Assembly (NCBI GenBank): GCA_963675595.2
Contig: CAXXLZ010000002.1
Coordinates: 416,001 to 480,000, forward strand
Length of the DNA stretch: 64,000 nucleotides
Source: Thermodesulfobacteriota bacterium
GTDB taxonomy: Bacteria > Desulfobacterota > Desulfarculia > JACQYL01
Direction of reading: 5' to 3'
How positions within the stretch are numbered: the first letter of the stretch is position 1; every line of letters begins with the position of its first letter. Under the pieces are notes generated by a model. The model was not told where the DNA came from. It did no database searches and saw nothing but the letters and a program-made list of their open reading frames with translations. A program made the position numbers and the translations under genes. Of the stretch, positions 1 through 64,000 are shown piece after piece.

Positions 1-396
1 CATCTTCAGTTGCTGTGCCGACTCCTCCCCGGAAACGTAGAGTGTGTCCAAACCCTTCTTCTGCAAAGCGGCCAACGCCTGCAGCATGAGTGTGGATTTT
101 CCGATGCCGGGATCTCCGCCCACCAAAACCACCGACCCGGGAACCAGACCGCCGCCGAGGACCCTGTCGAGTTCCCCGATCCCACTGAGTATCCGATCCT
201 CCGCACCCACGACCACGTCGTTCAACGACTGAAGCGCGCCGCCCAACGGAGCGTTGACGGATTCCTCCGCCGCCTTCTCCTCCCGGGTTTCTTCCTCGAA
301 GGTACCGAATTCCCCGCAGCTCGGGCACCGACCCAGCCATTTGGGAGCTCGACTGCCGCAACTCCCGCAGACAAAGACCGTCTCAGTGTTCTTCAT
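1..396 (-). CDS. radA: DNA repair protein RadA/Sms, N-terminal part (runs off the window start)
   Basis: Manual minus-strand translation from ATG at 396: MKNTETVFVCGSCGSRAPKWLGRCPSCGEFGTF (C4 zinc finger), then ELDRVLGGGLVPGSVVLVGGDPGIGKSTL (Walker A) and LYVSGEES. Not in the ORF track because it is truncated. Confidence 0.95.
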   Translation of the reverse strand, partial: MKNTETVFVCGSCGSRAPKWLGRCPSCGEFGTFEEETREEKAAEESVNAPLGGALQSLNDVVVGAEDRILSGIGELDRVLGGGLVPGSVVLVGGDPGIGKSTLMLQALAALQKKGLDTLYVSGEESAQQLKM

Positions 397-418
397 AAAT
401 CGGTCTCATGTGCCGACC

Positions 419-1165
419 TTAAAGAGCCGCTTCATTGCGGAACACCTCTTCGACTTTGGCCACATCTCGGGGCGTATCCACTTCCATGGAATCGAACGCG
501 GTGATGACCACCTGGATGGGCGCGCCGTAGTCCAGGGCACGAAGCTGCTCCAGCTTCTCGGCTTCTTCCATGGCGGAGGTGGGCCACTGGGCGAAGGTTC
601 TCAAAAAATGCCGGCGGTAGCCGTAGATTCCGTGATGTTTGTAGTAAGGGATTCGGCCCTCGCCCCCCCGGACGTGAGGAATGGTGGCTCGGGAAAAATA
701 AAGGGCACGACCCCTACGGTCGAAAACCGTCTTCACGATGTTGGGATCGTCGATTTCCGAAGGGTCCGTTATCCGATAGATCAGCGTGGACATGGGCAGT
801 TCCGGGTCCGTGACCAGTGGAGCCGTTACCTCGGCGATCTGCACCGGATTAAAGCAGGGTTGGTCTCCCTGAATATTCACCACCAGGTCTTCCTCCGGCA
901 AGCCGAGTTTGTCGGCCGCTTCGGCCACTCGATCGGTCCCGCAACGCACGTTGGAGGAAGTCATAATGGCCTCACCTCCGAAATCGCTCGCAACCTCCAG
1001 AATCCTTTCGTCGTCCGTGGCAAGCACCACGCGATCCACCAGAGGACTTCGGGCCGCGCGTTCGTAGACGTGCCGGATCATGGGCTTGCCGGCGATGAGA
1101 GTCGTCGCCTTGCCTATGAAGCGGGTGGACTCGTACCGGGCGGGAATGACGACCGTAACGCGCAT
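419..1165 (-). CDS. kdsB: 3-deoxy-manno-octulosonate cytidylyltransferase (CMP-Kdo synthetase)
   Basis: Motifs VIPARYESTRF, GTDRVAEA, VNIQGDQP, ALYFSRATIP, HHGIYGY, EKLEQLRAL, VDTPRD. Confidence 0.95.
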   Translation of the reverse strand: MRVTVVIPARYESTRFIGKATTLIAGKPMIRHVYERAARSPLVDRVVLATDDERILEVASDFGGEAIMTSSNVRCGTDRVAEAADKLGLPEEDLVVNIQGDQPCFNPVQIAEVTAPLVTDPELPMSTLIYRITDPSEIDDPNIVKTVFDRRGRALYFSRATIPHVRGGEGRIPYYKHHGIYGYRRHFLRTFAQWPTSAMEEAEKLEQLRALDYGAPIQVVITAFDSMEVDTPRDVAKVEEVFRNEAAL

Positions 1166-1491
1166 AAGTAATTCCCTCCGACGGGATCATAATGTACGAT
1201 TCGAAACGACGAAGACTCGCCGAATCACAGGTGAAACCCGTTCTCCAGACGCTCCGGGCGCTGAAAGAGTCGTTACCATATCACAGGGCATTCGCCTTTG
1301 TGCACTGTTTTCCTCCGGGCGAAAAGGTATGCCCGCAAGAGGGGAATGCCTGCGGACCCGAGTTCCTTTCCAAGCGTCTTTGGTTCGATTTTCAACCGTG
1401 AAGCCGGCCCCCGGAACTGGACCTCCCACACTCTTCCATGCTAATAAACGTGGAACGCTTTTCGGAAAAAACTGCGTGAAGGGAGTCCGTC

Positions 1492-2073
1492 ATGGAAGAT
1501 CTCCTCGTGCGGCTGAAGCAGGCCATCCTGCCTTATCATGACGAAGTGCATCGGTTGCCCATTCTCAGAGACCTGCCGTCGGGAAGGGTTGCGCTGTCGG
1601 AATACCGCCGCCTGCTCGAACGGCTTTACGGATTTTGGGAACCGGTGGAAGCCGCTGTCGAAGCCTTGATCCCCTACCGTCCGGAGGCGGCGGTCTGGAA
1701 CCCGAGAGTTCCCTTGCTCGCCCAAGACTTGGCCTTTCTGGGAGTCGCTCCCTCCGCCCTGGAATCCATCCCCCGATGCCGTCGAACGCCCGAATTCATG
1801 AAGCAGGGTGAGGCTTTGGGGTATCTATACCTGTCCGAAGGATCGAGGCTCGGCGGCAGAATGCTGGGAGACATCGTAGAGAAGGCTTTGGCGCTTACGC
1901 CCTACTCCGGCTTTGCGTATTTCAGCTCCGATGGAGCCGACGTGGAGAAGATGTGGAGCGTGTTTCGAGATTTTCTCCGGTCCCATGCGAAAGTCCATCA
2001 TCTGGACAAAGAAATCATCCATGCTTCACGGAGCGGATTCGCCGCATTGAACCGGTGGCTGACCGAATTGTAA
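1492..2073 (+). CDS. Biliverdin-producing heme oxygenase (BphO/HemO-like)
   Basis: LKQAILPYHDEVH (proximal His), R.PLLAQDLAFLG, ALGYLYLSEGSRLGG (conserved YxxEGSxLGG), W..F..FL. RBS GGGAG upstream. Confidence 0.85.
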   Translation: MEDLLVRLKQAILPYHDEVHRLPILRDLPSGRVALSEYRRLLERLYGFWEPVEAAVEALIPYRPEAAVWNPRVPLLAQDLAFLGVAPSALESIPRCRRTPEFMKQGEALGYLYLSEGSRLGGRMLGDIVEKALALTPYSGFAYFSSDGADVEKMWSVFRDFLRSHAKVHHLDKEIIHASRSGFAALNRWLTEL

Positions 2074-2273
2074 TACGGTCCACTCCGAGGTTACGACCGT
2101 TCTCCATTCCGCCCGCCGTCGGTGCGGGCTGCGCTCGGACTTTTCGCCATTCGATTTTCGGCGGCACTTGGGCCGAACATGAGCATTTTTCACGGGATTA
2201 TTGTATGATGAATCCCATTCACATTCGTCCCTCTTCAAGAATCGGATATCCCATCAGGATTGGAGTGCCCTGT

Positions 2274-2888
2274 ATGACTCACGAGGAATTCCAACCCGCC
2301 GAGGACCCCAAGGACTCCCAAGAGTTTTCCGTCATCGGATTGGGAGGATCGGCCGGCGGTTCGGAAGCGTTCGAGGAATTCTTTTCCCAACTCCCGCCGA
2401 AGTCGGGCTGCGCCTTCGTAATGGTTATGCATCTGGATCCTCATCACAAATCCATGCTGCCCGAACTGATCTCCAAAGTCACCGACCTCGACGTCACACA
2501 AGCCGAGGACGCAACGGAGGTGGAGCGGAACAGGATTTACATCATTCCCCCCAAAGCCACCATCACCATATCGGACGGAGTGCTGAACCTTACCGAACCC
2601 GCGCTGGAAAGGGGCGTCAGACGACCCATCGACGATTTCTTCAGATCGCTCGCCCAAGACCGCAAAGAACGTGCGGTGGGAATTCTGTCTTCGGGAACCG
2701 GTACGGACGGCACACAGGAACTTAAAGAAATCAAATTCGCCGGGGGGATGTCCATGGTTCAGGACCCCAGCACGGCGAAATTCGAGAACATGCCCCAGCA
2801 CGCCATCACGAGCGGCGTGGTCGACGTGGTGCTGCCGGCCGGCCAACTCGCCGCGCGTCCGGCCGAATCCCAAGGAGGGGCGAAATGA
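2274..2888 (+). CDS. Stand-alone CheB-type methylesterase domain (looks like the N-terminus of a CheB/CheR fusion; possibly truncated)
   Basis: IGLGGSAGG, VMHLDP, RRPIDDFFRSLA, SGTGTDG, QDPSTAKFENMP. No receiver domain and no CheR part. Start placed at ATG 2274 behind GGAG. Stop overlaps the next ATG (ATGA). Confidence 0.8.
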   Translation: MTHEEFQPAEDPKDSQEFSVIGLGGSAGGSEAFEEFFSQLPPKSGCAFVMVMHLDPHHKSMLPELISKVTDLDVTQAEDATEVERNRIYIIPPKATITISDGVLNLTEPALERGVRRPIDDFFRSLAQDRKERAVGILSSGTGTDGTQELKEIKFAGGMSMVQDPSTAKFENMPQHAITSGVVDVVLPAGQLAARPAESQGGAK

Positions 2889-3949
2889 CGGAAGCGCTCT
2901 TAAGGCATAAGGAACTCCGAAAACAGCTGTCTTCCATCTCAGAAGCGGTGGTCGCCTGCCAGTACGCATTGGAGCCCGAAGTCTGGGAGCCCTACGGACA
3001 GGCCGGATGGGAAAAAAGCCTGAGGGACCAGGAGTTTCATTCCTCCTACCTTGCCGAAGCGGTGATGTTCTCGGACCCGTCGCTGTTCATCGACTACGTT
3101 AACTGGCTGAAGCAGCTTTTCACGGCACTGCGGTTTCCCGAGAAAAGCTTGAGGACCATGCTCGAGTGCACGCGCAAGGTCATAGATGAAGAGCTGCTTT
3201 CGCATGAAGGCGCCGCGGCTTCGGCCTACATCGAAAAAACTCTCGTCGAGCTGCACACCATGCCGGAAATCCCACCGACCTTTCTGCCCGATGGCGCTCC
3301 CTTCGTGGATTTGGCGCGGGAATACCTGGAGCTGCTGCTCCACGGTGATCGGAATCAGGCAGGTCGCCTGATTTTGGACAAGGCGGAAGCCGGCATGCAT
3401 GTCAAAGACATCTATCTACGCGTGTTTCAGCCGACTCAGTACGAAATCGGAAGACTTTGGCAGATCAATCGCATCACCGTGGCCCAAGAACACTTCTGCA
3501 CTGCGGCGGCTCAGACGATCATGTCTCAACTTTATCCGTTTGTTTTCAGCGCCCAAAAGACCGGTCGTCGCTTGGTGGCGGCCTGCGTGGGGGGTGAATT
3601 GCACGAGATCGGCGCCCGCATGCTCGCCGATTTTTTTGAAATGGACGGGTGGGATACGTATTATTTGGGAGCGAACACGCCGACGGATGCGGTGGTTCGC
3701 ACCATTCTGGATCGGGATACTCACTTATTGGGCCTCTCGGTCACCATGACGTTCCACACGCGATTCGTGGAAGAACTGATCCGTAAAGTACGTTCGTCGG
3801 AAGCCGGTCGGATACCCATTCTCGTGGGGGGATACCCTTTCAACGTCGCTCCCCGGCTTTGGCAAACCCTGAGGGCGAACGGCTCCGCCCGGAATGCCGA
3901 GGAAGCATTGAAAATCGCGGATAGGCTGATCGGGGAACCTCTCGTCTGA
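2885..3949 (+). CDS. Cobalamin-binding protein with an N-terminal globin/phycobiliprotein-like domain (photocobilin-like)
   Basis: C-terminal B12 domain ELHEIG...GWDTYYLGANTP...LSVT...LVGG. Four-helix cap with W-x9-EH (WQINRITVAQEH). N-terminal ~125 aa helical domain with KSLRD..FH..YL. Confidence 0.8.
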   Translation: MTEALLRHKELRKQLSSISEAVVACQYALEPEVWEPYGQAGWEKSLRDQEFHSSYLAEAVMFSDPSLFIDYVNWLKQLFTALRFPEKSLRTMLECTRKVIDEELLSHEGAAASAYIEKTLVELHTMPEIPPTFLPDGAPFVDLAREYLELLLHGDRNQAGRLILDKAEAGMHVKDIYLRVFQPTQYEIGRLWQINRITVAQEHFCTAAAQTIMSQLYPFVFSAQKTGRRLVAACVGGELHEIGARMLADFFEMDGWDTYYLGANTPTDAVVRTILDRDTHLLGLSVTMTFHTRFVEELIRKVRSSEAGRIPILVGGYPFNVAPRLWQTLRANGSARNAEEALKIADRLIGEPLV

Positions 3950-4023
3950 AATCGAGGGATCTTGGCAGTCCGATTCCCTGTTTGCTTCGATTCTTCTCGA
4001 CAAGATAGGCTTATTGAGGAAAA

Positions 4024-4734
4024 ATGAACGAACGGAATTCTCCATCAGGCTTGGCCCTGCGGTGTACCCCGCACGGAGAGATCATCGAGGTCCTGCGAGA
4101 CGACCTCGGGTTGACCGACGGCATCGAGGTCGGAGTTCCGCTGACCTCACTTGTCGATCGAGCCTCCCTCGGTAAGCTGCTCAACTTCCTGGTCGAGATG
4201 AGAACCCGGGGAAGCACCTCCCTGTGGTCCTTAAACGTCGTCCGGGAGGGCCGCATCGAGTCACTGTCCTTTGCCGGCACGATGCGGGAAGATGAACAGA
4301 TGGTTTTCGCCGCACATACGGGGACGGAGGCAGTCAACCTGTCCCGCCGGTTGCTCGGAGAGCCGTCAGGCAAGGAGGTTCCCACCGTTGTTGCGCCCCC
4401 GTATAAGTCCGATCCGGAGCTTTTCGACGAGCTCAGCCGACTGAATAACGAGCTGGTCAACCTTCATCGAGAATTGGCCAAGAAGAACGCCGAACTGGAA
4501 AAAACAAACCACCGACTCCAGGAAGCGATGGCCGAGATCCGAACGCTCCGAGGATACCTTCCCATCTGCATGTACTGCCACAAGATCCGTGATGACAAGG
4601 AAAACTGGTTACGCCTCGAAAACTACATCGAATCGCATTCCGACGCGCGGTTCAGTCACAGCATTTGCCCGGACTGCACGAAAGAGCATTTCGGGGACCT
4701 CTTCGAAGATGAAGCTGATGGAGAGGAGAAGTAG
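4024..4734 (+). CDS. Signal-transduction protein: PAS-like domain, coiled coil, C-terminal Cys-rich (CxxC...HxxCxxC) domain
   Basis: Coiled coil LSRLNNELVNLHRELAKKNAEL. C-terminus LPICMYCHKIRDDKENW...FSHSICPDC is typical of deltaproteobacterial signalling proteins. No kinase or GGDEF output domain. Confidence 0.75.
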   Translation: MNERNSPSGLALRCTPHGEIIEVLRDDLGLTDGIEVGVPLTSLVDRASLGKLLNFLVEMRTRGSTSLWSLNVVREGRIESLSFAGTMREDEQMVFAAHTGTEAVNLSRRLLGEPSGKEVPTVVAPPYKSDPELFDELSRLNNELVNLHRELAKKNAELEKTNHRLQEAMAEIRTLRGYLPICMYCHKIRDDKENWLRLENYIESHSDARFSHSICPDCTKEHFGDLFEDEADGEEK

Positions 4735-4798
4735 ACGAGGGGAGGAGCCCTTATAAAGAGCGCCTCCCCTGCTGTAGACGATGCAACCTACAGAGGGC

Positions 4799-6001
4799 TT
4801 ATCCGATCGCTTGACCCGCTTTGGCGACGGCTTGCCGGAGCTTGGGCAGATCGTTTTCCATGAGATTGTTGATGGGGATGACCAGGGTCTTCCGCATGAT
4901 CGCGTCGGACTTGGGAAGAGCGTCCGGAGAATAGGCGAGGCGCCCGGAACCGTCTGGGTTTCGGAAGGGCCAAGCGGAACGAAGCACGGATTTCCCCTCC
5001 AGCAGATGTTCCCAGTTGCGGTAATAGTGCCAGGTATTGTCGAAGAAGTTCACGGCGCCGCAACCCTCCCCCGCCAGGGCTTGGTTGAACTTCCTCGCCT
5101 GTTCCTCCGAAGGCAGAGAGAAGGCGAGAAAGGTCGCAGTGTCTCCCGTCGGGTCCGGGAGTCTCCGGAACGAAACACCGGGCACCTTTTCCAGAGCTTC
5201 CTTCAAAGCGGCTTTGTTGGCCCGCTGCATGCGGAGAATGGCGTCCAATTTCGAAAGCTGCGCCAGTCCCAAGGCCCCCTGAAGCTCCATCATACGGTAG
5301 TTCATGCCGATGAATCGCCGTTTCTCGAGCCCACGTCCCACGTTGGGATCATGGTCATGACCGTGGTCATGGTATTCCGACGCGTTCACGTACAGAGCTT
5401 CGTCGTTGGTGATGATCATGCCTCCTTCGCCCGTGGTGATGGTCTTCACGGAGTCGAAAGAGAATGTGCCGCAAGAGCCGAAAGTGCCCAGAGCCTTGCC
5501 GTTCAACGTTCCGCCGCAGGCCTGCGCGGTATCTTCTATCACGGCCACTCCACGATCACGGGCGACCTCCACGATGGGTTCGATGTCCGCCATGCCCCCC
5601 AACATATGCACGGGAATCACGGCCCGGGTCTTGGGCGTGATCTTCTTTGCCAGGTCTGCGGGATCCATGCAAAGGGTTTCGTCCACTTCCGTGAAAACCG
5701 GCTCGGCGCCGCAATCGAGAATGCTTTCCCATGTGGCCACAAAGGTGAAACCTTGGGTGATGACTTCATCTCCGGGACCGATACCCAAAGCGGCCAAGGC
5801 CACCCTGAGAGCCGCCGTACCCGAGGATACGGCCAGGGCGTGAGCGGCGCCCGTTCGGTCGGCGAATGCCTTCTCGAATTCCTCGACTTTGTATACGCCT
5901 TTGCGCTTCTCACCGAACTCATAACGGAACAGTACGCCTCGAGAGAGCACGTCCAGTATCTGGTCCTTCTCTTCCTCACCCAACAGCTCAAAACCGGGCA
6001 T
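4799..6001 (-). CDS. kdnA: DegT/DnrJ/EryC1/StrS PLP aminotransferase, KdnA-like (8-amino-Kdo synthesis)
   Basis: SSGTAAL, EDTAQA, FSFDSVKTITTGEGG (PLP Lys). Features recalled from Shewanella KdnA: N-terminal MPGFEL.G.EEK, DHGHDH, WHY..NW.H, PKSDAIM. Family assignment is firm; kdnA orthology is inference. Confidence 0.75.
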   Translation of the reverse strand: MPGFELLGEEEKDQILDVLSRGVLFRYEFGEKRKGVYKVEEFEKAFADRTGAAHALAVSSGTAALRVALAALGIGPGDEVITQGFTFVATWESILDCGAEPVFTEVDETLCMDPADLAKKITPKTRAVIPVHMLGGMADIEPIVEVARDRGVAVIEDTAQACGGTLNGKALGTFGSCGTFSFDSVKTITTGEGGMIITNDEALYVNASEYHDHGHDHDPNVGRGLEKRRFIGMNYRMMELQGALGLAQLSKLDAILRMQRANKAALKEALEKVPGVSFRRLPDPTGDTATFLAFSLPSEEQARKFNQALAGEGCGAVNFFDNTWHYYRNWEHLLEGKSVLRSAWPFRNPDGSGRLAYSPDALPKSDAIMRKTLVIPINNLMENDLPKLRQAVAKAGQAIG

Positions 6002-6012
6002 GAAAACCTCCG

Positions 6013-7167
6013 TTAGAAAGCGTTCCTGTAAATCTCCAACGCGTCTTCGAATTGAACGGGTTTCGGATTGTTGGCCATGGGCCGAGCCACCTTCAGAGAG
6101 CCTTCAGCCATCTCTTCCAGGGAATCCTCGGGAATATCCAGACTTCCCAGGTTTTCAGGGATTCCGATGTCGGAAGAAAGCTGAAATACGGCATCCACGG
6201 CCTCCAGGGCGCAATCCCTGAGGGAAAGGCCCTCGCAGCACACACCCAAAGCTTCCGCAAGGCGCGCAAAGCGCTCCATGGCCGCAGGCACGTTGTATTC
6301 CATAACATGGGGCAGGAGCACGGCGTTGGCGGTTCCGTGGTTGATCCCGAACAAAGCGCCCAACGGATAGGCCAGCGCATGCGCCGCGCCCACTCCGGCA
6401 TTGGCCAGCGCCATGCCGGCGCAGTAACTCCCGAAAAGCATCCTCGAACGGGTTTCCGCTACCTCTCCCCGATACACGGCGTTGCGGAGATTGGCACCGA
6501 TGAGGCGCACGGCCTCCAGAGCGTAAAGGTCGCTCGCGGGGTTGGCCTGCCGAGACGTAAAGGCCTCGATGGCATGGGTCAACGCGTCCATGCCTGTGAA
6601 CGCGGTGACTTTTGGAGGACACCCCATCGTTAGTTCGGGATCCAGCAAGGCCAGGTCGGGGAACATCTTTTCATCGTTGATGCCGCCCTTGCTTTTGGAT
6701 TCACGCATGGTGAACACCGCGGTAAAGGTGACTTCCGCACCGGTGCCCGCAGTGGTGGGAATCAGGATGGAGGGCAGCCCTTTCTGTTTTACCAGGCCCA
6801 GTCCGATATAATCTTGAGCGGAGCCCTGATTCTTGGCGAGCATGGCCACGGCCTTGGCCACGTCCATGGAACTGCCTCCGCCCACGCCGATGACCGCCTG
6901 TGCTTTGTGCTCGCGTGCCAGAGCCGCACCTTCATCCGCCGACGCCGGAGACGGCTCAGGTTCCAGATTCGTAAACAATTCCGCTTTAACGGAGCCTTGT
7001 TTCAACGGTTCCAAAATACGCGAAGGCATGCCCGTTTCCGCCAGGCCCCGATCCATGACGACCAGAACTCGTCGGGCTCCCAATTTCTTGGCCTCGTCCG
7101 CAAGCCCCGAAACGGCTCCACAGCCGAAGACCGTTTTTCCGGCCCCTTGTATGGCAAACTGGCTCAT
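6013..7167 (-). CDS. Iron-containing alcohol dehydrogenase, candidate KdnB (Kdo 8-oxidase)
   Basis: GGGSSMDVAK, IPTTAGTGAEVT, GMDALTHAIE, AHALAYPLG...HG.ANA. Start at ATG 7167 behind GAGG. Directly upstream of the kdnA-like gene. Confidence 0.8.
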   Translation of the reverse strand: MSQFAIQGAGKTVFGCGAVSGLADEAKKLGARRVLVVMDRGLAETGMPSRILEPLKQGSVKAELFTNLEPEPSPASADEGAALAREHKAQAVIGVGGGSSMDVAKAVAMLAKNQGSAQDYIGLGLVKQKGLPSILIPTTAGTGAEVTFTAVFTMRESKSKGGINDEKMFPDLALLDPELTMGCPPKVTAFTGMDALTHAIEAFTSRQANPASDLYALEAVRLIGANLRNAVYRGEVAETRSRMLFGSYCAGMALANAGVGAAHALAYPLGALFGINHGTANAVLLPHVMEYNVPAAMERFARLAEALGVCCEGLSLRDCALEAVDAVFQLSSDIGIPENLGSLDIPEDSLEEMAEGSLKVARPMANNPKPVQFEDALEIYRNAF

Positions 7168-7410
7168 TCTTTTCCTCTTTTCTCCTTGAAATAACGGCTT
7201 GCTCCAATGATCGACGGGGGAAACTCCAATAAGGAGCATACCCCCGTCGGTCCTGTTGTTCGGATATATCCGCCGCGCTCGTGCCGCACAATCCCGGGCC
7301 CTGCCGGAGCGCGCCGGCCCGAGAAAATTCGTCCGCCCGAGTCCTCACCGCGAGACATGCCCATCGAACCCGATGGGTTCGATTACCGTCTCCCGCGGCG
7401 AGGTATAAGG

Positions 7411-7794
7411 TCAATAGTGGGGCGTCTGTTCATAATAGTAGGCACAGGCATCGTCGGATTCCCACGCCGCCACTTTGTCCACACGCACGAGACTGCGGTT
7501 CAGCTTCTTGGATATCTCATCAAAAATGTAGCGGGCGATTCTCTCCGACGACGGATTCTCCGTCTTGAACGGCTCCAAATCGTTGAGGTGCTTGTGATCC
7601 AGCTCCTCCAACACCTGATACGTCGCGTCCTTGACCTCTTTGAAGTCTATCAGAAGTCCATTTTCATCCAGTTCGGACCCCCTGACCCACACTTCCACCT
7701 TCCAGTTATGGCCGTGCAAGGCTTCGCACTTGCCCTTGAAGTTCTTCAGGCTGTGGGCCGCAGAAAAACTCGTAATGATCTTCAGTTCATACAT
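7411..7794 (-). CDS. queD: 6-carboxy-5,6,7,8-tetrahydropterin synthase
   Basis: FSAAHSL, KCEALHGHNW, LIDFKEVK, LDHKHLN, NPSSERIA, WES. Start is 7794 or 7803. Confidence 0.93.
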   Translation of the reverse strand: MYELKIITSFSAAHSLKNFKGKCEALHGHNWKVEVWVRGSELDENGLLIDFKEVKDATYQVLEELDHKHLNDLEPFKTENPSSERIARYIFDEISKKLNRSLVRVDKVAAWESDDACAYYYEQTPHY

Positions 7795-7916
7795 ACTTGT
7801 CATTTCCTCGCCAAAGCTTGAATCCCGTCGGTGGAATACGGCTTCCGTCAGGCCGCGGCTCCGCGGAAACCGCACTTCTCGAAACATTCGTTCCGCACGA
7901 GGCCGGCATGAACTTC

Positions 7917-8171
7917 TCAGACGGGATCACCCGTGTAAGGTTTGCCGCAAATCTGGCATTTCCCGTTTTTTCCGATGACTCCGATACAAGATCCGTCGGA
8001 ACAGAGTTTTCGCTTGGAGAAGTCCGTCTCCTCCACTATGACTTCTTTCTCTTTCTCGTCGGGCAACGGTTGACCGCACCGACAACAAAACTTGCTGCCC
8101 GAGGGGGAGTGACCGCTGCAATGGGGACACACCTCGTGAGGAATTTCGTTACCGCAATCCGGACATCTCAT
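7917..8171 (-). CDS. Small zinc-ribbon protein (double zinc ribbon plus C-terminal Cys cluster)
   Basis: CPDC, CPHC, FCCRCG and RKLCSDGSCIGVIGKNGKCQICGKP. Confidence 0.75.
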   Translation of the reverse strand: MRCPDCGNEIPHEVCPHCSGHSPSGSKFCCRCGQPLPDEKEKEVIVEETDFSKRKLCSDGSCIGVIGKNGKCQICGKPYTGDPV

Positions 8172-8471
8172 ATTCAAGCCTCTCTCTGAGCCTGACGGGT
8201 TGTAAGGGAATTACGTCGTTGTACCTGCGGTGATTCGGCTTGTCAACCAAAGGCGAAACAGCGCCGAACAAGTAGTGCATTCTTGTAAACACGTCTTTTT
8301 CAGAGGTGTCATATGAAGTCCGAAACGTGCTCGGACTCAGTAGTCTGTTCACTTCGGGTCCGAAAGCCGGGTCACCTCCCCGTTGAAAAGTCCATATGCC
8401 CGCAAACACGCCGGAACTCGCATGGGTTCGCTTCAAACCGTCCCGGTGTACCCTTGAATCGCCGCCTGTTG

Positions 8472-8500
8472 TTGACATAGGCCCCCTCAAGGAATAGATT
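8472..8500 (+). promoter_or_regulatory. Sigma70-type promoter for the His-rich protein
   Basis: TTGACA (8472-8477), 17-nt spacer, TAGATT (8495-8500). GGGAGG RBS before ATG 8556. Confidence 0.65.
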
Positions 8501-8555
8501 CAATCAAAACGAGCTCACGAAGGGCTCAACATTCCTAAGAAAGGGAGGACTGCGT

Positions 8556-8816
8556 ATGGAAGGAAAACACGAACACCAGCATCTGCACGCCCACGAGCAC
8601 GAGCATGTTCATCAACACGAGCACAGCCACGGAGACCAGGTGCATTCCCATGAACATGAGCATGTTCACGTTCACGAACATTCCCACGAACACATTCACG
8701 AGCATGTTCACGGCGACGACGCCCACACCCATGACCACGATCACCATGGAGAACATGGTCTCCATCATCACGATCACCCGGGGCACGAGGGGGAAGTCCA
8801 CGGCCACGCCCATTGA
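8556..8816 (+). CDS. Histidine-rich small protein (putative Ni/Co/Zn-binding)
   Basis: 37 of 86 residues are His, mostly in strict HX alternation. Has its own promoter, RBS and terminator. Confidence 0.8.
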   Translation: MEGKHEHQHLHAHEHEHVHQHEHSHGDQVHSHEHEHVHVHEHSHEHIHEHVHGDDAHTHDHDHHGEHGLHHHDHPGHEGEVHGHAH

Positions 8817-8872
8817 TGAAGATCGAGAGAGGCTCTCGAAGCTTCTCTCATAACTTACCGAATATGAAAACG

Positions 8873-8909
8873 GCGGGGAAATCGGATGATCGGTTTCCTC
8901 GCTTTTTTT
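8873..8909 (+). terminator. Rho-independent terminator
   Basis: Stem gcggggaaatcg / cggtttcctcgc followed by a T7 tract. Confidence 0.7.
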
Positions 8910-9319
8910 AGACCGGGTTCCCGGTCGACGTCCGGGGTCGGCCGTATCGCCTTACGCCGCTCCGAAGAGGCTGGAAGGACAATTACGGAGTGATTCGGGC
9001 TAAAACCGGCAAAATTTCACACAATCCCACTTGGCGGTCGAATCTCAAAGAAAATTCGATCATCCGGAACCGAATACCGAGCGACCGGGGTTTGCCCGAA
9101 CGCAATCCGATTGCTATCCTGTTATGAAGTCATCTCCCCGTTCCCGTAGCGATAGCTCCTGCAAGCGTTTTCCGATAAGTCCCGTCCCGCCTGCGCATCC
9201 GACTCCTCACACCGCCGACCGGCAGTGCCGGTATTGGAGTGGACGGCGGTCTTAGGATACCGCGCCGGTGACCCTCCCGGCGTCCTGTCCCGTCCCACCC
9301 GAATACAGGAGGCGCCTCA

Positions 9320-11209
9320 GTGAAGACTTTCTTAAGAATCCTTTTGTGCTTTTTCCTGGTTCCCTTCTTTTCGCCCTTGCCCGATGCCGCGGCTCAGTTC
9401 GACCCGCCTTCCATAGGAAGATTCGCGGTGATGTCCGTCAACGGTGAGGGCATGTATCTCTTTTCCATCACAGGACCCGGTCCGTTCGATATTGCATCGG
9501 TAAGTGTCGACGGTCCCTCCGGAATAGTCGAGTTCGGGCCGGACGAATTGCTGATGCGCCTCTCGCAGAACACCCGGACTTTTGACTACCTGATCCAAAC
9601 CACAGCCGCATCGGTCACGGGAACTCACACGATCACCGTGGAAGACGCCTTGGGGAGAACGGACGAAGCTTCGGCGGATTTTACCTTCAGAGACGACGTG
9701 CCCGCACCGCCGATGGAGAGCCTGAGTCCCCAAGATGAGGCATATGCGGGCGGTACCACTCCCACACTGAGCTTCTCGCCCGTAACCGGAGACTATCGTT
9801 ACATCATTCACGCCCGGGCCTTCAACGACCCGCTGACTATTGTCTGGAACTCGGACTTCCTGTTGGAACCTTCCGTGAAAATTCCCGCCGGAATCCTTTG
9901 GGAAGGCGATGCCTACGACTGGTATGCCGCGGTTACCGATGCATCGGATGCCGACAATCCCTCGGGCAACTATCGCCTGTCGGGTCCCTATCGATTCTAC
10001 GCCGGTTCGAAAGGTACACCGCTGGTCGGCAGCGCCGGCGCGGCGGTCATCGATCGCCCCTCGCTCCCCGACCTCTTTCTTTACGGTTTCCGGGTCGAGA
10101 ATGTGGCGCCGTGGGACTTGGTTTCTCTGACGGCGGTCCAGCCCGGAGGGCAGGAAACCGTGTACGATACCTTTACCACTTCCATCCAAATATTCGAACC
10201 TCAGATCACCTATGCTTTCCCATCCGGTTTGGCCGACGGCACACATGATTTGCTTCTCGAGGACGACGAAGGTCGATCGGAGGCGTTCTCCCTCGAGTAC
10301 TCGAAAGGCGAGGCTCCGGCGGTGGACGAGTCGTTGAGGACACCGGCCGACAAGTCTTATGTGAGCACCCTCACGCCTTTGCTCCAATGGACGCCGCCCG
10401 CGGAAGGGCTCTACTATCGAGTCATGGTCTACAAGTACAAATCAAGCACCATCATTTACGAAGGCCGGTTTTCCAATGAGACTTCGGCTAGCGTGCCTGA
10501 AAACCTGCTTGTGAACCATGCATCGTACCAGTGGGAAGTCCACGTATGCCCTTCACTGGACCCCCTCGGGCTCATGGTATACAGTAAACGGGCCGCATTC
10601 ACCGTGAACCTGAACCCGACTCTTCCCGACAACGGTATCTGGAAAAGCGACGACGGATCCCTGAATTTCTACCTTCAGAAGTACGAAGCCGGTTCCGCCA
10701 TTGTGGTCGTCAAGGACACGGGCGGAACATACACGGTGTTTCTCGACCCGGACTATTTCGACGGCATTGATCAGGCTCAAGATTTCGACCAGGGAGGGTA
10801 CTCCCTCTCCCTGAATTTCACGGACACTTCCCACGGCACCTTGTCGGGGACCCTACCGGGCGGCTCCGTGTCAAACATACCCGTGTCCTTGGCTTTCGCC
10901 GACACGCACGCGCCCGAGGGACCGGTCAACGGAATCTGGAAGAGCGACGACGGATTGCTCAATTTCTACCTTCAGAAATACGAAGCCGGATCGGTCATTC
11001 TGGTGGTCAAATATCAGGGAGGCGGCTACGCGGTCTTCTTGGACGGTGATTACCCGGACGGCGTGAGCGCGGAAGACGATTTCGACGGCCGAGGCTACAA
11101 TATGACCTTGAGCCTCACGGACCAGTCTCAGGGCCTCTTTTCAGCTTCGCTGCCGGGGGGCGAGCTTTCTTCCACGGCAGTATCAAGATGGTTCGGAGAT
11201 ATCCGTTAA
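9320..11209 (+). CDS. Secreted beta-rich protein with Ig/Fn3-like modules and two C-terminal GIWK domains
   Basis: Signal peptide MKTFLRILLCFFLVPFFSPLPDAAA (GTG start behind AGGAGG). Two related modules TP.L..(.)P....Y....S...P...L....Y.W. Two ~99-aa repeats starting NGIWKSDDG at 10631 and 10928. Confidence 0.8.
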   Translation: MKTFLRILLCFFLVPFFSPLPDAAAQFDPPSIGRFAVMSVNGEGMYLFSITGPGPFDIASVSVDGPSGIVEFGPDELLMRLSQNTRTFDYLIQTTAASVTGTHTITVEDALGRTDEASADFTFRDDVPAPPMESLSPQDEAYAGGTTPTLSFSPVTGDYRYIIHARAFNDPLTIVWNSDFLLEPSVKIPAGILWEGDAYDWYAAVTDASDADNPSGNYRLSGPYRFYAGSKGTPLVGSAGAAVIDRPSLPDLFLYGFRVENVAPWDLVSLTAVQPGGQETVYDTFTTSIQIFEPQITYAFPSGLADGTHDLLLEDDEGRSEAFSLEYSKGEAPAVDESLRTPADKSYVSTLTPLLQWTPPAEGLYYRVMVYKYKSSTIIYEGRFSNETSASVPENLLVNHASYQWEVHVCPSLDPLGLMVYSKRAAFTVNLNPTLPDNGIWKSDDGSLNFYLQKYEAGSAIVVVKDTGGTYTVFLDPDYFDGIDQAQDFDQGGYSLSLNFTDTSHGTLSGTLPGGSVSNIPVSLAFADTHAPEGPVNGIWKSDDGLLNFYLQKYEAGSVILVVKYQGGGYAVFLDGDYPDGVSAEDDFDGRGYNMTLSLTDQSQGLFSASLPGGELSSTAVSRWFGDIR

Positions 11210-11396
11210 CCCAAGTTCCTTTACTCGAAAAAGGTGCAATGGGGCTCTCCGCGGGAGGCACCCATTCTACGTGCCCGCACGGGGAGCTCCTTTGCAGATT
11301 CAGGAGATGTGAGGAACGTTGGAAATGAGTGAGGAGACCTAGTTCCGCCTCAGCCTCTCCGCCGAAGCCGGTGATACGCCGACCCCGAGCACCCAC

Positions 11397-13271
11397 TCAG
11401 CGCGTTCTCCTCCCCGACCTCTGGTTTGAGCCTTCCTCTTCGTCGGAACCGGACGCAGAGGCCGACTCCAGAATCAAAGGCCTATACAGGGAGGGTCTAC
11501 GGGACGAAACGGCCTTTTCTTGATTGAACCACCAGTTCTTCGCCAGGGTGGTGAACTCGACCACGAGCACCTCTTCCGAGTCCCCTGAAGCGACAATGGG
11601 CCGATCGTGACTCTCGGACGGCTCCAAACCGTAGAGGGCCGTTCTTCCTAAAAATCCATCACCGCCGACAAAGTTGGCCACCAAGGTATAGGCTTGAGCC
11701 GTCCGAGCGGTGGAATCCCACACGGATAAAGCGCCCTCGGGGTAGAACTTCTCCGAAATCGCCGAACTGCCGAGGACCTCCTTGCCGAACTCCCCTTTCC
11801 AGGCCGATGGTATCGCGATCACATCGGCGCGCTTTACCATAAGGACACCCGCAGCCTCGGGAAAAAGGACGTCTTCACCGATGAGCAATCCCATTCGTCC
11901 CAGACGAGTTTGAAAAACGGGGATGTCGTCGCCGGGCTCCGCCCAGGTCAAATCCGATTCCCCCAGATGAGTCTTTCGGTATGTCCCGACAATGTCGCCG
12001 TCGGGGCCCACCAGCATGGCGGTGTTGTAAAGCCGATCTCCCTCCCGCTCGATGAAGCCGAAAATCAGATACACCTGCTCGCCCCGTGCCAGGTTGATGA
12101 ACCGACGCACCATTTCACCGTCCCGGGTCTGCGACAGCCCCAGCGCTCTTGAACGGTTGTCCACTTCACCCGTAGCTGAGAGCTCGGGGAGTACCACCAA
12201 ATCCAGATTCTGGTTCCAGTTCACCTTCCGGATCAGCCTTCGGATCATTTCCACGTTGGACTCGGGGTCGCCGCCGGTGGGGTCGTATTGGAGCAAGGCC
12301 GCGGTAATCTTTTTGGGCTCCTCGGTCTTCTGCTCATCCCACGGCGACACGTACAGGAGAAGCTCCTTGTAAAGTTCGGGACGACGGCCGGCCAGCCGTC
12401 TTTTACCGGCATTGTCGTATTTCGTCGGATCAATCCGCGCATATAGGATCGTGGTTTCGTCCACGTCGTCTTCCTCTTGGGGGAGCCATTCCGATTCCGC
12501 CAGATTGAGCCCTTCGGGCGACCAGACCGCGCTCGCCCCGATCATGTGGAAACCCTTTTCGGTGTTGGTACGATTCGCAGCCACAATGTACAGCCCGTTT
12601 TGTTCCGCTCTGCCCTGAAGGATCGAGAGGGACGTGGAGCCCGAGTTCGTGGGTATGGCCAGAATATCCGCACCCTGCAAGGCGGCCAGCCGTGCGGGCT
12701 CAAAGTAAAGCGAATCCATACAGATATTGACGGCGACACCTCCCAGGTCCGTGGGAAACACCGGTACACCCAGATCCCCACGCACCGCCCAGTGAGCCTC
12801 CGTTTCCCATTGGTGGGTCTTCCGGTACTTGCCGATGTATCCTTCCGGCCCGACCAGAAAGGCGGAATCGTAATAGAGTTTCGTCTCCGGATCCACCTCC
12901 GGCATGCCTGCCACAATGTAGACCCCGTGCTGTCGCGCGGCTTCTACGAAACGGTCCGTTGTTCGTCCCGGAATGGTATCCACGAAGGGCGCAACGGCTT
13001 TCCGATCGGCGTAATCGTATCCCGTGACGGCCATTTCCGGCGCCACTACGAGTCGCGCTCCCTCTCCGGCGGCCCGCCCCACCGCTTCCAGCAGACGATC
13101 GACGTTCCCCTCCCGCTGATTCAATTCCGGGTTGAACTGGATCGCCGCCACAATAAAGGTCCCATCAGGTACGGTGAACCCCGCCGGCCCCGTGGCACAG
13201 GCCGCGAAAAGCAGCAAGGACAAAAGCGGAAACAACCATGCCGGCCGTAGAAAGCGTGATTTCGAGATCAT
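11397..13271 (-). CDS. Lipoprotein with two tandem carbon-nitrogen hydrolase (nitrilase family) domains
   Basis: Lipobox LLFAAC. Domain 1 has VAPEM / YRKTH / NICMD (E-K-C triad). Domain 2 has LPEL / YRKTH / LIGED (Cys absent). Confidence 0.85.
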   Translation of the reverse strand: MISKSRFLRPAWLFPLLSLLLFAACATGPAGFTVPDGTFIVAAIQFNPELNQREGNVDRLLEAVGRAAGEGARLVVAPEMAVTGYDYADRKAVAPFVDTIPGRTTDRFVEAARQHGVYIVAGMPEVDPETKLYYDSAFLVGPEGYIGKYRKTHQWETEAHWAVRGDLGVPVFPTDLGGVAVNICMDSLYFEPARLAALQGADILAIPTNSGSTSLSILQGRAEQNGLYIVAANRTNTEKGFHMIGASAVWSPEGLNLAESEWLPQEEDDVDETTILYARIDPTKYDNAGKRRLAGRRPELYKELLLYVSPWDEQKTEEPKKITAALLQYDPTGGDPESNVEMIRRLIRKVNWNQNLDLVVLPELSATGEVDNRSRALGLSQTRDGEMVRRFINLARGEQVYLIFGFIEREGDRLYNTAMLVGPDGDIVGTYRKTHLGESDLTWAEPGDDIPVFQTRLGRMGLLIGEDVLFPEAAGVLMVKRADVIAIPSAWKGEFGKEVLGSSAISEKFYPEGALSVWDSTARTAQAYTLVANFVGGDGFLGRTALYGLEPSESHDRPIVASGDSEEVLVVEFTTLAKNWWFNQEKAVSSRRPSLYRPLILESASASGSDEEEGSNQRSGRRTR

Positions 13272-13314
13272 CGTCGCCCCTTCCGATCAACCCGTTGTAG
13301 ACATCCAATCACTG

Positions 13315-13437
13315 CGGGCCTGTGAAAAACGATGAAATACGTGGCGCGCAAATCCCGGGGAGTCGGACGTACACGGAGTATGTGGCGCCGACGAGGGAAG
13401 AAGTGCAACGCCGCGGATCGCGTTTTTCACCGGCCCG
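13315..13437. repeat. ~120-bp non-coding element with terminal inverted repeats (MITE/REP-like), copy 1
   Basis: Ends cgggcctgtgaaaaacg and cgtttttcaccggcccg are inverted repeats with 1 mismatch. A diverged copy lies at ~48805-48927. Confidence 0.7.
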
Positions 13438-13459
13438 GTTGGCCTCGGCAGCGCGGTCG

Positions 13460-13999
13460 TCAGGCCCCCGACCGCATTCCGAAGTAACCCGACAAGAGAC
13501 ACAAGGACAAGATCGTCTTGCTGTCCGTGATTTTTTCACGTCCCACGAGGTCCCGGACTTCGTCCAGGGTCAGAATCTCTACTTTGGATATTTCGTTCTC
13601 GTCCACGAAATCGTTCTTTTTTTCGAGGTTGCGGGCTTCGAAAATCTCAATCACCTCGTCGGAATAGCCAATAGCCGGGTAATAGGCGAAAATCCGGCGG
13701 AGGAGGCCCGCTTCGTAGCCGGTTTCCTCGAGGAGTTCTCGACGAGCGCACACCTCGACGGTTTCACCCGGGTCCGTCTTACCGGCCGGGATTTCCAGCG
13801 TTTCTCGGCCTATGGCATAGCGATACTGCCGGACCATGAGAATCCGTCCATCATCGAGAAAGGGCGCCACGGCGGCGGCCGTGGGGTGGTTCACCCGGAT
13901 GCGCTCGGTGGTATGACCGGACCGAAGGCGGACTTCATCGAGGTGAGCGGAGAAATGCCTAGCGGAAATGCTTGCCAGAGTCCGTAATCTTTCTTCCAT
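13460..13999 (-). CDS. NUDIX hydrolase (ADP-ribose pyrophosphatase-like)
   Basis: VRQYRY, then EIPAGKTDPGETVEVCARRELLEETGY (Nudix box), ITDSKT. Confidence 0.9.
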   Translation of the reverse strand: MEERLRTLASISARHFSAHLDEVRLRSGHTTERIRVNHPTAAAVAPFLDDGRILMVRQYRYAIGRETLEIPAGKTDPGETVEVCARRELLEETGYEAGLLRRIFAYYPAIGYSDEVIEIFEARNLEKKNDFVDENEISKVEILTLDEVRDLVGREKITDSKTILSLCLLSGYFGMRSGA

Positions 14000-14007
14000 A
14001 TGTTCAC

Positions 14008-15456
14008 TCAGCCTTTGATAACGCCCCAGGGATTCAATCGCGCCACTTTCCGGGAAATTCCGGATTGATGCGCCACGTTCACCACCTGGTCGATGTTCTT
14101 GTATGCCTCGGGCATTTCTTCAGCCAGGGTCGCTTTGCCCGCGGACTTCACGTAAATGCCCTGATCTTCCAACTCCCTGTAGAGGGCTCTCCCCCGGGCG
14201 CTCTTTTTCGCCGCGGTTCTGGAGAGCACTCTGCCGGCTCCGTGACATGTGGAGCCGAACGTCTGCTCCATGGCTCCCCGGGTTCCCGCCATGATGTAGG
14301 AGTGAGTCCCCATATCCCCGGGAATGAGAACGGGTTGACCCGTGTCTCGAAAGGCGGCGGGCAGATCTGGATGGCCCGGAGGGAACGCCCGCGTGGCCCC
14401 TTTACGGTGAACACACACTTTCATTTTTTTGCCGTCGATGTGGTGCTCCTCCACCTTGGCGATGTTATGACAAACATCGTAAAGCAGACGGATTCCGTGC
14501 TCTCTCGGCGCCAATCCCAACTGCTGTTCGAAAGTCTCGATGGTCCAGTGCATGAGCATCTGGCGGTTGGCCCAGGCGTAGTTGGCCGCGCAGGCCATGG
14601 CGCCGCGGTAGCGTCGAGCGGTTTCCGAACCGAGAGGAGCATAGACCAATTGTCGATCCGGCGGCATCCGGTTGTCCCGCCTGCTTTCCCGCTGCAGGAT
14701 CTCGAGAAAATCCTCGCAGACTTGATGCCCCAAACCCCGTGAGCCCGAGTGGATCAGCACCGTGACGCGCCCTTCCTCCAAACCGAAAGAGGCGGCCGTC
14801 TCCGCATCATAAACCTCGTCCACCCACCCCACTTCCACAAAATGATTGCCGGACCCCAAGGTGCCGAGCTGCGACTTGCCTCGTTGCATGGCCCGGTCTC
14901 CGACCTCTCGAGGGTCCGCCTCTTCCAGTACCCCTCCCTCTTCGGTATGAAGCAGATCGTCCGGTTCGCCGAATCCTTCCTTCACCGCCCAGCCTGCCCC
15001 CTCCTTGAGCACCCGTCGCTCGTCGGCGGAGGACAGCTTGATGGGCCCTTTGCTCCCCATACCCGTGGGAATATGATTGAAAAGACCGATCACCAGGTCC
15101 TTGATCCGGTCCGCGATGTCCTCACGTTTCAGCGCCGTGATCAGAAGCCGACAACCGCAATTGATATCGTACCCCACACCGCCCGGGGAAACCACACCAT
15201 CCTCCATGCGGAAAGCGGCCACGCCGCCGATGGGGAAACCATATCCCGAGTGCGCGTCGGGCATGGCCAAGGCATATTTCAATATGCCCGGGAGCTGCGC
15301 CACCCGGGCCAATTGAACCACACTATCATCGGCCTGAATCGCGGGGATCATCTCTTCCGATGCATAGACAATTCCGGGTACGCGCATATCTCCGGTCTTG
15401 GGAATCTCCCAACGACAGGCGTCGAGTCGCTGCAATTTAATCTTGGAGGCGCTCAC
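14008..15456 (-). CDS. rtcB: RNA ligase RtcB
   Basis: MPDAHSGYGFPIGGV, GYDINCG, GTLGSGNHF, HSGSRG, HNIAK, HRKGAT, HGAGR, EEMPEAYK. Confidence 0.95.
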   Translation of the reverse strand: MSASKIKLQRLDACRWEIPKTGDMRVPGIVYASEEMIPAIQADDSVVQLARVAQLPGILKYALAMPDAHSGYGFPIGGVAAFRMEDGVVSPGGVGYDINCGCRLLITALKREDIADRIKDLVIGLFNHIPTGMGSKGPIKLSSADERRVLKEGAGWAVKEGFGEPDDLLHTEEGGVLEEADPREVGDRAMQRGKSQLGTLGSGNHFVEVGWVDEVYDAETAASFGLEEGRVTVLIHSGSRGLGHQVCEDFLEILQRESRRDNRMPPDRQLVYAPLGSETARRYRGAMACAANYAWANRQMLMHWTIETFEQQLGLAPREHGIRLLYDVCHNIAKVEEHHIDGKKMKVCVHRKGATRAFPPGHPDLPAAFRDTGQPVLIPGDMGTHSYIMAGTRGAMEQTFGSTCHGAGRVLSRTAAKKSARGRALYRELEDQGIYVKSAGKATLAEEMPEAYKNIDQVVNVAHQSGISRKVARLNPWGVIKG

Positions 15457-15468
15457 AAAGGTTTCCGT

Positions 15469-16530
15469 CTAATTCGTCTTGGCTTTTTTTCGAGTGCTGG
15501 AATGCCTTCGGATCAAGCCGTAGACCAGCTTCCCCACTTCGCTTTCATCCTTGATCATGCCTTTGAGCTCTTTGAGCGGCACTTCGGCCCGCGCCATGGT
15601 TTTGTGGCCTCCCGCCCGACCCCATTGGCTGAACAGCTTGCTCGCCAGTTTTCCCGCGTTCCTGCGATATCCGTGGGTTCTGAACACCACCACGAGCTTC
15701 TGTCCCACCACCGCGCTGGCAATGCTCCAGGATGTTTCAGCGAGTTTCAGAAAGAGGTCGGCGACCTGCACGCAGATGTCACCGTTGGGCACCTTGCCCA
15801 AATGGGTGAAGGCGAACTGCTTCCAGAGCTTCAGATTGGCCATGGCCTTTCGATAGTACGTCAGGGAGTTCTTGGTGATTTCCGAATTCTCGATGCTCTG
15901 GATGACATTCATATTGGTGAAACCGAAAAGATACCGAAAGGCGACCATGTCGGCCTGAATGCCGCCTCGAACGAAATTCATGGTATCCGTCTTGATCCCG
16001 TAAAACAACGCCGCGGCCAGTTGCGCCGAAGGTTTGATCCTGGCGGTTTTGAGGTATTCGGTGAAGATCGTCGACGTAGCCCCATAGTGCGGACGAATAT
16101 CCACGAAAGGCGCCTTGACGGAGTCTCCCAAAGGGTGGTGGTCCACGATGATATGGAAACTCAATTTCTCGAAAGACGCGTTGTGATGCGGCTGGGAATC
16201 CACGATGGCCAATCGGGTGAATCTGGTCGGGTCGAATTCCTTGATGGGTCTCAACTTCACGCCCGTCAGTCGAACCAGGGCCATGTTGTCGCCGCGTCGA
16301 ATGGGGTGGGTATTGAATATGGCCGTGCTGCGCACCTTTCTCCAACACAGTCGCTTGAGCGCCATGGCGCTCCCGATGGCGTCGGGGTCCGCGCTGATGA
16401 GGATCGCCAACGTATCTTCGTGATCCAGCACGTCGTACAGCCGCTTAAGTCGCTCCTTCATGGGAACGGATCGGGCAAATCCCTGCTCCATCAAAGGACA
16501 TTCAAGCCGCTCCTTTTTCAACCCCGTCAT
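15469..16530 (-). CDS. DHH family phosphoesterase
   Basis: ADPDAIGSA, IVDSQ, IVDHHP, GATSTI, GIKTDT, AGGH. Start uncertain (16530, 16491 or 16461). Confidence 0.88.
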   Translation of the reverse strand: MTGLKKERLECPLMEQGFARSVPMKERLKRLYDVLDHEDTLAILISADPDAIGSAMALKRLCWRKVRSTAIFNTHPIRRGDNMALVRLTGVKLRPIKEFDPTRFTRLAIVDSQPHHNASFEKLSFHIIVDHHPLGDSVKAPFVDIRPHYGATSTIFTEYLKTARIKPSAQLAAALFYGIKTDTMNFVRGGIQADMVAFRYLFGFTNMNVIQSIENSEITKNSLTYYRKAMANLKLWKQFAFTHLGKVPNGDICVQVADLFLKLAETSWSIASAVVGQKLVVVFRTHGYRRNAGKLASKLFSQWGRAGGHKTMARAEVPLKELKGMIKDESEVGKLVYGLIRRHSSTRKKAKTN

Positions 16531-16770
16531 AATCCTCCCATCTACGCAATGCCCGTCTTCATGTTCGGTTTTTCGGGAGGCCCGAGAAATGCGCCCCTTC
16601 CGCAAGACTGCGGACTCACGTATCATTTTATTGTAGGTTCGAAATCCGCCGCCGTCAATGGAAGTCGGCCGGCTCCAAGCCTCTCTGCGTGGGGACGCGC
16701 CAAATCCTGTTGACTCCTTTTCCTATTCCGGTAAGATGCAAAAGCCTAGGATTGTAACCGGTTAGCTCAT

Positions 16771-17880
16771 TTGAAAATAAAGGAAAGTCCTCTGCAACCC
16801 ATCTATCCCTTCACCGCCATTCTAGGCCAGGAGAACATGAAGCTGGCCCTGCTGCTCAACGTGGTTCATCCGTCGTTGGGCGGGGTTTTGATCCGAGGCC
16901 ATCGCGGCACGGCGAAAAGTACGGCCGTGCGAGCCTTGCCGAGCCTCATGCCCTCCGTCAGGGAAGTCCAAGACTGCCCTTTTCACTGCGACCCCGACCG
17001 TCCGCGTCTTTTCTGCGACAACTGCGCCTCGTCGGCGTCCAGGGGGGAGCCCCTCGCGCCCGTGGAACGCCCCAAACGCCTCGTGAACCTCCCCATCGGA
17101 ACCACCGAGGACCGACTCCTGGGCTCTCTGGATCTGGAACAGGCCCTGACTCAAGGAAAACGGAGATTTGAACCGGGGCTTCTGGCTCAGGCCAATGGAG
17201 CCATTCTGTACGTGGACGAAGTGAACCTGCTCAGCGACCACCTGGTGGACCTCCTCCTGGACGTTGCCGGTATGGGAGTCAACTACGTCGAACGGGAAGG
17301 GATTTCCTTTCAGCACCCCAGCCGCTTCATCCTCGTGGGAACCATGAACCCGGAGGAAGGAGACCTGCGCCCGCAGCTGTTGGATCGGTTCGGTCTTTGC
17401 GTGGACGTGGAAGGCAGCCGCGACCCCGCGGAAAGAGCGGAAATCGCTCGACGCCGTCTGGCCTTTGAATCGGACCCCGACGAATTCACGGAGCAATGGG
17501 CGGAACAGGAAGCGGACCTCGCCGCACGGATCGCCGAAGGCATGGAGCGGGTGGGGGACGTCCGAATCCCCGCCGAACTCTGGGAACTGGCGGCGCGATT
17601 CTCCATCAGTTATGAGGCGGAAGGACACCGCAGCGACCTCACCATGATCAAAGCGGCCACGGCCCTTGCCGCGTTTCACGGGCATGCGGAAGCCGATACC
17701 CGCGATCTGGTTCGCGCGGCGGAATTCTCACTCCCCCACCGGGCTAAGAAACACGGTCTGCGCCACGGAAAGGTGGAACGCAAGAAGATCGAGGAACTCG
17801 CGGAACAGCTTTCCCGGGAAATGCAGGAGCAGCAGGCGGCCGCCGGCGGAAGCGTAAAAAAAAAGCTCCAGGCCCTCTGA
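16771..17880 (+). CDS. ChlI/BchI-like AAA+ chelatase subunit (0-frame part of a frameshifted chlD-type gene)
   Basis: YPFTAILGQ, GHRGTAKST, TEDRLLGSLD, PGLLAQAN, YVDEVNLL, MNPEEG.LRPQLLDRFG, LPHR. Ends ...VKKKLQAL at an A9G run. Confidence 0.9.
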   Translation: MKIKESPLQPIYPFTAILGQENMKLALLLNVVHPSLGGVLIRGHRGTAKSTAVRALPSLMPSVREVQDCPFHCDPDRPRLFCDNCASSASRGEPLAPVERPKRLVNLPIGTTEDRLLGSLDLEQALTQGKRRFEPGLLAQANGAILYVDEVNLLSDHLVDLLLDVAGMGVNYVEREGISFQHPSRFILVGTMNPEEGDLRPQLLDRFGLCVDVEGSRDPAERAEIARRRLAFESDPDEFTEQWAEQEADLAARIAEGMERVGDVRIPAELWELAARFSISYEAEGHRSDLTMIKAATALAAFHGHAEADTRDLVRAAEFSLPHRAKKHGLRHGKVERKKIEELAEQLSREMQEQQAAAGGSVKKKLQAL

Positions 17881-18704
17881 CAGACGTTCCCACTACCCTA
17901 CCGCCCTCTGGCGACACCGGTGAGTTCAGGCCCTCCATACCCCTGCGGCAACTCATTTCCGCTTCCCGACCCGGTAGGAGAAAACGTGCGCTTTACCGCA
18001 CTGGAGCTGGTTCCGCCGTGTCCCATGCGTCCGGAGACCCGAAGACCGCTTCCGATTTGGCTCTGTCCGCCACGTTTTCCATGGCGGTCCGCCGTCCCCC
18101 GGAATTCAACGAACAGGGCGTCCTGAAGATTCGTCCTTCGGACTTCAGAATGAAGTTAAAAGAACGAAGAACCGGCTTCTCCATCCTGTTCATTGTGGAC
18201 GCGAGTTCGTCCATGAGAGGAAGGGGTCGCATGGCTCAGGCCAAGGGATTGCTCCGGGCCTACTTCAGAGAGAGCTATCTTCGCCGAGACCGGGTGGGTC
18301 TTCTGGCCTTCCGGCATAACCGATCCAAACTGATTTTGCCGCTTACCGGCAATGTCCGTCGGGCGGAACAGGCCCTGGAGGAGCTGGAAGTGGGGGGCAA
18401 GACGCCTCTCGCCGAAGGCATGGCGTTGGGATTCAGGACCCTTCTCCAGGAGCGCTACCGAAACCCGGATCAGGAAACCATCCTGGTCGTGGTCTCCGAC
18501 GGCAAGCCCAACCTGAGCCTGTACGGGGACGACCCCCTTGAAGAAGCCTTAAGCGTGGCCCGACGCATCGGCCGCAATCGGGCGGCGCTGGTCTTCGTAG
18601 ACACGGAGGACGACCCTTTGGCATTCGGCTACGGACCTCAGGTGGCGCGCGCGGGAGAAGGCATCTACCGAACCATGGCGGACCTGCTCAAAGGGAACGG
18701 TTGA
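17856..18704 (+). CDS. ChlD-type linker plus von Willebrand A domain, in the -1 frame relative to the upstream AAA ORF
   Basis: The -1 frame is open from the A-run at 17856 to TGA at 18704: KKAPGPLTDVP...GRRKRA...DLALSAT...IVDASSSM (MIDAS)...RDRVGL.AF...GGKTPLAEG...VSDGKPN. Confidence 0.82.
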   Translation, partial: KKKAPGPLTDVPTTLPPSGDTGEFRPSIPLRQLISASRPGRRKRALYRTGAGSAVSHASGDPKTASDLALSATFSMAVRRPPEFNEQGVLKIRPSDFRMKLKERRTGFSILFIVDASSSMRGRGRMAQAKGLLRAYFRESYLRRDRVGLLAFRHNRSKLILPLTGNVRRAEQALEELEVGGKTPLAEGMALGFRTLLQERYRNPDQETILVVVSDGKPNLSLYGDDPLEEALSVARRIGRNRAALVFVDTEDDPLAFGYGPQVARAGEGIYRTMADLLKGNG

Positions 18705-18872
18705 GGGGAAGGGTTCTTCTTTGTTCAAATTCACGGGACCTGGGACCGCTTGGACACAATTTCCGGGTCATTGATCGGAAGCCGAAGCCGGCAGGCCGAC
18801 GGAAGCTGCGAGTCACCGTATGCATGAAAGACTTACGAGGAATGAAAACCCCGACCTCATGAAGCGCCACGC

Positions 18873-19829
18873 ATGAACAAGGCCCACCCCATCCCCTGGT
18901 ACGGTTTCGCCGGACTCGCGGTTCTCTGCGTGTCCCAGTTTCTCATGTACCGGGGAGTGGAACCTTTCCATTCCTGGTTCTATTCCTTCGCGTGGTGGTC
19001 TTATATCCTGATGGCGGACAGCGCGGTGTTCCGCATCAGGGGAACCTCCCTCATTCGCGGTCGCCTGGAGTTTTTCTTCCTCCTCCTGCCTTGGTCCGTC
19101 ACTTGGTGGTTGGTTTTCGAGCTGTTCAATCTGGCTCTCGTGAACTGGCGATATGTGGACCTGCCTCCCGAAACCGCGCTGCGTTGGCCGGGTTACGCTC
19201 TGGCCTACGCCACCGTGCTGCCCGGCGTTCTGGAAACCCGCGACCTGTTGGACGCCCTGATTCCGGGTGGAGGCAAAGCTCCCTCGCACCGAGTCCCTAA
19301 AGATTTGCGGACTATGCCCTATTTCGCCGCGGGTCTGGTGCTCACCGCCGCCGTGTTGATCTTTCCTTCATACGCTTTTTCGTTGGTGTGGGTCGGCCCC
19401 ACACTCATGATCGAGCCCTGGGCCTATCGCCTGGGAGGCCGCTCTCTGTTGCGAGCCCTGGAAACGGAGGGCCCCCGTGCTTTGTGGGTCTTGGCGGCCG
19501 CCGGCATGGTGTGCGGTTTCCTCTGGGAATTCTGGAATTATTGGGCGGGAGCCAAATGGGTTTACACCGTGCCTTTCGTGGGTTTCTGGAAAATCTTCGA
19601 AATGCCCCTCTTGGGATATTTCGGTTTTGCCGCCTTTGCCTTGGAATGCTACGCCGCCGTGGGCCTGATCGAGCGCATCCACGGCCTCGGTCCGAGAGGC
19701 GAAGCCCCCCATCGTTCCGTCACCGCCTTGCTCGGAAGCCTGTGGGTCGGGTTTCTCATGATTCCTTTCTGGGTGCCGTGTTTCTACCTCATTGACACCC
19801 GTACCGTGATCTATTTCGCCGCGCCATGA
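18873..19829 (+). CDS. Conserved polytopic membrane protein, function unknown
   Basis: Multiple hydrophobic segments; motifs FELFN...NWRY and CGFLWEFWNYWAGAKWVY...FEMPLLGY. Stop overlaps the rimO start (ATGA). Confidence 0.75.
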   Translation: MNKAHPIPWYGFAGLAVLCVSQFLMYRGVEPFHSWFYSFAWWSYILMADSAVFRIRGTSLIRGRLEFFFLLLPWSVTWWLVFELFNLALVNWRYVDLPPETALRWPGYALAYATVLPGVLETRDLLDALIPGGGKAPSHRVPKDLRTMPYFAAGLVLTAAVLIFPSYAFSLVWVGPTLMIEPWAYRLGGRSLLRALETEGPRALWVLAAAGMVCGFLWEFWNYWAGAKWVYTVPFVGFWKIFEMPLLGYFGFAAFALECYAAVGLIERIHGLGPRGEAPHRSVTALLGSLWVGFLMIPFWVPCFYLIDTRTVIYFAAP

Positions 19830-21151
19830 AAATCAACGCTCCCCATACCGTATACTTCGTTTCCTTGGGATGTCCCAAGAACCGGGTGGACACGGAAAGA
19901 ATGGCGGCCCGCTTGACGGGTCGAGGTTTTCATCCCGTAACCTCGCCCGACGAGGCGAGCCTGATCCTGGTGAACACCTGCGCCTTCATCGAATCCGCCA
20001 CGGAGGAGTCCCTGGACACCATCCTGGAATTGGCTTCCTACAAGGAATCCGGACGCTGTGACAAGCTCGTGGTCACGGGATGCCTGGTGGGCAGATACGG
20101 TTCGGAACTAAGCAAAAGCCTGCCCGAAGTGGATCTATTCCTGGATACCCGGGAGCTGGATCGAGCTTTGAGAGAATTGGACAAGTTGGGAACGCCTCTT
20201 CCCCGGGCCTCCGAGCCGCCCGCGCGGGACCGGCTCCTTTCCACCCCGCCCCATTTCGCCTACCTGAAGATCGCCGAAGGGTGCGACAACCGATGCACCT
20301 ATTGCATCATTCCCAAACTCAAGGGGCCGTTTCGCAGCGTTCCCATCGACCCGCTGGTGCGGGAAGCGGAAGAATTGGCCCGACGGGGTGTCCGGGAACT
20401 CATCCTGGTGGCCCAGGATACCACTCGATACGGCACGGACCTCTCCGAAGCCTCCGGACCGGCCGAACTGACGGCGCGCCTCTCGAACATCCACGATCTA
20501 CGATGGATTCGCATGCTGTACCTCTATCCGGAGAAGATTTCCGGCGAGCTGTTGGACGTAGTGCACGACCGGGAGAACCTGCTCCCCTATTTCGACCTCC
20601 CCATTCAGCATGTTTCCAGGAACGTACTCAAAGGCATGGGAAGATCCGGTATCTCTCGGAGCGCGGAAGAACTCGTGGAAACCATCCGTCGGCGGATTCC
20701 GGAGGCCGTGATCCGTATGACGGTCATGGTGGGCTTCCCCGGTGAGTCGGACAAGGATTTTCAGGAGCTTTTCGACTTCGTGAATAAAGTCAAGCCCCAA
20801 CACCTGGGCGGATTCCGCTTCCATGCCGAGGAGGGTGTGCCTGCTTCCCGGTTTCCCCACCAGGTCCCGCGGGAAGTGCAGGAGCAACGACTCCAGTGGA
20901 TACTGGAGCTCCAAGCGCAAATCTCCCTACAACACAACAAAAGCCGCATCGGCCACAGGGAGACGGTTCTGGTGGAAGGCCCTTCCGAAGACCGGCCCGG
21001 ATGGATGGAAGGACGCACTTGGCGGCATGCACCGGAAATCGACGGGCTGGTTCTGTTCGAAGGAAAAGCGTCTCCTGGAGACTGGGTGACCGTGGAGATC
21101 ACCGACGCCGATGAGTACGACCTCATGGGACGCCGGTTGGAACCGGCCTGA
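19826..21151 (+). CDS. rimO: Ribosomal protein S12 methylthiotransferase
   Basis: SLGCPKNRVDTE, NTCAFIESA, TGCL, AYLKIAEGCDNRCTYCIIP (radical SAM), APEIDG, C-terminal TRAM domain. Confidence 0.93.
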   Translation: MKINAPHTVYFVSLGCPKNRVDTERMAARLTGRGFHPVTSPDEASLILVNTCAFIESATEESLDTILELASYKESGRCDKLVVTGCLVGRYGSELSKSLPEVDLFLDTRELDRALRELDKLGTPLPRASEPPARDRLLSTPPHFAYLKIAEGCDNRCTYCIIPKLKGPFRSVPIDPLVREAEELARRGVRELILVAQDTTRYGTDLSEASGPAELTARLSNIHDLRWIRMLYLYPEKISGELLDVVHDRENLLPYFDLPIQHVSRNVLKGMGRSGISRSAEELVETIRRRIPEAVIRMTVMVGFPGESDKDFQELFDFVNKVKPQHLGGFRFHAEEGVPASRFPHQVPREVQEQRLQWILELQAQISLQHNKSRIGHRETVLVEGPSEDRPGWMEGRTWRHAPEIDGLVLFEGKASPGDWVTVEITDADEYDLMGRRLEPA

Positions 21152-21695
21152 GCTCTCCGGTTTTGTTTCCGAGATAGGTCCTTCTTATCGTACCGCCTTC
21201 TTCCCTCGTTTCCGCGCTGTTCCGTCCCGCTTCCATCCATCCCACGTCCGTCGGGGAACGCCATAAAGCCCTTTACGCCCGAGGATGACATGGGAAATCC
21301 ACCATGGACTTTGACTCCTCCGCCCGCCGATCCATCCCCGTCGTGATCCCTTTGTCTTTTTCCTCGCTGTAAGACCTCGAAATCTTGTATTCCGAATTGC
21401 ATTTTGATTGAATTTGACCTATGAAACGGGGGATGGTTTTCCGGACATGATTCGGTGCGCGGACTTGTCCAAAAAATGTGTCCCCTGAAAACGGGGTTGC
21501 CGAAAGGCCGGTGGAAGACAATCAGACGCGAAGCGCGCGAATCTCGAGAACCCTTTCGTATTGGCCATACGTTCCCGATTGCGTTTTCGCCGACCTGACG
21601 AATCAAGGATTGTGGGAGTCGCGTTCAGGGCGGGTTCCGGACTCTCGTCGGCGGCCGGCGGCGCGAACCGTCCCTTCAATGAATGGAACCACCCG

Positions 21696-22670
21696 ATGTC
21701 TCAACAGTCGTTCTTCTCCGCCATTGACAAAGATTCGGAAGAGATCAATCATTTCCTCAAGGCGAACCTGGACTCTCACGTACACCTGATTTCTCAGGTG
21801 GGCCAACATATTCTCCTGGGCGGGGGAAAAAGAATCCGCCCGATGCTGTTCGCACAATGCGCCCGACTGGCCGGGTACCGCGGCGACAAGGCGCTCTATT
21901 TCTCCACCTTGTTCGAGTACCTGCACGCCGCCACGCTGTTGCATGACGACGTCATCGACAACGCGGAAATGCGCAGAGGGTCCACGTCCGCCAATGTGCT
22001 GTGGGGAAATTGCGCCGCGGTATTGGTGGGGGACTTTCTCTTCTCCAAGTCGTTTCACCTCGCCGTGGAGATAGGAAATCTTCGTCTCCTCGAGGCCTTG
22101 TCCACCGCCACCAACCGCATGGCGGAGGGCATGATTCTGGAACTGGTGCACTCCTTCGATTTCGATCTGTCCTTCGAAGACTATCTCGAAATCGTCGTAT
22201 CAAAAACGGCCGTACTCATCTCCGCCGCCTGTCGTACGGGAGGTATGATGGGCGACCTGACGCACGAGCAGGAGGACCTCCTGGGCGAATACGGAATGGA
22301 ACTGGGCATCGCCTTTCAAATGGTGGACGACGCCTTGGACTATTGCGTTTCCGAGGAGGAATTCGGCAAGCCCGTGGGCAAGGACGTCTTGGAAGGCAAG
22401 ATCACCCTGCCCCTCATGTATGCCATGGAACGAGCCACGGACGAGGAGCGGGAGCGTATCCGCTATGTGTGCGCCAAAGAGCGAGTGGATTCCCAAAGCT
22501 TTCAGCAAGTGCGGACCATTGTGAATCGATACGAAGGTGTGGAGCATTGCTTGCGGCAGGCCGCCGAGCACACCGATCGGGCCAAGTCCTTCCTCAATGC
22601 CTTTCCGGACGGCGAGGGAAGGGAAATTCTGACGGCAATCGCGAATTTCGTTGTGGAGCGAAGGTTCTAA
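21696..22670 (+). CDS. ispB: Long-chain polyprenyl diphosphate synthase (IspB-like)
   Basis: GGKRIRP, LHDDVID...RRG, VGDFL, KTA, AFQMVDDALD, GKPVGKD..EGKITLP. Start moved to ATG 21696. Confidence 0.85.
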   Translation: MSQQSFFSAIDKDSEEINHFLKANLDSHVHLISQVGQHILLGGGKRIRPMLFAQCARLAGYRGDKALYFSTLFEYLHAATLLHDDVIDNAEMRRGSTSANVLWGNCAAVLVGDFLFSKSFHLAVEIGNLRLLEALSTATNRMAEGMILELVHSFDFDLSFEDYLEIVVSKTAVLISAACRTGGMMGDLTHEQEDLLGEYGMELGIAFQMVDDALDYCVSEEEFGKPVGKDVLEGKITLPLMYAMERATDEERERIRYVCAKERVDSQSFQQVRTIVNRYEGVEHCLRQAAEHTDRAKSFLNAFPDGEGREILTAIANFVVERRF

Positions 22671-22813
22671 AGTCCAATCTAGTGATTACCGTATGCCTTA
22701 GGGTTGCTTTCGAGGCTATACCCTCCGGTCCCCGGTTCTACATTTCGGCGTGACGCCGCCTCATTTGGTGAAACAACCGGGGCAAAACCGAAAAAGGCAT
22801 AAAGGATGGACTC

Positions 22814-23119
22814 ATGAAAACCGACGAAACGCAGGAAAATTGGGTTTGGGTGGCAGTGACGCAATCATCCGACGGGGATTCCCTCCTGGGGTTGGAGGAT
22901 GCCGAAACGGCGGAGCAGTTCATCCCTTACTTTCCTTCCAAGGAAGAAGGGCAGGCCTGCCTTCCGGCCCTGAAGAAAGAACCGGGCAAAACCTACGATG
23001 TGCAGGCCATCCGTTACGAACTGCTCATCGATCAGGCCAAGGATGCGGGCTTCGCCCTGTATCGACTGGACGGTGAGGGACACGTGCTGGAGAAAAATCG
23101 TCCGTCCCACGCTCATTAA
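22814..23119 (+). CDS. Hypothetical protein (101 aa)
   Basis: RBS AGGATGGA before the ATG; acidic, globular-looking sequence; collinear with neighbours. Confidence 0.65.
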   Translation: MKTDETQENWVWVAVTQSSDGDSLLGLEDAETAEQFIPYFPSKEEGQACLPALKKEPGKTYDVQAIRYELLIDQAKDAGFALYRLDGEGHVLEKNRPSHAH

Positions 23120-23130
23120 TAGTATGCTTT

Positions 23131-23211
23131 GGGGAAGACTTTCGAGGAAGTTTTCCCCAAACCCCTTTCAAAGCGACCCATGCGTGCCTCACCGCCTTCG
23201 GCGGAGAGGCT
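23131..23211 (-). repeat. Composite two-hairpin REP-like repeat
   Basis: Reverse complement agcctctccgccgaaggcggtgagg...ggggaaaacttcctcgaaagtcttcccc matches the copy at 28130-28212. Confidence 0.65.
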
Positions 23212-23354
23212 CCCTTGAAGACGAATTTGGAGAAGGGGGGCCGAGCGGAGAGAGTATTCCGGGCTTCAACGCCCCTTTGAACGGATAGGATTCACCCGCG
23301 TGCCCCGGTTGCGAAGCGCAAGCGAGCAACCCGTTCAAGAAGTTTTGGAAGGTG

Positions 23355-23388
23355 GCCGGGGAAACCCTTTTCAAAGGGTTTCCCCGGC
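23355..23388. repeat. REP-like GGGGAAA...TTTCCCC hairpin
   Basis: gccggggaaacccttt tc aaagggtttccccggc, a 16-bp perfect stem. Confidence 0.7.
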
Positions 23389-23431
23389 TCTTTCCTCAAA
23401 ATAACCGTCAGGAAGATGGACACTGATTTTT

Positions 23432-23803
23432 ATGTGGATCTTCGAAAAGATCGCGGAACAAAGAATCCTCGAGGCCATCGAACGGGGTGAGTTGGACGAC
23501 CTTCCCGGACGCGGCGAGCCCATTGTGTACGAGGACGACTCGCGAATCCCGGAAGAGCTCCGCATGGCCTACAAGATTCTCAAGAACGCCAATTGCGTTC
23601 CTCCCGAAGTGTCGGAACTCAAGGAAATCCGACAAACCGAAGACCTGCTTCAAGGCATTCAGGACGAACACGAAAAATACAAGGCCATCAAACGGCTGAA
23701 CTTCCGCATCATGCAGCTCAACGCCCGCCGCAAAGGCCGCGTGGACATGGAGATTCCTCAGCATTATGTGGAAAAGCTGGTGGATAAGGTTGAAAGGAAG
23801 TAG
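23432..23803 (+). CDS. DUF1992 (DnaJ-related) family protein
   Basis: IAEQRILEAIERGELDDLPGRGEP...LRMAYKILKNANCVPPEV. Confidence 0.85.
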   Translation: MWIFEKIAEQRILEAIERGELDDLPGRGEPIVYEDDSRIPEELRMAYKILKNANCVPPEVSELKEIRQTEDLLQGIQDEHEKYKAIKRLNFRIMQLNARRKGRVDMEIPQHYVEKLVDKVERK

Positions 23804-24054
23804 TCCTTCAGATCAAGCCCCCTATTAAACACACCTTTCGCATGCCTCCTACAAGTAGATCGCTACATCCGTTTCCGACCCTTGACAATAGAGCGGCCGT
23901 ATTTCGCCATGTGCTTAGTCACCCACTGGGCAATTGGCATGAATAGAGTCCCTCCCATCTAATCCCGTCTTGTCTGAACTTACCCGACATAAATACCTTT
24001 TCTATTATCAACGACAACTCCAATAGCCTACATGATAGCATATAAATATTTTAT

Positions 24055-24106
24055 TTAGATAAAATAGTTATATTCTATATATAGAATATAACTATTACTT
24101 ATCTAA
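24055..24106. other. AT-rich long palindrome inside a low-GC intergenic patch
   Basis: Perfect 34-bp palindrome aatagttatattctata|tatagaatataactatt (24063-24096), extended by ttagataa / ttatctaa across a 2-nt bulge. Confidence 0.9.
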
Positions 24107-24438
24107 GCAGTATATCGCCTGCATACTTTACTAAATCTAACTAATCCAACATCGTAAGCATAATAACCATACCGCCTAATGTATCCTAACATTATAGATA
24201 TTAGTTGACAGAGCCCATAAGACCTGGCAACTATAAGAATATATCTGCTCCACGAGTTTTGAGGAAAAGCGGAGCCTGTCATAATTTCTGTCTGGCATGA
24301 CAGGGTATATACGTAATTATACCCATAACAAAGCGGGCTGCATACGACCGCCTGCCGGAAAATGATTGGGGATTGTCTCCTGGAGTTCAGCCAATAAGAG
24401 CCATTGAACCATACCTGATCTGCATAGGAGGAAGAGAC

Positions 24439-27117
24439 ATGTGCAGAAGATCCTTCTGGGCGGTTTTTTTGGTTTCAAGTTGTTTGTTATTTTCGTTTTC
24501 AGGACTTGCCCACGCCGACTACCATGGGATATGGAAAGACAACGCCACCGGGAACACACACAATTTCTATATACAGAGCTATTCTACGGGCTCCATGGTG
24601 GTGATTTACACTTTGGATGCCGTAAACTTCTACGCATTCCTTGGTGATTTGTCCGGGACTACCTTCGAACAGGACTCCATGGACCCCCTTCACGCTCTAA
24701 GTCTCAGCATTGACTTTTCATCGTCCACGGAAGCCACGGCCCTGATCACGGACAATACCCTTACCTTCCCCGTTTCCACCCAAGTAGCCATCAATAAGGT
24801 TTTTCCCGCAGTACGCACCCAGCACTCAGGCATCTGGAAGAATACTGCCGCCGGTCTAAACTTGTACATCCAGGACTATACCACCGGTTCCACCGTCATC
24901 GTGTACACATACGATGGAGAGCACTTTCAGGCGTTTCTTTCGAACATGACCGGGACTACCTTCGACTGCCACAACATGGCGGATGGAAGCGAGTTCATGC
25001 AGTGTGAATTCACCGACACCGGGACTGCGGATATCACAATGGGTCCGGAGATGTCCTCCGGGGTACGAAATCTCTCCGCCTCCTTTTCCGGCGAGGTCGT
25101 CAAGTTGTTTCATCCGGATCCATTGGACATCGATTTCGAGGCCGATCCCATTTCCGGAGAGGCGCCTCTCGAGGTGGAATTTACGGACCTGTCTTCGGTC
25201 GACAGACCCTCCGTGCTTTGGAGTTTCGGAGACGGTATCACCAGCACGGACTCGGACCCCACCCACACCTATGATACGCCCGGCAGTTACACGGTAAGCC
25301 TGTTCTGTTCCGACGGCACCGCCGAAACCACCACCATGAAATCCGACTATGTCCTCGTCACGGGTCCCGACTATGTGACCGTGAGCGGCTATGTCACCAC
25401 CGCCGTGGGAGTCGGTCTTGATTTGGTCCAAGTTGCTTTCTCGGGCATAGGCGGCGTACTCACCGACTCGAGCGGCTATTATGCCATGCTCGTGCCTTCC
25501 GGCTGGAGCGGCACAGTCGCACCGAGCAGGTCGGGCTACACCTTCAGCCCGACTTCCCATTCCTTCAGCGGAGTAACGGCCAATCTCACGCACCAGGACT
25601 TCACCGGTACGCCTGAGACCATTCCCGCCTCACCGATCATTTCCGGCACCGTGAACGTCGGAGGACTTCCCTTGGCTGGAGTCGTGGTGACTTTCAGCGG
25701 TCTCGGCAGCACGGTAACCAACAGTCTTGGAGTCTATGGCGTGATGGTTCCTTCCGGGTGGTCCGGAACGGTGACTCCGTCCTCCGCAGGCTATACGTTT
25801 ACCCCTGCGTCCAGGTCCTACGTCGCCGCCGCTTCGGACCAAACCAACCAGGACTATACGGCATCCGCCGCATCAGCCTCGGTAACCGTTTCGGGTCGCG
25901 TAAGCTGGGCCGGCTCCGGTATTTCGGACGTCACCATGACCTTCAGCAACGGCGGAGGCTCCACCGTCACCGACGCCGACGGATACTACACTCACACGGT
26001 TGATTACGGCTGGTCCGGCACCCTCACGCCTTCCAAGACCGGCATGGTCTTCGACCCCACTTCCCGATCCTATACCGGCATCACTTCGGATCAGACGGAT
26101 CAGGACTACTATCTCATCTCGCTGCCACGCTCCATTTCGGGCCGCGTCAGCTGGGGCGGCTCCGGTATTTCCGGCGTCACCATGTCCTTCAGCAACGGCG
26201 GAGGCTCCACCGTCACCGACTCGGGCGGTTATTATAGTCACACGCTGGATTACGGATGGTCCGGAACCGTCACACCCTCCAAAACCGGCATGGTCTTCGA
26301 CCCCACTTCCCGATCCTATACCGGCATCACTTCGGATCAGACGGATCAGGACTACTATCTCATCTCGCTGCCACGCTCCATTTCGGGCCGCGTCAGCTGG
26401 GGCGGCTCCGGTATTTCCGGCGTCACCATGTCCTTCAGCAACGGCGGAGGCTCCACCGTCACCGACTCGGGCGGTTATTATAGTCACACGCTGGATTACG
26501 GATGGTCCGGAACCGTCACACCCTCCAAAACCGGCATGGTCTTCGACCCCACTTCCCGATCCTATACCGGCATCACTTCGGATCAAACGAATCAGGACTA
26601 CTATCTCATCTCGCTGCCACGCTCTATTTCGGGCCGCGTCAGCTGGGGCGGCTCAGGTATTTCCGGCGTCACCATGTCCTTCAGCAACGGCGGAGGTTCC
26701 ACCGTCACCGACTCGGGCGGTTATTACAGTCACACGGTGGATTACGGATGGTCCGGAACCGTCACACCCTCCAAGACCGGCATGGTCTTCGACCCCACTT
26801 CCCGATCCTATACCGGCATCACTTCGGATCAAACGAATCAGGACTACTATCTCATCTCCCTGCCACGCTCCATTTCGGGCCGCGTCAGCTGGGGCGGCTC
26901 AGGTATTTCCGGCGTCACCATGTCCTTCAGCAACGGCGGAGGCTCCACCGTCACCGATTCGGACGGTTACTACAGTCACACGGTGGATTACGGATGGTCC
27001 GGAACCGTCACGCCCTCCAAAACCGGCATGGTCTTCGACCCCACTTCCCGATCCTATACCGGCATCACTTCGGATCAAACGAATCAGGACTATATTCTTA
27101 TCGGTTTGGAATCTTGA
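24439..27117 (+). CDS. Secreted surface protein: two N-terminal GIWK domains, a PKD domain and seven carboxypeptidase-regulatory/Cna-B-like repeats
   Basis: AGGAGG RBS then signal peptide MCRRSFWAVFLVSSCLLFSFSGLAHA. GIWK at 24526 and 24829. PKD motif WSFGDG...PTHTY..PGSYTVSL. Repeats ISGRV...GVTMSFS...TD..GYY...GWSGTVTPSK.G..F.P. Confidence 0.85.
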   Translation: MCRRSFWAVFLVSSCLLFSFSGLAHADYHGIWKDNATGNTHNFYIQSYSTGSMVVIYTLDAVNFYAFLGDLSGTTFEQDSMDPLHALSLSIDFSSSTEATALITDNTLTFPVSTQVAINKVFPAVRTQHSGIWKNTAAGLNLYIQDYTTGSTVIVYTYDGEHFQAFLSNMTGTTFDCHNMADGSEFMQCEFTDTGTADITMGPEMSSGVRNLSASFSGEVVKLFHPDPLDIDFEADPISGEAPLEVEFTDLSSVDRPSVLWSFGDGITSTDSDPTHTYDTPGSYTVSLFCSDGTAETTTMKSDYVLVTGPDYVTVSGYVTTAVGVGLDLVQVAFSGIGGVLTDSSGYYAMLVPSGWSGTVAPSRSGYTFSPTSHSFSGVTANLTHQDFTGTPETIPASPIISGTVNVGGLPLAGVVVTFSGLGSTVTNSLGVYGVMVPSGWSGTVTPSSAGYTFTPASRSYVAAASDQTNQDYTASAASASVTVSGRVSWAGSGISDVTMTFSNGGGSTVTDADGYYTHTVDYGWSGTLTPSKTGMVFDPTSRSYTGITSDQTDQDYYLISLPRSISGRVSWGGSGISGVTMSFSNGGGSTVTDSGGYYSHTLDYGWSGTVTPSKTGMVFDPTSRSYTGITSDQTDQDYYLISLPRSISGRVSWGGSGISGVTMSFSNGGGSTVTDSGGYYSHTLDYGWSGTVTPSKTGMVFDPTSRSYTGITSDQTNQDYYLISLPRSISGRVSWGGSGISGVTMSFSNGGGSTVTDSGGYYSHTVDYGWSGTVTPSKTGMVFDPTSRSYTGITSDQTNQDYYLISLPRSISGRVSWGGSGISGVTMSFSNGGGSTVTDSDGYYSHTVDYGWSGTVTPSKTGMVFDPTSRSYTGITSDQTNQDYILIGLES
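25885..27114 (+). repeat. Five tandem 246-bp (82-aa) intragenic repeats
   Basis: Unit starts at 25885, 26131, 26377, 26623 and 26869. The last four are near-identical in DNA. Two more diverged units precede them. Confidence 0.95.
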
Positions 27118-27413
27118 GCCCGATTTGGTCCTTATCCGCCGACGCCTGCTTGCCGGCAACAGGAATGGGAAGCGTGTCTTGAATTCAGCTCTCCACAATC
27201 GACGATACCGATGACGTTTGACGCACCCCCCGATACGCTGCCCGTCGGCACAACAAGCCGCCGGGCAGTCAGACCGCGTATCGTTGCGATGTTTTCCGCA
27301 CGAATCTAGCCGAACACATGATTGGGCCGTTCACGTAAACGCCCGTACCCTCGGCTGCCGGACAAGTCTTCAAGACGGTGTCCGTAAATTTCCAGGCCAT
27401 CGGACCCAAAACG

Positions 27414-27500
27414 CCAAAAGGGGTTGCCCTCATAAGGCATCCCCTTTTGGCCATCCGGCAGTCCCAACGGGACTCGAACCCCTGCCCTTGCCGTGACAGG
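27414..27500 (-). repeat. Displaced tRNA-Glu 3' fragment plus terminator (att-like direct repeat)
   Basis: ggcagtcccaacgggactcgaaccc (27457-27481) is identical to 28854-28878, with degenerate similarity to ~27500. The hairpin at 27414-27450 resembles the tRNA terminator. Confidence 0.8.
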
Positions 27501-27767
27501 CTACCATCCCGCCCGTCTTAGAGTGAAGATAGTCTCATAATATTAGTCGGTTAAACAGATTACCAAACCGGAAAGGCGCAATTTCGTTGCAACAAATCCC
27601 GGTTCCGCGTCGGTTTGGAAATGCTGTTCACCATTTCTGTACCGGTCATGAAGTCGGTCAATCGGCCTTTCGCTTTCTTGAGAGTTTGCTTCTTTCCGAA
27701 ATCATGATTTAATTTGAAGGAACACAAACCGTCGCGCGGTGGACTTGGACGGCGGGAAGAAGTGAAC

Positions 27768-27998
27768 ATGAGGAACTATCGCGAGGCAATGAGTCCCGAC
27801 GGTATCAGGTGTAAAGATTGCCCCCGGCGCCGGCAATCACATCCGATGGAGCCATTGGCTCCGCCCCCGGAACTCAAATGCACGTTCGGCATGGATGATC
27901 CGTTGCGAGACCGCGCGTTTCTGCAATGGCCGACCGTTTCCACGACCGGCGCCTGTAGCGCGGCAGGGGCGTTCTTATTCACCAGGCCGCCCGGGTAA
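27768..27998 (+). CDS. Small Cys-containing hypothetical protein
   Basis: 76 aa with CKDC...C...WPTV....AC spacing; lies inside the tRNA-bounded segment; weak RBS. Confidence 0.35.
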   Translation: MRNYREAMSPDGIRCKDCPRRRQSHPMEPLAPPPELKCTFGMDDPLRDRAFLQWPTVSTTGACSAAGAFLFTRPPG

Positions 27999-28129
27999 CA
28001 ATGTCCCCCAGTACCTCTTGTGTCGCCTCCGTTCCCCCGGCACGTGAGGAACCCGAGCTTAGGAAGGTTCTACCGACTCAGGATAGGTAAGAGATCATCG
28101 ATGTTTTGAGGTAACCTGATGTCTTCCTC

Positions 28130-28212
28130 AGCCTCTCCGCCGCAGGCGGTGAGGCCTGTTCGGAACATTTTGGATGGGGCGCGGGGAAACCTTTTTTAAA
28201 AGTTTTCCCCGC
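28130..28212 (+). repeat. Composite two-hairpin REP-like repeat
   Basis: agcctctccgccgcaggcggtgagg...gcggggaaaccttttttaaaagttttccccgc; homologous to 23131-23211. Confidence 0.65.
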
Positions 28213-28263
28213 TTACCCCGTGAATACACACGCCGGGGCGGATTGACAGGGAGGGAGGAAGAA

Positions 28264-28530
28264 GTGAGCGTCACGGAAGAAGAACGCCTTCTTGAGGCTA
28301 AAATCAGATTTCATGCCGAAAAGATCAATGCCGTCCGCCTGCGACAAGAGCGGGTATTGTGCCGACTCGCCGTGGACATGATCAAGCTCTTCCAGCAATA
28401 TCAGATGGTCACCGGGAAGAACGTGGATGAACAGATCAAGCCCTACAGGGAGTTCGTCGATGGTGTGATTAAACGGCACGCCGCCGAGGCGGGGAAGAGG
28501 TCGGCGCCCCCAGGGGAGATGCTGCACTGA
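28264..28530 (+). CDS. Hypothetical helical protein (88 aa)
   Basis: Strong GGAGGAGG RBS before GTG 28264; amphipathic helical sequence. Confidence 0.55.
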   Translation: MSVTEEERLLEAKIRFHAEKINAVRLRQERVLCRLAVDMIKLFQQYQMVTGKNVDEQIKPYREFVDGVIKRHAAEAGKRSAPPGEMLH

Positions 28531-28814
28531 TCCTGCGGTCGGAATGCCATCGCTTCCGTGTAACTCATTGATTTTTCAACCACCGCCGCATGATACCGAA
28601 TAAACTGCTCTACCGGCCTACGCAGGCTTCGTCCCGCTGAAAAGTGACGAGGCCGAACCACGGAATCCCTCCGCCGATTCATGGGATGGGAGGATCGTCG
28701 GAGATACGTGAATGCGTACGAAGTAACGGCAAAGATCAGACCGGAGCAATCGGCAGGACTTCGCGGAGAAAAAATAAAACAGCCTGATCCCTTCTGCATC
28801 ATCGGGTTCAAAAC

Positions 28815-28846
28815 AAAGGGGCTGCCTTCGCAGGCAACCCCTTTTT
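28815..28846 (-). terminator. Terminator downstream of tRNA-Glu
   Basis: aaaggggctgcct tcgc aggcaacccctttt hairpin with A/T flanks. Confidence 0.7.
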
Positions 28847-28852
28847 CAAATT

Positions 28853-28928
28853 TGGCAGTCCCAACGGGACTCGAACCCGTGTCTTCGCCGTGAGAGGGCG
28901 ATATCCTAGACCGCTAGACGATGGGACC
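28853..28928 (-). tRNA. tRNA-Glu (anticodon CTC)
   Basis: Reverse complement ggtcccatcgtctagcggtctaggatatcgccctctcacggcgaagacacgggttcgagtcccgttgggactgcca: 76 nt, anticodon stem tcgcc/ggcga, T-loop GTTCGAG, encoded CCA. Confidence 0.97.
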
Positions 28929-28967
28929 GCGGCGCTTTGCGTAACGCTTTGATGAGCGGAAGGTGCT

Positions 28968-28996
28968 TTAATACTCGAAATGCCCTTCCGTGTCAA
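28968..28996 (-). promoter_or_regulatory. Sigma70-type promoter for tRNA-Glu
   Basis: Minus strand TTGACA-17 nt-TATTAA. Confidence 0.65.
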
Positions 28997-29387
28997 GAAA
29001 TTCGAAGCGGACTCAGGCCATGAACCGGCCAATCCAATCCGACGCGTGCCGCCGCCGGGTCGCTCGGCCTTTTTATGCTCGCCCGAATACGGTTAGGGGC
29101 CCGGCACCAAAGATACGGACAAAAAGTAATCCCCCTTGCTTTCACGCGGTTCTGATCCTGGGGGCGGACACTAGGGACCTCCCCAACAAACACCCATCTT
29201 GAAAGAAGCCATCATCACCAAGGCCTGGATTGTCTCACAAATTCGGATTCAAATCCCCCAACGGACCTCCACTGAAACTGAAAATGAGCCGGCCGCCCAA
29301 GGTCACCCGGATGCGACCTTTCCCCAGTGCTCAGCACCCTAGCGGCAGCGGCACTCATGTGAAATATCAGGAGGTTAGGCAATGCGC

Positions 29388-29423
29388 TTGACTTTTTTGG
29401 GCATTTTGATATTTTGTTCACAA
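29388..29423 (+). promoter_or_regulatory. Promoter for cytochrome c3 with a possible Rex operator over the -10
   Basis: TTGACT-16 nt-TATTTT with extended TG. TTGATAT-N4-TTCACAA (29406-29423) partly matches the Rex consensus TTGTGAA-N4-TTCACAA. Confidence 0.45.
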
Positions 29424-29501
29424 ATATACTTCCGCAGATCCTCCGGAGGGGAGCACCTCCGGTCGCATCGATCCTCTCATGGAAAGGAGGTGAAACGGAG
29501 C

Positions 29502-29918
29502 ATGAAACTGTTCAAATCCATGTCTTTGCTGATCGCGCTGTGTTTCTTATCAGTGGTCTGTATCGCCTATGCCGATTCGGATATCCCTGAGGACATCAAG
29601 ATCGACTACAAGACCAAGTTCGAGAAGTCCATCAAGCCTGCGGTGGAATTCACGCACAAGAAGCACATTGAGGAACACAAGGTCGCTTGCGCGGACTGCC
29701 ACCATGTGTACACAGATGGAAAGAACGTGTGGAAGCAGGGCGACCCCGTGCAGAAGTGTGAGGAATGCCATCCCACGGACCGCAAGGAAGCCAAGGAAAA
29801 GAATGTCTACGACCTGCGCAATGCTTTTCACAAGAACTGCCAGGGATGCCATAAGGACTTGGTAAAGCAGGGAAAGAAGGCCCCGGTTAAGTGTAACGAG
29901 TGCCACAAGGAATCCTGA
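29502..29918 (+). CDS. Periplasmic tetraheme cytochrome c3 (class III)
   Basis: AAGGAGGTG RBS, signal peptide, FTHKKH, four heme motifs CADCHH, CEECH, CQGCH, CNECH, and AFH. Confidence 0.93.
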   Translation: MKLFKSMSLLIALCFLSVVCIAYADSDIPEDIKIDYKTKFEKSIKPAVEFTHKKHIEEHKVACADCHHVYTDGKNVWKQGDPVQKCEECHPTDRKEAKEKNVYDLRNAFHKNCQGCHKDLVKQGKKAPVKCNECHKES

Positions 29919-30180
29919 TCCCTCGGGACCTCGCTTTACAAAGTGACTCAACGCGGGAGGCGGTGCCACACCAAGCCCATCTTCCGCGTTTTTCCTTACG
30001 CTCGGCGCCCCTGAATCGGCAAGAGCAGAGCCGACGCCGGCCCCTCGAAACTTCCCGCCCGTTTCATCCCATGGAAGTCCACCACATATCTCGGCAGAGA
30101 TCCGGATGCTTCCATGATCTGTTCCCGCCGCACATGCAATTAATTCGATAGGTCTTTTTGCCTGACCGGCCGACAAACAA

Positions 30181-30217
30181 GAACAGCCCGCAAAGGCGGC
30201 GCCTTTGCGGGCTGTTC
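30181..30217. terminator. Long hairpin between the convergent cytochrome c3 and ferredoxin genes
   Basis: gaacagcccgcaaaggcg-g-cgcctttgcgggctgttc, a perfect 18-bp inverted repeat. Confidence 0.7.
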
Positions 30218-30241
30218 CAAATCCTGCGGCTTAACGCCGGA

Positions 30242-30430
30242 TTACTGCTCGGTCACCGTGATGGCGTCCTGTTCGCAGACTTCCACGCAGCTTTCACAGC
30301 CCAGGCATTCTTCCATGTTCACCGGAACCGCCTTGCCGTCTTGCATCTCGTATACGTCAACGGGACAGACTTCCACACATTCCTCGTCGCCGATGCATTT
30401 GTCCGTGTCTACCTCGACCATGTAACCCAT
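30242..30430 (-). CDS. Dicluster ferredoxin (7Fe type, CxxDxxC first site)
   Basis: 62 aa with CIGDEECVEVCP and CLGCESCVEVC; GGAGGT RBS before ATG 30430. Confidence 0.93.
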   Translation of the reverse strand: MGYMVEVDTDKCIGDEECVEVCPVDVYEMQDGKAVPVNMEECLGCESCVEVCEQDAITVTEQ

Positions 30431-30701
30431 GACCTTACCTCCTTGTCGATTAATCGTTGCTTCCACATATAAAGAACCCAATCCGTTCTTCCGGTTCCAA
30501 CGCGCCGTCGCGGCAAATCTCATAACACAGGCAACGGCTTGTGCCAAGAAGTTACTATGCGGAAATGGACAATTTTTTCGTCCCGCGCGCAGGCAACTAA
30601 AAGGCGCACGGGAAGGGATCCGTGCGAACCCTACCCGTGAAGTCCAGAGGGGAAAGGCCCGTACTCGTTAGGCGTTCCCCCTCAGGCAACTGACAATGTT
30701 A

Positions 30702-31865
30702 CTATTTCAGTTCAACATCTTCCTTGACCGATACGGCGATTCTGAACAGTACCGTAAGGATCAGGAAGCCGGCGGCCCAAACACCTAATGCGAGGAAGAC
30801 TTCCGGAACGGTGGGGATATATTCGTTGATCTCATGCAGCGGATTCGGCGTGAAACCACCGGCGATCATGCCCATTCCCTTGTCGATCCAGGTAGCCACA
30901 AAGACCAGGGCGCAACCGAGCGCCAAAAATTTTTCGTTCTGACGCACCGGTCTACGAATCAATACCGCCACAGAGCACAAACCCAGGATCATGGAAGCCC
31001 ACATCCAGGGCACGTAGGCGCCATGGCCGTGGAGCCCGAAGAAGAGGTACTCGAAATGGCTGAGATGATCCGGAATCTGGCTGTATCCCACGGTGAACAC
31101 TTCCAACGCGAAGAAGAACAGGTTCAGGATGATGGCGTAGGTCACGATCTCGCCCAGGCTCTGGATGGCTTGCTTGCCCGCGTCGAATTTGCTCACTTTG
31201 CGGATCAGCAACGCCAGCAGGATCAGCAGCGCGGGACCGGCGGCAAAGGCGGAGGCCAGGAAGCGTGCGGCCAAAATAGCCGTCAGCCAGTACCCTCTCC
31301 CCGGCAGACCCGCATACAAGAAGGCCGTGACCGTGTGAATGCTGACCGCCCAGGGAATGGAGATGTAAATGAACGGTTTGATCCACTTGGGAGGAGGCAC
31401 TTGTTTCCGCTCCGCCGTGAGCACCACCCAACCGATGAGGATGTTGAGCATGAGATAACCGCTCAACACGGTGGCATCCCAGAACAAGATGGATCCCGGC
31501 GTGGCGTGTAGAAACACGTTGAGGCCTCGATCCGGTCGCCCCAAATCGGCCACGATGTTCATCAGGCACATGCTGACCGCCGCCACCGCCAGGAATTCAC
31601 CCAGGATGGTGATTCGGCCGAAGGCCTTGTAATGGTGCAGGTAGTAGGGCAATACCAGCATGACGCCCGATGCCGCCACACCGACGAGAAAGGTGAACTG
31701 AGAAATATAGAAGCCCCACGACACGTCCCGGCTCATGCCCGTGATGGTCAAGCCGGTGGTGAACTGCCAGATCCACAGGCCGAACGCCAAGCCGCAAAGG
31801 CCCAGCAGGCCTATGACCAGGGCCCAGTACCGTCTGTTCGAAACGAAGATCGCCTTTTCTAACAT
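30702..31865 (-). CDS. dsrP: DsrP, NrfD/PsrC-family membrane subunit
   Basis: GMSRDVSWGFYISQFTFLVGVAAS, DLGRPDR, SIPWAVSIHTVTAFL, WIDKG; last gene of MKJOP. Confidence 0.95.
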   Translation of the reverse strand: MLEKAIFVSNRRYWALVIGLLGLCGLAFGLWIWQFTTGLTITGMSRDVSWGFYISQFTFLVGVAASGVMLVLPYYLHHYKAFGRITILGEFLAVAAVSMCLMNIVADLGRPDRGLNVFLHATPGSILFWDATVLSGYLMLNILIGWVVLTAERKQVPPPKWIKPFIYISIPWAVSIHTVTAFLYAGLPGRGYWLTAILAARFLASAFAAGPALLILLALLIRKVSKFDAGKQAIQSLGEIVTYAIILNLFFFALEVFTVGYSQIPDHLSHFEYLFFGLHGHGAYVPWMWASMILGLCSVAVLIRRPVRQNEKFLALGCALVFVATWIDKGMGMIAGGFTPNPLHEINEYIPTVPEVFLALGVWAAGFLILTVLFRIAVSVKEDVELK

Positions 31866-31872
31866 ATCGACC

Positions 31873-32649
31873 TCATATCACATAGAATACCGACGGTTGG
31901 GTCCCCAAGTAGACCTTCCGACGGATCGTGTAGTTTTCTCGGATCACCTGGCGGACTTCCGAGTCGGGGTCCGCAAGATCTCCGAAGATGAGGGCCTTTG
32001 CCTTGCAGGCATCAACGCACGCGGGGAGCAGACCCTCCGCGAGCCGTTCCGCACAGAAATTACACTTCTCCACCACGCCCCGCATACGAGTGGGAAACTC
32101 GGTCCGAATCTCCGGAATGAAGGGACGGGGGTCCTTGAAGTTGAAACTTCTTGAACCGAAAGGACAGGCCGCCATGCAGTACCGGCACCCGATGCACCGA
32201 TGGAAATCCATCATCACGATGCCGTCTTTGGCCACGAAGGTCGCCTTGGTGGGACAGACTCTCACGCAGGGAGGATTATCGCAGTGGTTGCACAGCACCA
32301 CGAAAGGCAAATCCTCAAGGTGCGTGTATTTTGCGTCCAGACCCGGAAAAGCGTGCTCGTAAGTCGTTCTCCAGATCCACTTGATCTCTTCCTTGGGTCC
32401 CTCAATGTTGGTGGGAACATTGTGAGCCACATGACACGCGGCGATGCAGTCCTTGCACTGATCCTTCTCCACCTTTTCCGCGCACTTCTTCACGTCTACG
32501 GCCATGCCCCATCGTTTGCCCACAAGAGCCTCGGGTCTTCTCGAGTAGGCAGATTCGTCCTGGGCGAACGCGTCCTTCACCGGCTTCGAGAATAGCCCAA
32601 GGGAGCAGAGACCGGCTGCTTTCAAAAAATCTCTACGAGTGTTCTTCAT
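31873..32649 (-). CDS. dsrO: DsrO, periplasmic iron-sulfur subunit
   Basis: Tat signal TRRDFLK, CNHCDNPPCVRVCP, CIGCRYCMAACP, EKCNFC. Confidence 0.95.
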   Translation of the reverse strand: MKNTRRDFLKAAGLCSLGLFSKPVKDAFAQDESAYSRRPEALVGKRWGMAVDVKKCAEKVEKDQCKDCIAACHVAHNVPTNIEGPKEEIKWIWRTTYEHAFPGLDAKYTHLEDLPFVVLCNHCDNPPCVRVCPTKATFVAKDGIVMMDFHRCIGCRYCMAACPFGSRSFNFKDPRPFIPEIRTEFPTRMRGVVEKCNFCAERLAEGLLPACVDACKAKALIFGDLADPDSEVRQVIRENYTIRRKVYLGTQPSVFYVI

Positions 32650-33034
32650 TCTCTTTCCCCTTTGGCACATTATGGCAGTCCCAGCAATAGGGCCTTACCG
32701 ACGCCCAGTTATGGCATCGATCACAGAAAGTGTCCTTATTGGAATGACAGTCCAGGCACGTATTGGTGAGACTCATTACGTACTCTTTGCCGTTGCTTGC
32801 CGTGTAGATTCGATCTTTCTCACGAACCACCTTGTTACGCCATTCGTCCACCACCTTCATGTGGCTGGCTTTCATGAATTCCGTGCTCTCTATGCACTCC
32901 TTGGCCGCCTTCGCCTTCGCCGTCAACACCAGCTCCGGTTGAGGAGAGGGAGTGCCGATGCTTGACCATATCGGATAGCCGATGAGCCCCACAAAAATCA
33001 CCAGCCCGATGATGATTTTGCCTGTGTTATACAT
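32633..33034 (-). CDS. dsrJ: DsrJ, triheme cytochrome c
   Basis: N-terminal TM, C...MKASHM...WR..VVR, CLDCH, CDRCH, CWDCH. Confidence 0.95.
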   Translation of the reverse strand: MYNTGKIIIGLVIFVGLIGYPIWSSIGTPSPQPELVLTAKAKAAKECIESTEFMKASHMKVVDEWRNKVVREKDRIYTASNGKEYVMSLTNTCLDCHSNKDTFCDRCHNWASVRPYCWDCHNVPKGKENEEHS

Positions 33035-34652
33035 CTTCCTCCTCCCCTTCGTCCTCTACGCCGGGCAAGTCTTCGCCCCGCAGGTCGGTGGTCCGCTTCT
33101 TTTCACCTTCGAAGACCAGGGCATTGGCGACCAGTTCGTGAAGGCCGCAAACGTCCACTTCGGGAACCCAGTACTGCATGGAGGCGGTGAGCACCGCACG
33201 GTCGATGGCGCAGATACAGGCCAACATGTTTACGTCGTGCTTGTCGGCCACATACTTGACGGCGTTGGCTCTCGGCAATCCGCCCCGCATACGGATTTCC
33301 ATGTTTTCACCGGCATTGAGGCCGGATCCGCTTCCGCAGCAGAAAGTCTGTTCCCGGATGGTATTCTCCGGCATCTCGTAGAAGTTGTTCACCACGTTCT
33401 TGAGCACGTAGCGCGGCTCCTCCAGGAAGCCCATCCCGCGGGCGGTGTTACAGGAGTCGTGCCAGGTCACCGTCAGATGATCGTTCCTCGACTTATCCAG
33501 GTTAAGCTTATTGTTCTTGATCAGGTCCGCGGTGAATTCCGCGATGTGGACCATCTTGGTGGATTTGGCGCTGTCGAACCGGGTACCCGTGATGGGAGAC
33601 ACCGGAACCTCAAGGAAGTCCGCGGGACCGTTCATGGTATCCATGTACTGGTTGATGACCCGCCACATGTGACCGCACTCGCCCCCGAGAATCCATTTGA
33701 CGCCCAAGCGTTTGGCTTCCATGTACATCTTGGCGTTCAAGCGCTTCATCATCTCGTGGGATGTGAACAGGCCGAAGTTGCCGCCCTCGGAGGCGTAGGT
33801 GCTCCATGTGTAATCCAGGCCCAGGTAGTGGAACAGCATGATGTAGCCCATGCAGGTGTAGGTGCCCGGATCGGCAAAGACGTCGCCCGACGGCGTGATG
33901 AACAGAATCTCGGCGCCTTTCCTGTTGAAGGTGGGCTCCATCCGGATTCCGGTGACGCCTTCGATCTCATCCACGAAGAAATCGATCATGTCTTTGAAGG
34001 CGTGAGGCTGAATTCCAAGATGGTTGCCCGTACGATAGCAGTTGGCAACAGGAGCGGAAATCCAGTCCGTGTTCAATCCCAGCAGGTTGATCAGTTCCCG
34101 TCCGATGATCGTAACTTCCGCGGTATCGATACCGTAGGGGCAGAACACGGAACAGCGACGACACTCGGTGCACTGGAACAGGTAATACCACCACTCTTTG
34201 ATCACCTGCTCGGTGAGTTTGCGCCCGCCGGCCAGCTTGCCCAGAACCCGTCCGGCCTTGGTGAACTCCCCGCGGTAAATCGAGCGAATCAATTCCGCTC
34301 TTAACACCGGCATGTTCTTGGGATCCCCGGAACCGATGAAGAAGTGGCATTTGTCCGCACAGGCGCCGCATCGAACGCAGATGTCCATGAATATATGGAA
34401 AGATCGATACTTCGTAAGTCTTTGTTTGAAGCCCTCCCGAACGATTTCCATCCAGTTGTCCGGAAGTTTCCAGTCGTCGTCAGAGGGAGCCCATTCCCTG
34501 GGGTTGGGAAGACCGACAACCTCGAGGTTCTTCGGTTTGCCGGCGTGGCAAAATACGCCTTCCCGGATGTCCACCGGGACATCCATCCACCCCGTGAACG
34601 GGGGGTGGTGATCTATCTTGGCCATCTCCGGAGGTTTGGGTGTGCTTGCCAT
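33027..34652 (-). CDS. dsrK: DsrK, HdrD-like Fe-S subunit
   Basis: CVRCGACADKC, CTECRRCSVFCP, GECGH, HDSC, CCGSG, CAID (CCG domain). Confidence 0.96.
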   Translation of the reverse strand: MASTPKPPEMAKIDHHPPFTGWMDVPVDIREGVFCHAGKPKNLEVVGLPNPREWAPSDDDWKLPDNWMEIVREGFKQRLTKYRSFHIFMDICVRCGACADKCHFFIGSGDPKNMPVLRAELIRSIYRGEFTKAGRVLGKLAGGRKLTEQVIKEWWYYLFQCTECRRCSVFCPYGIDTAEVTIIGRELINLLGLNTDWISAPVANCYRTGNHLGIQPHAFKDMIDFFVDEIEGVTGIRMEPTFNRKGAEILFITPSGDVFADPGTYTCMGYIMLFHYLGLDYTWSTYASEGGNFGLFTSHEMMKRLNAKMYMEAKRLGVKWILGGECGHMWRVINQYMDTMNGPADFLEVPVSPITGTRFDSAKSTKMVHIAEFTADLIKNNKLNLDKSRNDHLTVTWHDSCNTARGMGFLEEPRYVLKNVVNNFYEMPENTIREQTFCCGSGSGLNAGENMEIRMRGGLPRANAVKYVADKHDVNMLACICAIDRAVLTASMQYWVPEVDVCGLHELVANALVFEGEKKRTTDLRGEDLPGVEDEGEEEDV

Positions 34653-35668
34653 TACGACTCCTTTTCTACTGGTAGACCAGCTTCTATCATTCTTTCCCTG
34701 AACTCGTCTTCATAGTGATCGTAGGTATGGACTTTTACCGGATAGTTCCAGGGGTTGATGTGTCTTCGGATCCGGCTGTCGTTGGCCAGGTTCCGAGTGG
34801 GGCTGAGGAACACACCGCCCATGTGCATCAGCTTGCTCACTGGAAAATACGCCAGCAGGACGCTCACCAAGAACAAATGGATGAAAAAGATGGATCCGAT
34901 GTTCGTGGGCGCTTTGGGGCTCAAACTGAACAGGCTCACAATGAATTCCTTGACTCCCACGACGTCTTCCCTGAGGAAGTAGCGCATCAGAATACCCGTG
35001 AGCACGATCCCCATGATGAGGAGCAAGGGAAAGTAGTCCGCGGGAAGGGAAATATAGCGGATCTGCGGGATAATGAGTCTTCGGACGAAAAGCCAACCCA
35101 GTCCCGCCAGGATCAAGAGGCCGCTCATATAAAGCTCGGGCATACCGACCTCAAGCCACCCGTCCACCGTTTCGATCCAAGGAATGAAGAACGGCACCGG
35201 ATCCAGAAACAAACGGAAATGACGGATAAAGATTACCAGAAAGCAGTAATGGAAGATAAGAGCGGCGACCCACAAAAATTTCTCTGAGCCGTAACGAATG
35301 ATGGGGCCTTTGGGGGTGATACGGTAGTCGATTTCGGTATTTCGGAAAAGGGATCGGAACGTGCAGACCTCGAAAAACATGCGGACGACGACGCCCAGCG
35401 TTGTTGTGGGATTCTCCACCCAGTTGTGCTTGATCCACGGAAGGGACTTCTGCTGCCCACAGGTGGTCGGAATCTTAAAAGGCACGGCGGATCGTCCCCA
35501 TTTAACCACCTTAATAATGAAACCTGCGAAGAATGTCAGGATGGCCGCGTAAGGGATGACCACCCCGAATAACACCCGCAGGTCCAGTACGCCGACCCCG
35601 ATCCAGGGGATCAGGACGAGCGCAGCCACCGCTGCTACGGAAATGAGCAATGCCGCTATGAAATTCAT
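34652..35668 (-). CDS. dsrM: DsrM, NarI-like cytochrome b subunit
   Basis: PFKIPTTCGQQKSL, FRSLFRN, FHY...RH, HLFLV...FP.SKLMH, SPTRN. Confidence 0.96.
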   Translation of the reverse strand: MNFIAALLISVAAVAALVLIPWIGVGVLDLRVLFGVVIPYAAILTFFAGFIIKVVKWGRSAVPFKIPTTCGQQKSLPWIKHNWVENPTTTLGVVVRMFFEVCTFRSLFRNTEIDYRITPKGPIIRYGSEKFLWVAALIFHYCFLVIFIRHFRLFLDPVPFFIPWIETVDGWLEVGMPELYMSGLLILAGLGWLFVRRLIIPQIRYISLPADYFPLLLIMGIVLTGILMRYFLREDVVGVKEFIVSLFSLSPKAPTNIGSIFFIHLFLVSVLLAYFPVSKLMHMGGVFLSPTRNLANDSRIRRHINPWNYPVKVHTYDHYEDEFRERMIEAGLPVEKES

Positions 35669-35718
35669 GCTTCTACACCTCGCTTATCTTGGCTTGTTGC
35701 CTCAAAGACTCCATACTC

Positions 35719-36243
35719 CTATCTCTCTTCCTCGGAAACGATGAGGTTTGCCCGCTGGAGCAGCCTATAGGTTTGGTTCTTGAATTCCATCACCCTCAGC
35801 TCATAGAGTTTCTCCCTGCAACCCATATAAACTTCGAAAGCCTGCAGCGCCACCCGGTCGATCTTCGCCTCCAAATCCAGAAGCTCGTGCAGAGACACCC
35901 GCCCCGCCTTGATCTCCGGCTTGAGGGACTTTCTGATCTCATCCTTCAAAAGAAAAACGAAGGACACGGCCGTTGAGGCACTGAAATCCTGAACCGCTCG
36001 GATCCGGATGATTTTGTCCAGACCGGCACCCATTTTCTCCGGATCCGCCTCTCCCACAATCTGATCGTACAAGGGTCCCGTCTCTTCTTTCAGAATCACC
36101 CCGACAGGATTGGAGAAACGGTCTTTGCCGCTTTTCAGGATTCCGGCGGTTTGTTTTGGATACGTATCCAGAATGCCGTTCATCCAAGCGCCGACAATAA
36201 CGGAACGCCGTTTTTCTTCGCAGAGCAAATCAGTCAAACCCAT
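35719..36243 (-). CDS. dsrT: DsrT (RsbRD N-terminal-like)
   Basis: W...ILDTYP, DRFSNPVG, IIRIRAVQDF, AFEVY..CREKLYE.R; directly upstream of dsrM. Confidence 0.92.
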   Translation of the reverse strand: MGLTDLLCEEKRRSVIVGAWMNGILDTYPKQTAGILKSGKDRFSNPVGVILKEETGPLYDQIVGEADPEKMGAGLDKIIRIRAVQDFSASTAVSFVFLLKDEIRKSLKPEIKAGRVSLHELLDLEAKIDRVALQAFEVYMGCREKLYELRVMEFKNQTYRLLQRANLIVSEEER

Positions 36244-36934
36244 TTACAGCAGCTTTCCGCGGAATCCCGGGCACCCGACCCGCTTGATACTTTTCGCACA
36301 AGACACGCCGCTTGTTATTCAAGTGAGGCTACAAGAACTAACCCTTTGAATTTATGTGGAAAAATACCTGGGTGGTGCGGGTCCCGCAATTGGAGGTTTC
36401 TTGTAGAACAACTTGACTTTCCTTGTCAAGAGCAAAACAGGCGGTAAGAAAACACGCTTCCCTCCAGCCTGTCCGGCATAATGTAAGGCGTATGTTACGC
36501 TTTTCCCAAAACGTCCCCGTGACGAGGGCAGGGTACCTCAAAGATCCGGCCCGACTCAAGCCGGCATCGCGTCTCGAATCTCCGGTATCATTTAGTCGAA
36601 CTCCGATCAAACACTTACTGTGACTTTTTCGCAGGGGTTCGCACACCTCCTCACCTTGTCATAGGAACGACCCGAAAACGCACCGCACCGCAAATCCACG
36701 CGTATGTTTCTCGCCTCTTTTTGCATTGTCGGCCGCCGTCGATCCTGGTATGAATAAATCCCACAAGGTCCGCCCGATAGACCTTCAGGGGCCGGACCCA
36801 CGGAAACCACCGAGTGGACCCGTCACCGCGCCCCCTGTCCCTCCGAAGGACGCCGAAGATCGTCGTCTCCCCTTCGTGTCGGTTGACCCGCCTCGCTGCC
36901 TGTTTCCATATCATCATTGTTTAAGGAGTACCGT

Positions 36935-37603
36935 ATGACGCAAGACGGCAACCTGTTTTTGGGCAAGTACGAAACCGAGACCACTCCGATTCGTTTAGGA
37001 GACAAGCATCTCCAGTTCCTGGAAATCGCCAATATGGAGGTGGTGTTGGAGGACATCCTCCAGCCCGGCGAGCGTCCGGAGGGGGAGCGGCCTTTCTGGG
37101 CCAAAATATGGGAGAGCTCGCTACTGCTGGCCCATGTGCTCTGCCGTCGTCCTGAAGACCCGGAGGCCCGTTATCTGGAGCTGGGGTGCGGCATGGGCGT
37201 GGCCGGTCTTTTCGCCGCCGCCCACGGCCATCGCGTGCTGCTGTCGGACATCAACGAAGATGCTCTGGCCTTTGCCCGGGCCAACGCCGCCCTCAACGGC
37301 TTCGATCCGTCCATCGTGATCCGCTTGGATTGGCGGGACCCCGATTTCCAGGGACGCTTCGATGTCATTTTCGGATCCGATATTCTTTACAGCGAAGGCT
37401 CCTACGCATTTTTGATCTCCTTCCTAAAGTCCCATCTCAAGCCCCGAGGAGAAGTACTTCTGAGTGTCAGCGCCTTCATCTCGGCCGCTTCGTTTTTTTC
37501 CGAAGCGGAACCTCACTTCCGAATTTCACAAAAGAAGCTGTCTCTTCGCTCGGAAAAAGAATCTCACGCGGTATTTCTTTACCGCCTCGTGCTCCGCGAA
37601 TAA
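36935..37603 (+). CDS. Class I SAM-dependent methyltransferase (METTL21/family-16-like)
   Basis: PFWAKIWESSLLLA, LELGCGMG, LSD, LDW, GSDILY. AAGGAG RBS before ATG 36935. Confidence 0.85.
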   Translation: MTQDGNLFLGKYETETTPIRLGDKHLQFLEIANMEVVLEDILQPGERPEGERPFWAKIWESSLLLAHVLCRRPEDPEARYLELGCGMGVAGLFAAAHGHRVLLSDINEDALAFARANAALNGFDPSIVIRLDWRDPDFQGRFDVIFGSDILYSEGSYAFLISFLKSHLKPRGEVLLSVSAFISAASFFSEAEPHFRISQKKLSLRSEKESHAVFLYRLVLRE

Positions 37604-37925
37604 GCAGCGCGTCTTCCTGGATTTTTTGTTGACAAGCGGGGGCGATTATGTTTAAAGGGGTTGATCTAACTATTTGAAAAATTGGCAAATTATAATCTTC
37701 ACAAATACTTACCTCAAATTCGGTTCCTCTGGAGGAAGCCGAGGTAGGGAGGTACATTAATTTGGACCCCAAGCGTCCGATCCAGTTCGCATGAGCCGAT
37801 TTACCCAAGGGAGGAGGTGAACGGGAAGCATCCATCAAGCCTGGAAGGTTCCTTAATTATATATTTCCCAAAATATCCAACAGGTCCAAGGGTCAATGAA
37901 TACACGAAACAAGGAGGCTTAGCAG

Positions 37926-39344
37926 ATGGCGTTTGAACCCCAGGAAGAACAAAAAGGATTAAAATACGAGGAGCTGCGCATCTACTCCGATGAAGAGCTG
38001 CACAACTATACGGAGGATGAGCTCAAGAATTTCAAAATCAAGCACGAAGTCCCGATGTGCGAGGACTTGGAAAAGGGTCCGTGGCCGAGCTTTGTCGCGG
38101 ACGCCAAGCGCTGCGCCCTGCATCGGAGAAAGCTGTCCGACGATCGCATGCTGATCGAACGGGACGTTGTCGAAGATTTGCTCGGCCAGCTCGAGCTTTC
38201 CTTCAAAGAGGGTGAAACTCACTGGAAACACGGCGGCATCGTGGGCGTCTTCGGTTACGGCGGCGGCGTCATCGGGCGTTACTCCGATATGCCCGAACAA
38301 TTCCCGTCCATCGCCCATTTCCACACCATGCGCGTCAATCAGCCCGCGAGCAAATTCTACGACACGGACTACCTCCGGACGCTCTGCGATTTGTGGGAAT
38401 ACAGGGGCAGCGGCATGATGAACATGCACGGCTCCACCGGTGACATCATCTTCCTGGGAACTTTTACGGAACAGCTCGAGCCCATTTTCTACGAGCTCAC
38501 CCATAAGCTTGACCAGGACCTCGGCGGCTCCGGCTCGAACCTGCGTACCCCGTCCTGCTGTATCGGCAAGGCCCGCTGCGAGTGGTCCTGCTACGACACC
38601 CAGGAAATGTGCTACCAGTTGACGCACTTCTACCAGGACGAACTGCATCGTCCCGCGTTCCCCTACAAGTTCAAGTTCAAGTTCGACGGCTGCCCCAATG
38701 GTTGTGTGGCCTCCATCGCCCGTTCCGATATGTCGTTCATCGGAACCTGGAAAGACGATATCCGGATCGATCAGGCTGCGGTCAAGGCCTACATCGGCGG
38801 AGAAATCAAGCCCAACGCGGGCGCGCACGCCGGTAAAGACTGGGGCGCTTTCGACATTCAGAAGGAAGTCATCGACCTGTGCCCCACCAAGTGTATGTGG
38901 ATGGAAGGCGGCGAGCTGAAGATCGATAACGCGGAATGTACCCGCTGCATGCATTGCATCAACACCATGCCGCAGGCGCTGCGTCCGGGAACGGATACCG
39001 GCGTGACCATCCTTTGCGGCGCCAAGGCCCCCATCCTGGAAGGCGCTCAGATGTCCGTGCTCACAGTGCCCTTCATGAGAGCCGAGCCTCCGTACGACAA
39101 CGTGAAAGCCGTCGTCGAAAAGATATGGGATTGGTGGATGGAAGAAGGCAAGAACCGGGAACGTCTGGGCGAGCTCATTCAGCGCCAGGGCCTCCCCAAG
39201 TTCCTCGAGATGCTCGAACTGCCGCCCATGCCGCAGAACGTGAAAGAACCTCGAAGCAACCCGTACATCTTCTGGAAGGAAGAAGACGTGCCCGGCGGCT
39301 GGCAGCGTGACATCAACGAATACCGTTCCCGACATAAGAGATAG
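37926..39344 (+). CDS. dsrA: Dissimilatory sulfite reductase alpha subunit
   Basis: [60 protein letters not shown]. Confidence 0.98.
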
Positions 39345-39370
39345 AAGACCCGGACAGGAGGTATGTAACA

Positions 39371-40561
39371 ATGGCATTATCCACTGAACGACTTGGTCTG
39401 TTTAATCCTGATAAACCGATGGAAAACCGAATCACCGATTTGGGGCCCCGTCACTACTGGCAGTACTTCCCTCCCGTGATTCAGAACAACTACGGGAAAT
39501 GGAAATACCATGAAATCCTCGAACCCGGCGTTCTGGTTCACGTGTCCGAAACCGGGGACAAGGTCTTCACCGTGCGCACGGGCGGTTGCCGTTTCATGAC
39601 CGTTGAGAACGTGCGCGAAATCTGCGACATCGCCGATAAATACTGCGGCGGTCATCTGCGCTTCACCACCAGAAACAACATCGAATTCATGGTGGACAGC
39701 CAGGATAAGCTGGACGCTCTGAAGAAGGACTTGTTGAGCCGCAAGCACGTCTCCGGCAGCTATAAGTTCCCCATCGGCGGAACCGGTGCCGGTTTGACCA
39801 ACATCGTCCATACCCAGGGCTACCTGCACTGCCACACGCCCGCCACGGACGCCTCCTCCATGGTCAAGGCCGTGATGGACGACCTGTACGAGTACTTCAC
39901 CAGCATGACCCTGCCCGCCCAGGTGCGGGTATCCATGGCCTGCTGCCTCAACATGTGCGGCGCGGTGCATTGCTCCGACATCGCTCTGTTGGGATACCAT
40001 CGCAAACCCCCCATCGTGGACGGCGAAGTTCTTCAGTCCGTCTGTGAAATTCCTCTGGTCATCGCCGCGTGCCCCACGGCCGCCATTTCCCCGGCCAAGA
40101 CCGATGAAGGCAAGAAGTCGGTGAAGATCAAGGAAACCCGCTGCATGTTCTGCGGTAATTGCTACACCATGTGTATGGCGCTGCCTCTTTCCGACAAGGA
40201 CGGCGACTGTGTGACGATTCTGGCCGGCGGCAAGATCTCCAACCGGATCAGCATGCCCAAGTTCTCCAAGGTCGTCATCCCGGCGCTGCCCAACAACTTC
40301 CCGCGGTTCCCGGAAGTGTGCCAGTCCGTGAAAAAAATCATCGAGGCTTACGCCGCCGGCGCGAACAAGTACGAACGCATCGGTGACTGGGCTGAGAGGA
40401 TCGGCTGGGAACGCTTCTTTGAAAAATGTGATCTGCCCTTCTCCGATCACTTGATCGACGACTACCGCTTGGCTTACGATACCTTCAGAACGTCGACGCA
40501 GTTCAAGTACACCGACGCTTCCTGGGCCGTGACCGAAGCGGCGGAAGGTCTGTCCGAGTAA
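39371..40561 (+). CDS. dsrB: Dissimilatory sulfite reductase beta subunit
   Basis: [56 protein letters not shown]. Confidence 0.98.
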
Positions 40562-40606
40562 CGGGAGGGCCGGCTTCGGCCGGCCTCCATAAGGAGCCAA
40601 CAAGCG

Positions 40607-40837
40607 ATGGAAGACATCAAAAAGGCAATCCTTGCGTTTGCCGAAGGCAGCAAGAAGAGCAAATTTTATTTCAACGACATGGAAAAGGCCGTCAAAGAGA
40701 CAATGCCGGACGCAAAACCCCGGGAGATCAAGAAGGCGGCCACCGCGTTGGTGAACGAAGAAAAGCTGATCTACTTTTCCACCGGCAGCAGCACCATGTA
40801 CGGTCTCAAAGGACGAGGGGTCACCGAAGACCACTAA
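40607..40837 (+). CDS. dsrD: DsrD
   Basis: KSKFYFND...REIKK....LVNE..L.YFSTGSSTMYGL, directly after dsrB. Confidence 0.95.
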   Translation: MEDIKKAILAFAEGSKKSKFYFNDMEKAVKETMPDAKPREIKKAATALVNEEKLIYFSTGSSTMYGLKGRGVTEDH

Positions 40838-40870
40838 TCCGACTTCCGATTACCGGGTTGGACAGATCAC

Positions 40871-40900
40871 GAAGCCGCCCCGCAAGGGAGCGGCTTCTTT
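40871..40900 (+). terminator. Terminator after dsrD
   Basis: gaagccgc-ccc gcaa ggga-gcggcttc followed by ttt. Confidence 0.6.
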
Positions 40901-40954
40901 CATCCCGCTTGTCCAAGATTTGGAGACGTGTTCCAAGAAGTGGAAAGGAATCCC

Positions 40955-41581
40955 ATGAAAGACCCCCAATGTTCGGACGAATTCATCAGGCAGGCTAAGC
41001 AGGTGTTGGCCGAGAATCCCGAATGTGCCAATACCTATTACAATATGGGCATCGAATTGCTTAAACAGGAACGTTTCGATGAAGCGGCGGACGCCTTTGA
41101 AAACGCCGTTGCCAACAGCGGACGGATGTTCGAGGCCTGCGTCAATTTAGGATATATCTACTTCAGAAAAGGCGACCTGGAGAAGGCCCTGGAAGCGAAC
41201 CAAAAAGCGGTGGAGATCGAGCCACGCTACGCGCGGGGCTACGCCAACATCGGTTTCGTCTATCTCCAGATGTCACGCACCGAAGAAGCCGTCCAAGCCC
41301 TGGAAAAGTCCGTCGAGCTGAATCCGGACATCGCCCAGGCGCGTGGTATGCTCATCAGCGCCCATCTCCAAAAAGGGGACATCGATCGAGCCGTCGAGGT
41401 GGGTGAGAAACTGGTGGAGGCGGCGCCCACCTTCGGATTGGGCCACAACAACCTGGCCAACGCCTACTATGCAAAAGGCGATTACGCTTCCGCCGTCCGC
41501 CACGCGGACTTGGCGCTGCAAAACGGTTTTGAAGTCCACCCGGACTTCCTGGCCCTCTTGGAGCCGCACAGAACCAAGTGA
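40955..41581 (+). CDS. Tetratricopeptide-repeat protein next to dsrABD
   Basis: Repeated A...NLG..Y...G....A......A....P units; AGGA RBS before ATG 40955. Confidence 0.88.
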   Translation: MKDPQCSDEFIRQAKQVLAENPECANTYYNMGIELLKQERFDEAADAFENAVANSGRMFEACVNLGYIYFRKGDLEKALEANQKAVEIEPRYARGYANIGFVYLQMSRTEEAVQALEKSVELNPDIAQARGMLISAHLQKGDIDRAVEVGEKLVEAAPTFGLGHNNLANAYYAKGDYASAVRHADLALQNGFEVHPDFLALLEPHRTK

Positions 41582-41764
41582 CCGCCGGGGCCATGCATCG
41601 GCTCCCTCCGCAACAGGGGCGGCATCACTGATCGAGAATTCAAAGGCGTCTTTTGGAGGGAGACCGGACTCGTCCGCCCGAGACTCTCCCCACCAACAGG
41701 GAAAGAGCGCCCCGCCCGAAGGGGGTTCCCCTTTAGCGTTGACCAAACGGGCGTGGATCGCCTT

Positions 41765-42916
41765 TTACCGACCGAGGAGGCCCTTTGCCGCGTCCGACAA
41801 TTCTTCTGCGTGGGTCCTCAGGCGCCTCTTGATGATCTCGGACTCCTCCGCGGCATAGTGTCCGTAAATCCCCATCGCGGACTCCACGAGGCCCATCAGC
41901 TCTTCCGGGCCGAATGACACGATCAGGGCCATCAACTCCCCTCCCCTTCCCGGAGACCCTTGGATATCAAGCGCTTCCGAAACGCCCCTCAACGCCTCAC
42001 TCATGGGAAAGTCTCCTTTCCACACGAACTCCCCGACACCGTCGCAACGGTCCAGACGCATCCTCAGAGTCAGATCCAGAACAAAATATACCAGAAAGAG
42101 AAACGGTCCGGACTTTGCGCAGTTGTCGAGCGGTAGGCAGGCCCGGTAATCCCTGGCGGTGATCAGGCGCACTTGGACGGACCCGTCCTCGGCCTTCACC
42201 ACAAAGTCGCCGGCGGCGTGACTCCATGGAAAGATTTGTCTCCACCCTTCCGGGTCAAGGTAACTGGTCAGAACGTAACACGCCCGTCGATAAAGGATGT
42301 CTTCTTCTTCCCTGGACAAGCACCGGAACCCGTTACGGTAATCCCATAAAAACACTTTCGCGCCGCCGGAATCTCCGTCGGGCGACAAATGCCACTCGTG
42401 GTATCCTTCGAACCACTCCAACACCGTCACCCGAACCTCGCAATCCCTCATCCTGGTTTCACCCTTGAAGAAGAGCTCGGGCAAGTATCCGGTGTCATGG
42501 ATCTCGCTCAATTCAGCGATCACCGCAAACTCCCTGTCCAACCATTCGGCGGCCTCCGAGCCTACGGCAACGTTCATTCCGAATCTGACAAGGTCGTCTC
42601 CCCAGTCCAGCTCCCCCACCGCCACATGATAAAGCGCTCCGTGTTTCTCCGTTTTGATGGTGAGGGTTGCCGAGTCCAGGGACGGACGATCGTCGGGCCG
42701 AAGTCGATCCAGCAGGCCTTCCAACAACGCCCTGTTTTCCACGGTTAGAAAACGATAGAGCCCTTGGAAGTAATCTCCAAGGCTCAGGCTGGGATGAAGC
42801 GAATTGGGAGCAATCAGAAAAGGGCGGCTCAACAAGCTTTCCCCTACCTCCAGGTCTCCTTCGGGAGAAGCACAGAAATAACGAACTCCGAGAGGCTGGG
42901 CTGAAAGCCTGTTCAT
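41765..42916 (-). CDS. Hypothetical protein, possibly kinase-like fold
   Basis: 383-aa ORF coupled to the upstream gene (ATGA overlap); motifs EKHGALYH, LEWFEGYHEWH, HAAGDFVV, LITAR.Y. Confidence 0.7.
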   Translation of the reverse strand: MNRLSAQPLGVRYFCASPEGDLEVGESLLSRPFLIAPNSLHPSLSLGDYFQGLYRFLTVENRALLEGLLDRLRPDDRPSLDSATLTIKTEKHGALYHVAVGELDWGDDLVRFGMNVAVGSEAAEWLDREFAVIAELSEIHDTGYLPELFFKGETRMRDCEVRVTVLEWFEGYHEWHLSPDGDSGGAKVFLWDYRNGFRCLSREEEDILYRRACYVLTSYLDPEGWRQIFPWSHAAGDFVVKAEDGSVQVRLITARDYRACLPLDNCAKSGPFLFLVYFVLDLTLRMRLDRCDGVGEFVWKGDFPMSEALRGVSEALDIQGSPGRGGELMALIVSFGPEELMGLVESAMGIYGHYAAEESEIIKRRLRTHAEELSDAAKGLLGR

Positions 42917-44019
42917 GTATCGATTCGGTCTCCGAGGGCTTCGCCGGCAAGATCCCCGACGGTTACACGTTTCAGAAATCCTTCCACATAAACCTCGAGG
43001 ACGTCCTTATCGTCGCGGATTCTCACCAGGTGCTCTCTACACGACGACACGTCCAAAAATCCAAGGATGCGGGCGGCATATCCACGGATGGAGGGATTTT
43101 CCGACGACAACATACGCACGAAGAAAGGCACGGCTTGGCTGCCGAGTACATCCTTGTCAACGGCGACGATCCCGCACAGAACTCGCAAGACGTTGGGAGC
43201 CAGAACTTCATCTTTGATGAAATCGAAGAAAAACTGTGTATATCTTGCGTAGAGATCGGTCCGATGGGCGATAATGGAACCTATGGCGTCCAATGCGCCC
43301 CAACTTGACGCTGCGCTGTCCGCAACCGAACTAAGAAGACGTTGCAGAAGATTGGCCACAAACCCCGGTTCGGTCTCCGCAATAATCGCGGCGGCACGCC
43401 CGATCATGTCGGACGCCCTCAATCGCATCAACTCATCGCCCGTGTACAACAGACGCTGTAGGTCACGAAGAATGCGCTTGTCTTCTCGGGCAAGTCTTTC
43501 CACCCGTTCCGTGTCATAAGAAGCGACCAAGGCGGCGACATCTTCCTTGCCGAAAGACTTTGGGACAAAAACCCTTTTAGAGCCCTGCCGGTGCACGGCG
43601 TAATCCTTCAGATCGCTCCCCCCGGCCTTACCTGCCTGATCGCAGATCTGCCGCTCCTTGAGCCGCAGAAAAAAGAGTGCACCACGGATCCTCCTGCCTT
43701 CAAGAGCTCCTCCGGGAACCACCAGATGACTTTGATCATCGTATCTTTCGAGAACCTGGTCCTGATAGTCGACTTCAGCCACCACGTCGAGGGCCGCGTC
43801 CATCGTTTTTCCCGAAGCTGATTCAAGGGCGATCAGCAGAGCGCTGCCCAGGTTGTGGCCCGTAACGTCGCACACGTACACGGCTCCGCACGAACACACG
43901 CCGCGCGGCATGCTTCCCCCGTCATGATAGTCGGCCGGCCGTTCCACGGCAAAGCCGCAGAAAGGACATCGGGCTCTCTGAACGATTTCGCGTTTCCCCA
44001 CGCTACCGGACATGATCAA
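42913..44019 (-). CDS. N-terminal Cys-rich domain plus HEAT/PBS-lyase-like repeats (DVU0298-like)
   Basis: CPFCG...CSCGAVYVCD.TGHNLG, then helical repeats LQRLLSSVADSAASSWGA...IG.I and IRGYAARILG. Confidence 0.7.
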   Translation of the reverse strand: MIMSGSVGKREIVQRARCPFCGFAVERPADYHDGGSMPRGVCSCGAVYVCDVTGHNLGSALLIALESASGKTMDAALDVVAEVDYQDQVLERYDDQSHLVVPGGALEGRRIRGALFFLRLKERQICDQAGKAGGSDLKDYAVHRQGSKRVFVPKSFGKEDVAALVASYDTERVERLAREDKRILRDLQRLLYTGDELMRLRASDMIGRAAAIIAETEPGFVANLLQRLLSSVADSAASSWGALDAIGSIIAHRTDLYARYTQFFFDFIKDEVLAPNVLRVLCGIVAVDKDVLGSQAVPFFVRMLSSENPSIRGYAARILGFLDVSSCREHLVRIRDDKDVLEVYVEGFLKRVTVGDLAGEALGDRIDT

Positions 44020-44273
44020 ACACTCCCGGCATCCAGGTCCAGAGAAACCTCCTCAGCATCAGGATCGAATTCGAATTCGGTGATTCCGAATCCATCCCCA
44101 CGCGATACAAACGTAATCGTCCAGCTCTTGTATTCCGAGCCGGCGAAACCGCAGCTAAGCACTCCGGTTCTCGCGTCCATGCTCCTGAGTCTGGGTACGA
44201 TCGTTTCGTAGAAAACCTCTTGAATTATGCCTTTATCCTCGTAACTCAGCACAGGAGGCTTTGCTGCTCCCAT
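44016..44273 (-). CDS. Small hypothetical protein
   Basis: 85 aa from ATG 44273; stop overlaps the next start; collinear in the dsrC run. Confidence 0.6.
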   Translation of the reverse strand: MGAAKPPVLSYEDKGIIQEVFYETIVPRLRSMDARTGVLSCGFAGSEYKSWTITFVSRGDGFGITEFEFDPDAEEVSLDLDAGSV

Positions 44274-44324
44274 ATTCTTCCTTCCGCCAAACCTCATCCG
44301 AGGGCCGACGGTCCGCGATTCGGT

Positions 44325-44567
44325 TCACGCAGGCCCGGGGATGTCCACGCTCAGGCAGTGATTCCCCTGGCCGCAGGATTTGGCCGTAATGGTAGGTTTA
44401 TTTCCACCCTTGCCGGGTCCCACCACATAGTTCGTTCGGCTGACCACACGCTCCAGGTTTTCGCAGCCGCATTCACGGCATTTCAACTCCACCTCTTGGT
44501 CGGAGCGAGAGAGGATTTCCTCATTGACGAACCCGCATTCCATACACCTAAATTCAAAAATGGGCAT
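44325..44567 (-). CDS. FmdB-family zinc-ribbon protein
   Basis: MPIFEFRCMECG...CRECG...LERVVS. Confidence 0.85.
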   Translation of the reverse strand: MPIFEFRCMECGFVNEEILSRSDQEVELKCRECGCENLERVVSRTNYVVGPGKGGNKPTITAKSCGQGNHCLSVDIPGPA

Positions 44568-44704
44568 TTCAGCATCCCTTTTCGGCAGGTCTTCGAAGGA
44601 ATAAAAAAGGCGTCGCGGCATGGAGTTCACACCTAACGCCTTTTATCCGAAGACGACTTTTTGGACAGCCCTTGACAGGCAGCTTCGTATAATTTCCTTG
44701 GAAA

Positions 44705-45022
44705 TTAGACGCAGCCGGTCGGTTTGGGAAGGCCGGCCATCTTACAGGCGCCCTTACCAGGTCCGGAGGGAAACAGCTCATAGATGTATTTGAGCTTATA
44801 ACCGGTCACTTTGGACAGAATACGGACCATGGGAGCAATCCCGTTCTTCTTGTAGTAGTCCTGAAGGACGTTGATGACCTTCCAGTGTTCGTCCGTGAGC
44901 TCCTCGATACCTTCGGTGCTCTTGACGTATTCCACCCAAGTCTTGTTCCAGTTATTGAAATCGTCGATGAATCCGTCCTCATCAACGCTGAACTTTTCAC
45001 CCTTGAAATCAATTTCCGCCAT
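44705..45022 (-). CDS. dsrC: DsrC sulfur carrier
   Basis: VDEDGF, LTDEHW, YELFPSGPGKGACKMAGLPKPTGCV (both C-terminal Cys, Cx10C). Confidence 0.97.
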   Translation of the reverse strand: MAEIDFKGEKFSVDEDGFIDDFNNWNKTWVEYVKSTEGIEELTDEHWKVINVLQDYYKKNGIAPMVRILSKVTGYKLKYIYELFPSGPGKGACKMAGLPKPTGCV

Positions 45023-45054
45023 CTGCGATTCCTCCTAGATTGTTTAAATTTTCT

Positions 45055-45083
45055 TTCTTAAACCCCTTCGACATTTCTGTCAA
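45055..45083 (-). promoter_or_regulatory. Internal sigma70-type promoter for dsrC
   Basis: Minus strand TTGACA-17 nt-TAAGAA; AGGAGG RBS before the ATG. Confidence 0.55.
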
Positions 45084-45169
45084 GAAGATATTAGAGCCGA
45101 AATTTCCTGCACAAAAAAACCCTTGCCAACCATTCAGCGTCTTGTCAAGCGATTTCAGTCCGCCGAACC

Positions 45170-46609
45170 TCACCCGCCCGTCCTCCCACCGGCCGCCAAC
45201 ACGGCTTCTCCCAATCGGGCTTTTCCTCGTCGTTTTTCAACGGAGTATTCGGCGGATTTTCGCACAAATCCCTCCGCCCACTCCGGCGTGCCCGAAGCAT
45301 GCACATGGGTATACATCGCCATTACGTTCTTGTAGACCAAACCATCACGCCCCGAAAGGCACCCGGTGCCGCGCTCCATCCGGAAGCAGCAGGCTCCCGA
45401 GGAACCCGAACCGTCCGGTTTCGAGTAGTGGAATTCATGCCCTTTGATCTTGACGCCGACGGCGAAAAAGGGGTTGCGCCGGTCCGACTTCAAGATGCTG
45501 TATCCGTGGCCTTGAGGCTTGGATTCCATTCGGAAGCGAAGGGGAAAAACACCCATCATGGGGTACACGCCGCTCGGCGTCGATAGTTCCTCCCCCAAGA
45601 GCATAAGCCCTCCACATTCCGCATAAACCGGCATTCCGTTTTCAACATGCCCTCTGAGCCAGGACCGAAATTCCACGTTTGTGGAGATTTCCCGCGCGTG
45701 AGTTTCCGGAAATCCGCCGCCGATGTATAAGCCGTCCAGTTCCTCGGAAGGCGCTCCACGCAAAGAGCAGACCTCCGTCAGTTCCGCGCCCGTCCGTTGG
45801 AGAGCCTCCAGATTCTCGGGATAATAAAACCAGAAAGCGCTGTCTCTCACGACTCCGATTTTGGGACGAACGTTGGACTCCCACCGTTCCGAAGTTTCTT
45901 GACACACCTCCGGGAGAGGACCGGCGGAATCGGCCAGGGCCAACAAATCAGGCACGTTCAGGCAGTTCTTGGCCACAATGAGGGCGCTCTTCATGGCCGC
46001 CTCGCCTTGCGGATGCTCCTGCGGAGGCACCAAGCCCATGTGTCTTTCGGGAACCAGTCCGTCCGTGATCCTTCGAACCACGCCCAACACGGGCAGCCCC
46101 GTGTAGTGCTCGACGGTCTTTCTCACCAAATTCGCATGGCGGGCTCCCCGGATACGGTTGAGGATCACCCCGGCCAGACGAAGCTCGGGATCGAAATGAA
46201 GACACCCCAAAACCATTGCCGCCACGGTGCGCGTAGCCATGGTGCAGTCGACTATGATCACCACGGGAGAACGCGTGAGCTTGGCCAGCTCCGCAGTGGA
46301 AAAGGTACCCTCTTCGTCCATGCCGTCGTAAAGCCCTCGGTTTCCTTCGATCAGCGCGACTCCGGAAGCTCCGTGACGGTATACGGACCGCAGAACTTCG
46401 TCCCCGCCCATAAGGAAGGGATCCAGATTGTAACAGGGTCTGCCCGCAGCGAGAGACAGCCAGCCCGTATCAATGAAATCCGGACCCTTCTTGAAAGGCA
46501 CGACCGTACGACCGAGCCCTCGGAAGGCCTGGATCAAGCCCATGGTAAGGGTGGTCTTACCGGACCCTCCACGAAGAGCCGCCACCACGAGCCGAGATTT
46601 ATGCGTCAT
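45170..46609 (-). CDS. dsrN: Cobyrinate a,c-diamide synthase family protein, DsrN (siroheme amidase)
   Basis: GGSGKTT, FKKGPDFID, IEGNRGLYDG, PERHMGL, AFWFYYPEN, YAECGG, GHEFHYS. The dsrN call rests on the position next to dsrC. Confidence 0.85.
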   Translation of the reverse strand: MTHKSRLVVAALRGGSGKTTLTMGLIQAFRGLGRTVVPFKKGPDFIDTGWLSLAAGRPCYNLDPFLMGGDEVLRSVYRHGASGVALIEGNRGLYDGMDEEGTFSTAELAKLTRSPVVIIVDCTMATRTVAAMVLGCLHFDPELRLAGVILNRIRGARHANLVRKTVEHYTGLPVLGVVRRITDGLVPERHMGLVPPQEHPQGEAAMKSALIVAKNCLNVPDLLALADSAGPLPEVCQETSERWESNVRPKIGVVRDSAFWFYYPENLEALQRTGAELTEVCSLRGAPSEELDGLYIGGGFPETHAREISTNVEFRSWLRGHVENGMPVYAECGGLMLLGEELSTPSGVYPMMGVFPLRFRMESKPQGHGYSILKSDRRNPFFAVGVKIKGHEFHYSKPDGSGSSGACCFRMERGTGCLSGRDGLVYKNVMAMYTHVHASGTPEWAEGFVRKSAEYSVEKRRGKARLGEAVLAAGGRTGG

Positions 46610-47157
46610 TTCCGTTTGAAACATACCGGGTCGGATACTCTGAAACCTGACATCATGAGGTTGTTTAAAGGTGCGGATGAGTGTTCGTTGTTTCTCCGCG
46701 AAACCACTTTTCACTCCTTTCGGCACCGGTCCGAACTCCTCGCGGATCGTGGCCGAAACGAGACTGGAACTTGTGTACGGCAGCCGTTCCGAGTATTTTT
46801 CGCGACCAAATTTCTATACATTTCAAGTTGTTTGAAGTCAACAAAAAAATAATCTTTTCACAAGCATCGCCCCCTCCCTCCGCCCGGAAGACACCTCTTC
46901 CCATCCGCGCACCGGCGAACCCGTTCAACGGTGACGCCTGTGTTGTCACCCTCCCATAATCGCCCTTCACCGAGGCCTCCTCGCCGATCGTGGGTCGCAC
47001 CCAAGGCTTCGAGAAAGTTTTCCCATTGGCATGGGGGGGGCCGGTTTTCGTTTCCACCTGTCGAACGCTGAACACAATAATCGAGACTTCCCATTGGTCG
47101 AAACTTCATGCTGTTGTATAATGAAGCCGCAAATCAGAATCGAGGAGTCGGACACCA

Positions 47158-48291
47158 GTGAATTCCGCCAAAGAGTCTCACGTTCCTAAAATTCTCATCG
47201 TCGACGATGACCGTCTCAATCACCTGCTTCTCACGGCCATTCTCGAGCGAGACGGGCACCATACCATCTCAGCCTACGATGGTCCCGAGGGCCGCCGACT
47301 GGCTTCGGACGAAAAACCCGACCTCATTGTGCTGGATGTCATGATGCCCGGCGAAAACGGCTTTGAAACCTGCACATTGCTGAAACAAGAGCAGGAAACC
47401 ACGGACATACCCATCATTTTTATCTCCGCTCTGGACGACGTCGACAGCAAGGTCAAAGGACTCACTCTGGGCGGCGTCGACTATATCTCCAAACCCTTCG
47501 AAGCCGCCGAAGTGCTCGCTCGGACCCGCATTCACCTCAAACTGCGCCACGCCTACCAAGCCGTAATCAATAACCAAGCCGACAAGCTGAAACAAATTCA
47601 AGAAGCGCAGCAATCCATTCTGATTCACCCGGACGACATCCCGGAAGCGAAATTCTCGGTCTCCTACATACCCCTGCAGGAAGCGGGAGGCGACTTCTAC
47701 GACGTGTTTCCGCTCACTGATAATATCCACGGCTATTTCGTGGGAGACATCAGCGGCCACGACTTGGGGGCGTCCTTCGTCACCCCGGCCTTGAAAGCCC
47801 TATTGGCCCAAAACGCCAGACCCATCTTTACCCCGGTGGAAACCATGAAGATGATCAACGGAGTCCTGAACTTGGTTATCCCCCCGGGAATGTACCTCAC
47901 GGCCTGTTACGCCCACCTTAACCGGCTCCGATCAACCCTCACGCTCGTGGGTGCCGGCCATCCGCCCGCGATTTACCTCGACGGAAACGGCCAAGTTCGC
48001 GAGATCCAAGCCTCCGGCGACGTCCTGGGCGCCTTCGAAAACGTGGTTTTCGATTCCGTGCAGGTCAAGGTCTCCCCGGGAGACAGGCTCTTTCTCTACA
48101 CCGACGGCATCATCGAGCTGTTCGGAAAGAGCACCAGAGGCAGGGACAAAGGAATCGATATACTGTCCAGAGCGTGCCAAGACACGCGCAACCTTTCCCT
48201 TGATGAGTCTCTCGCGGAGATGTCCAAACGCCTATTCGGATGTAACGTGCCCCAAGAGGACGATTACCTGCTCCTGGGGATCGAGGTGTAA
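47158..48291 (+). CDS. Response regulator fused to a PP2C (SpoIIE/RsbU) phosphatase
   Basis: ILIVDDD, LDVMMP, YISKPF; GGDFYD, GDISGH, AGHPP, LYTDGI, EDD. Confidence 0.92.
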   Translation: MNSAKESHVPKILIVDDDRLNHLLLTAILERDGHHTISAYDGPEGRRLASDEKPDLIVLDVMMPGENGFETCTLLKQEQETTDIPIIFISALDDVDSKVKGLTLGGVDYISKPFEAAEVLARTRIHLKLRHAYQAVINNQADKLKQIQEAQQSILIHPDDIPEAKFSVSYIPLQEAGGDFYDVFPLTDNIHGYFVGDISGHDLGASFVTPALKALLAQNARPIFTPVETMKMINGVLNLVIPPGMYLTACYAHLNRLRSTLTLVGAGHPPAIYLDGNGQVREIQASGDVLGAFENVVFDSVQVKVSPGDRLFLYTDGIIELFGKSTRGRDKGIDILSRACQDTRNLSLDESLAEMSKRLFGCNVPQEDDYLLLGIEV

Positions 48292-48295
48292 AAGC

Positions 48296-48754
48296 ATGTT
48301 CACCGTCCAAAAAAGCGCCGGCGGGTTACGTATGAGATTTCCCGCCTCCCTCGAAAACATAGACATCGCCTGCAGGCACGCCCGAGATCTCTTGAGAAGC
48401 ATCCGGACCGGTGTGCAGGATATCTTCGAAGTCTCCCTGGTGCTTAGAGAAGCTTTGCTCAACGCCGTGATACATGGGAGCGGGTCCGATCCGACCATGA
48501 AGGTTCAGTGTGAACTGGGCATGGAGCCGGGTAAGATCGAGATCACCGTCGAGGACGAGGGAGGCGGCTTTGATTGGAAAACTCGGCTGAAGCGCATCTC
48601 GGACCCGCACGAGACCGGTGGAAGAGGCCTGACCATTCTGCGAGCCTATTGTGACTCCGTGGTTTTCAATGAGAGCGGAAACCGTGTGGTTATGAGGATG
48701 AATCTCGAACCGGTCAAATCCCCGCAAGACCCCGAATCCGCCGACGTGCGGTGA
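48296..48754 (+). CDS. RsbW-like anti-sigma factor / Ser kinase (HATPase_c_2)
   Basis: LREALLNAVIHG, VEDEGGGFD, GGRGL, FNESGN. Confidence 0.88.
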   Translation: MFTVQKSAGGLRMRFPASLENIDIACRHARDLLRSIRTGVQDIFEVSLVLREALLNAVIHGSGSDPTMKVQCELGMEPGKIEITVEDEGGGFDWKTRLKRISDPHETGGRGLTILRAYCDSVVFNESGNRVVMRMNLEPVKSPQDPESADVR

Positions 48755-48804
48755 ACGAACCGACCCATTACGTGTACGACAAGTTTCCCGAACCTCGGAG
48801 CAGA

Positions 48805-48927
48805 GCGTTGGAACGCGCGATAAGCGGCATTGCGCTTTGTCCCTCGTCGGTCCGACATACTTTCACTTACGGCCTCCTTGCGATTTCCGCGTTTCGCCCG
48901 TCATCGTTTTTCACCGATCCGCAGTGA
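48805..48927 (-). repeat. Diverged second copy of the ~120-bp element
   Basis: Reverse complement tcactgcggatcggtgaaaaacgatga...agtatgtcggaccgacgagggacaaagcgcaatgccgc aligns with 13309-13415. Confidence 0.65.
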
Positions 48928-48963
48928 CGCGGTGACCGGGCTATTCCAGCGAGCCGGCGGAGG

Positions 48964-49650
48964 TCACCCCCGATCCTCGCAGGCCGAGACGCGCCCGCCT
49001 GCGGGAAGATTCGAAAAAAACTCCCGAACCACCCGGCACATGATCGTCGACGCCTCTTCCATTGTGGGGCAACGAGCCCCCAATTCCTCACGTAGAGACG
49101 TGACCTTGAGCCCACGTAATCCGCAGGGATTCATCAGGGAAAAAAACCGCAGGTCCGGATCGAGGTTGAGACTCAGCCCATGAAGGCTCACGTACTTTTT
49201 CACCGCCACACCGATAAACTGTACCTTCCTGTCTTCGATGAACACCCCTCTTCCCACGGAGGACCGTCCGCCGCTGAGGCCGTATTCGGCGAGGAAACGA
49301 ATTCCGGTCTCCTCAAGGCCGGTTACCAGACCCGATACGCTCAGGCCGGAGGTCTTCAAATCCAGGATCGGGTAGACCATCAACTGTCCGGGACCGTGGT
49401 AGGTGACGTCCCCTCCCCTCTCAGTGGAAACGACTTCCACCGGAGTCCCGTCGGGGCCGATACGAGAGAAAAGATTTTCTCGATTGCCGGCTCTCCCCAG
49501 AGTGATCACATGGTCATGCTCCGTAACCAGAACCACGTCGGGAAGGCCTCGATCCTCCGATTTCCGTTTGTGGAGCGCCCGTTGCCGGTTCAGGGTTTCC
49601 GAATAACCCGTCCGGCCGAGCCATTCTACGATTACCTGGGTTCGGCCCAT
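48964..49650 (-). CDS. lipB: Lipoyl(octanoyl) transferase
   Basis: EH..VITLGR, RGGDVTYHGPGQL.VYPI, HGLSLN, NPCGL. Confidence 0.92.
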   Translation of the reverse strand: MGRTQVIVEWLGRTGYSETLNRQRALHKRKSEDRGLPDVVLVTEHDHVITLGRAGNRENLFSRIGPDGTPVEVVSTERGGDVTYHGPGQLMVYPILDLKTSGLSVSGLVTGLEETGIRFLAEYGLSGGRSSVGRGVFIEDRKVQFIGVAVKKYVSLHGLSLNLDPDLRFFSLMNPCGLRGLKVTSLREELGARCPTMEEASTIMCRVVREFFSNLPAGGRVSACEDRG

Positions 49651-51977
49651 TTCCGAACACCGGTGGATCGTAAATGAGAGATGCCGCTTCCCGGCGATCC
49701 CGAGACTTCCGCTTCCTTGAACCCGAAATAGCCGATACCCTGCTGGTTCAGTCCGTCCTGCAACACGTGCAACAGACGGCCGTCCACTGCGGAGGGAATG
49801 TGGATCACGTGCACCGACGCGGCGTGGCAGGCGTATTCGGGAATCCATTCCGCCAGCGAGTTCCGCGATCCCAGGATGAACGCCTCGTTGAAAACCACCC
49901 CATCGTCGTCGGGATACACGGCGACGGGAACGATCCTCGCCTCGACCAGATCGTTGAAAAAGTGAGTGCCGTAGGAAACCTCCGGAGCGAAACCGTCTTC
50001 CTCAAAGGAGATTTCACCCAAGATCAATGTATTGTTGATATCTTGATATCCCACCTTCACACCGAGGGTAATATCGTTGCTCCCCCAGCGCCCCGGACCG
50101 AACAACGCGAATCTCTTCCGATAAAGCCTCCGATTGAGTTCTCCCACGACTCGGCCCACAGCCAGCTTTTCCCGGTGAGTCTCAATGTTGGCATAGGCTT
50201 TGGGGTCCACATACACCAGGTACTCGATGTTGCGGATGGCGCTGTTCGTGATGCCCCGGTTGTTGGTGAAGAGCACCCGTTCCGGGTCCATTTCCTCAGG
50301 CAGGGTCACCAGCCCAAACTCCTCCCGAACGGGGTGCGATCGGCACTGAAGCAAATAGAACTTGTTGTCGTCCCATGCGAATTCAACTTCGATGGGTCCG
50401 CCGTAGGCCTGGTGAAGCCTGGACAGAATCTTCTTCATAATCCGGATGAAGGGAGTCTTGGAAAGCAGATTCTCAAAGGTCAGACAGGTCTTGGCCAAAG
50501 GGATGGTTCCCCCTTTGAACATGGGGGCCGAAAGGTGCATGTCCTCACGCACGGAAACCGCGTAGAAGAGCTCCGGATGCTCTACGTCTTCGAGCAGCTC
50601 GAGGTAGGGCTTGGTTTCGAGCCTGCCGTCGGAGAGATTGACGGCGTCCACCAGTCGTTGCGAGTACTTCTGAATCTCATCGGCGGTGACTTCCGGTCTA
50701 AGCTGCGGATGACTCAACGGCACCATACGTGGATAATCCCTTACCACCCGATCCACGGCTCTCGTACCCAGCCCGAACACCATGCGAACCATGCCCTCTT
50801 CTTTTTGGATCTTGGGGCTCCAATTGTAGGCGTTCACCGAAAAGGCCACACCGGCGGCAAAGGGAAAAAAGTTGTCTCCGAACCTGCGTCCCACCACGTT
50901 CTGCACGAGGACGCTCATTCTTTCGTCGAAGTCCAGAAGGTTCCGCTCCCTGCGATAAGCCAGCGCTCCCGGACTGATGGTACTCAAATGAACCTGCTTG
51001 AGCCCCCGGATGAAGTCTTTCAACCTGGTGTCCAAATCTCCCTGATTGGCGACGAATACCGATTCGTACTTACCCGAAAATGCATGCCCCAGGCTGTCTT
51101 CCAGAAGGCTCGACGACCTCAGGATCAACGGCTGTTCCCCGATCTCCTCCAAAAAGCTGCGAAATTTGGACACCACCTCCTTGGGGTATTCGGCTCGCTC
51201 GAACTCCTCCCCGATCTCCTCGAAAGCCTTTTCCATATTTTCCTGAGGCTCGTATTTGAGGCTGTGACAACGATGCAGATCGTTGAATTCGATGAAGTCG
51301 GAGAAAATACCTGAATTGAAGTAATAGGACTCGGGAATACGGACGAATTCCGCCAGCTCAGGGTCTTTTTCCATCAACCGGGGAAGTACGATTCGGTAGG
51401 CCAGCAACATGCCCGCCGCCTTCCCGCCGATTTTTCCGGAGCGTCGTTCGTTCCAGTGGGACCGCTGGACCACGTCGAAAACGTCCCTTGTGGTCAAATG
51501 CTTCTTGGCGACGCCGATAAAGGAAAGCTGGTTTGAAATGAAATGATTGATCAAGGCCACCCGAACCACTTCCGCCTCGTTGGGCGGAATGAACAGGCGG
51601 CCTTCGGGAATGTCGCAGAACTCCTTGAGGGCTCTTTGGATCCGGCGAGAAGTCACGTCCTCGGTATTGATCACCGCGGTCAGGTTCCTAAATCGGTCCC
51701 TTTTTCTGGCCAGGTTGATGTGATCCTCGATTTCGCTTTCCGAACGCCCTTCGGCAAAGTGAAGATCGATGAGTGCGTCTTTGACTTCTTTGATTGCTTC
51801 CTCATTTTCCTCGAGGCCGACCTCCCGAACCTGATTCAAGGCTTCGTTCCTCAAAGCTTCCAGTGTGAAGCCTTTTTCGCTGATAAGGCACGTCAGGAAG
51901 ATTTCCCGGATTTCGTCGATGAGATGGGGATGCTGCATCATCTTGTTGTACATCCGGTACGCCTTGATCAAATCCAT
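49632..51977 (-). CDS. PEP/pyruvate-binding (PPDK_N-type) domain protein
   Basis: IGGKAAG, PLILRSSSLLEDS...FSGKY, MSVLVQ, FGLGTRAV, EVEFA, LLQCR, GPGRWGS, SYGTHFF. Start uncertain (51977 chosen). Confidence 0.85.
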   Translation of the reverse strand: MDLIKAYRMYNKMMQHPHLIDEIREIFLTCLISEKGFTLEALRNEALNQVREVGLEENEEAIKEVKDALIDLHFAEGRSESEIEDHINLARKRDRFRNLTAVINTEDVTSRRIQRALKEFCDIPEGRLFIPPNEAEVVRVALINHFISNQLSFIGVAKKHLTTRDVFDVVQRSHWNERRSGKIGGKAAGMLLAYRIVLPRLMEKDPELAEFVRIPESYYFNSGIFSDFIEFNDLHRCHSLKYEPQENMEKAFEEIGEEFERAEYPKEVVSKFRSFLEEIGEQPLILRSSSLLEDSLGHAFSGKYESVFVANQGDLDTRLKDFIRGLKQVHLSTISPGALAYRRERNLLDFDERMSVLVQNVVGRRFGDNFFPFAAGVAFSVNAYNWSPKIQKEEGMVRMVFGLGTRAVDRVVRDYPRMVPLSHPQLRPEVTADEIQKYSQRLVDAVNLSDGRLETKPYLELLEDVEHPELFYAVSVREDMHLSAPMFKGGTIPLAKTCLTFENLLSKTPFIRIMKKILSRLHQAYGGPIEVEFAWDDNKFYLLQCRSHPVREEFGLVTLPEEMDPERVLFTNNRGITNSAIRNIEYLVYVDPKAYANIETHREKLAVGRVVGELNRRLYRKRFALFGPGRWGSNDITLGVKVGYQDINNTLILGEISFEEDGFAPEVSYGTHFFNDLVEARIVPVAVYPDDDGVVFNEAFILGSRNSLAEWIPEYACHAASVHVIHIPSAVDGRLLHVLQDGLNQQGIGYFGFKEAEVSGSPGSGISHLRSTGVRKWAEPR

Positions 51978-52015
51978 AGATATCCCTCTTGGAGTTCCCG
52001 ACACGTCCATATCGA

Positions 52016-53269
52016 TCAGACCACCCAACCTCTCAGCCTGCAGGCTTCCGCAACTCTCGCCACGGCCACCAAGTAGGCGGCTCGCCTCATATGCGTGTGG
52101 TGTTTGACGCTCATTTCGTGAACGCCCTTGAACGCACGAGTCATCTGTTGGTCCAGCCTCCAGTGAATTTCCTTCTCCTCCCAATAGAAATTCATGGTGT
52201 TCTGAACTTGCTCATAATAGGAGACCGTAACGCCTCCCGCATTGGCAAGAAAATCCGGGAGGACAAATATCCCTTTGTCGAAAAGAATCTCGTCGGCGGT
52301 CGGCGTGGTGGGCCCGTTGGCCAGTTCGCACATGATTTTGCATTTGACCTTGGGTGCGTTGTCCCCTCGGATTACGTTCTCCAGGGCGGAGGGAAACAGA
52401 ACGGTCACTTCCAACTCCAAAAGCTCCTCATTGGAGATGCGTTCCGTGCCCGGCGCTCCTTCCAGAACGCCGTTCTTAAGTTTGTAATCCACCAGGCTCT
52501 TTGCATCGATGCCCATGGGATTATAAACCCCTCCTTTGGAGTCGGAAGCGGCCACCAGTTTCAGACCCAATATGCGCTCACCCAGAACGGCGGCGTTCTG
52601 GCCCGCATTTCCGAATCCCTGGATGGCCATGGTCTGCCCTTTCAGGTCGAGGGCCAGCACCGCGGCAGCCTCCCGCGTCGTGTAAATGCCCCCCCTGGCC
52701 GTGGCGTCCGCCCTTCCCTGAGACCCGCCCATGGGAATCGGCTTTCCGGTGATCACCGCCGGGTGCTTCTCTCCTCGAATCACCTCGTACTCATCCATCA
52801 TCCAGGACATGATCTGCGGTGTGGTATACACGTCGGGCGCCGGCACGTCTTTGGCCACCCCGAGCGAGTCGGCGATGCCGCGCACGTAGCCTCTGGCCAG
52901 TCTCTCCTTCTCCGTGACGGAAAGTTCTTTCGGGTTGCAGATCACGCCGCCCTTGCCCCCGCCGAGGGGAATGTCCACCACGGCGGTCTTCCAGGTCATC
53001 CAGGCCGACAGCGCCCGCACCGTATCCACGGTTTCTTCGGGATGCCAGCGGATTCCCCCTTTGGCAGGCCCCCTGGCCGTATTGTATTGGACCCGAAACG
53101 CCCTGAATATCCTCGTGGATCCGTCATCCATCCGAACCGGTATCGAGAAGTGAATCTCTCGCATGGGCCATCGAAGAAGTTCGTGAGTCGCCGGATCCAG
53201 TCCGAGAGCTTCGGCGGCCTCGTCGAGTTGTTGTTGAGCGATTCTAAACGGGTTCAGCTTGTCTTCCAT
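52016..53269 (-). CDS. gdhA: Glu/Leu/Phe/Val dehydrogenase (glutamate dehydrogenase)
   Basis: [60 protein letters not shown]. Confidence 0.92.
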
Positions 53270-53430
53270 ACCTGCTCCTCCCTTTTGGATCGGCCCCACC
53301 GCCACGCGGCAAACCGAGATCGAGCACACCGTCCGTTTCCATCCCCACGACCCATCAAACGCCGGCCGATTTCCATTCCGAATCATGCCCGCAAGCGGCA
53401 CAGGCATGGGAGACCGGCGATTCGCCTGCA

Positions 53431-54603
53431 TCAACTCAGAATTGAATCCTTGATCCCGGATACATCCTGTTTTTCATCCATCATTTTCTTAATCTTGGCA
53501 AACTCCGCCAAGTCGCCAAGCAGGATGCAGCCGACTACCGTATTGTCCTCGAAGACGACTTTCTTGTAGAGTTGTCGGTCTTTCACCACACGACTCTCCC
53601 GCTCGTTTTCAGCGTCGATGTCGCCTGCGGAGGCGAGGTCGATGCCCACCACCTTGAGAGTGTTGGCCATAATGGTGCCTTCGTAGGTTTCATCTCCCCC
53701 GCACATGTTGGCGGCGGCAATCTTTCCCTGTTCCATGGCGGCGGGCCAGATTCCGAAGAGTTTGCCCCGGTGTTCGACCACGTCCCCCGCGGCGTAAACC
53801 TCCGGCACACTGGTCCGAAGTCGATCGTCCACCTTAACACCCTTGTCCGCGTCGAGTCCCAAAAAGCCGGCGACTTCCAGGTTCGGACGAACCCCCGCCG
53901 AGATGATCACCATCCCGCCTTCCACGGTGTCGCCGCTTTCCAGGAGGATACCACGGACGCGGTCTTCGCCGAGTATTTCCTTGGTAACGGCGCCGAGATG
54001 GAAAGACAGCCCCATATCTTCCATGATCCGCTGAAGAATCAGCGCTCCTTCGTGATCGAGCTGTCGCGGAAGAAGCCGGGGAAAGAACTCGACCACCCGG
54101 CATCGTATTCCAAGCTTTTTGAGAGCGTATGCGGTTTCGAGACCCAAAAGGCCTCCTCCCACGAGGACCGCGTCTTCGGTGTTTTTGGCGGCTTCCCGGA
54201 TGTCTCTGGCGTCCTGAACGGACCGCAGGGCGAACGTTCCGCGTTTCTCCACACCTTGAATGGGCGGCACGAAAGAATGAGCGCCCGTGGCCACGAGCAG
54301 AAGATCGTAAGGAATTTCCTCTCCGGCATCGGTAACGATCGTCTTGCTCTTCGGATCTGCATTCACCACCCGGGTCTTCAATTTAAGGTCGATACGGGAG
54401 TCTTTGTACCATTGCAGATTCTTGGCCACCAGCTTGTCTTCGTCCCATTCTCCCGAGATGTATTCGTTCAGCTTGAGACGCCAATAGAAAGGCAGATTCT
54501 CCTCGGTGAGCGCGGTGATCGAACCGTCCGGGTCCCGCTTGCGGATCTCTTCCGCCGCCGTTGCTCCTGCAATGCCTTGTCCAAGAATCACATATTGTCG
54601 CAT
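53431..54603 (-). CDS. FAD/NAD(P)-dependent oxidoreductase (NADH:rubredoxin reductase-like)
   Basis: [38 protein letters not shown]. Confidence 0.88.
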
Positions 54604-54940
54604 GTCGATTTTCCTTTCGAAGTGGGGTTCACCTTTCGTCCATTCGGGACCCGTTTCCCCGGCGGTTCCTAATCGAGCCGGCCCCGCACACAAGATGTCC
54701 ACCTTGAACAACAGGCTTCCCAAAGGTTACACGGCGATCCTCAAGACCCAACCTACAATGGTTTCCGTTTGAAAAGCAACCGAGGCAACTTGGTGAAAGA
54801 AGTGTCTCCGTCGTCCAAAGCGGCACGTTTATCACCCTGGTTTATCTATAAAAAATTTCGACCCCTTGACCTCCCCGCAAACCGGCGTATAAACTGTTCG
54901 ATAAAATTCGGGGCAACGCCTTAAGTGAGGAATTCGTTTT

Positions 54941-55132
54941 ATGGAGAATGACAGGCGGGTGACAATCAACCGCGACTGGTGCAAGGGATGCGGCATTTGC
55001 GTCGAGTTTTGTCCCAAGGGTGTACTGCAACTGGACAAAGAAGACAAAGCAGTCGTCGTGGACCTTGAAAAGTGCAACAAATGCAGACTTTGCGAGCTAC
55101 GCTGTCCCGACATGGCCATTGAAATAGAATAG
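54941..55132 (+). CDS. korD: 2-oxoacid:ferredoxin oxidoreductase delta (ferredoxin) subunit
   Basis: CKGCGICVEFCP and CNKCRLCELRCPDMAI. Confidence 0.85.
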   Translation: MENDRRVTINRDWCKGCGICVEFCPKGVLQLDKEDKAVVVDLEKCNKCRLCELRCPDMAIEIE

Positions 55133-55146
55133 CCGACCGGACCCTT

Positions 55147-56298
55147 ATGAACAATCAGAAAATCAAATTCGTACAGGGAAACGAAGCGTGCGTCCATGGA
55201 GCATTGTATGCCGGATGCAGCTTCTTTGCGGGCTACCCCATTACTCCGTCTACGGAGGTCAGCGAGATACTCGCCTCACTCCTGCCCGAGCGAGGGGGGA
55301 AGTTCATCCAGATGGAAGACGAGATATCCGCGATGTGTGCCATTGTCGGGGCGTCACTTACGGGAGCCAAGGCGATGACCGCAACCAGCGGTCCAGGCTT
55401 CTCGTTGATGCAGGAAGCCATCGGATACGCCGTTATGACGGAGACCCCCTGCGTCATCGTCAACGTGCAACGCGTGGGTCCTTCGACCGGCATGCCCACC
55501 GCTGCGAGCCAGGGCGACGTGATGCAGGCTCGATGGGGCACCCACGGAGACCACTCGATCATCGCCATGACCGCCTCCAACCACCAGGACGTGTTTGCCA
55601 CGACGGTCGAGGCCTTCAACTTGGCCGAGACCTATCGCACTCCGGTCATTCTTCTCCTGGACGAAGTCATCGGTCACATGAGGGAAAAACTCGTCCTCCC
55701 GGAACCCGGAGAAATTCCCGTATGGGACCGGCTGTGGACCTCGGTCAAAGAGGGGACCAATTTTCATCCCTATCTTCCCAGGGAAGACGGCAGGTTGCCC
55801 ATGTCCGCCTTCGGAGGAGTACACCGATACAACGTGACCGGACTGGTTCACGACATGTGGGGGTTTCCCTCGAATCAGTCGGAAATAGCCCACGAATTGG
55901 TGCACCATCTCGTGGACAAGATCGAGGGACGGGCTCACGACATTATCAGGACCCGCAGGTACTTCCTGGACGATACGGACACCGTTCTCATATCCTACGG
56001 TTCCTCCGCCCGATCCGCCCTACACGTGGTCGAGGAACGTCGAACCGTCGGCGAAAAGATCGGGCTGCTCGAACTCCAGACCCTATGGCCTTTCCCCGCC
56101 CAAGAGGTAAGGGAAGTCTGTACGGGGGCCAGGCACGTTATTGTGGTGGAGATGAATCTGGGCCAGGTACTTTCCGAGGTAAAAAAGGCCGTGGACGACC
56201 CGAACCGGGTCTTCCTGGCCAACCGATTCGACGGACGGCTCATCACCCCCCAAGACATCAAAGACGTGTTGCGGCTCATTCGCGGTGGAGGTCTCTGA
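55147..56298 (+). CDS. korA: 2-oxoacid:ferredoxin oxidoreductase alpha subunit
   Basis: GNEAC, AGYPITPSTE, QMEDE, ATSGPGFSLMQE, QRVGPSTGMPT, VEMN.GQ. Substrate not provable from sequence. Confidence 0.88.
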   Translation: MNNQKIKFVQGNEACVHGALYAGCSFFAGYPITPSTEVSEILASLLPERGGKFIQMEDEISAMCAIVGASLTGAKAMTATSGPGFSLMQEAIGYAVMTETPCVIVNVQRVGPSTGMPTAASQGDVMQARWGTHGDHSIIAMTASNHQDVFATTVEAFNLAETYRTPVILLLDEVIGHMREKLVLPEPGEIPVWDRLWTSVKEGTNFHPYLPREDGRLPMSAFGGVHRYNVTGLVHDMWGFPSNQSEIAHELVHHLVDKIEGRAHDIIRTRRYFLDDTDTVLISYGSSARSALHVVEERRTVGEKIGLLELQTLWPFPAQEVREVCTGARHVIVVEMNLGQVLSEVKKAVDDPNRVFLANRFDGRLITPQDIKDVLRLIRGGGL

Positions 56299-56301
56299 AC
56301 C

Positions 56302-57105
56302 ATGGCCGTCAAAGACTACGTGCGTGAAAGATTCATGCCCCATATGTGGTGCGCGGGATGCGGTCACGGAACGATCATGAACACCTTGATCCGCGCCGTG
56401 GACGATTTGGGAATCAAGAAAAACGATATCGTCCTGGTGACCGGAATCGGATGTTCCGCACGCATTTCAGGGTACCTGGATTTCCATACGCTGCACACCA
56501 TCCATGGGCGTGCGTTGGCCTTTGCCACCGGTGTGAAGATGGCAAGGCCGGACCTTACGATCATTGTCGCCATGGGTGACGGGGATGCACTGGCTATTGG
56601 AGGAAATCACTTCATCCATTCAGCCCGACGCAACATCGATATCACCGTCCTTCTCATGAACAACCGAACGTACGGCATGACCGGCGGACAGTTTTCCCCC
56701 TTGTCGGGCCTCGGTTTCAAAGGAACCACCGCGCCCTTCGGGAACATCGAAACCCATTTCGACACTGTGGAATTGGCCCGCTCCGCGGGCGCCTCGTTCG
56801 TGGCGAGGGGCACTACGTACCACGTCACCTCTCTACACAAGAACCTCAAGAAGGCCATCCAACATAAGGGCTTCTCCGTTGTGGAAGTTCTCTCGCAATG
56901 CCCGACCTACTTCGGAAGGAGAAGCGAAGTCGGCGGCGCCGTCGACTTACTCAGACTTTTCAAAGACCGAACCGTGCCCGTGGGGTCCCCCGCGAAGGAC
57001 AAAGAACCGGGACTTGTTGAACGGGGGGTCTTCGTCGATGAGGAGCGGCCCGAATACTGCTCGGAATATCAGAAGATCATCGACGGAATCAGAGGGGAGG
57101 TCTAA
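56302..57105 (+). CDS. korB: 2-oxoacid:ferredoxin oxidoreductase beta subunit
   Basis: WCAGCG, GIGCS, HGRA, GDGD...IGGNH (TPP motif), YGMTGGQ, SQCPT. Confidence 0.88.
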   Translation: MAVKDYVRERFMPHMWCAGCGHGTIMNTLIRAVDDLGIKKNDIVLVTGIGCSARISGYLDFHTLHTIHGRALAFATGVKMARPDLTIIVAMGDGDALAIGGNHFIHSARRNIDITVLLMNNRTYGMTGGQFSPLSGLGFKGTTAPFGNIETHFDTVELARSAGASFVARGTTYHVTSLHKNLKKAIQHKGFSVVEVLSQCPTYFGRRSEVGGAVDLLRLFKDRTVPVGSPAKDKEPGLVERGVFVDEERPEYCSEYQKIIDGIRGEV

Positions 57106-57110
57106 CACCC

Positions 57111-57656
57111 ATGGAACGTTACACCCTCGTTTTTTCAGGTTCCGGAGGCCAGGGAATCATCACCGCGTCGGTGCTGTTGGCCGAAGCCGCCGTGATTCAC
57201 GAAAACCTCAATGCCGTTCAGACTCAAAGCTACGGCCCTGAAGCACGAGGCGGCGCGGCCCGGTCCGATGTGATTCTCTCCAAAAGCGAAATCCGGTTTC
57301 CCAAGGTGATACAGCCCAACGTGTTGATCTGCCTGACTCAGAAGGCTTACAACAAATTCCATAGCACCATCCGGCCCGGAGGGCTGTTGCTGGCCGATTC
57401 GCATCTCGTCACCCGCGAACCACGGGTGGACGCTCGGCAAATCATGCTGCCCATGTACGAGACCACAAAACGGGAAGTGGGCAACACGGTGGTGTTCAAC
57501 GTGTGTATGCTGGGCGTGCTCGTGAGGGCCACCGGCCTCGTCCGACTGGAATCGGTCGAACGAATTCTCGAAAGCCGGGTGCCCGCAAAGTACCTCGATC
57601 TGAATCGACGGGCGTTGTCCGTCGGGTTCGATATGGCCGAGGGGATTACCATCTGA
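57111..57656 (+). CDS. korC: 2-oxoacid:ferredoxin oxidoreductase gamma subunit
   Basis: SGSGGQG, QTQSYGPEARGG, NVCMLG, N..A...G. Confidence 0.88.
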   Translation: MERYTLVFSGSGGQGIITASVLLAEAAVIHENLNAVQTQSYGPEARGGAARSDVILSKSEIRFPKVIQPNVLICLTQKAYNKFHSTIRPGGLLLADSHLVTREPRVDARQIMLPMYETTKREVGNTVVFNVCMLGVLVRATGLVRLESVERILESRVPAKYLDLNRRALSVGFDMAEGITI

Positions 57657-57723
57657 CGTTCGTCCAACCTGCTTGACTCCTCCCCCGGGACAGGTACGCT
57701 TAGATCGACAAGGGAGACTGAAG

Positions 57724-58362
57724 ATGTCCGAGCTCCAAGACGGCCCGCCCACCACCGCCGTGCTTCTCACGGACATCCAGGCGGATTTCACCGAATTCGG
57801 CAACGGCTCTTTGGCGGTTCCCGGCACAGGGAGCGACTATGTGGAATCCGTAAAAAAGGCCACACTTCATTACATGGACGAAGGCCTTTCCATCTACGCG
57901 GTGCAAGACCGGCACCCACCCGACCATGTCAGTTTTTACACCAACCACTCCAACAAGAAGCCCTTCGATACAATCCCTCTCGGTCGCATAACGCAGATCC
58001 TCTGGCCGCCTCATTGTGTCCGAGACACCCCGGGGGCGCGACTCTTGTTTCCGGAATCCTGGGCCAAGGAAATCGTTCAGAAGGGAACAGACCCGGACCA
58101 CGACTCCTACTCGGCCTTCAAAGATGATGGTGGCCGGAAGACCGGCATTGATGATATTCTCCGTCGAGACGGCATATCGGAACTGATCGTCTATGGGCTG
58201 GCTACGGACTTTTGCATCCGATACACGGTGAACCACGCCCTGGAAGCGGGTTACCGGGTCCGTGTCAGAATCGATCTATGTCGGGGTGTATCGGAAGATA
58301 CCACGAAAGAAGCCGTTCGAGACATGAAGTCCCGAGGCGCGGTCATCGAAACCGCCGGCTGA
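57724..58362 (+). CDS. pncA: Nicotinamidase/pyrazinamidase (isochorismatase family)
   Basis: DIQADF...GSLAV, QDRHP.DH.SF, WPPHCV, KG....DSYSAF, GLATDFC. Confidence 0.88.
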   Translation: MSELQDGPPTTAVLLTDIQADFTEFGNGSLAVPGTGSDYVESVKKATLHYMDEGLSIYAVQDRHPPDHVSFYTNHSNKKPFDTIPLGRITQILWPPHCVRDTPGARLLFPESWAKEIVQKGTDPDHDSYSAFKDDGGRKTGIDDILRRDGISELIVYGLATDFCIRYTVNHALEAGYRVRVRIDLCRGVSEDTTKEAVRDMKSRGAVIETAG

Positions 58363-58650
58363 AGCCCGGCCGGGAAGTCCCATTTCATCCGAGGCGGCGA
58401 AATAGGCACACCAAAGCCCCCGAAGCCTTTTGCGACCATAGAGCGCCGCTCCTCCACTGCGGTGAAGCGGTGCGATGCGCCCACGCTCGAAAATTTGTCC
58501 GAGCCCTCGGCAGGCCTTCGCTCCGAACGGCGCTCCCCCGCATTTCCCCGAAAATCGGACTGCAAACACCGGCCGAGTTCCGGCCCCAAACTTGAGGAAC
58601 CCACCCGCAACCATCCAAAAGGCTTGTTCCCCCCCGCGGAGAAATGACCC

Positions 58651-60561
58651 ATGAACAATGAAATAGTGCAATTCCTCGCCCGTGTGGATCCTTTCAGCTT
58701 CCTGCCGAAGGAAGAGATCGAAAGGCTCGCCGACACCGTGACCCTCGCGCGACATCCCAAGGACACCATCCTCTTCATCCAGGGAGAGTCGCACATGGAT
58801 CACCTTTACGTGGTCATGGACGGCGTCGTCGAAAGGTATACGGAGGAGTTCGGGAGAAAGACCTTTCGAGGCTTCGCCGAGGAGGGAGATATTTACGGCG
58901 GCGTTTCACTGCTGCTCAATGCGGGCGTTTCCCTCAGGACCGTACGTGTCGAGGAAGAAGCCACCTTCTGCCTGGTACCCAAAGCGGACTTTCTGGACCT
59001 CTGCGCGCGCTATGAAGAATTCCGCGAATATTTCTCGAATATTTTCGGTAAGCGAATGCTTGAGAAGTCGTACGGGGCTATGGCGGGCCGGAGCACACGC
59101 ACCCAAGAAGAAACCGGACTCCCGTTGCTGAATCAGCGTGTCGAAAGTATTTACTCGGACGACATCGCCGTCTGCCGACCCGAGGAGCCCATTCAAGAGG
59201 TGGCCGCCCGCATGGTTCGCAAGAGCTGCAGCGCGGTCCTGGTGGAAGGGCCCGACGGCCGATTCGTCGGTATCCTCACGGATAGGGACTTACGCGAAAA
59301 GGTTGTGGCCGGAGGGCTGTCGCCGGCCCTGCCGGTTTCTTCCATCATGTCTTCCCCCGTGGCTTCCGTTTCCGAAGACGCTCTGGTTTCCGAGGCCATT
59401 CTGGCCATGGTTCAGAAGAACATCAAACACCTAGCCGTGACGGACGCATCGGGGCGCGTTTTGGGCATGACCAGCGATGAGCATCTTCTGCTCTCGCAGA
59501 CCCATTCCACGATCTACCTCATCCGTGACATCCACAAAGCCACGCAACTCGACGACGTCATGGACAAGCATGCCCAACTCCCGCTGCTTTTCAAAACCCT
59601 GATCAACAGCGGGGTTAAGGCGGAGCGTCTCACAAGATTGATTTCGGCCTGCTCGGACGCCATTCTAAGAAAGCTTGTGGAATTCGCTTTAAATGAACTC
59701 GGTCCGCCCCCGGTACGTTTTACCTTCATGGTGCTCGGCAGTGAGGGACGAAACGAACAGACCTTTAAGACCGACCAGGATAATGCGGTGGTGTTCGAAG
59801 ACGTACCTCCGGAATCCCTGGATTCCGTCACCGACTATTTTCTCAAATTCGGGGACAAAGTCTGCACTTGGCTGGATCGGGCGGGCTACGACTTCTGCAA
59901 AGGCGGAGTCATGGCCAAGAATCCCATGTGGTGCCGGCCGATCTCCGCCTGGAAGAAATACTTCACCGATTGGATCCATACCGCCGAGCCGGAGGCGCTC
60001 CTCCAGGCCAGCATCTTTTTCGATTTTCGATCGGGTTTTGGAGACGACTCGCTGATCCATGAGCTCCGTGCACATCTCTTCGGGTCTTTAGGACAGTGGG
60101 CGGGTTTCTTTCGCCATCTCACGGAGAACACCCTGGTATTCAAGCCTCCCCTGGGATTTTTCCGTAGCTTTGTCGTGGAATCCAAAGGAAAACACCGCAA
60201 CAAGTTGGACATCAAAAGCGCCATGACCCCTATCGTGGACTATGCGCGCATTTACGCCCTGAAGAATCGCATATCCGCCACGAACACATTGGAACGGCTG
60301 AAGAAGCTGGTGACCGCGGAGCAACTTTCCCATGAAGACTACGAGGATATCTCTCAAGCCTACGTCTTCCTGATGCAGCTTCGGCTGGTTCACCAGGTGC
60401 GTCAGGTCACCGAGCTCAGAGAAGAGCCGGACAACCACATTAACCCCAAGGACCTTACCCGCATCGAACAGAACACCTTGAAGGAGATTTTCAAGCGGGT
60501 GGAACGCTACCAAGGGCAACTTCGCATAGAGTTTACCGGAGAAGGATTCGTGATCACCTGA
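58651..60561 (+). CDS. cNMP-binding / CBS-pair / DUF294 nucleotidyltransferase-like protein
   Basis: N-terminal cNMP fold, GILTDRDLR (CBS), LGSEGRNEQT..TDQDNA, C.GGVMA.NP.W, IFFDFR, DIK. Confidence 0.9.
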   Translation: MNNEIVQFLARVDPFSFLPKEEIERLADTVTLARHPKDTILFIQGESHMDHLYVVMDGVVERYTEEFGRKTFRGFAEEGDIYGGVSLLLNAGVSLRTVRVEEEATFCLVPKADFLDLCARYEEFREYFSNIFGKRMLEKSYGAMAGRSTRTQEETGLPLLNQRVESIYSDDIAVCRPEEPIQEVAARMVRKSCSAVLVEGPDGRFVGILTDRDLREKVVAGGLSPALPVSSIMSSPVASVSEDALVSEAILAMVQKNIKHLAVTDASGRVLGMTSDEHLLLSQTHSTIYLIRDIHKATQLDDVMDKHAQLPLLFKTLINSGVKAERLTRLISACSDAILRKLVEFALNELGPPPVRFTFMVLGSEGRNEQTFKTDQDNAVVFEDVPPESLDSVTDYFLKFGDKVCTWLDRAGYDFCKGGVMAKNPMWCRPISAWKKYFTDWIHTAEPEALLQASIFFDFRSGFGDDSLIHELRAHLFGSLGQWAGFFRHLTENTLVFKPPLGFFRSFVVESKGKHRNKLDIKSAMTPIVDYARIYALKNRISATNTLERLKKLVTAEQLSHEDYEDISQAYVFLMQLRLVHQVRQVTELREEPDNHINPKDLTRIEQNTLKEIFKRVERYQGQLRIEFTGEGFVIT

Positions 60562-60836
60562 AGCGCCCCACACTCCACAACGGTTCCGGCCCGGCGGCCT
60601 TCAGGCGAAAACTTCCGTTCGAGCCCGACCTTCAGGCGGTACCATTCACGGGGGAGGGGAATAGGGTTGCGCATTGATTTCCAGCCTTCCTTACACCTCC
60701 TGAGTCGACCAAGAAGCTCCATGGTCCGGTTTCGTCGCGCGCCGGCGGCCTGTCATTTCCGCGACCGACTTTCCTTCAGGCCTCTCCGCCGATATCAGCT
60801 CCCTCTCCTGTCGGCGACACCCAAGGAGAGTTTTTC

Positions 60837-62255
60837 CTATGTGGCCTCAAGTCAAGCCGGAATTGGATAACCGTTTCCTATTCGCGCCCGAAGCGCCAAG
60901 TACACATGCGATGTAGAAGCGAAGATGCCGCCATTTCCCCAGCGCTACCGATGCAGCCAAACTTTATCGCGGCCGTCTCCGCTTTTTTCTCCCGGCTTGA
61001 GGCTCGGGACCCACCTCAAGTATGGGTCCCGAGCCGGTTGGGTTCTCCTAAACAAGTCCTAACCGGCTCATGCTTGGTCCGCTTGGAGACGAAATTCATA
61101 GGTCCGTTTTTCCATGGTCAATCGCCATAGAACAACGGCCAGTTTCCGTGCCAACGCACAAATGGCCTTTTGTGGAAGGCCCGTTCGCGACAGGAGTTTT
61201 CGATAATGCGAATCAATGGCCGGATCCCTGGACTTCCACGTCCAGGCCGCCTCCACCAACAGACTCCGCAGTCGCGTCTGACCCACGGGAGGAAGCGCCA
61301 CTCGAGATTTCCGCTCTCCGCTTTGTCTTACCAACGGTGCGAGTCCCAGATAGCTGGTCACTTCCTCCACCCGATGGAACCGACTCGGGCGAAACAATTC
61401 CAGGAGGAAGGTAGCCGCTGTGATGGGACCCACCCCGGGGACGCTTCGAAGGCATCGCATTTCCTCAAAGTGTTCAGGTTTCTCGCACACACTGGAAGTC
61501 CTTTCCTCCATGAAGGCTTTTTCCTTTGTGAGGAAATTCAACTCACGGAGCAAGCTGAGCAGCGTCGCTTTGGCCTCCTTCGGCAGACGAAGCTTTCGAA
61601 GTTGCGCCACAGCGCTTCGGCCCCAATGATTGAGCCCGGGAGGCGCCTCCACACCGTGAAACAGCAGAAGGGATTGAATTCTCTGCTTAACGCGTCGAGT
61701 GCCGTCGGCCAGATCGTGCCGACGGCGAATTACGCTGCGTTCGGCCTCCTCTTCCTCCGTGGGAACGGCGATGGACTTCAATATCCCTCGGGCGGCATGG
61801 TCCGCCAACCGCATGCAATCCAGGCGGTCGGTCTTGGCCCCCGCAGTCACCGGCCTAGGGACCCGACTCGGCGCCACCACGATCACGCTGAACCCGGCTT
61901 TGGCCAAAGTGCGCGCAAGGCCGAAGCCGGTGGGCCCCGCTTCGTAGGCTACGGCTCGGATGCGCCTCAAGTGGGGGAGCAACATGGCCACGATGGCCTC
62001 CGGAGAGGCCGAGGACACAAAAGTCTTCACCTCGCCGTCGCTGCGAAGCACGGCCACGTGGTAGCTCTTTTTGTGTACGTCGATCCCGACGTGGAAATCA
62101 CGGTCGATATCCAGCTCCAAAAACTTGGCCAATTCTGTTACTTTCGTTGCTACCATGTTGGTCTCCTTTCTGTTTGGGTGATGCTCCATCATAACGATCG
62201 AGCACCTGAGGCCAACATGGTATTTCCCCATGGATGTGGAGTGTTAACTTTCTAT
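60837..62255 (-). mobile_element. IS110-family insertion sequence (~1.42 kb; boundaries inferred)
   Basis: Contains the transposase. CTAT (ATAG on the coding strand) lies at both inferred ends (60837-60840, 62252-62255). A TTGACT hexamer sits just inside the 3' end. ~230 nt of structured non-coding DNA follows the gene. Confidence 0.7.
61068..62156 (-). CDS. IS110-family transposase/recombinase
   Basis: DEDD RuvC-like motifs GIDVHK, YEAGPTG, KTDRLD; C-terminal VPGVGPITA, YLGLAP...QSG, LVEAAW, ALARKL. AAAGGAG RBS before ATG 62156. Confidence 0.95.
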   Translation of the reverse strand: MVATKVTELAKFLELDIDRDFHVGIDVHKKSYHVAVLRSDGEVKTFVSSASPEAIVAMLLPHLRRIRAVAYEAGPTGFGLARTLAKAGFSVIVVAPSRVPRPVTAGAKTDRLDCMRLADHAARGILKSIAVPTEEEEAERSVIRRRHDLADGTRRVKQRIQSLLLFHGVEAPPGLNHWGRSAVAQLRKLRLPKEAKATLLSLLRELNFLTKEKAFMEERTSSVCEKPEHFEEMRCLRSVPGVGPITAATFLLELFRPSRFHRVEEVTSYLGLAPLVRQSGERKSRVALPPVGQTRLRSLLVEAAWTWKSRDPAIDSHYRKLLSRTGLPQKAICALARKLAVVLWRLTMEKRTYEFRLQADQA

Positions 62256-62430
62256 AAGTTTTTCCCTCGAAAACGATCATGAATCCGTTTATGATTCCCG
62301 ATCAGTGACTTTGAAAGCGTGCTGCCGGTAAATAGGAAAACGGTCGGCAGTCGGAGGCCGCAATGCGATGGGTCTCAACTCTTCGCTTTCACCAACCCAT
62401 TTCCATTTTTTGTTCGGAGGAAGCCCAAGT

Positions 62431-63990
62431 ATGAAAAGAAGTGCATTTTTTTTCGTCCTTTTTCTCCTGACCTGCTCCGTCGTCGTTTCAACGCCCCCGG
62501 CGTTTGCCGGCCACGCGGGCATCTGGAAAGCGACGGACGGTTCCAACAACTACTACATCCAGACTTATGAACAGAAATCAGGCATTGAAAGCATCGCGGT
62601 GATCGCCACACCCGATCTCATCAGCTTCCACGTATTTCTGGGAACCGTCATCAACGGCTATCCTCTTCTGAACGATGACCCCAACACCGGGGCAAGCCTT
62701 ACTTTGACGTTCACTTCGGCCACGGAAGGCACCGCCGTGTTTACCCTGAACGGCACCGCCCACGAATCTCCGATCACACAGTCTTTTGTCGAGGACTGTG
62801 AAAACCTGACGGTTTCAAGCTTCATGGACCGAATCATACCCGCGACCCCCGTGGGGAGCGAGGGAGCCGGCCAAGCGGGCATCTGGAAGGCCAACGACAA
62901 TTCCATCAATTTCTACATTCAGACTTACGCCGGAGAGGGAGGATCGAGAAGCATCGCCGTGGTCGCCACGCCGGACCTGATTCAATTCTACGTCTTTTTG
63001 GGGACTATTGTGGACGGCGTGGCTCAGTTGAACCCGGACCCCGTTACCGGTGCGGAACTGAGCCTGGAATTCTCGTCTCTCACCCAAGGGACCGCCACCC
63101 TGATCATGGGCGGGTCCACCGCGGTTTCCCCCATGACCATCGCCTTCACCGCCAATTGCCGCGATCTGTCGCTCAGCGGAGGGAGCGGAGACGGATGGTC
63201 TTCCGGATATGTTTCCCTGGACATGAGCACCTATGCGGGTGAGTTCGGCGACGTTTATGTGGATGCCTACGCGACCTTCGCCTCCTTCAGCCAGGAACCC
63301 CAATGGTACGAGGACCCATCAGCCGCGGTGCGCGACATTCCATTGGACACCTGCGTGTTCAATTCATACGACATGGACAGTTCAGGAATCGAGATTCCCG
63401 GGCTTCTCGACGCCGGTGATTACGTGGACGTGTCTGGAGGACCCTCGGGAACCATCAGTCTCGTCAAGACCACCACGACGGCGGGCCCCTCCTACGCCCC
63501 GGAAGAGGATCTGACCGAGGCCGATTACGGAGCCGGCTCCACTTACACCTTCAGCTCCTCCGGCGGGTCCGACGTGGGTCCTTTCAGCGTCTCGGTCAAG
63601 GCTCCGGATCCTGTTCAACTGATTTATCCGGTTCTGGGAAGCACGCCGCCAAGTATCCCCAGAAACCAGGACCTGAACGTGCAATGGAATGCGGGAAGCG
63701 GCAGCGAGGTGGAGGCATCCATCAGCGCCACCAAGCTGGACCTGCAAAATCAGAAGATTACCTACTATGAGATCTACTGTCGATTCAGCGACGACGGTGA
63801 AGGCACGATTCCCGCTTCCGAGTTGAGCAAGATGCCGGACCTGGCGTCACCCGGGCCCATTCCTTTCACGTCCCCGTCCTACTTCGATCTGATCCGCTAC
63901 AATACGGCTTCCTTTTCGGCAAGCGGCCTTTCCCAGGGAGGTTTCGCGGCGATCAGCACGGGCATGGGCGGCGACATCAACCTCGAATAG
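62431..63990 (+). CDS. Secreted protein with two N-terminal GIWK domains and a beta-rich C-terminal region
   Basis: GGAGG RBS, signal peptide MKRSAFFFVLFLLTCSVVVSTPPAFA, GIWK at 62518 and 62878; C-terminal IPLDTC...LDAG...CRFSDDG...IPA. Confidence 0.8.
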   Translation: MKRSAFFFVLFLLTCSVVVSTPPAFAGHAGIWKATDGSNNYYIQTYEQKSGIESIAVIATPDLISFHVFLGTVINGYPLLNDDPNTGASLTLTFTSATEGTAVFTLNGTAHESPITQSFVEDCENLTVSSFMDRIIPATPVGSEGAGQAGIWKANDNSINFYIQTYAGEGGSRSIAVVATPDLIQFYVFLGTIVDGVAQLNPDPVTGAELSLEFSSLTQGTATLIMGGSTAVSPMTIAFTANCRDLSLSGGSGDGWSSGYVSLDMSTYAGEFGDVYVDAYATFASFSQEPQWYEDPSAAVRDIPLDTCVFNSYDMDSSGIEIPGLLDAGDYVDVSGGPSGTISLVKTTTTAGPSYAPEEDLTEADYGAGSTYTFSSSGGSDVGPFSVSVKAPDPVQLIYPVLGSTPPSIPRNQDLNVQWNAGSGSEVEASISATKLDLQNQKITYYEIYCRFSDDGEGTIPASELSKMPDLASPGPIPFTSPSYFDLIRYNTASFSASGLSQGGFAAISTGMGGDINLE

Positions 63991-64000
63991 ACGCTCACCG

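Follow-up and report, generated by a model that had tools for sequence, protein, structure and literature searches.

Four co-oriented genes in a Thermodesulfobacteriota genome probably form one operon for a photocobilin-type light sensor that has its own pigment supply and signals directly, without a kinase. They occupy positions 1492-4734 on the forward strand of the window, the 64,000-nucleotide stretch of DNA that was analyzed. The genes encode a heme oxygenase, a CheB-like esterase, a photoglobin-B12 sensor, and a partner protein with a PAS-fold domain, a signaling helix, and a Cys4 domain. This reading is built on the domain identities, the conserved cofactor residues, and the gene linkage of the cassette, which were observed directly.

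Organization of the locus and its host

All four open reading frames lie at the coordinates given in the initial annotation, with opposite-strand genes on both flanks. The CheB-like gene and the sensor gene are translationally coupled. Their junction (2871-2888, + strand) carries the Shine-Dalgarno sequence AAGGAGG, 8 nt upstream of the sensor ATG, and an ATGA at 2885-2888 where the CheB stop codon overlaps that ATG. The oxygenase and CheB-like genes are 200 nt apart, and a promoter/terminator scan of the locus was uninformative. The exact order of heme oxygenase, CheB, sensor, and partner was found only in near-identical assemblies (~93-98% identity). Among these, contigs from two other studies bridge heme oxygenase to CheB and CheB to sensor and partner in the same order.

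The host genome is 98% complete. Because it encodes a dissimilatory sulfite reductase, the host is probably anaerobic for the most part and may also live in the dark. A PduO-type adenosyltransferase, which bears on cofactor supply, is also encoded.

The photoglobin-B12 sensor

The third gene (2885-3949, + strand) encodes a 354-aa protein. Its sequence and predicted structure support its assignment as a photocobilin/photoglobin-B12 type sensor with a reversed domain order. A PDB sequence search returned the photocobilins 8J2X, 8J2W, and 8J2Y as the best matches (E 3.6e-25 to 2.6e-19). The same three structures were the top Foldseek matches (E 1.6e-9, rmsd 1.7 over 208 columns) of the AlphaFold2 model (pLDDT 94.3, pTM 0.88), so the photocobilin-like character first proposed from motifs is borne out by the predicted fold.

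Residues 1-128 (2885-3268) form the photoglobin, or phycobiliprotein-like globin, domain with S45-L-R-D48 and W74. The Phycobilisome match of the protein is below threshold (19.9 bits against 22.2). A profile of these 128 residues built from 77 sequences matches allophycocyanin beta (8DDY_B, E 1.6e-8) as well as SasPcob's biliverdin domain (8J2X, E 4.6e-8), in keeping with the globin/phycobiliprotein-like N-terminus that had been suggested. The B12 motifs noted earlier are likewise present: a B12-binding_2 four-helix bundle (3314-3532; PF02607, E 4.7e-16) contains W192-x9-E202-H203, and a B12-binding Rossmann domain (3569-3910; PF02310, E 4.5e-23) contains E238-x-H240, with H240 as the predicted lower axial His.

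None of the 77 sensor-family sequences departs from W192, E202, H203, H240, or W74, and 75 of them keep D48. W192, E202, and H203 align with SasPcob Trp61, Glu71, and His72, H240 with His108, and D48 and W74 with Asp270 and Trp296. All five SasPcob cofactor sites given in section 7 of PMC10979010 (here W192, E202/H203, H240, D48, and W74) are retained. SasPcob His137, which according to the text of PMC10979010 reaches across the dimer to form a salt bridge with a bilin propionate, corresponds to A269 in the alignment. Judging from these residues, the sensor would bind both biliverdin and AdoCbl, and it may respond to light. D48 and W74 are also kept in a clade with Methanobacteriaceae MAGs that have no PF01126 match, so these two residues alone are no proof of bilin binding. 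Of the 77 sequences, 30 have Ser at position 45, 27 have Cys, and 10 have Tyr. In the window sensor, SLRD replaces the phycobiliprotein CLRD, which makes bilin binding without a thioether plausible, as in SasPcob and as had been proposed from the KSLRD sequence.

Close homologs of the sensor are found in Methanobacteriaceae and Anaerolineae MAGs, and aerobes, among them Paenibacillus and Adhaeribacter, also have this sensor type. A search of 30 taxonomic relatives returned no full-length ortholog.

Heme oxygenase and heme-degrading neighbors

The first gene (1492-2073, + strand) encodes a 193-aa heme oxygenase (PF01126), the presumed supplier of biliverdin. It matches the Pfam Heme_oxygenase model end to end (E 3.2e-14, 53.7 bits, cut-off 23 bits), which upholds the heme oxygenase part of an earlier BphO-type assignment. 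Its H16 aligned with chain position 20 of Corynebacterium HmuO (1IW0), a His that serves as the proximal ligand. Heme oxygenases and IsdG-type enzymes use O2, and the conversion of heme to biliverdin by heme oxygenase needs O2. In a whole-genome search, the host had a single PF01126 heme oxygenase and a single photoglobin. PHY, PAS_2, and ferredoxin-dependent bilin reductase had no match in the whole genome (98% complete).

A heme-degrading gene adjoins the sensor gene in 31 of 80 related loci. In 27 it is an IsdG/MhuD-like ABM gene that ends 15-98 nt before the sensor, and in 4 it is a divergent canonical heme oxygenase. Eight of the ABM genes were sampled; all exceeded the Pfam cut-off and have HmoB, MhuD, and IsdI/IsdG as PDB relatives. 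The fetched flanks of the remaining 49 loci contain no heme-degrading gene. In two genomes of the same order, one gene joins a heme oxygenase to a photoglobin-like region and lies beside a B12-binding gene. PF01126 had no match in four of five sampled carrier genomes, including two Methanobacteriaceae MAGs. The proposal that the oxygenase supplies the bilin is favored by the single heme oxygenase, the single photoglobin, and the recurring linkage, and is weakened by the carriers that lack PF01126.

The partner protein and its Cys4 domain

The fourth gene (4024-4734, + strand) encodes a 236-aa partner, the putative output protein, which has no Pfam or NCBIfam family match. Its AlphaFold2 model (pLDDT 88.8) contains a PAS fold at residues 10-97 (4051-4314), a long coiled-coil signaling helix at residues 131-175 (4414-4548) that includes LSRLNNELVNLHRELAKKNAELEK, and a small C-terminal domain with four Cys residues. 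The PAS-like/coiled-coil architecture with a Cys-rich end, originally read from the translation, is recovered in this model. The PAS fold resembles ARNT PAS-B (Z 12.8, rmsd 1.9 over 93 residues; Foldseek E 2e-5). A full-length ortholog (P0001) is 63% identical, and all 44 partner sequences compared keep the helix residues N141, N142, and R149.

A homologous PAS-like domain is encoded directly downstream of the sensor in 49 of the 80 related loci, starting 11-82 nt past the sensor's aligned end, and the start and stop codons of the two genes often overlap or abut. The domain is followed by HisKA and HATPase_c in most loci and by GGDEF in three; L003 and L076 encode sensor-kinase fusions. In the kinase partners, the signaling helix continues into the HisKA H-box. 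A 9-residue helix piece (INNEQxNxLR) that is conserved in the kinase partners is missing from the window partner, which has the Cys4 domain in place of the usual histidine kinase. Several Thermodesulfobacteriota loci have a receiver-(PAS)-Cys4 gene next to that kinase or close to the sensor. Since the kinase partners share the PAS fold and helix and such receiver-(PAS)-Cys4 genes occur nearby, the window partner looks like the input part of a kinase fused to the output part of a regulator.

The predicted complex of sensor and partner scored 0.56, compared to 0.06 for the best of three controls, which lends weak support to binding between the two proteins. Of 157 solved complexes, 116 reached the mark used for such predictions, as did 2 of 215 mismatched pairs; only 18 of the 157, but both passing mismatches, reached it with a score of at most 0.60. 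Across runs, at least 63% of the contacts agreed and the partner pLDDT was at least 71.

The Cys4 domain (4549-4731, + strand) belongs to an undescribed family with the motif C182-x2-C185-x29-C215-x2-C218. R189, W195, and H212 are invariant. It has no Pfam or NCBIfam match and no PDB sequence relative (best E 0.34), and its ESM Atlas clusters are all named 'hypothetical protein', without a Pfam family. The host genome encodes 18 copies, and the domain stands after REC, REC-PAS, PAS, SBP_bac_3, and GAF domains, where it may act as an output. In 5 of the 80 related loci and in 3 of 10 loci of a phylum sample, the domain is encoded no more than 2.2 kb from the sensor; the three genomes of the phylum sample have only 3, 3, and 5 copies. 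In L187 and L195, the Cys4 domain follows REC-PAS. Among 59 loci picked by the Cys4 domain alone, two have a sensor gene directly upstream.

The CheB-like esterase

The second gene (2274-2888, + strand, start inferred) encodes a 204-aa receiver-less protein with a CheB-type methylesterase/deamidase domain. The CheB_methylest match (PF01339, E 5.2e-50) falls inside the open reading frame 1953-2888, and the Ser, His, and Asp of GGSAGG, MHLDP, and GTDG align with the CheB structures 6YMZ and 3SFT, which agrees with the CheB-like esterase named in the initial annotation. These residues are presumably the catalytic triad. The likely start codon is ATG 2274, which has GGAG upstream. Starts at 2205 and 2208 are argued against by a 1-nt insertion behind 2249 in two related assemblies. 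The same genome encodes a CheB-CheR-PAS_10-PAS-Cys4 protein whose CheB domain shares 48% identity (E 2e-53) with the window esterase. CheB is directly adjacent to the sensor in none of the 80 related loci and lies ~5 kb away in two. Across these loci, its link to the sensor is not conserved, and the esterase appears to be a local addition. Of the linkage proposed at the outset, the pairing of sensor and heme-degrading gene recurs; the exact gene order was seen only in near-identical assemblies.

Proposed mechanism and alternative explanations

In the favored reading, the heme oxygenase would convert heme to biliverdin when O2 is available. The B12 module of the sensor would hold adenosylcobalamin, with H240 below the cobalt and W192, E202, and H203 around the adenosyl group, and the N-terminal photoglobin domain would bind biliverdin non-covalently through a site that includes D48 and W74. 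In SasPcob and AbDPcob, the Co-C bond is broken by green light on AdoCbl or by red light through biliverdin, and the dimer state changes, as described in the text of PMC10979010. The same events would change the state of the window sensor. This change would be read through protein contact by the PAS-fold domain of the downstream protein and passed along the conserved signaling helix to the Cys4 domain, and from there to some target.

The sensor could instead work in the dark as a reporter of corrinoid supply or cobalt redox state, with a globin that only shields the corrin and an oxygenase that serves heme or iron turnover. A host with dissimilatory sulfite reductase, close homologs in Methanobacteriaceae and Anaerolineae MAGs, the carrier genomes without PF01126, and the 49 loci without a nearby heme-degrading gene would all suit such a role. 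We regard it as unlikely, given the invariant W-x9-EH, a light-responsive signature according to the texts of PMC10979010 and PMC11796333, the retention of D48 and W74, the recurrence of two unrelated heme-degrading families beside the sensor, and the heme oxygenase-photoglobin-like fusion in relatives. Another unlikely reading makes the module mainly a sensor of O2 exposure: biliverdin is made only with O2, its binding is the signal, and light is secondary or unnecessary. The use of O2 by both enzyme types and the probably anaerobic host favor this reading, and sequence cannot separate it from a light sensor. According to sections 6 and 8 of PMC10979010, SasPcob binds AdoCbl and biliverdin with allosteric coupling between the two, and its effect on a cyclase inverts with and without biliverdin. 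However, in the text of the same paper, SasPcob with biliverdin only has no light response and no reported output alone, and the sensor type also occurs in the aerobes Paenibacillus and Adhaeribacter. That the protein is a light and/or O2 sensor, as initially annotated, is a step that we infer.

It is improbable that the four genes are mere neighbors, with the oxygenase in iron acquisition or heme detoxification, the CheB-like protein in a chemosensory pathway, and only the last two products cooperating. The rarity of CheB near related sensors, the gap behind the oxygenase gene, and the uninformative promoter/terminator scan allow for this. Against it stand the co-orientation of all four genes between opposite-strand genes, the ATGA overlap, the heme-degrading genes at 31 of 80 loci, and the gene order kept in assemblies of two other studies.

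Comparison with known systems

The self-supplied light sensor proposed here is of a kind already in print, and its reversed domain order is already catalogued for the family. Schneider 2022 (PMC8717448, section 16) and Zhang 2024 (PMC10979010, section 9) report photoglobin-B12 fusions in either domain order, whose operons include heme oxygenase and ABM genes. With SasPcob and AbDPcob (PMC10979010; 8J2W, 8J2X, 8J2Y), the window sensor shares a B12-binding_2 domain together with a B12-binding domain, W-x9-EH, E/DxH, and a phycobiliprotein-like globin without the covalent Cys, in which Asp270 and Trp296 correspond to D48 and W74. All are stand-alone forms that would act via protein-protein contacts. 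The globin is N-terminal in the window sensor, whereas it is C-terminal in both solved photocobilins, and SasPcob His137 is replaced by Ala; the predicted photocobilin models in section 9 of PMC10979010 include both domain orders. The adjacent heme oxygenase, the CheB-like gene, and the dedicated PAS-fold partner with a Cys4 output are not found in the text of that paper, supplementary genomic-context figures aside.

In the computational survey of Schneider 2022 (PMC8717448), the photoglobin stands before or after the B12 domains, and the operons contain histidine kinases, response regulators, and GGDEF proteins. Section 16 and the legend of Fig. 4 list 'ABM monooxygenase, hemeoxygenase' as neighbors, and a heme oxygenase-photoglobin architecture is drawn. 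The PAS-fold partner domain and Cys4 output are not named in the text of PMC8717448, figures aside. For photoglobins, the text of Rockwell 2023 (PMC10151467) reports CXQD, whereas the window sensor has S-L-R-D. The same text describes Myxococcota clusters in which the photoglobin-lineage globin BBAG-2, reported as biliverdin-specific and without CXRD, accompanies a B12-binding protein and a heme oxygenase, as in the window. In those clusters, one gene encodes the globin and another the B12 protein, often alongside a pre-2 bilin reductase; the window sensor combines both in a single chain, and its genome has no bilin reductase match.

The CheB/CheR fusions with PAS_10 offer another comparison. 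The one in the same genome also ends in a Cys4 domain, and its CheB domain resembles the window esterase, which is an esterase domain alone, without CheR, PAS, or receiver.

CarH (TtCarH, 5C8D/5C8E) shares the AdoCbl module, W-x9-EH, and lower axial His, and the sensor model matches the TtCarH cobalamin-binding domain with a TMt of 0.8. In TtCarH, the Trp is immediately followed by the upper-ligand His. The window sensor has Gln behind W192; so does SasPcob, in which the light state is not bis-His. Unlike CarH, the window sensor has no DNA-binding domain of the MerR type (the NCBIfam CarH model scores 50.6 bits, with a cut-off of 400 bits), and its proposed output would go by way of a partner protein, not straight to DNA.

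Gene content of the cassette

The four co-oriented open reading frames (ORFs) on the forward strand within 1492-4734 probably form a light sensor operon of the photocobilin type that supplies its own bilin. They are bordered by opposite-strand genes at 419-1165 and 4799-6001. The first gene (1492-2073, +) encodes the heme oxygenase (HO) expected from the initial annotation, with a full-length match to Heme_oxygenase PF01126 (E 3.2e-14; 53.7 bits against a 23-bit cut-off; positions 2-203 of 204). A CheB_methylest domain (PF01339, E 5.2e-50) lies inside the ORF at 1953-2888 (+). The sensor gene (2885-3949, +) carries a B12-binding_2 domain, a B12-binding domain, and a Phycobilisome match that falls below threshold (residues 11-120). 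The last gene (4024-4734, +) encodes a partner protein that matches no family in Pfam or NCBIfam.

The CheB-like gene most likely starts at the ATG at 2274, given the GGAG upstream of it and a 1-nt insertion behind 2249 in two related assemblies that would break the longer frame. This insertion is an extra C in the intergenic gap between the HO and CheB-like genes, and is found in contigs from two other studies. The CheB-like stop codon overlaps the sensor ATG (ATGA), and AAGGAGG lies 8 nt upstream. A scan for promoters and terminators was uninformative, with three promoter-like and four terminator-like sites against shuffle means of 1.3 and 4.3, respectively. An Rfam search of 1-8000 (E <= 0.1) returned no family and no cobalamin riboswitch. 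Downstream of the cassette, at 8556-8816 (+), is an 86-aa ORF composed nearly throughout of His/Glu repeats (HEHEHVH...) and overlapped by an ORF on the antisense strand. It may encode a metal-binding peptide or be non-coding.

The B12-binding sensor

PF02607 (E 4.7e-16) and PF02310 (E 4.5e-23) each match the sensor over their cut-offs. Its best solved sequence relatives are the photocobilins 8J2X, 8J2W, and 8J2Y (E 3.6e-25 to 2.6e-19). In these proteins, the N-terminal half corresponds to the B12 part of the sensor (residues 146-347) and the biliverdin-binding domain at the C-terminus to sensor residues 39-103, so the domain order is reversed in the sensor. The single-sequence Phycobilisome match scores 19.9 bits, under the 22.2-bit cut-off. 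A profile of residues 1-128 matches allophycocyanin beta (E 1.6e-8), placing S-L-R-D over C-L-R-D, and residues 230-320 of the photocobilin SasPcob, its biliverdin domain (E 4.6e-8). These two matches bear out the earlier proposal of a globin-like N-terminal domain joined to a B12 domain.

An AlphaFold2 model of the sensor, built on 77 sequences, has a pLDDT of 94.3 and a pTM of 0.88. Searched with Foldseek, the model matches photocobilins best (rmsd 1.7 across 208 columns; E 1.6e-9), with the B12 domains of CtMerR and CarH next. The structural comparison with photocobilins and CarH that had been suggested thus holds for the B12 part, which is what the match to 8J2W and 8J2Y covers; the globin part cannot be placed by a sequential aligner because of the reversed domain order. 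CarH has an N-terminal MerR-type DNA-binding domain, whereas no HTH family was found in the sensor by Pfam or NCBIfam, and the NCBIfam CarH model covers residues 132-269 only (50.6 bits against a 400-bit cut-off).

A search of species-representative genomes gave 280 relatives of the sensor, of which the best 80 were analyzed. Full-length identity of these 80 is 40-54%, and they come from many phyla, with Anaerolineae, Desulfomonile, Verrucomicrobiota, Paenibacillus, and Methanobacteriaceae among them. Conservation was scored over 77 sequences, composed of the window protein and 76 of the 80 loci (L015, L031, L048, and L075 are split or truncated and were left out). The cofactor residues are those named for SasPcob in section 7 of PMC10979010, with the numbering offset set by His108 and Trp61. 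SasPcob Trp61 corresponds to W192, Glu71/His72 to E202/H203, and His108, the lower axial His of the E/DxH motif, to H240; all are invariant in 77/77. The light-responsive signature of W-x9-EH plus E/DxH, read from the B12 domain in the initial annotation, is therefore present and kept throughout the set. The bilin contacts Asp270 and Trp296 correspond to D48 (75/77) and W74 (invariant in 77/77), and His137 is lost in the window protein, which has A269. At the position of the phycobiliprotein Cys, 30 sequences have Ser, 27 Cys, and 10 Tyr. Because the window protein has Ser here, its bilin binding would, like that of SasPcob, not involve a thioether.

Supply of bilin and cobalamin

It had been proposed that the oxygenase supplies the bilin of the B12 protein. 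The content of the host genome, the linkage of HO or ABM (IsdG/MhuD-like monooxygenase) genes to the sensor in related loci, and split modules in the host's order all support this predicted role. The host genome (3 contigs, 98% complete) has a single match to PF01126, which is the cassette's HO gene, and a single match to the photoglobin profile, which is the sensor gene. In the HO alignment with HmuO (1IW0), H16 falls on the proximal heme ligand, the His at position 20 of that chain. A phytochrome elsewhere in the genome would be another reason to keep an oxygenase. This was ruled out by the 0 matches to PHY (PF00360) and PAS_2 (PF08446) in the host genome, where the same models detected the Deinococcus radiodurans control, and the earlier observation that no phytochrome accompanies the oxygenase now extends to the whole genome. 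The bacteriophytochrome partner, in operon or genome, by which a BphO is recognized is thus missing at 98% completeness. The genome may encode a bilin-binding GAF protein without PHY or PAS_2 domains. Models of ferredoxin-dependent bilin reductases had no match in the host genome and were detected in a control genome. A PduO-type adenosyltransferase is encoded in the host genome.

Among the 80 loci, a canonical HO gene was found in 4, all Desulfomonile or 'delta' metagenome-assembled genomes (MAGs), where it is divergent and lies about 200-370 nt upstream of the sensor. Unsupervised clustering of neighboring ORFs revealed a small same-strand gene that ends 15-98 nt before the sensor in 27/80 loci, and all 8 sampled copies match Pfam ABM over the cut-off. 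The solved relatives of one copy are TT1380 (function unknown), then HmoB, MhuD (Rv3592), and IsdI/IsdG. Together, a heme-degrading gene of one of two unrelated enzyme types stands beside the sensor in 31/80 loci and in the window. Two genomes of the host's order (G003 and G004) have no fused sensor and instead combine HO and a photoglobin-like region in one ORF. These ORFs are L083:1420-3524 (-; photoglobin-like region with an hhalign probability of 59%, E 9.3e-5) and L084:2-2097 (+; HMM E 9.2e-6). Both adjoin a stand-alone B12-binding_2 plus B12-binding gene whose product is 36-40% identical to the B12 part of the window protein.

The survey of gene neighborhoods gave a divided answer on linkage between HO and the globin-B12 protein. 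Heme-degrading genes recur beside the sensor, but neither type was found within the fetched flanks of 49/80 loci. PF01126 is also absent from four of five sampled carrier genomes (two Methanobacteriaceae MAGs, a Chloroflexia MAG, and Adhaeribacter aquaticus). These two results speak against a universal bilin role.

Nine archaeal sensors, all from Methanobacteriaceae MAGs, form a well-supported clade (L041, L042, L044, L046, L064, L067-L069, and L078). They keep D48, W74, and the B12 signature. No ABM, HO, or PAS-partner gene was found near any of the nine, and PF01126 had 0 matches in the two genomes sampled. Scanned neighbors in L041 are NucS, an iron-dependent repressor, and a GMC oxidoreductase. 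In L034, the locus nearest to the window in a quick tree, a Pyridox_ox_2/PNPOx-like gene (8496-8990) follows a sensor-kinase pair. The PNPOx-like superfamily includes HugZ-type heme oxygenases and F420-dependent biliverdin reductases.

The partner protein

Similarity to the partner was detected by phmmer in 60/80 loci. An HMM of partner residues 5-100 finds a homologous domain 11-82 nt past the aligned end of the sensor, on the same strand, in 49/80 loci, and the sensor stop and the downstream start often overlap or abut. The AlphaFold2 model of the partner has a pLDDT of 88.8, and residues 10-97 adopt a PAS fold. VIA-align matches this fold to 5Y7Y_B (Z 12.8, rmsd 1.9, 93 aligned residues) and gives Z values of 9-12 for many PAS and LOV chains. 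Foldseek gives an E of 2e-5, and the sequence matches none of the Pfam PAS models. A conserved helix, LSRLNNELxNLQRELAKKNAELE, connects the PAS-like domain to the output, and its N141, N142, and R149 are invariant in 44/44 sequences. Protein P0001 is a full-length ortholog of the partner with 63% identity. The fold, the helix, and the C-terminal Cys4 domain described below agree with the initial annotation of a PAS-like/coiled-coil protein ending in a Cys-rich domain.

What follows the PAS-like domain varies. Pfam finds HisKA and HATPase_c in most of the 66 scanned ORFs, GGDEF in three loci (L037, L049, and L077), and no domain in the window partner or in L059; HisKA and HATPase_c are both absent from the window partner. 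In two loci, the sensor and the kinase are single proteins. One is a fusion of the sensor to HisKA and HATPase_c (L003:529-2721), and the others are sensor-kinase fusions with extra PAS, REC, and Hpt domains (L076:5947-8550 and L076:1428-5276, the latter on the reverse strand).

Binding between the sensor and the partner is likely but unproven, and is argued for by the conserved and often overlapping gene pair. A complex prediction with the sensor and partner residues 1-175 scored 0.56, a weak support, and the best of three controls scored 0.06. The mark applied to such predictions is reached by 116/157 solved complexes and 2/215 mismatched pairs, but at scores of 0.60 or below by only 18/157 solved complexes and by both passing mismatches. 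The prediction runs share at least 63% of contacts, with a partner pLDDT of at least 71.

The Cys4 output domain

The C-terminus of the window partner is a 60-residue domain with the pattern C182-x2-C185-x29-C215-x2-C218, referred to here as Cys4. In a 29-sequence alignment, CxxC-x29-CxPxC and residues R189, W195, and H212 are invariant. The consensus of the host's own copies is LPIC..CKKIRDD.G.W...E.Y...HS.A.FSH.ICP.C. Cys4 has no Pfam or NCBIfam family, and its profile finds nothing below E 0.34 among PDB sequences. ESM Atlas clusters are labeled 'hypothetical protein'. The source names of 43 homologs are generic, and most are ~200 aa with Response_reg as the sole Pfam domain. Its spacing presumably resembles that of rubredoxin. 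Because of its two CxxC knuckles, Cys4 is a putative metal-binding (Zn or Fe) effector domain.

The host genome has 18 Cys4 copies (L094-L111), mostly C-terminal to REC, REC-PAS, PAS, SBP_bac_3, or GAF domains. One copy precedes GGDEF (L107), and another is an 83-aa stand-alone protein (L105). Cys4 proteins also occur near sensors in other genomes. The sensor is followed by a kinase and then a REC-(PAS)-Cys4 protein in L023 and L187, and a hybrid kinase is followed by REC-Cys4 in L062. A REC-PAS-Cys4 protein lies 0.9 kb downstream of the sensor in L195, GAF-Cys4 and dCache-Cys4 proteins lie near it in L018 and L032, respectively, and L189 has a divergent 177-aa Cys4 protein. L059 and L117 have a partner of the same build as that of the window. 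The genomes of L187, L189, and L195 (4.0-4.8 Mb) have only 3, 3, and 5 copies, so chance adjacency to the sensor is unlikely there. A metagenome scan with the partner gave 59 loci, and in each of them the Cys4 domain accounts for most of the match. Even among loci picked by this domain alone, 2/59 have a sensor gene directly upstream; the four-gene cassette was found in none of the 59. In our reading, the usual path is from the sensor to a kinase to a REC-Cys4 regulator, and the window partner is the input part of the kinase joined to the output part of the regulator.

The CheB-like gene

The Ser/His/Asp triad positions of the CheB-like protein align with those of the solved CheB proteins 6YMZ and 3SFT, which, with the PF01339 match, fits the esterase assignment. 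Chemotaxis CheB has an N-terminal REC domain before the esterase, whereas the window protein has the esterase domain only; Response_reg does not match even the longest ORF. Scores with the NCBIfam CheB models are 109.8 bits (cut-off 342) and 89 bits (cut-off 293). The protein shares 48% identity (E 2e-53) with the CheB domain of a host protein of 1095 aa (G000:C2:2237468-2240755, reverse strand, the same as L112:969-4256), which is composed of CheB_methylest, CheR_N, CheR, PAS_10, and PAS domains and a Cys4 C-terminus. An ABM gene lies 3.4 kb from this protein's gene, at C2:2233884-2234096. A CheB gene was found in only 2/80 related loci, and there at a distance of about 5 kb from the sensor, which makes the CheB-like gene a local addition. 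Being so tightly coupled to the sensor gene, it may have a part in the sensor module.

Distribution and host

No full-length sensor ortholog was found in 30 relatives of the host, from family to class level, which gave B12-domain matches only. Several such matches in G002, G009, G012, G014, G018, and G019 have one in-frame TAG and a few have TGA; these may reflect pseudogenes, the edges of genes, or stop codons that are read through. Of 401 genomes sampled evenly across the phylum, 12 (the host included) match the sensor at E <= 1e-40, mostly from two families. Ten near-full-length loci from this sample, several of which stop at contig ends, have HO in one, ABM in one, a PAS-kinase partner in four, a Cys4 protein in three, and none of these in four. 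In the quick tree of 77 sequences, the window protein groups with L034 and L059 (SH-aLRT 87), nested in a well-supported set of 23 sequences that includes the four HO-linked loci. Two other studies yielded contigs (roughly 93-98% identical) that keep the gene order of the cassette; one spans HO-CheB and another CheB-sensor-partner. These are close strains and thus not independent evidence of selection. Conservation of the gene linkage is partial: HO or ABM and the PAS partner recur elsewhere, but CheB is rare and the full order was seen only in close strains.

The host has a predicted dissimilatory sulfite reductase, which fits its initial description as a sulfate reducer. dsrA (38061-39320) is over the NCBIfam cut-off at 585.6 bits, and a dsrA-like gene with a weaker match, probably dsrB, is at 39566-40456; together they span G000:C2:454061-456456.

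A possible model for light and oxygen sensing

Gating of the sensor by O2 would be plausible chemistry. A wider joint reading, which we consider unlikely in full, is a phosphorelay-free 'surface alarm' for an anaerobe that would run from a light and O2 sensor through a PAS-fold adaptor to a Cys4 effector, with a CheB-like reset. Because biliverdin needs O2, it would form only once O2 reaches the cell, and the fully loaded two-pigment sensor would report light and oxygen together. The sensor would act directly, through its dedicated PAS-fold adaptor, on the metal-binding Cys4 output, which would be a widespread two-component effector in Thermodesulfobacteriota. The translationally coupled CheB-like esterase would reset the system by covalent modification, as in chemotaxis adaptation. 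If true, the use of a B12 photoreceptor to sense light or oxygen, in an anaerobe that reduces sulfite, would be relevant to the ecology of mats and sediments.

Parts of this work matter beyond the joint reading. The small PAS-fold domain and signaling helix directly downstream of so many sensors are a candidate partner for stand-alone photocobilins, and the two unrelated heme-degrading enzymes in the upstream slot bear on the sensor's bilin source. Cys4 has no family entry, yet in sulfate reducers and their relatives it often follows a receiver domain. Finding its target would give access to an entire class of response regulators.

Comparison with known systems

Photocobilins were characterized in 2024, and section 8 of PMC10979010 describes the function of stand-alone forms as unclear and proposes protein-protein control. 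Predicted photocobilins carry the AdoCbl domain at either end (PMC10979010), and in photoglobin fusions the B12 domains may precede or follow the photoglobin (PMC8717448, section 16). Photoglobins belong to a bilin-binding globin lineage tied to heme oxygenase and B12 proteins in the text of PMC10151467, PMC13446030, and PMC11796333. A heme oxygenase-photoglobin architecture has also been described (PMC8717448). In the published text, as distinct from figures or supplements that may show the neighborhood, the PAS-fold partner domain, the Cys4 output, and the CheB-like insertion were not found. A literature search returned no description of a Cys4 response-regulator output or of a B12-binding and heme oxygenase cassette in sulfate reducers.

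The solved photocobilins 8J2X, 8J2W, and 8J2Y have the B12 module first and the globin domain last, the opposite of the window sensor. SasPcob, as described in PMC10979010, binds bilin without a thioether and has Asp270, Trp296, and His137, whereas the window sensor has SLRD, keeps D48 and W74, and has A269. Photoglobin operons are listed in PMC8717448 with kinases, regulators, GGDEF proteins, 'ABM monooxygenase', and 'hemeoxygenase', whereas the window cassette combines HO with a CheB-like protein and a partner ending in Cys4. Apart from this partner, its Cys4 output, and the CheB-like insertion, which are unreported as far as the published text shows, the window cassette appears from its sequence to be of the published photoglobin-B12 kind.
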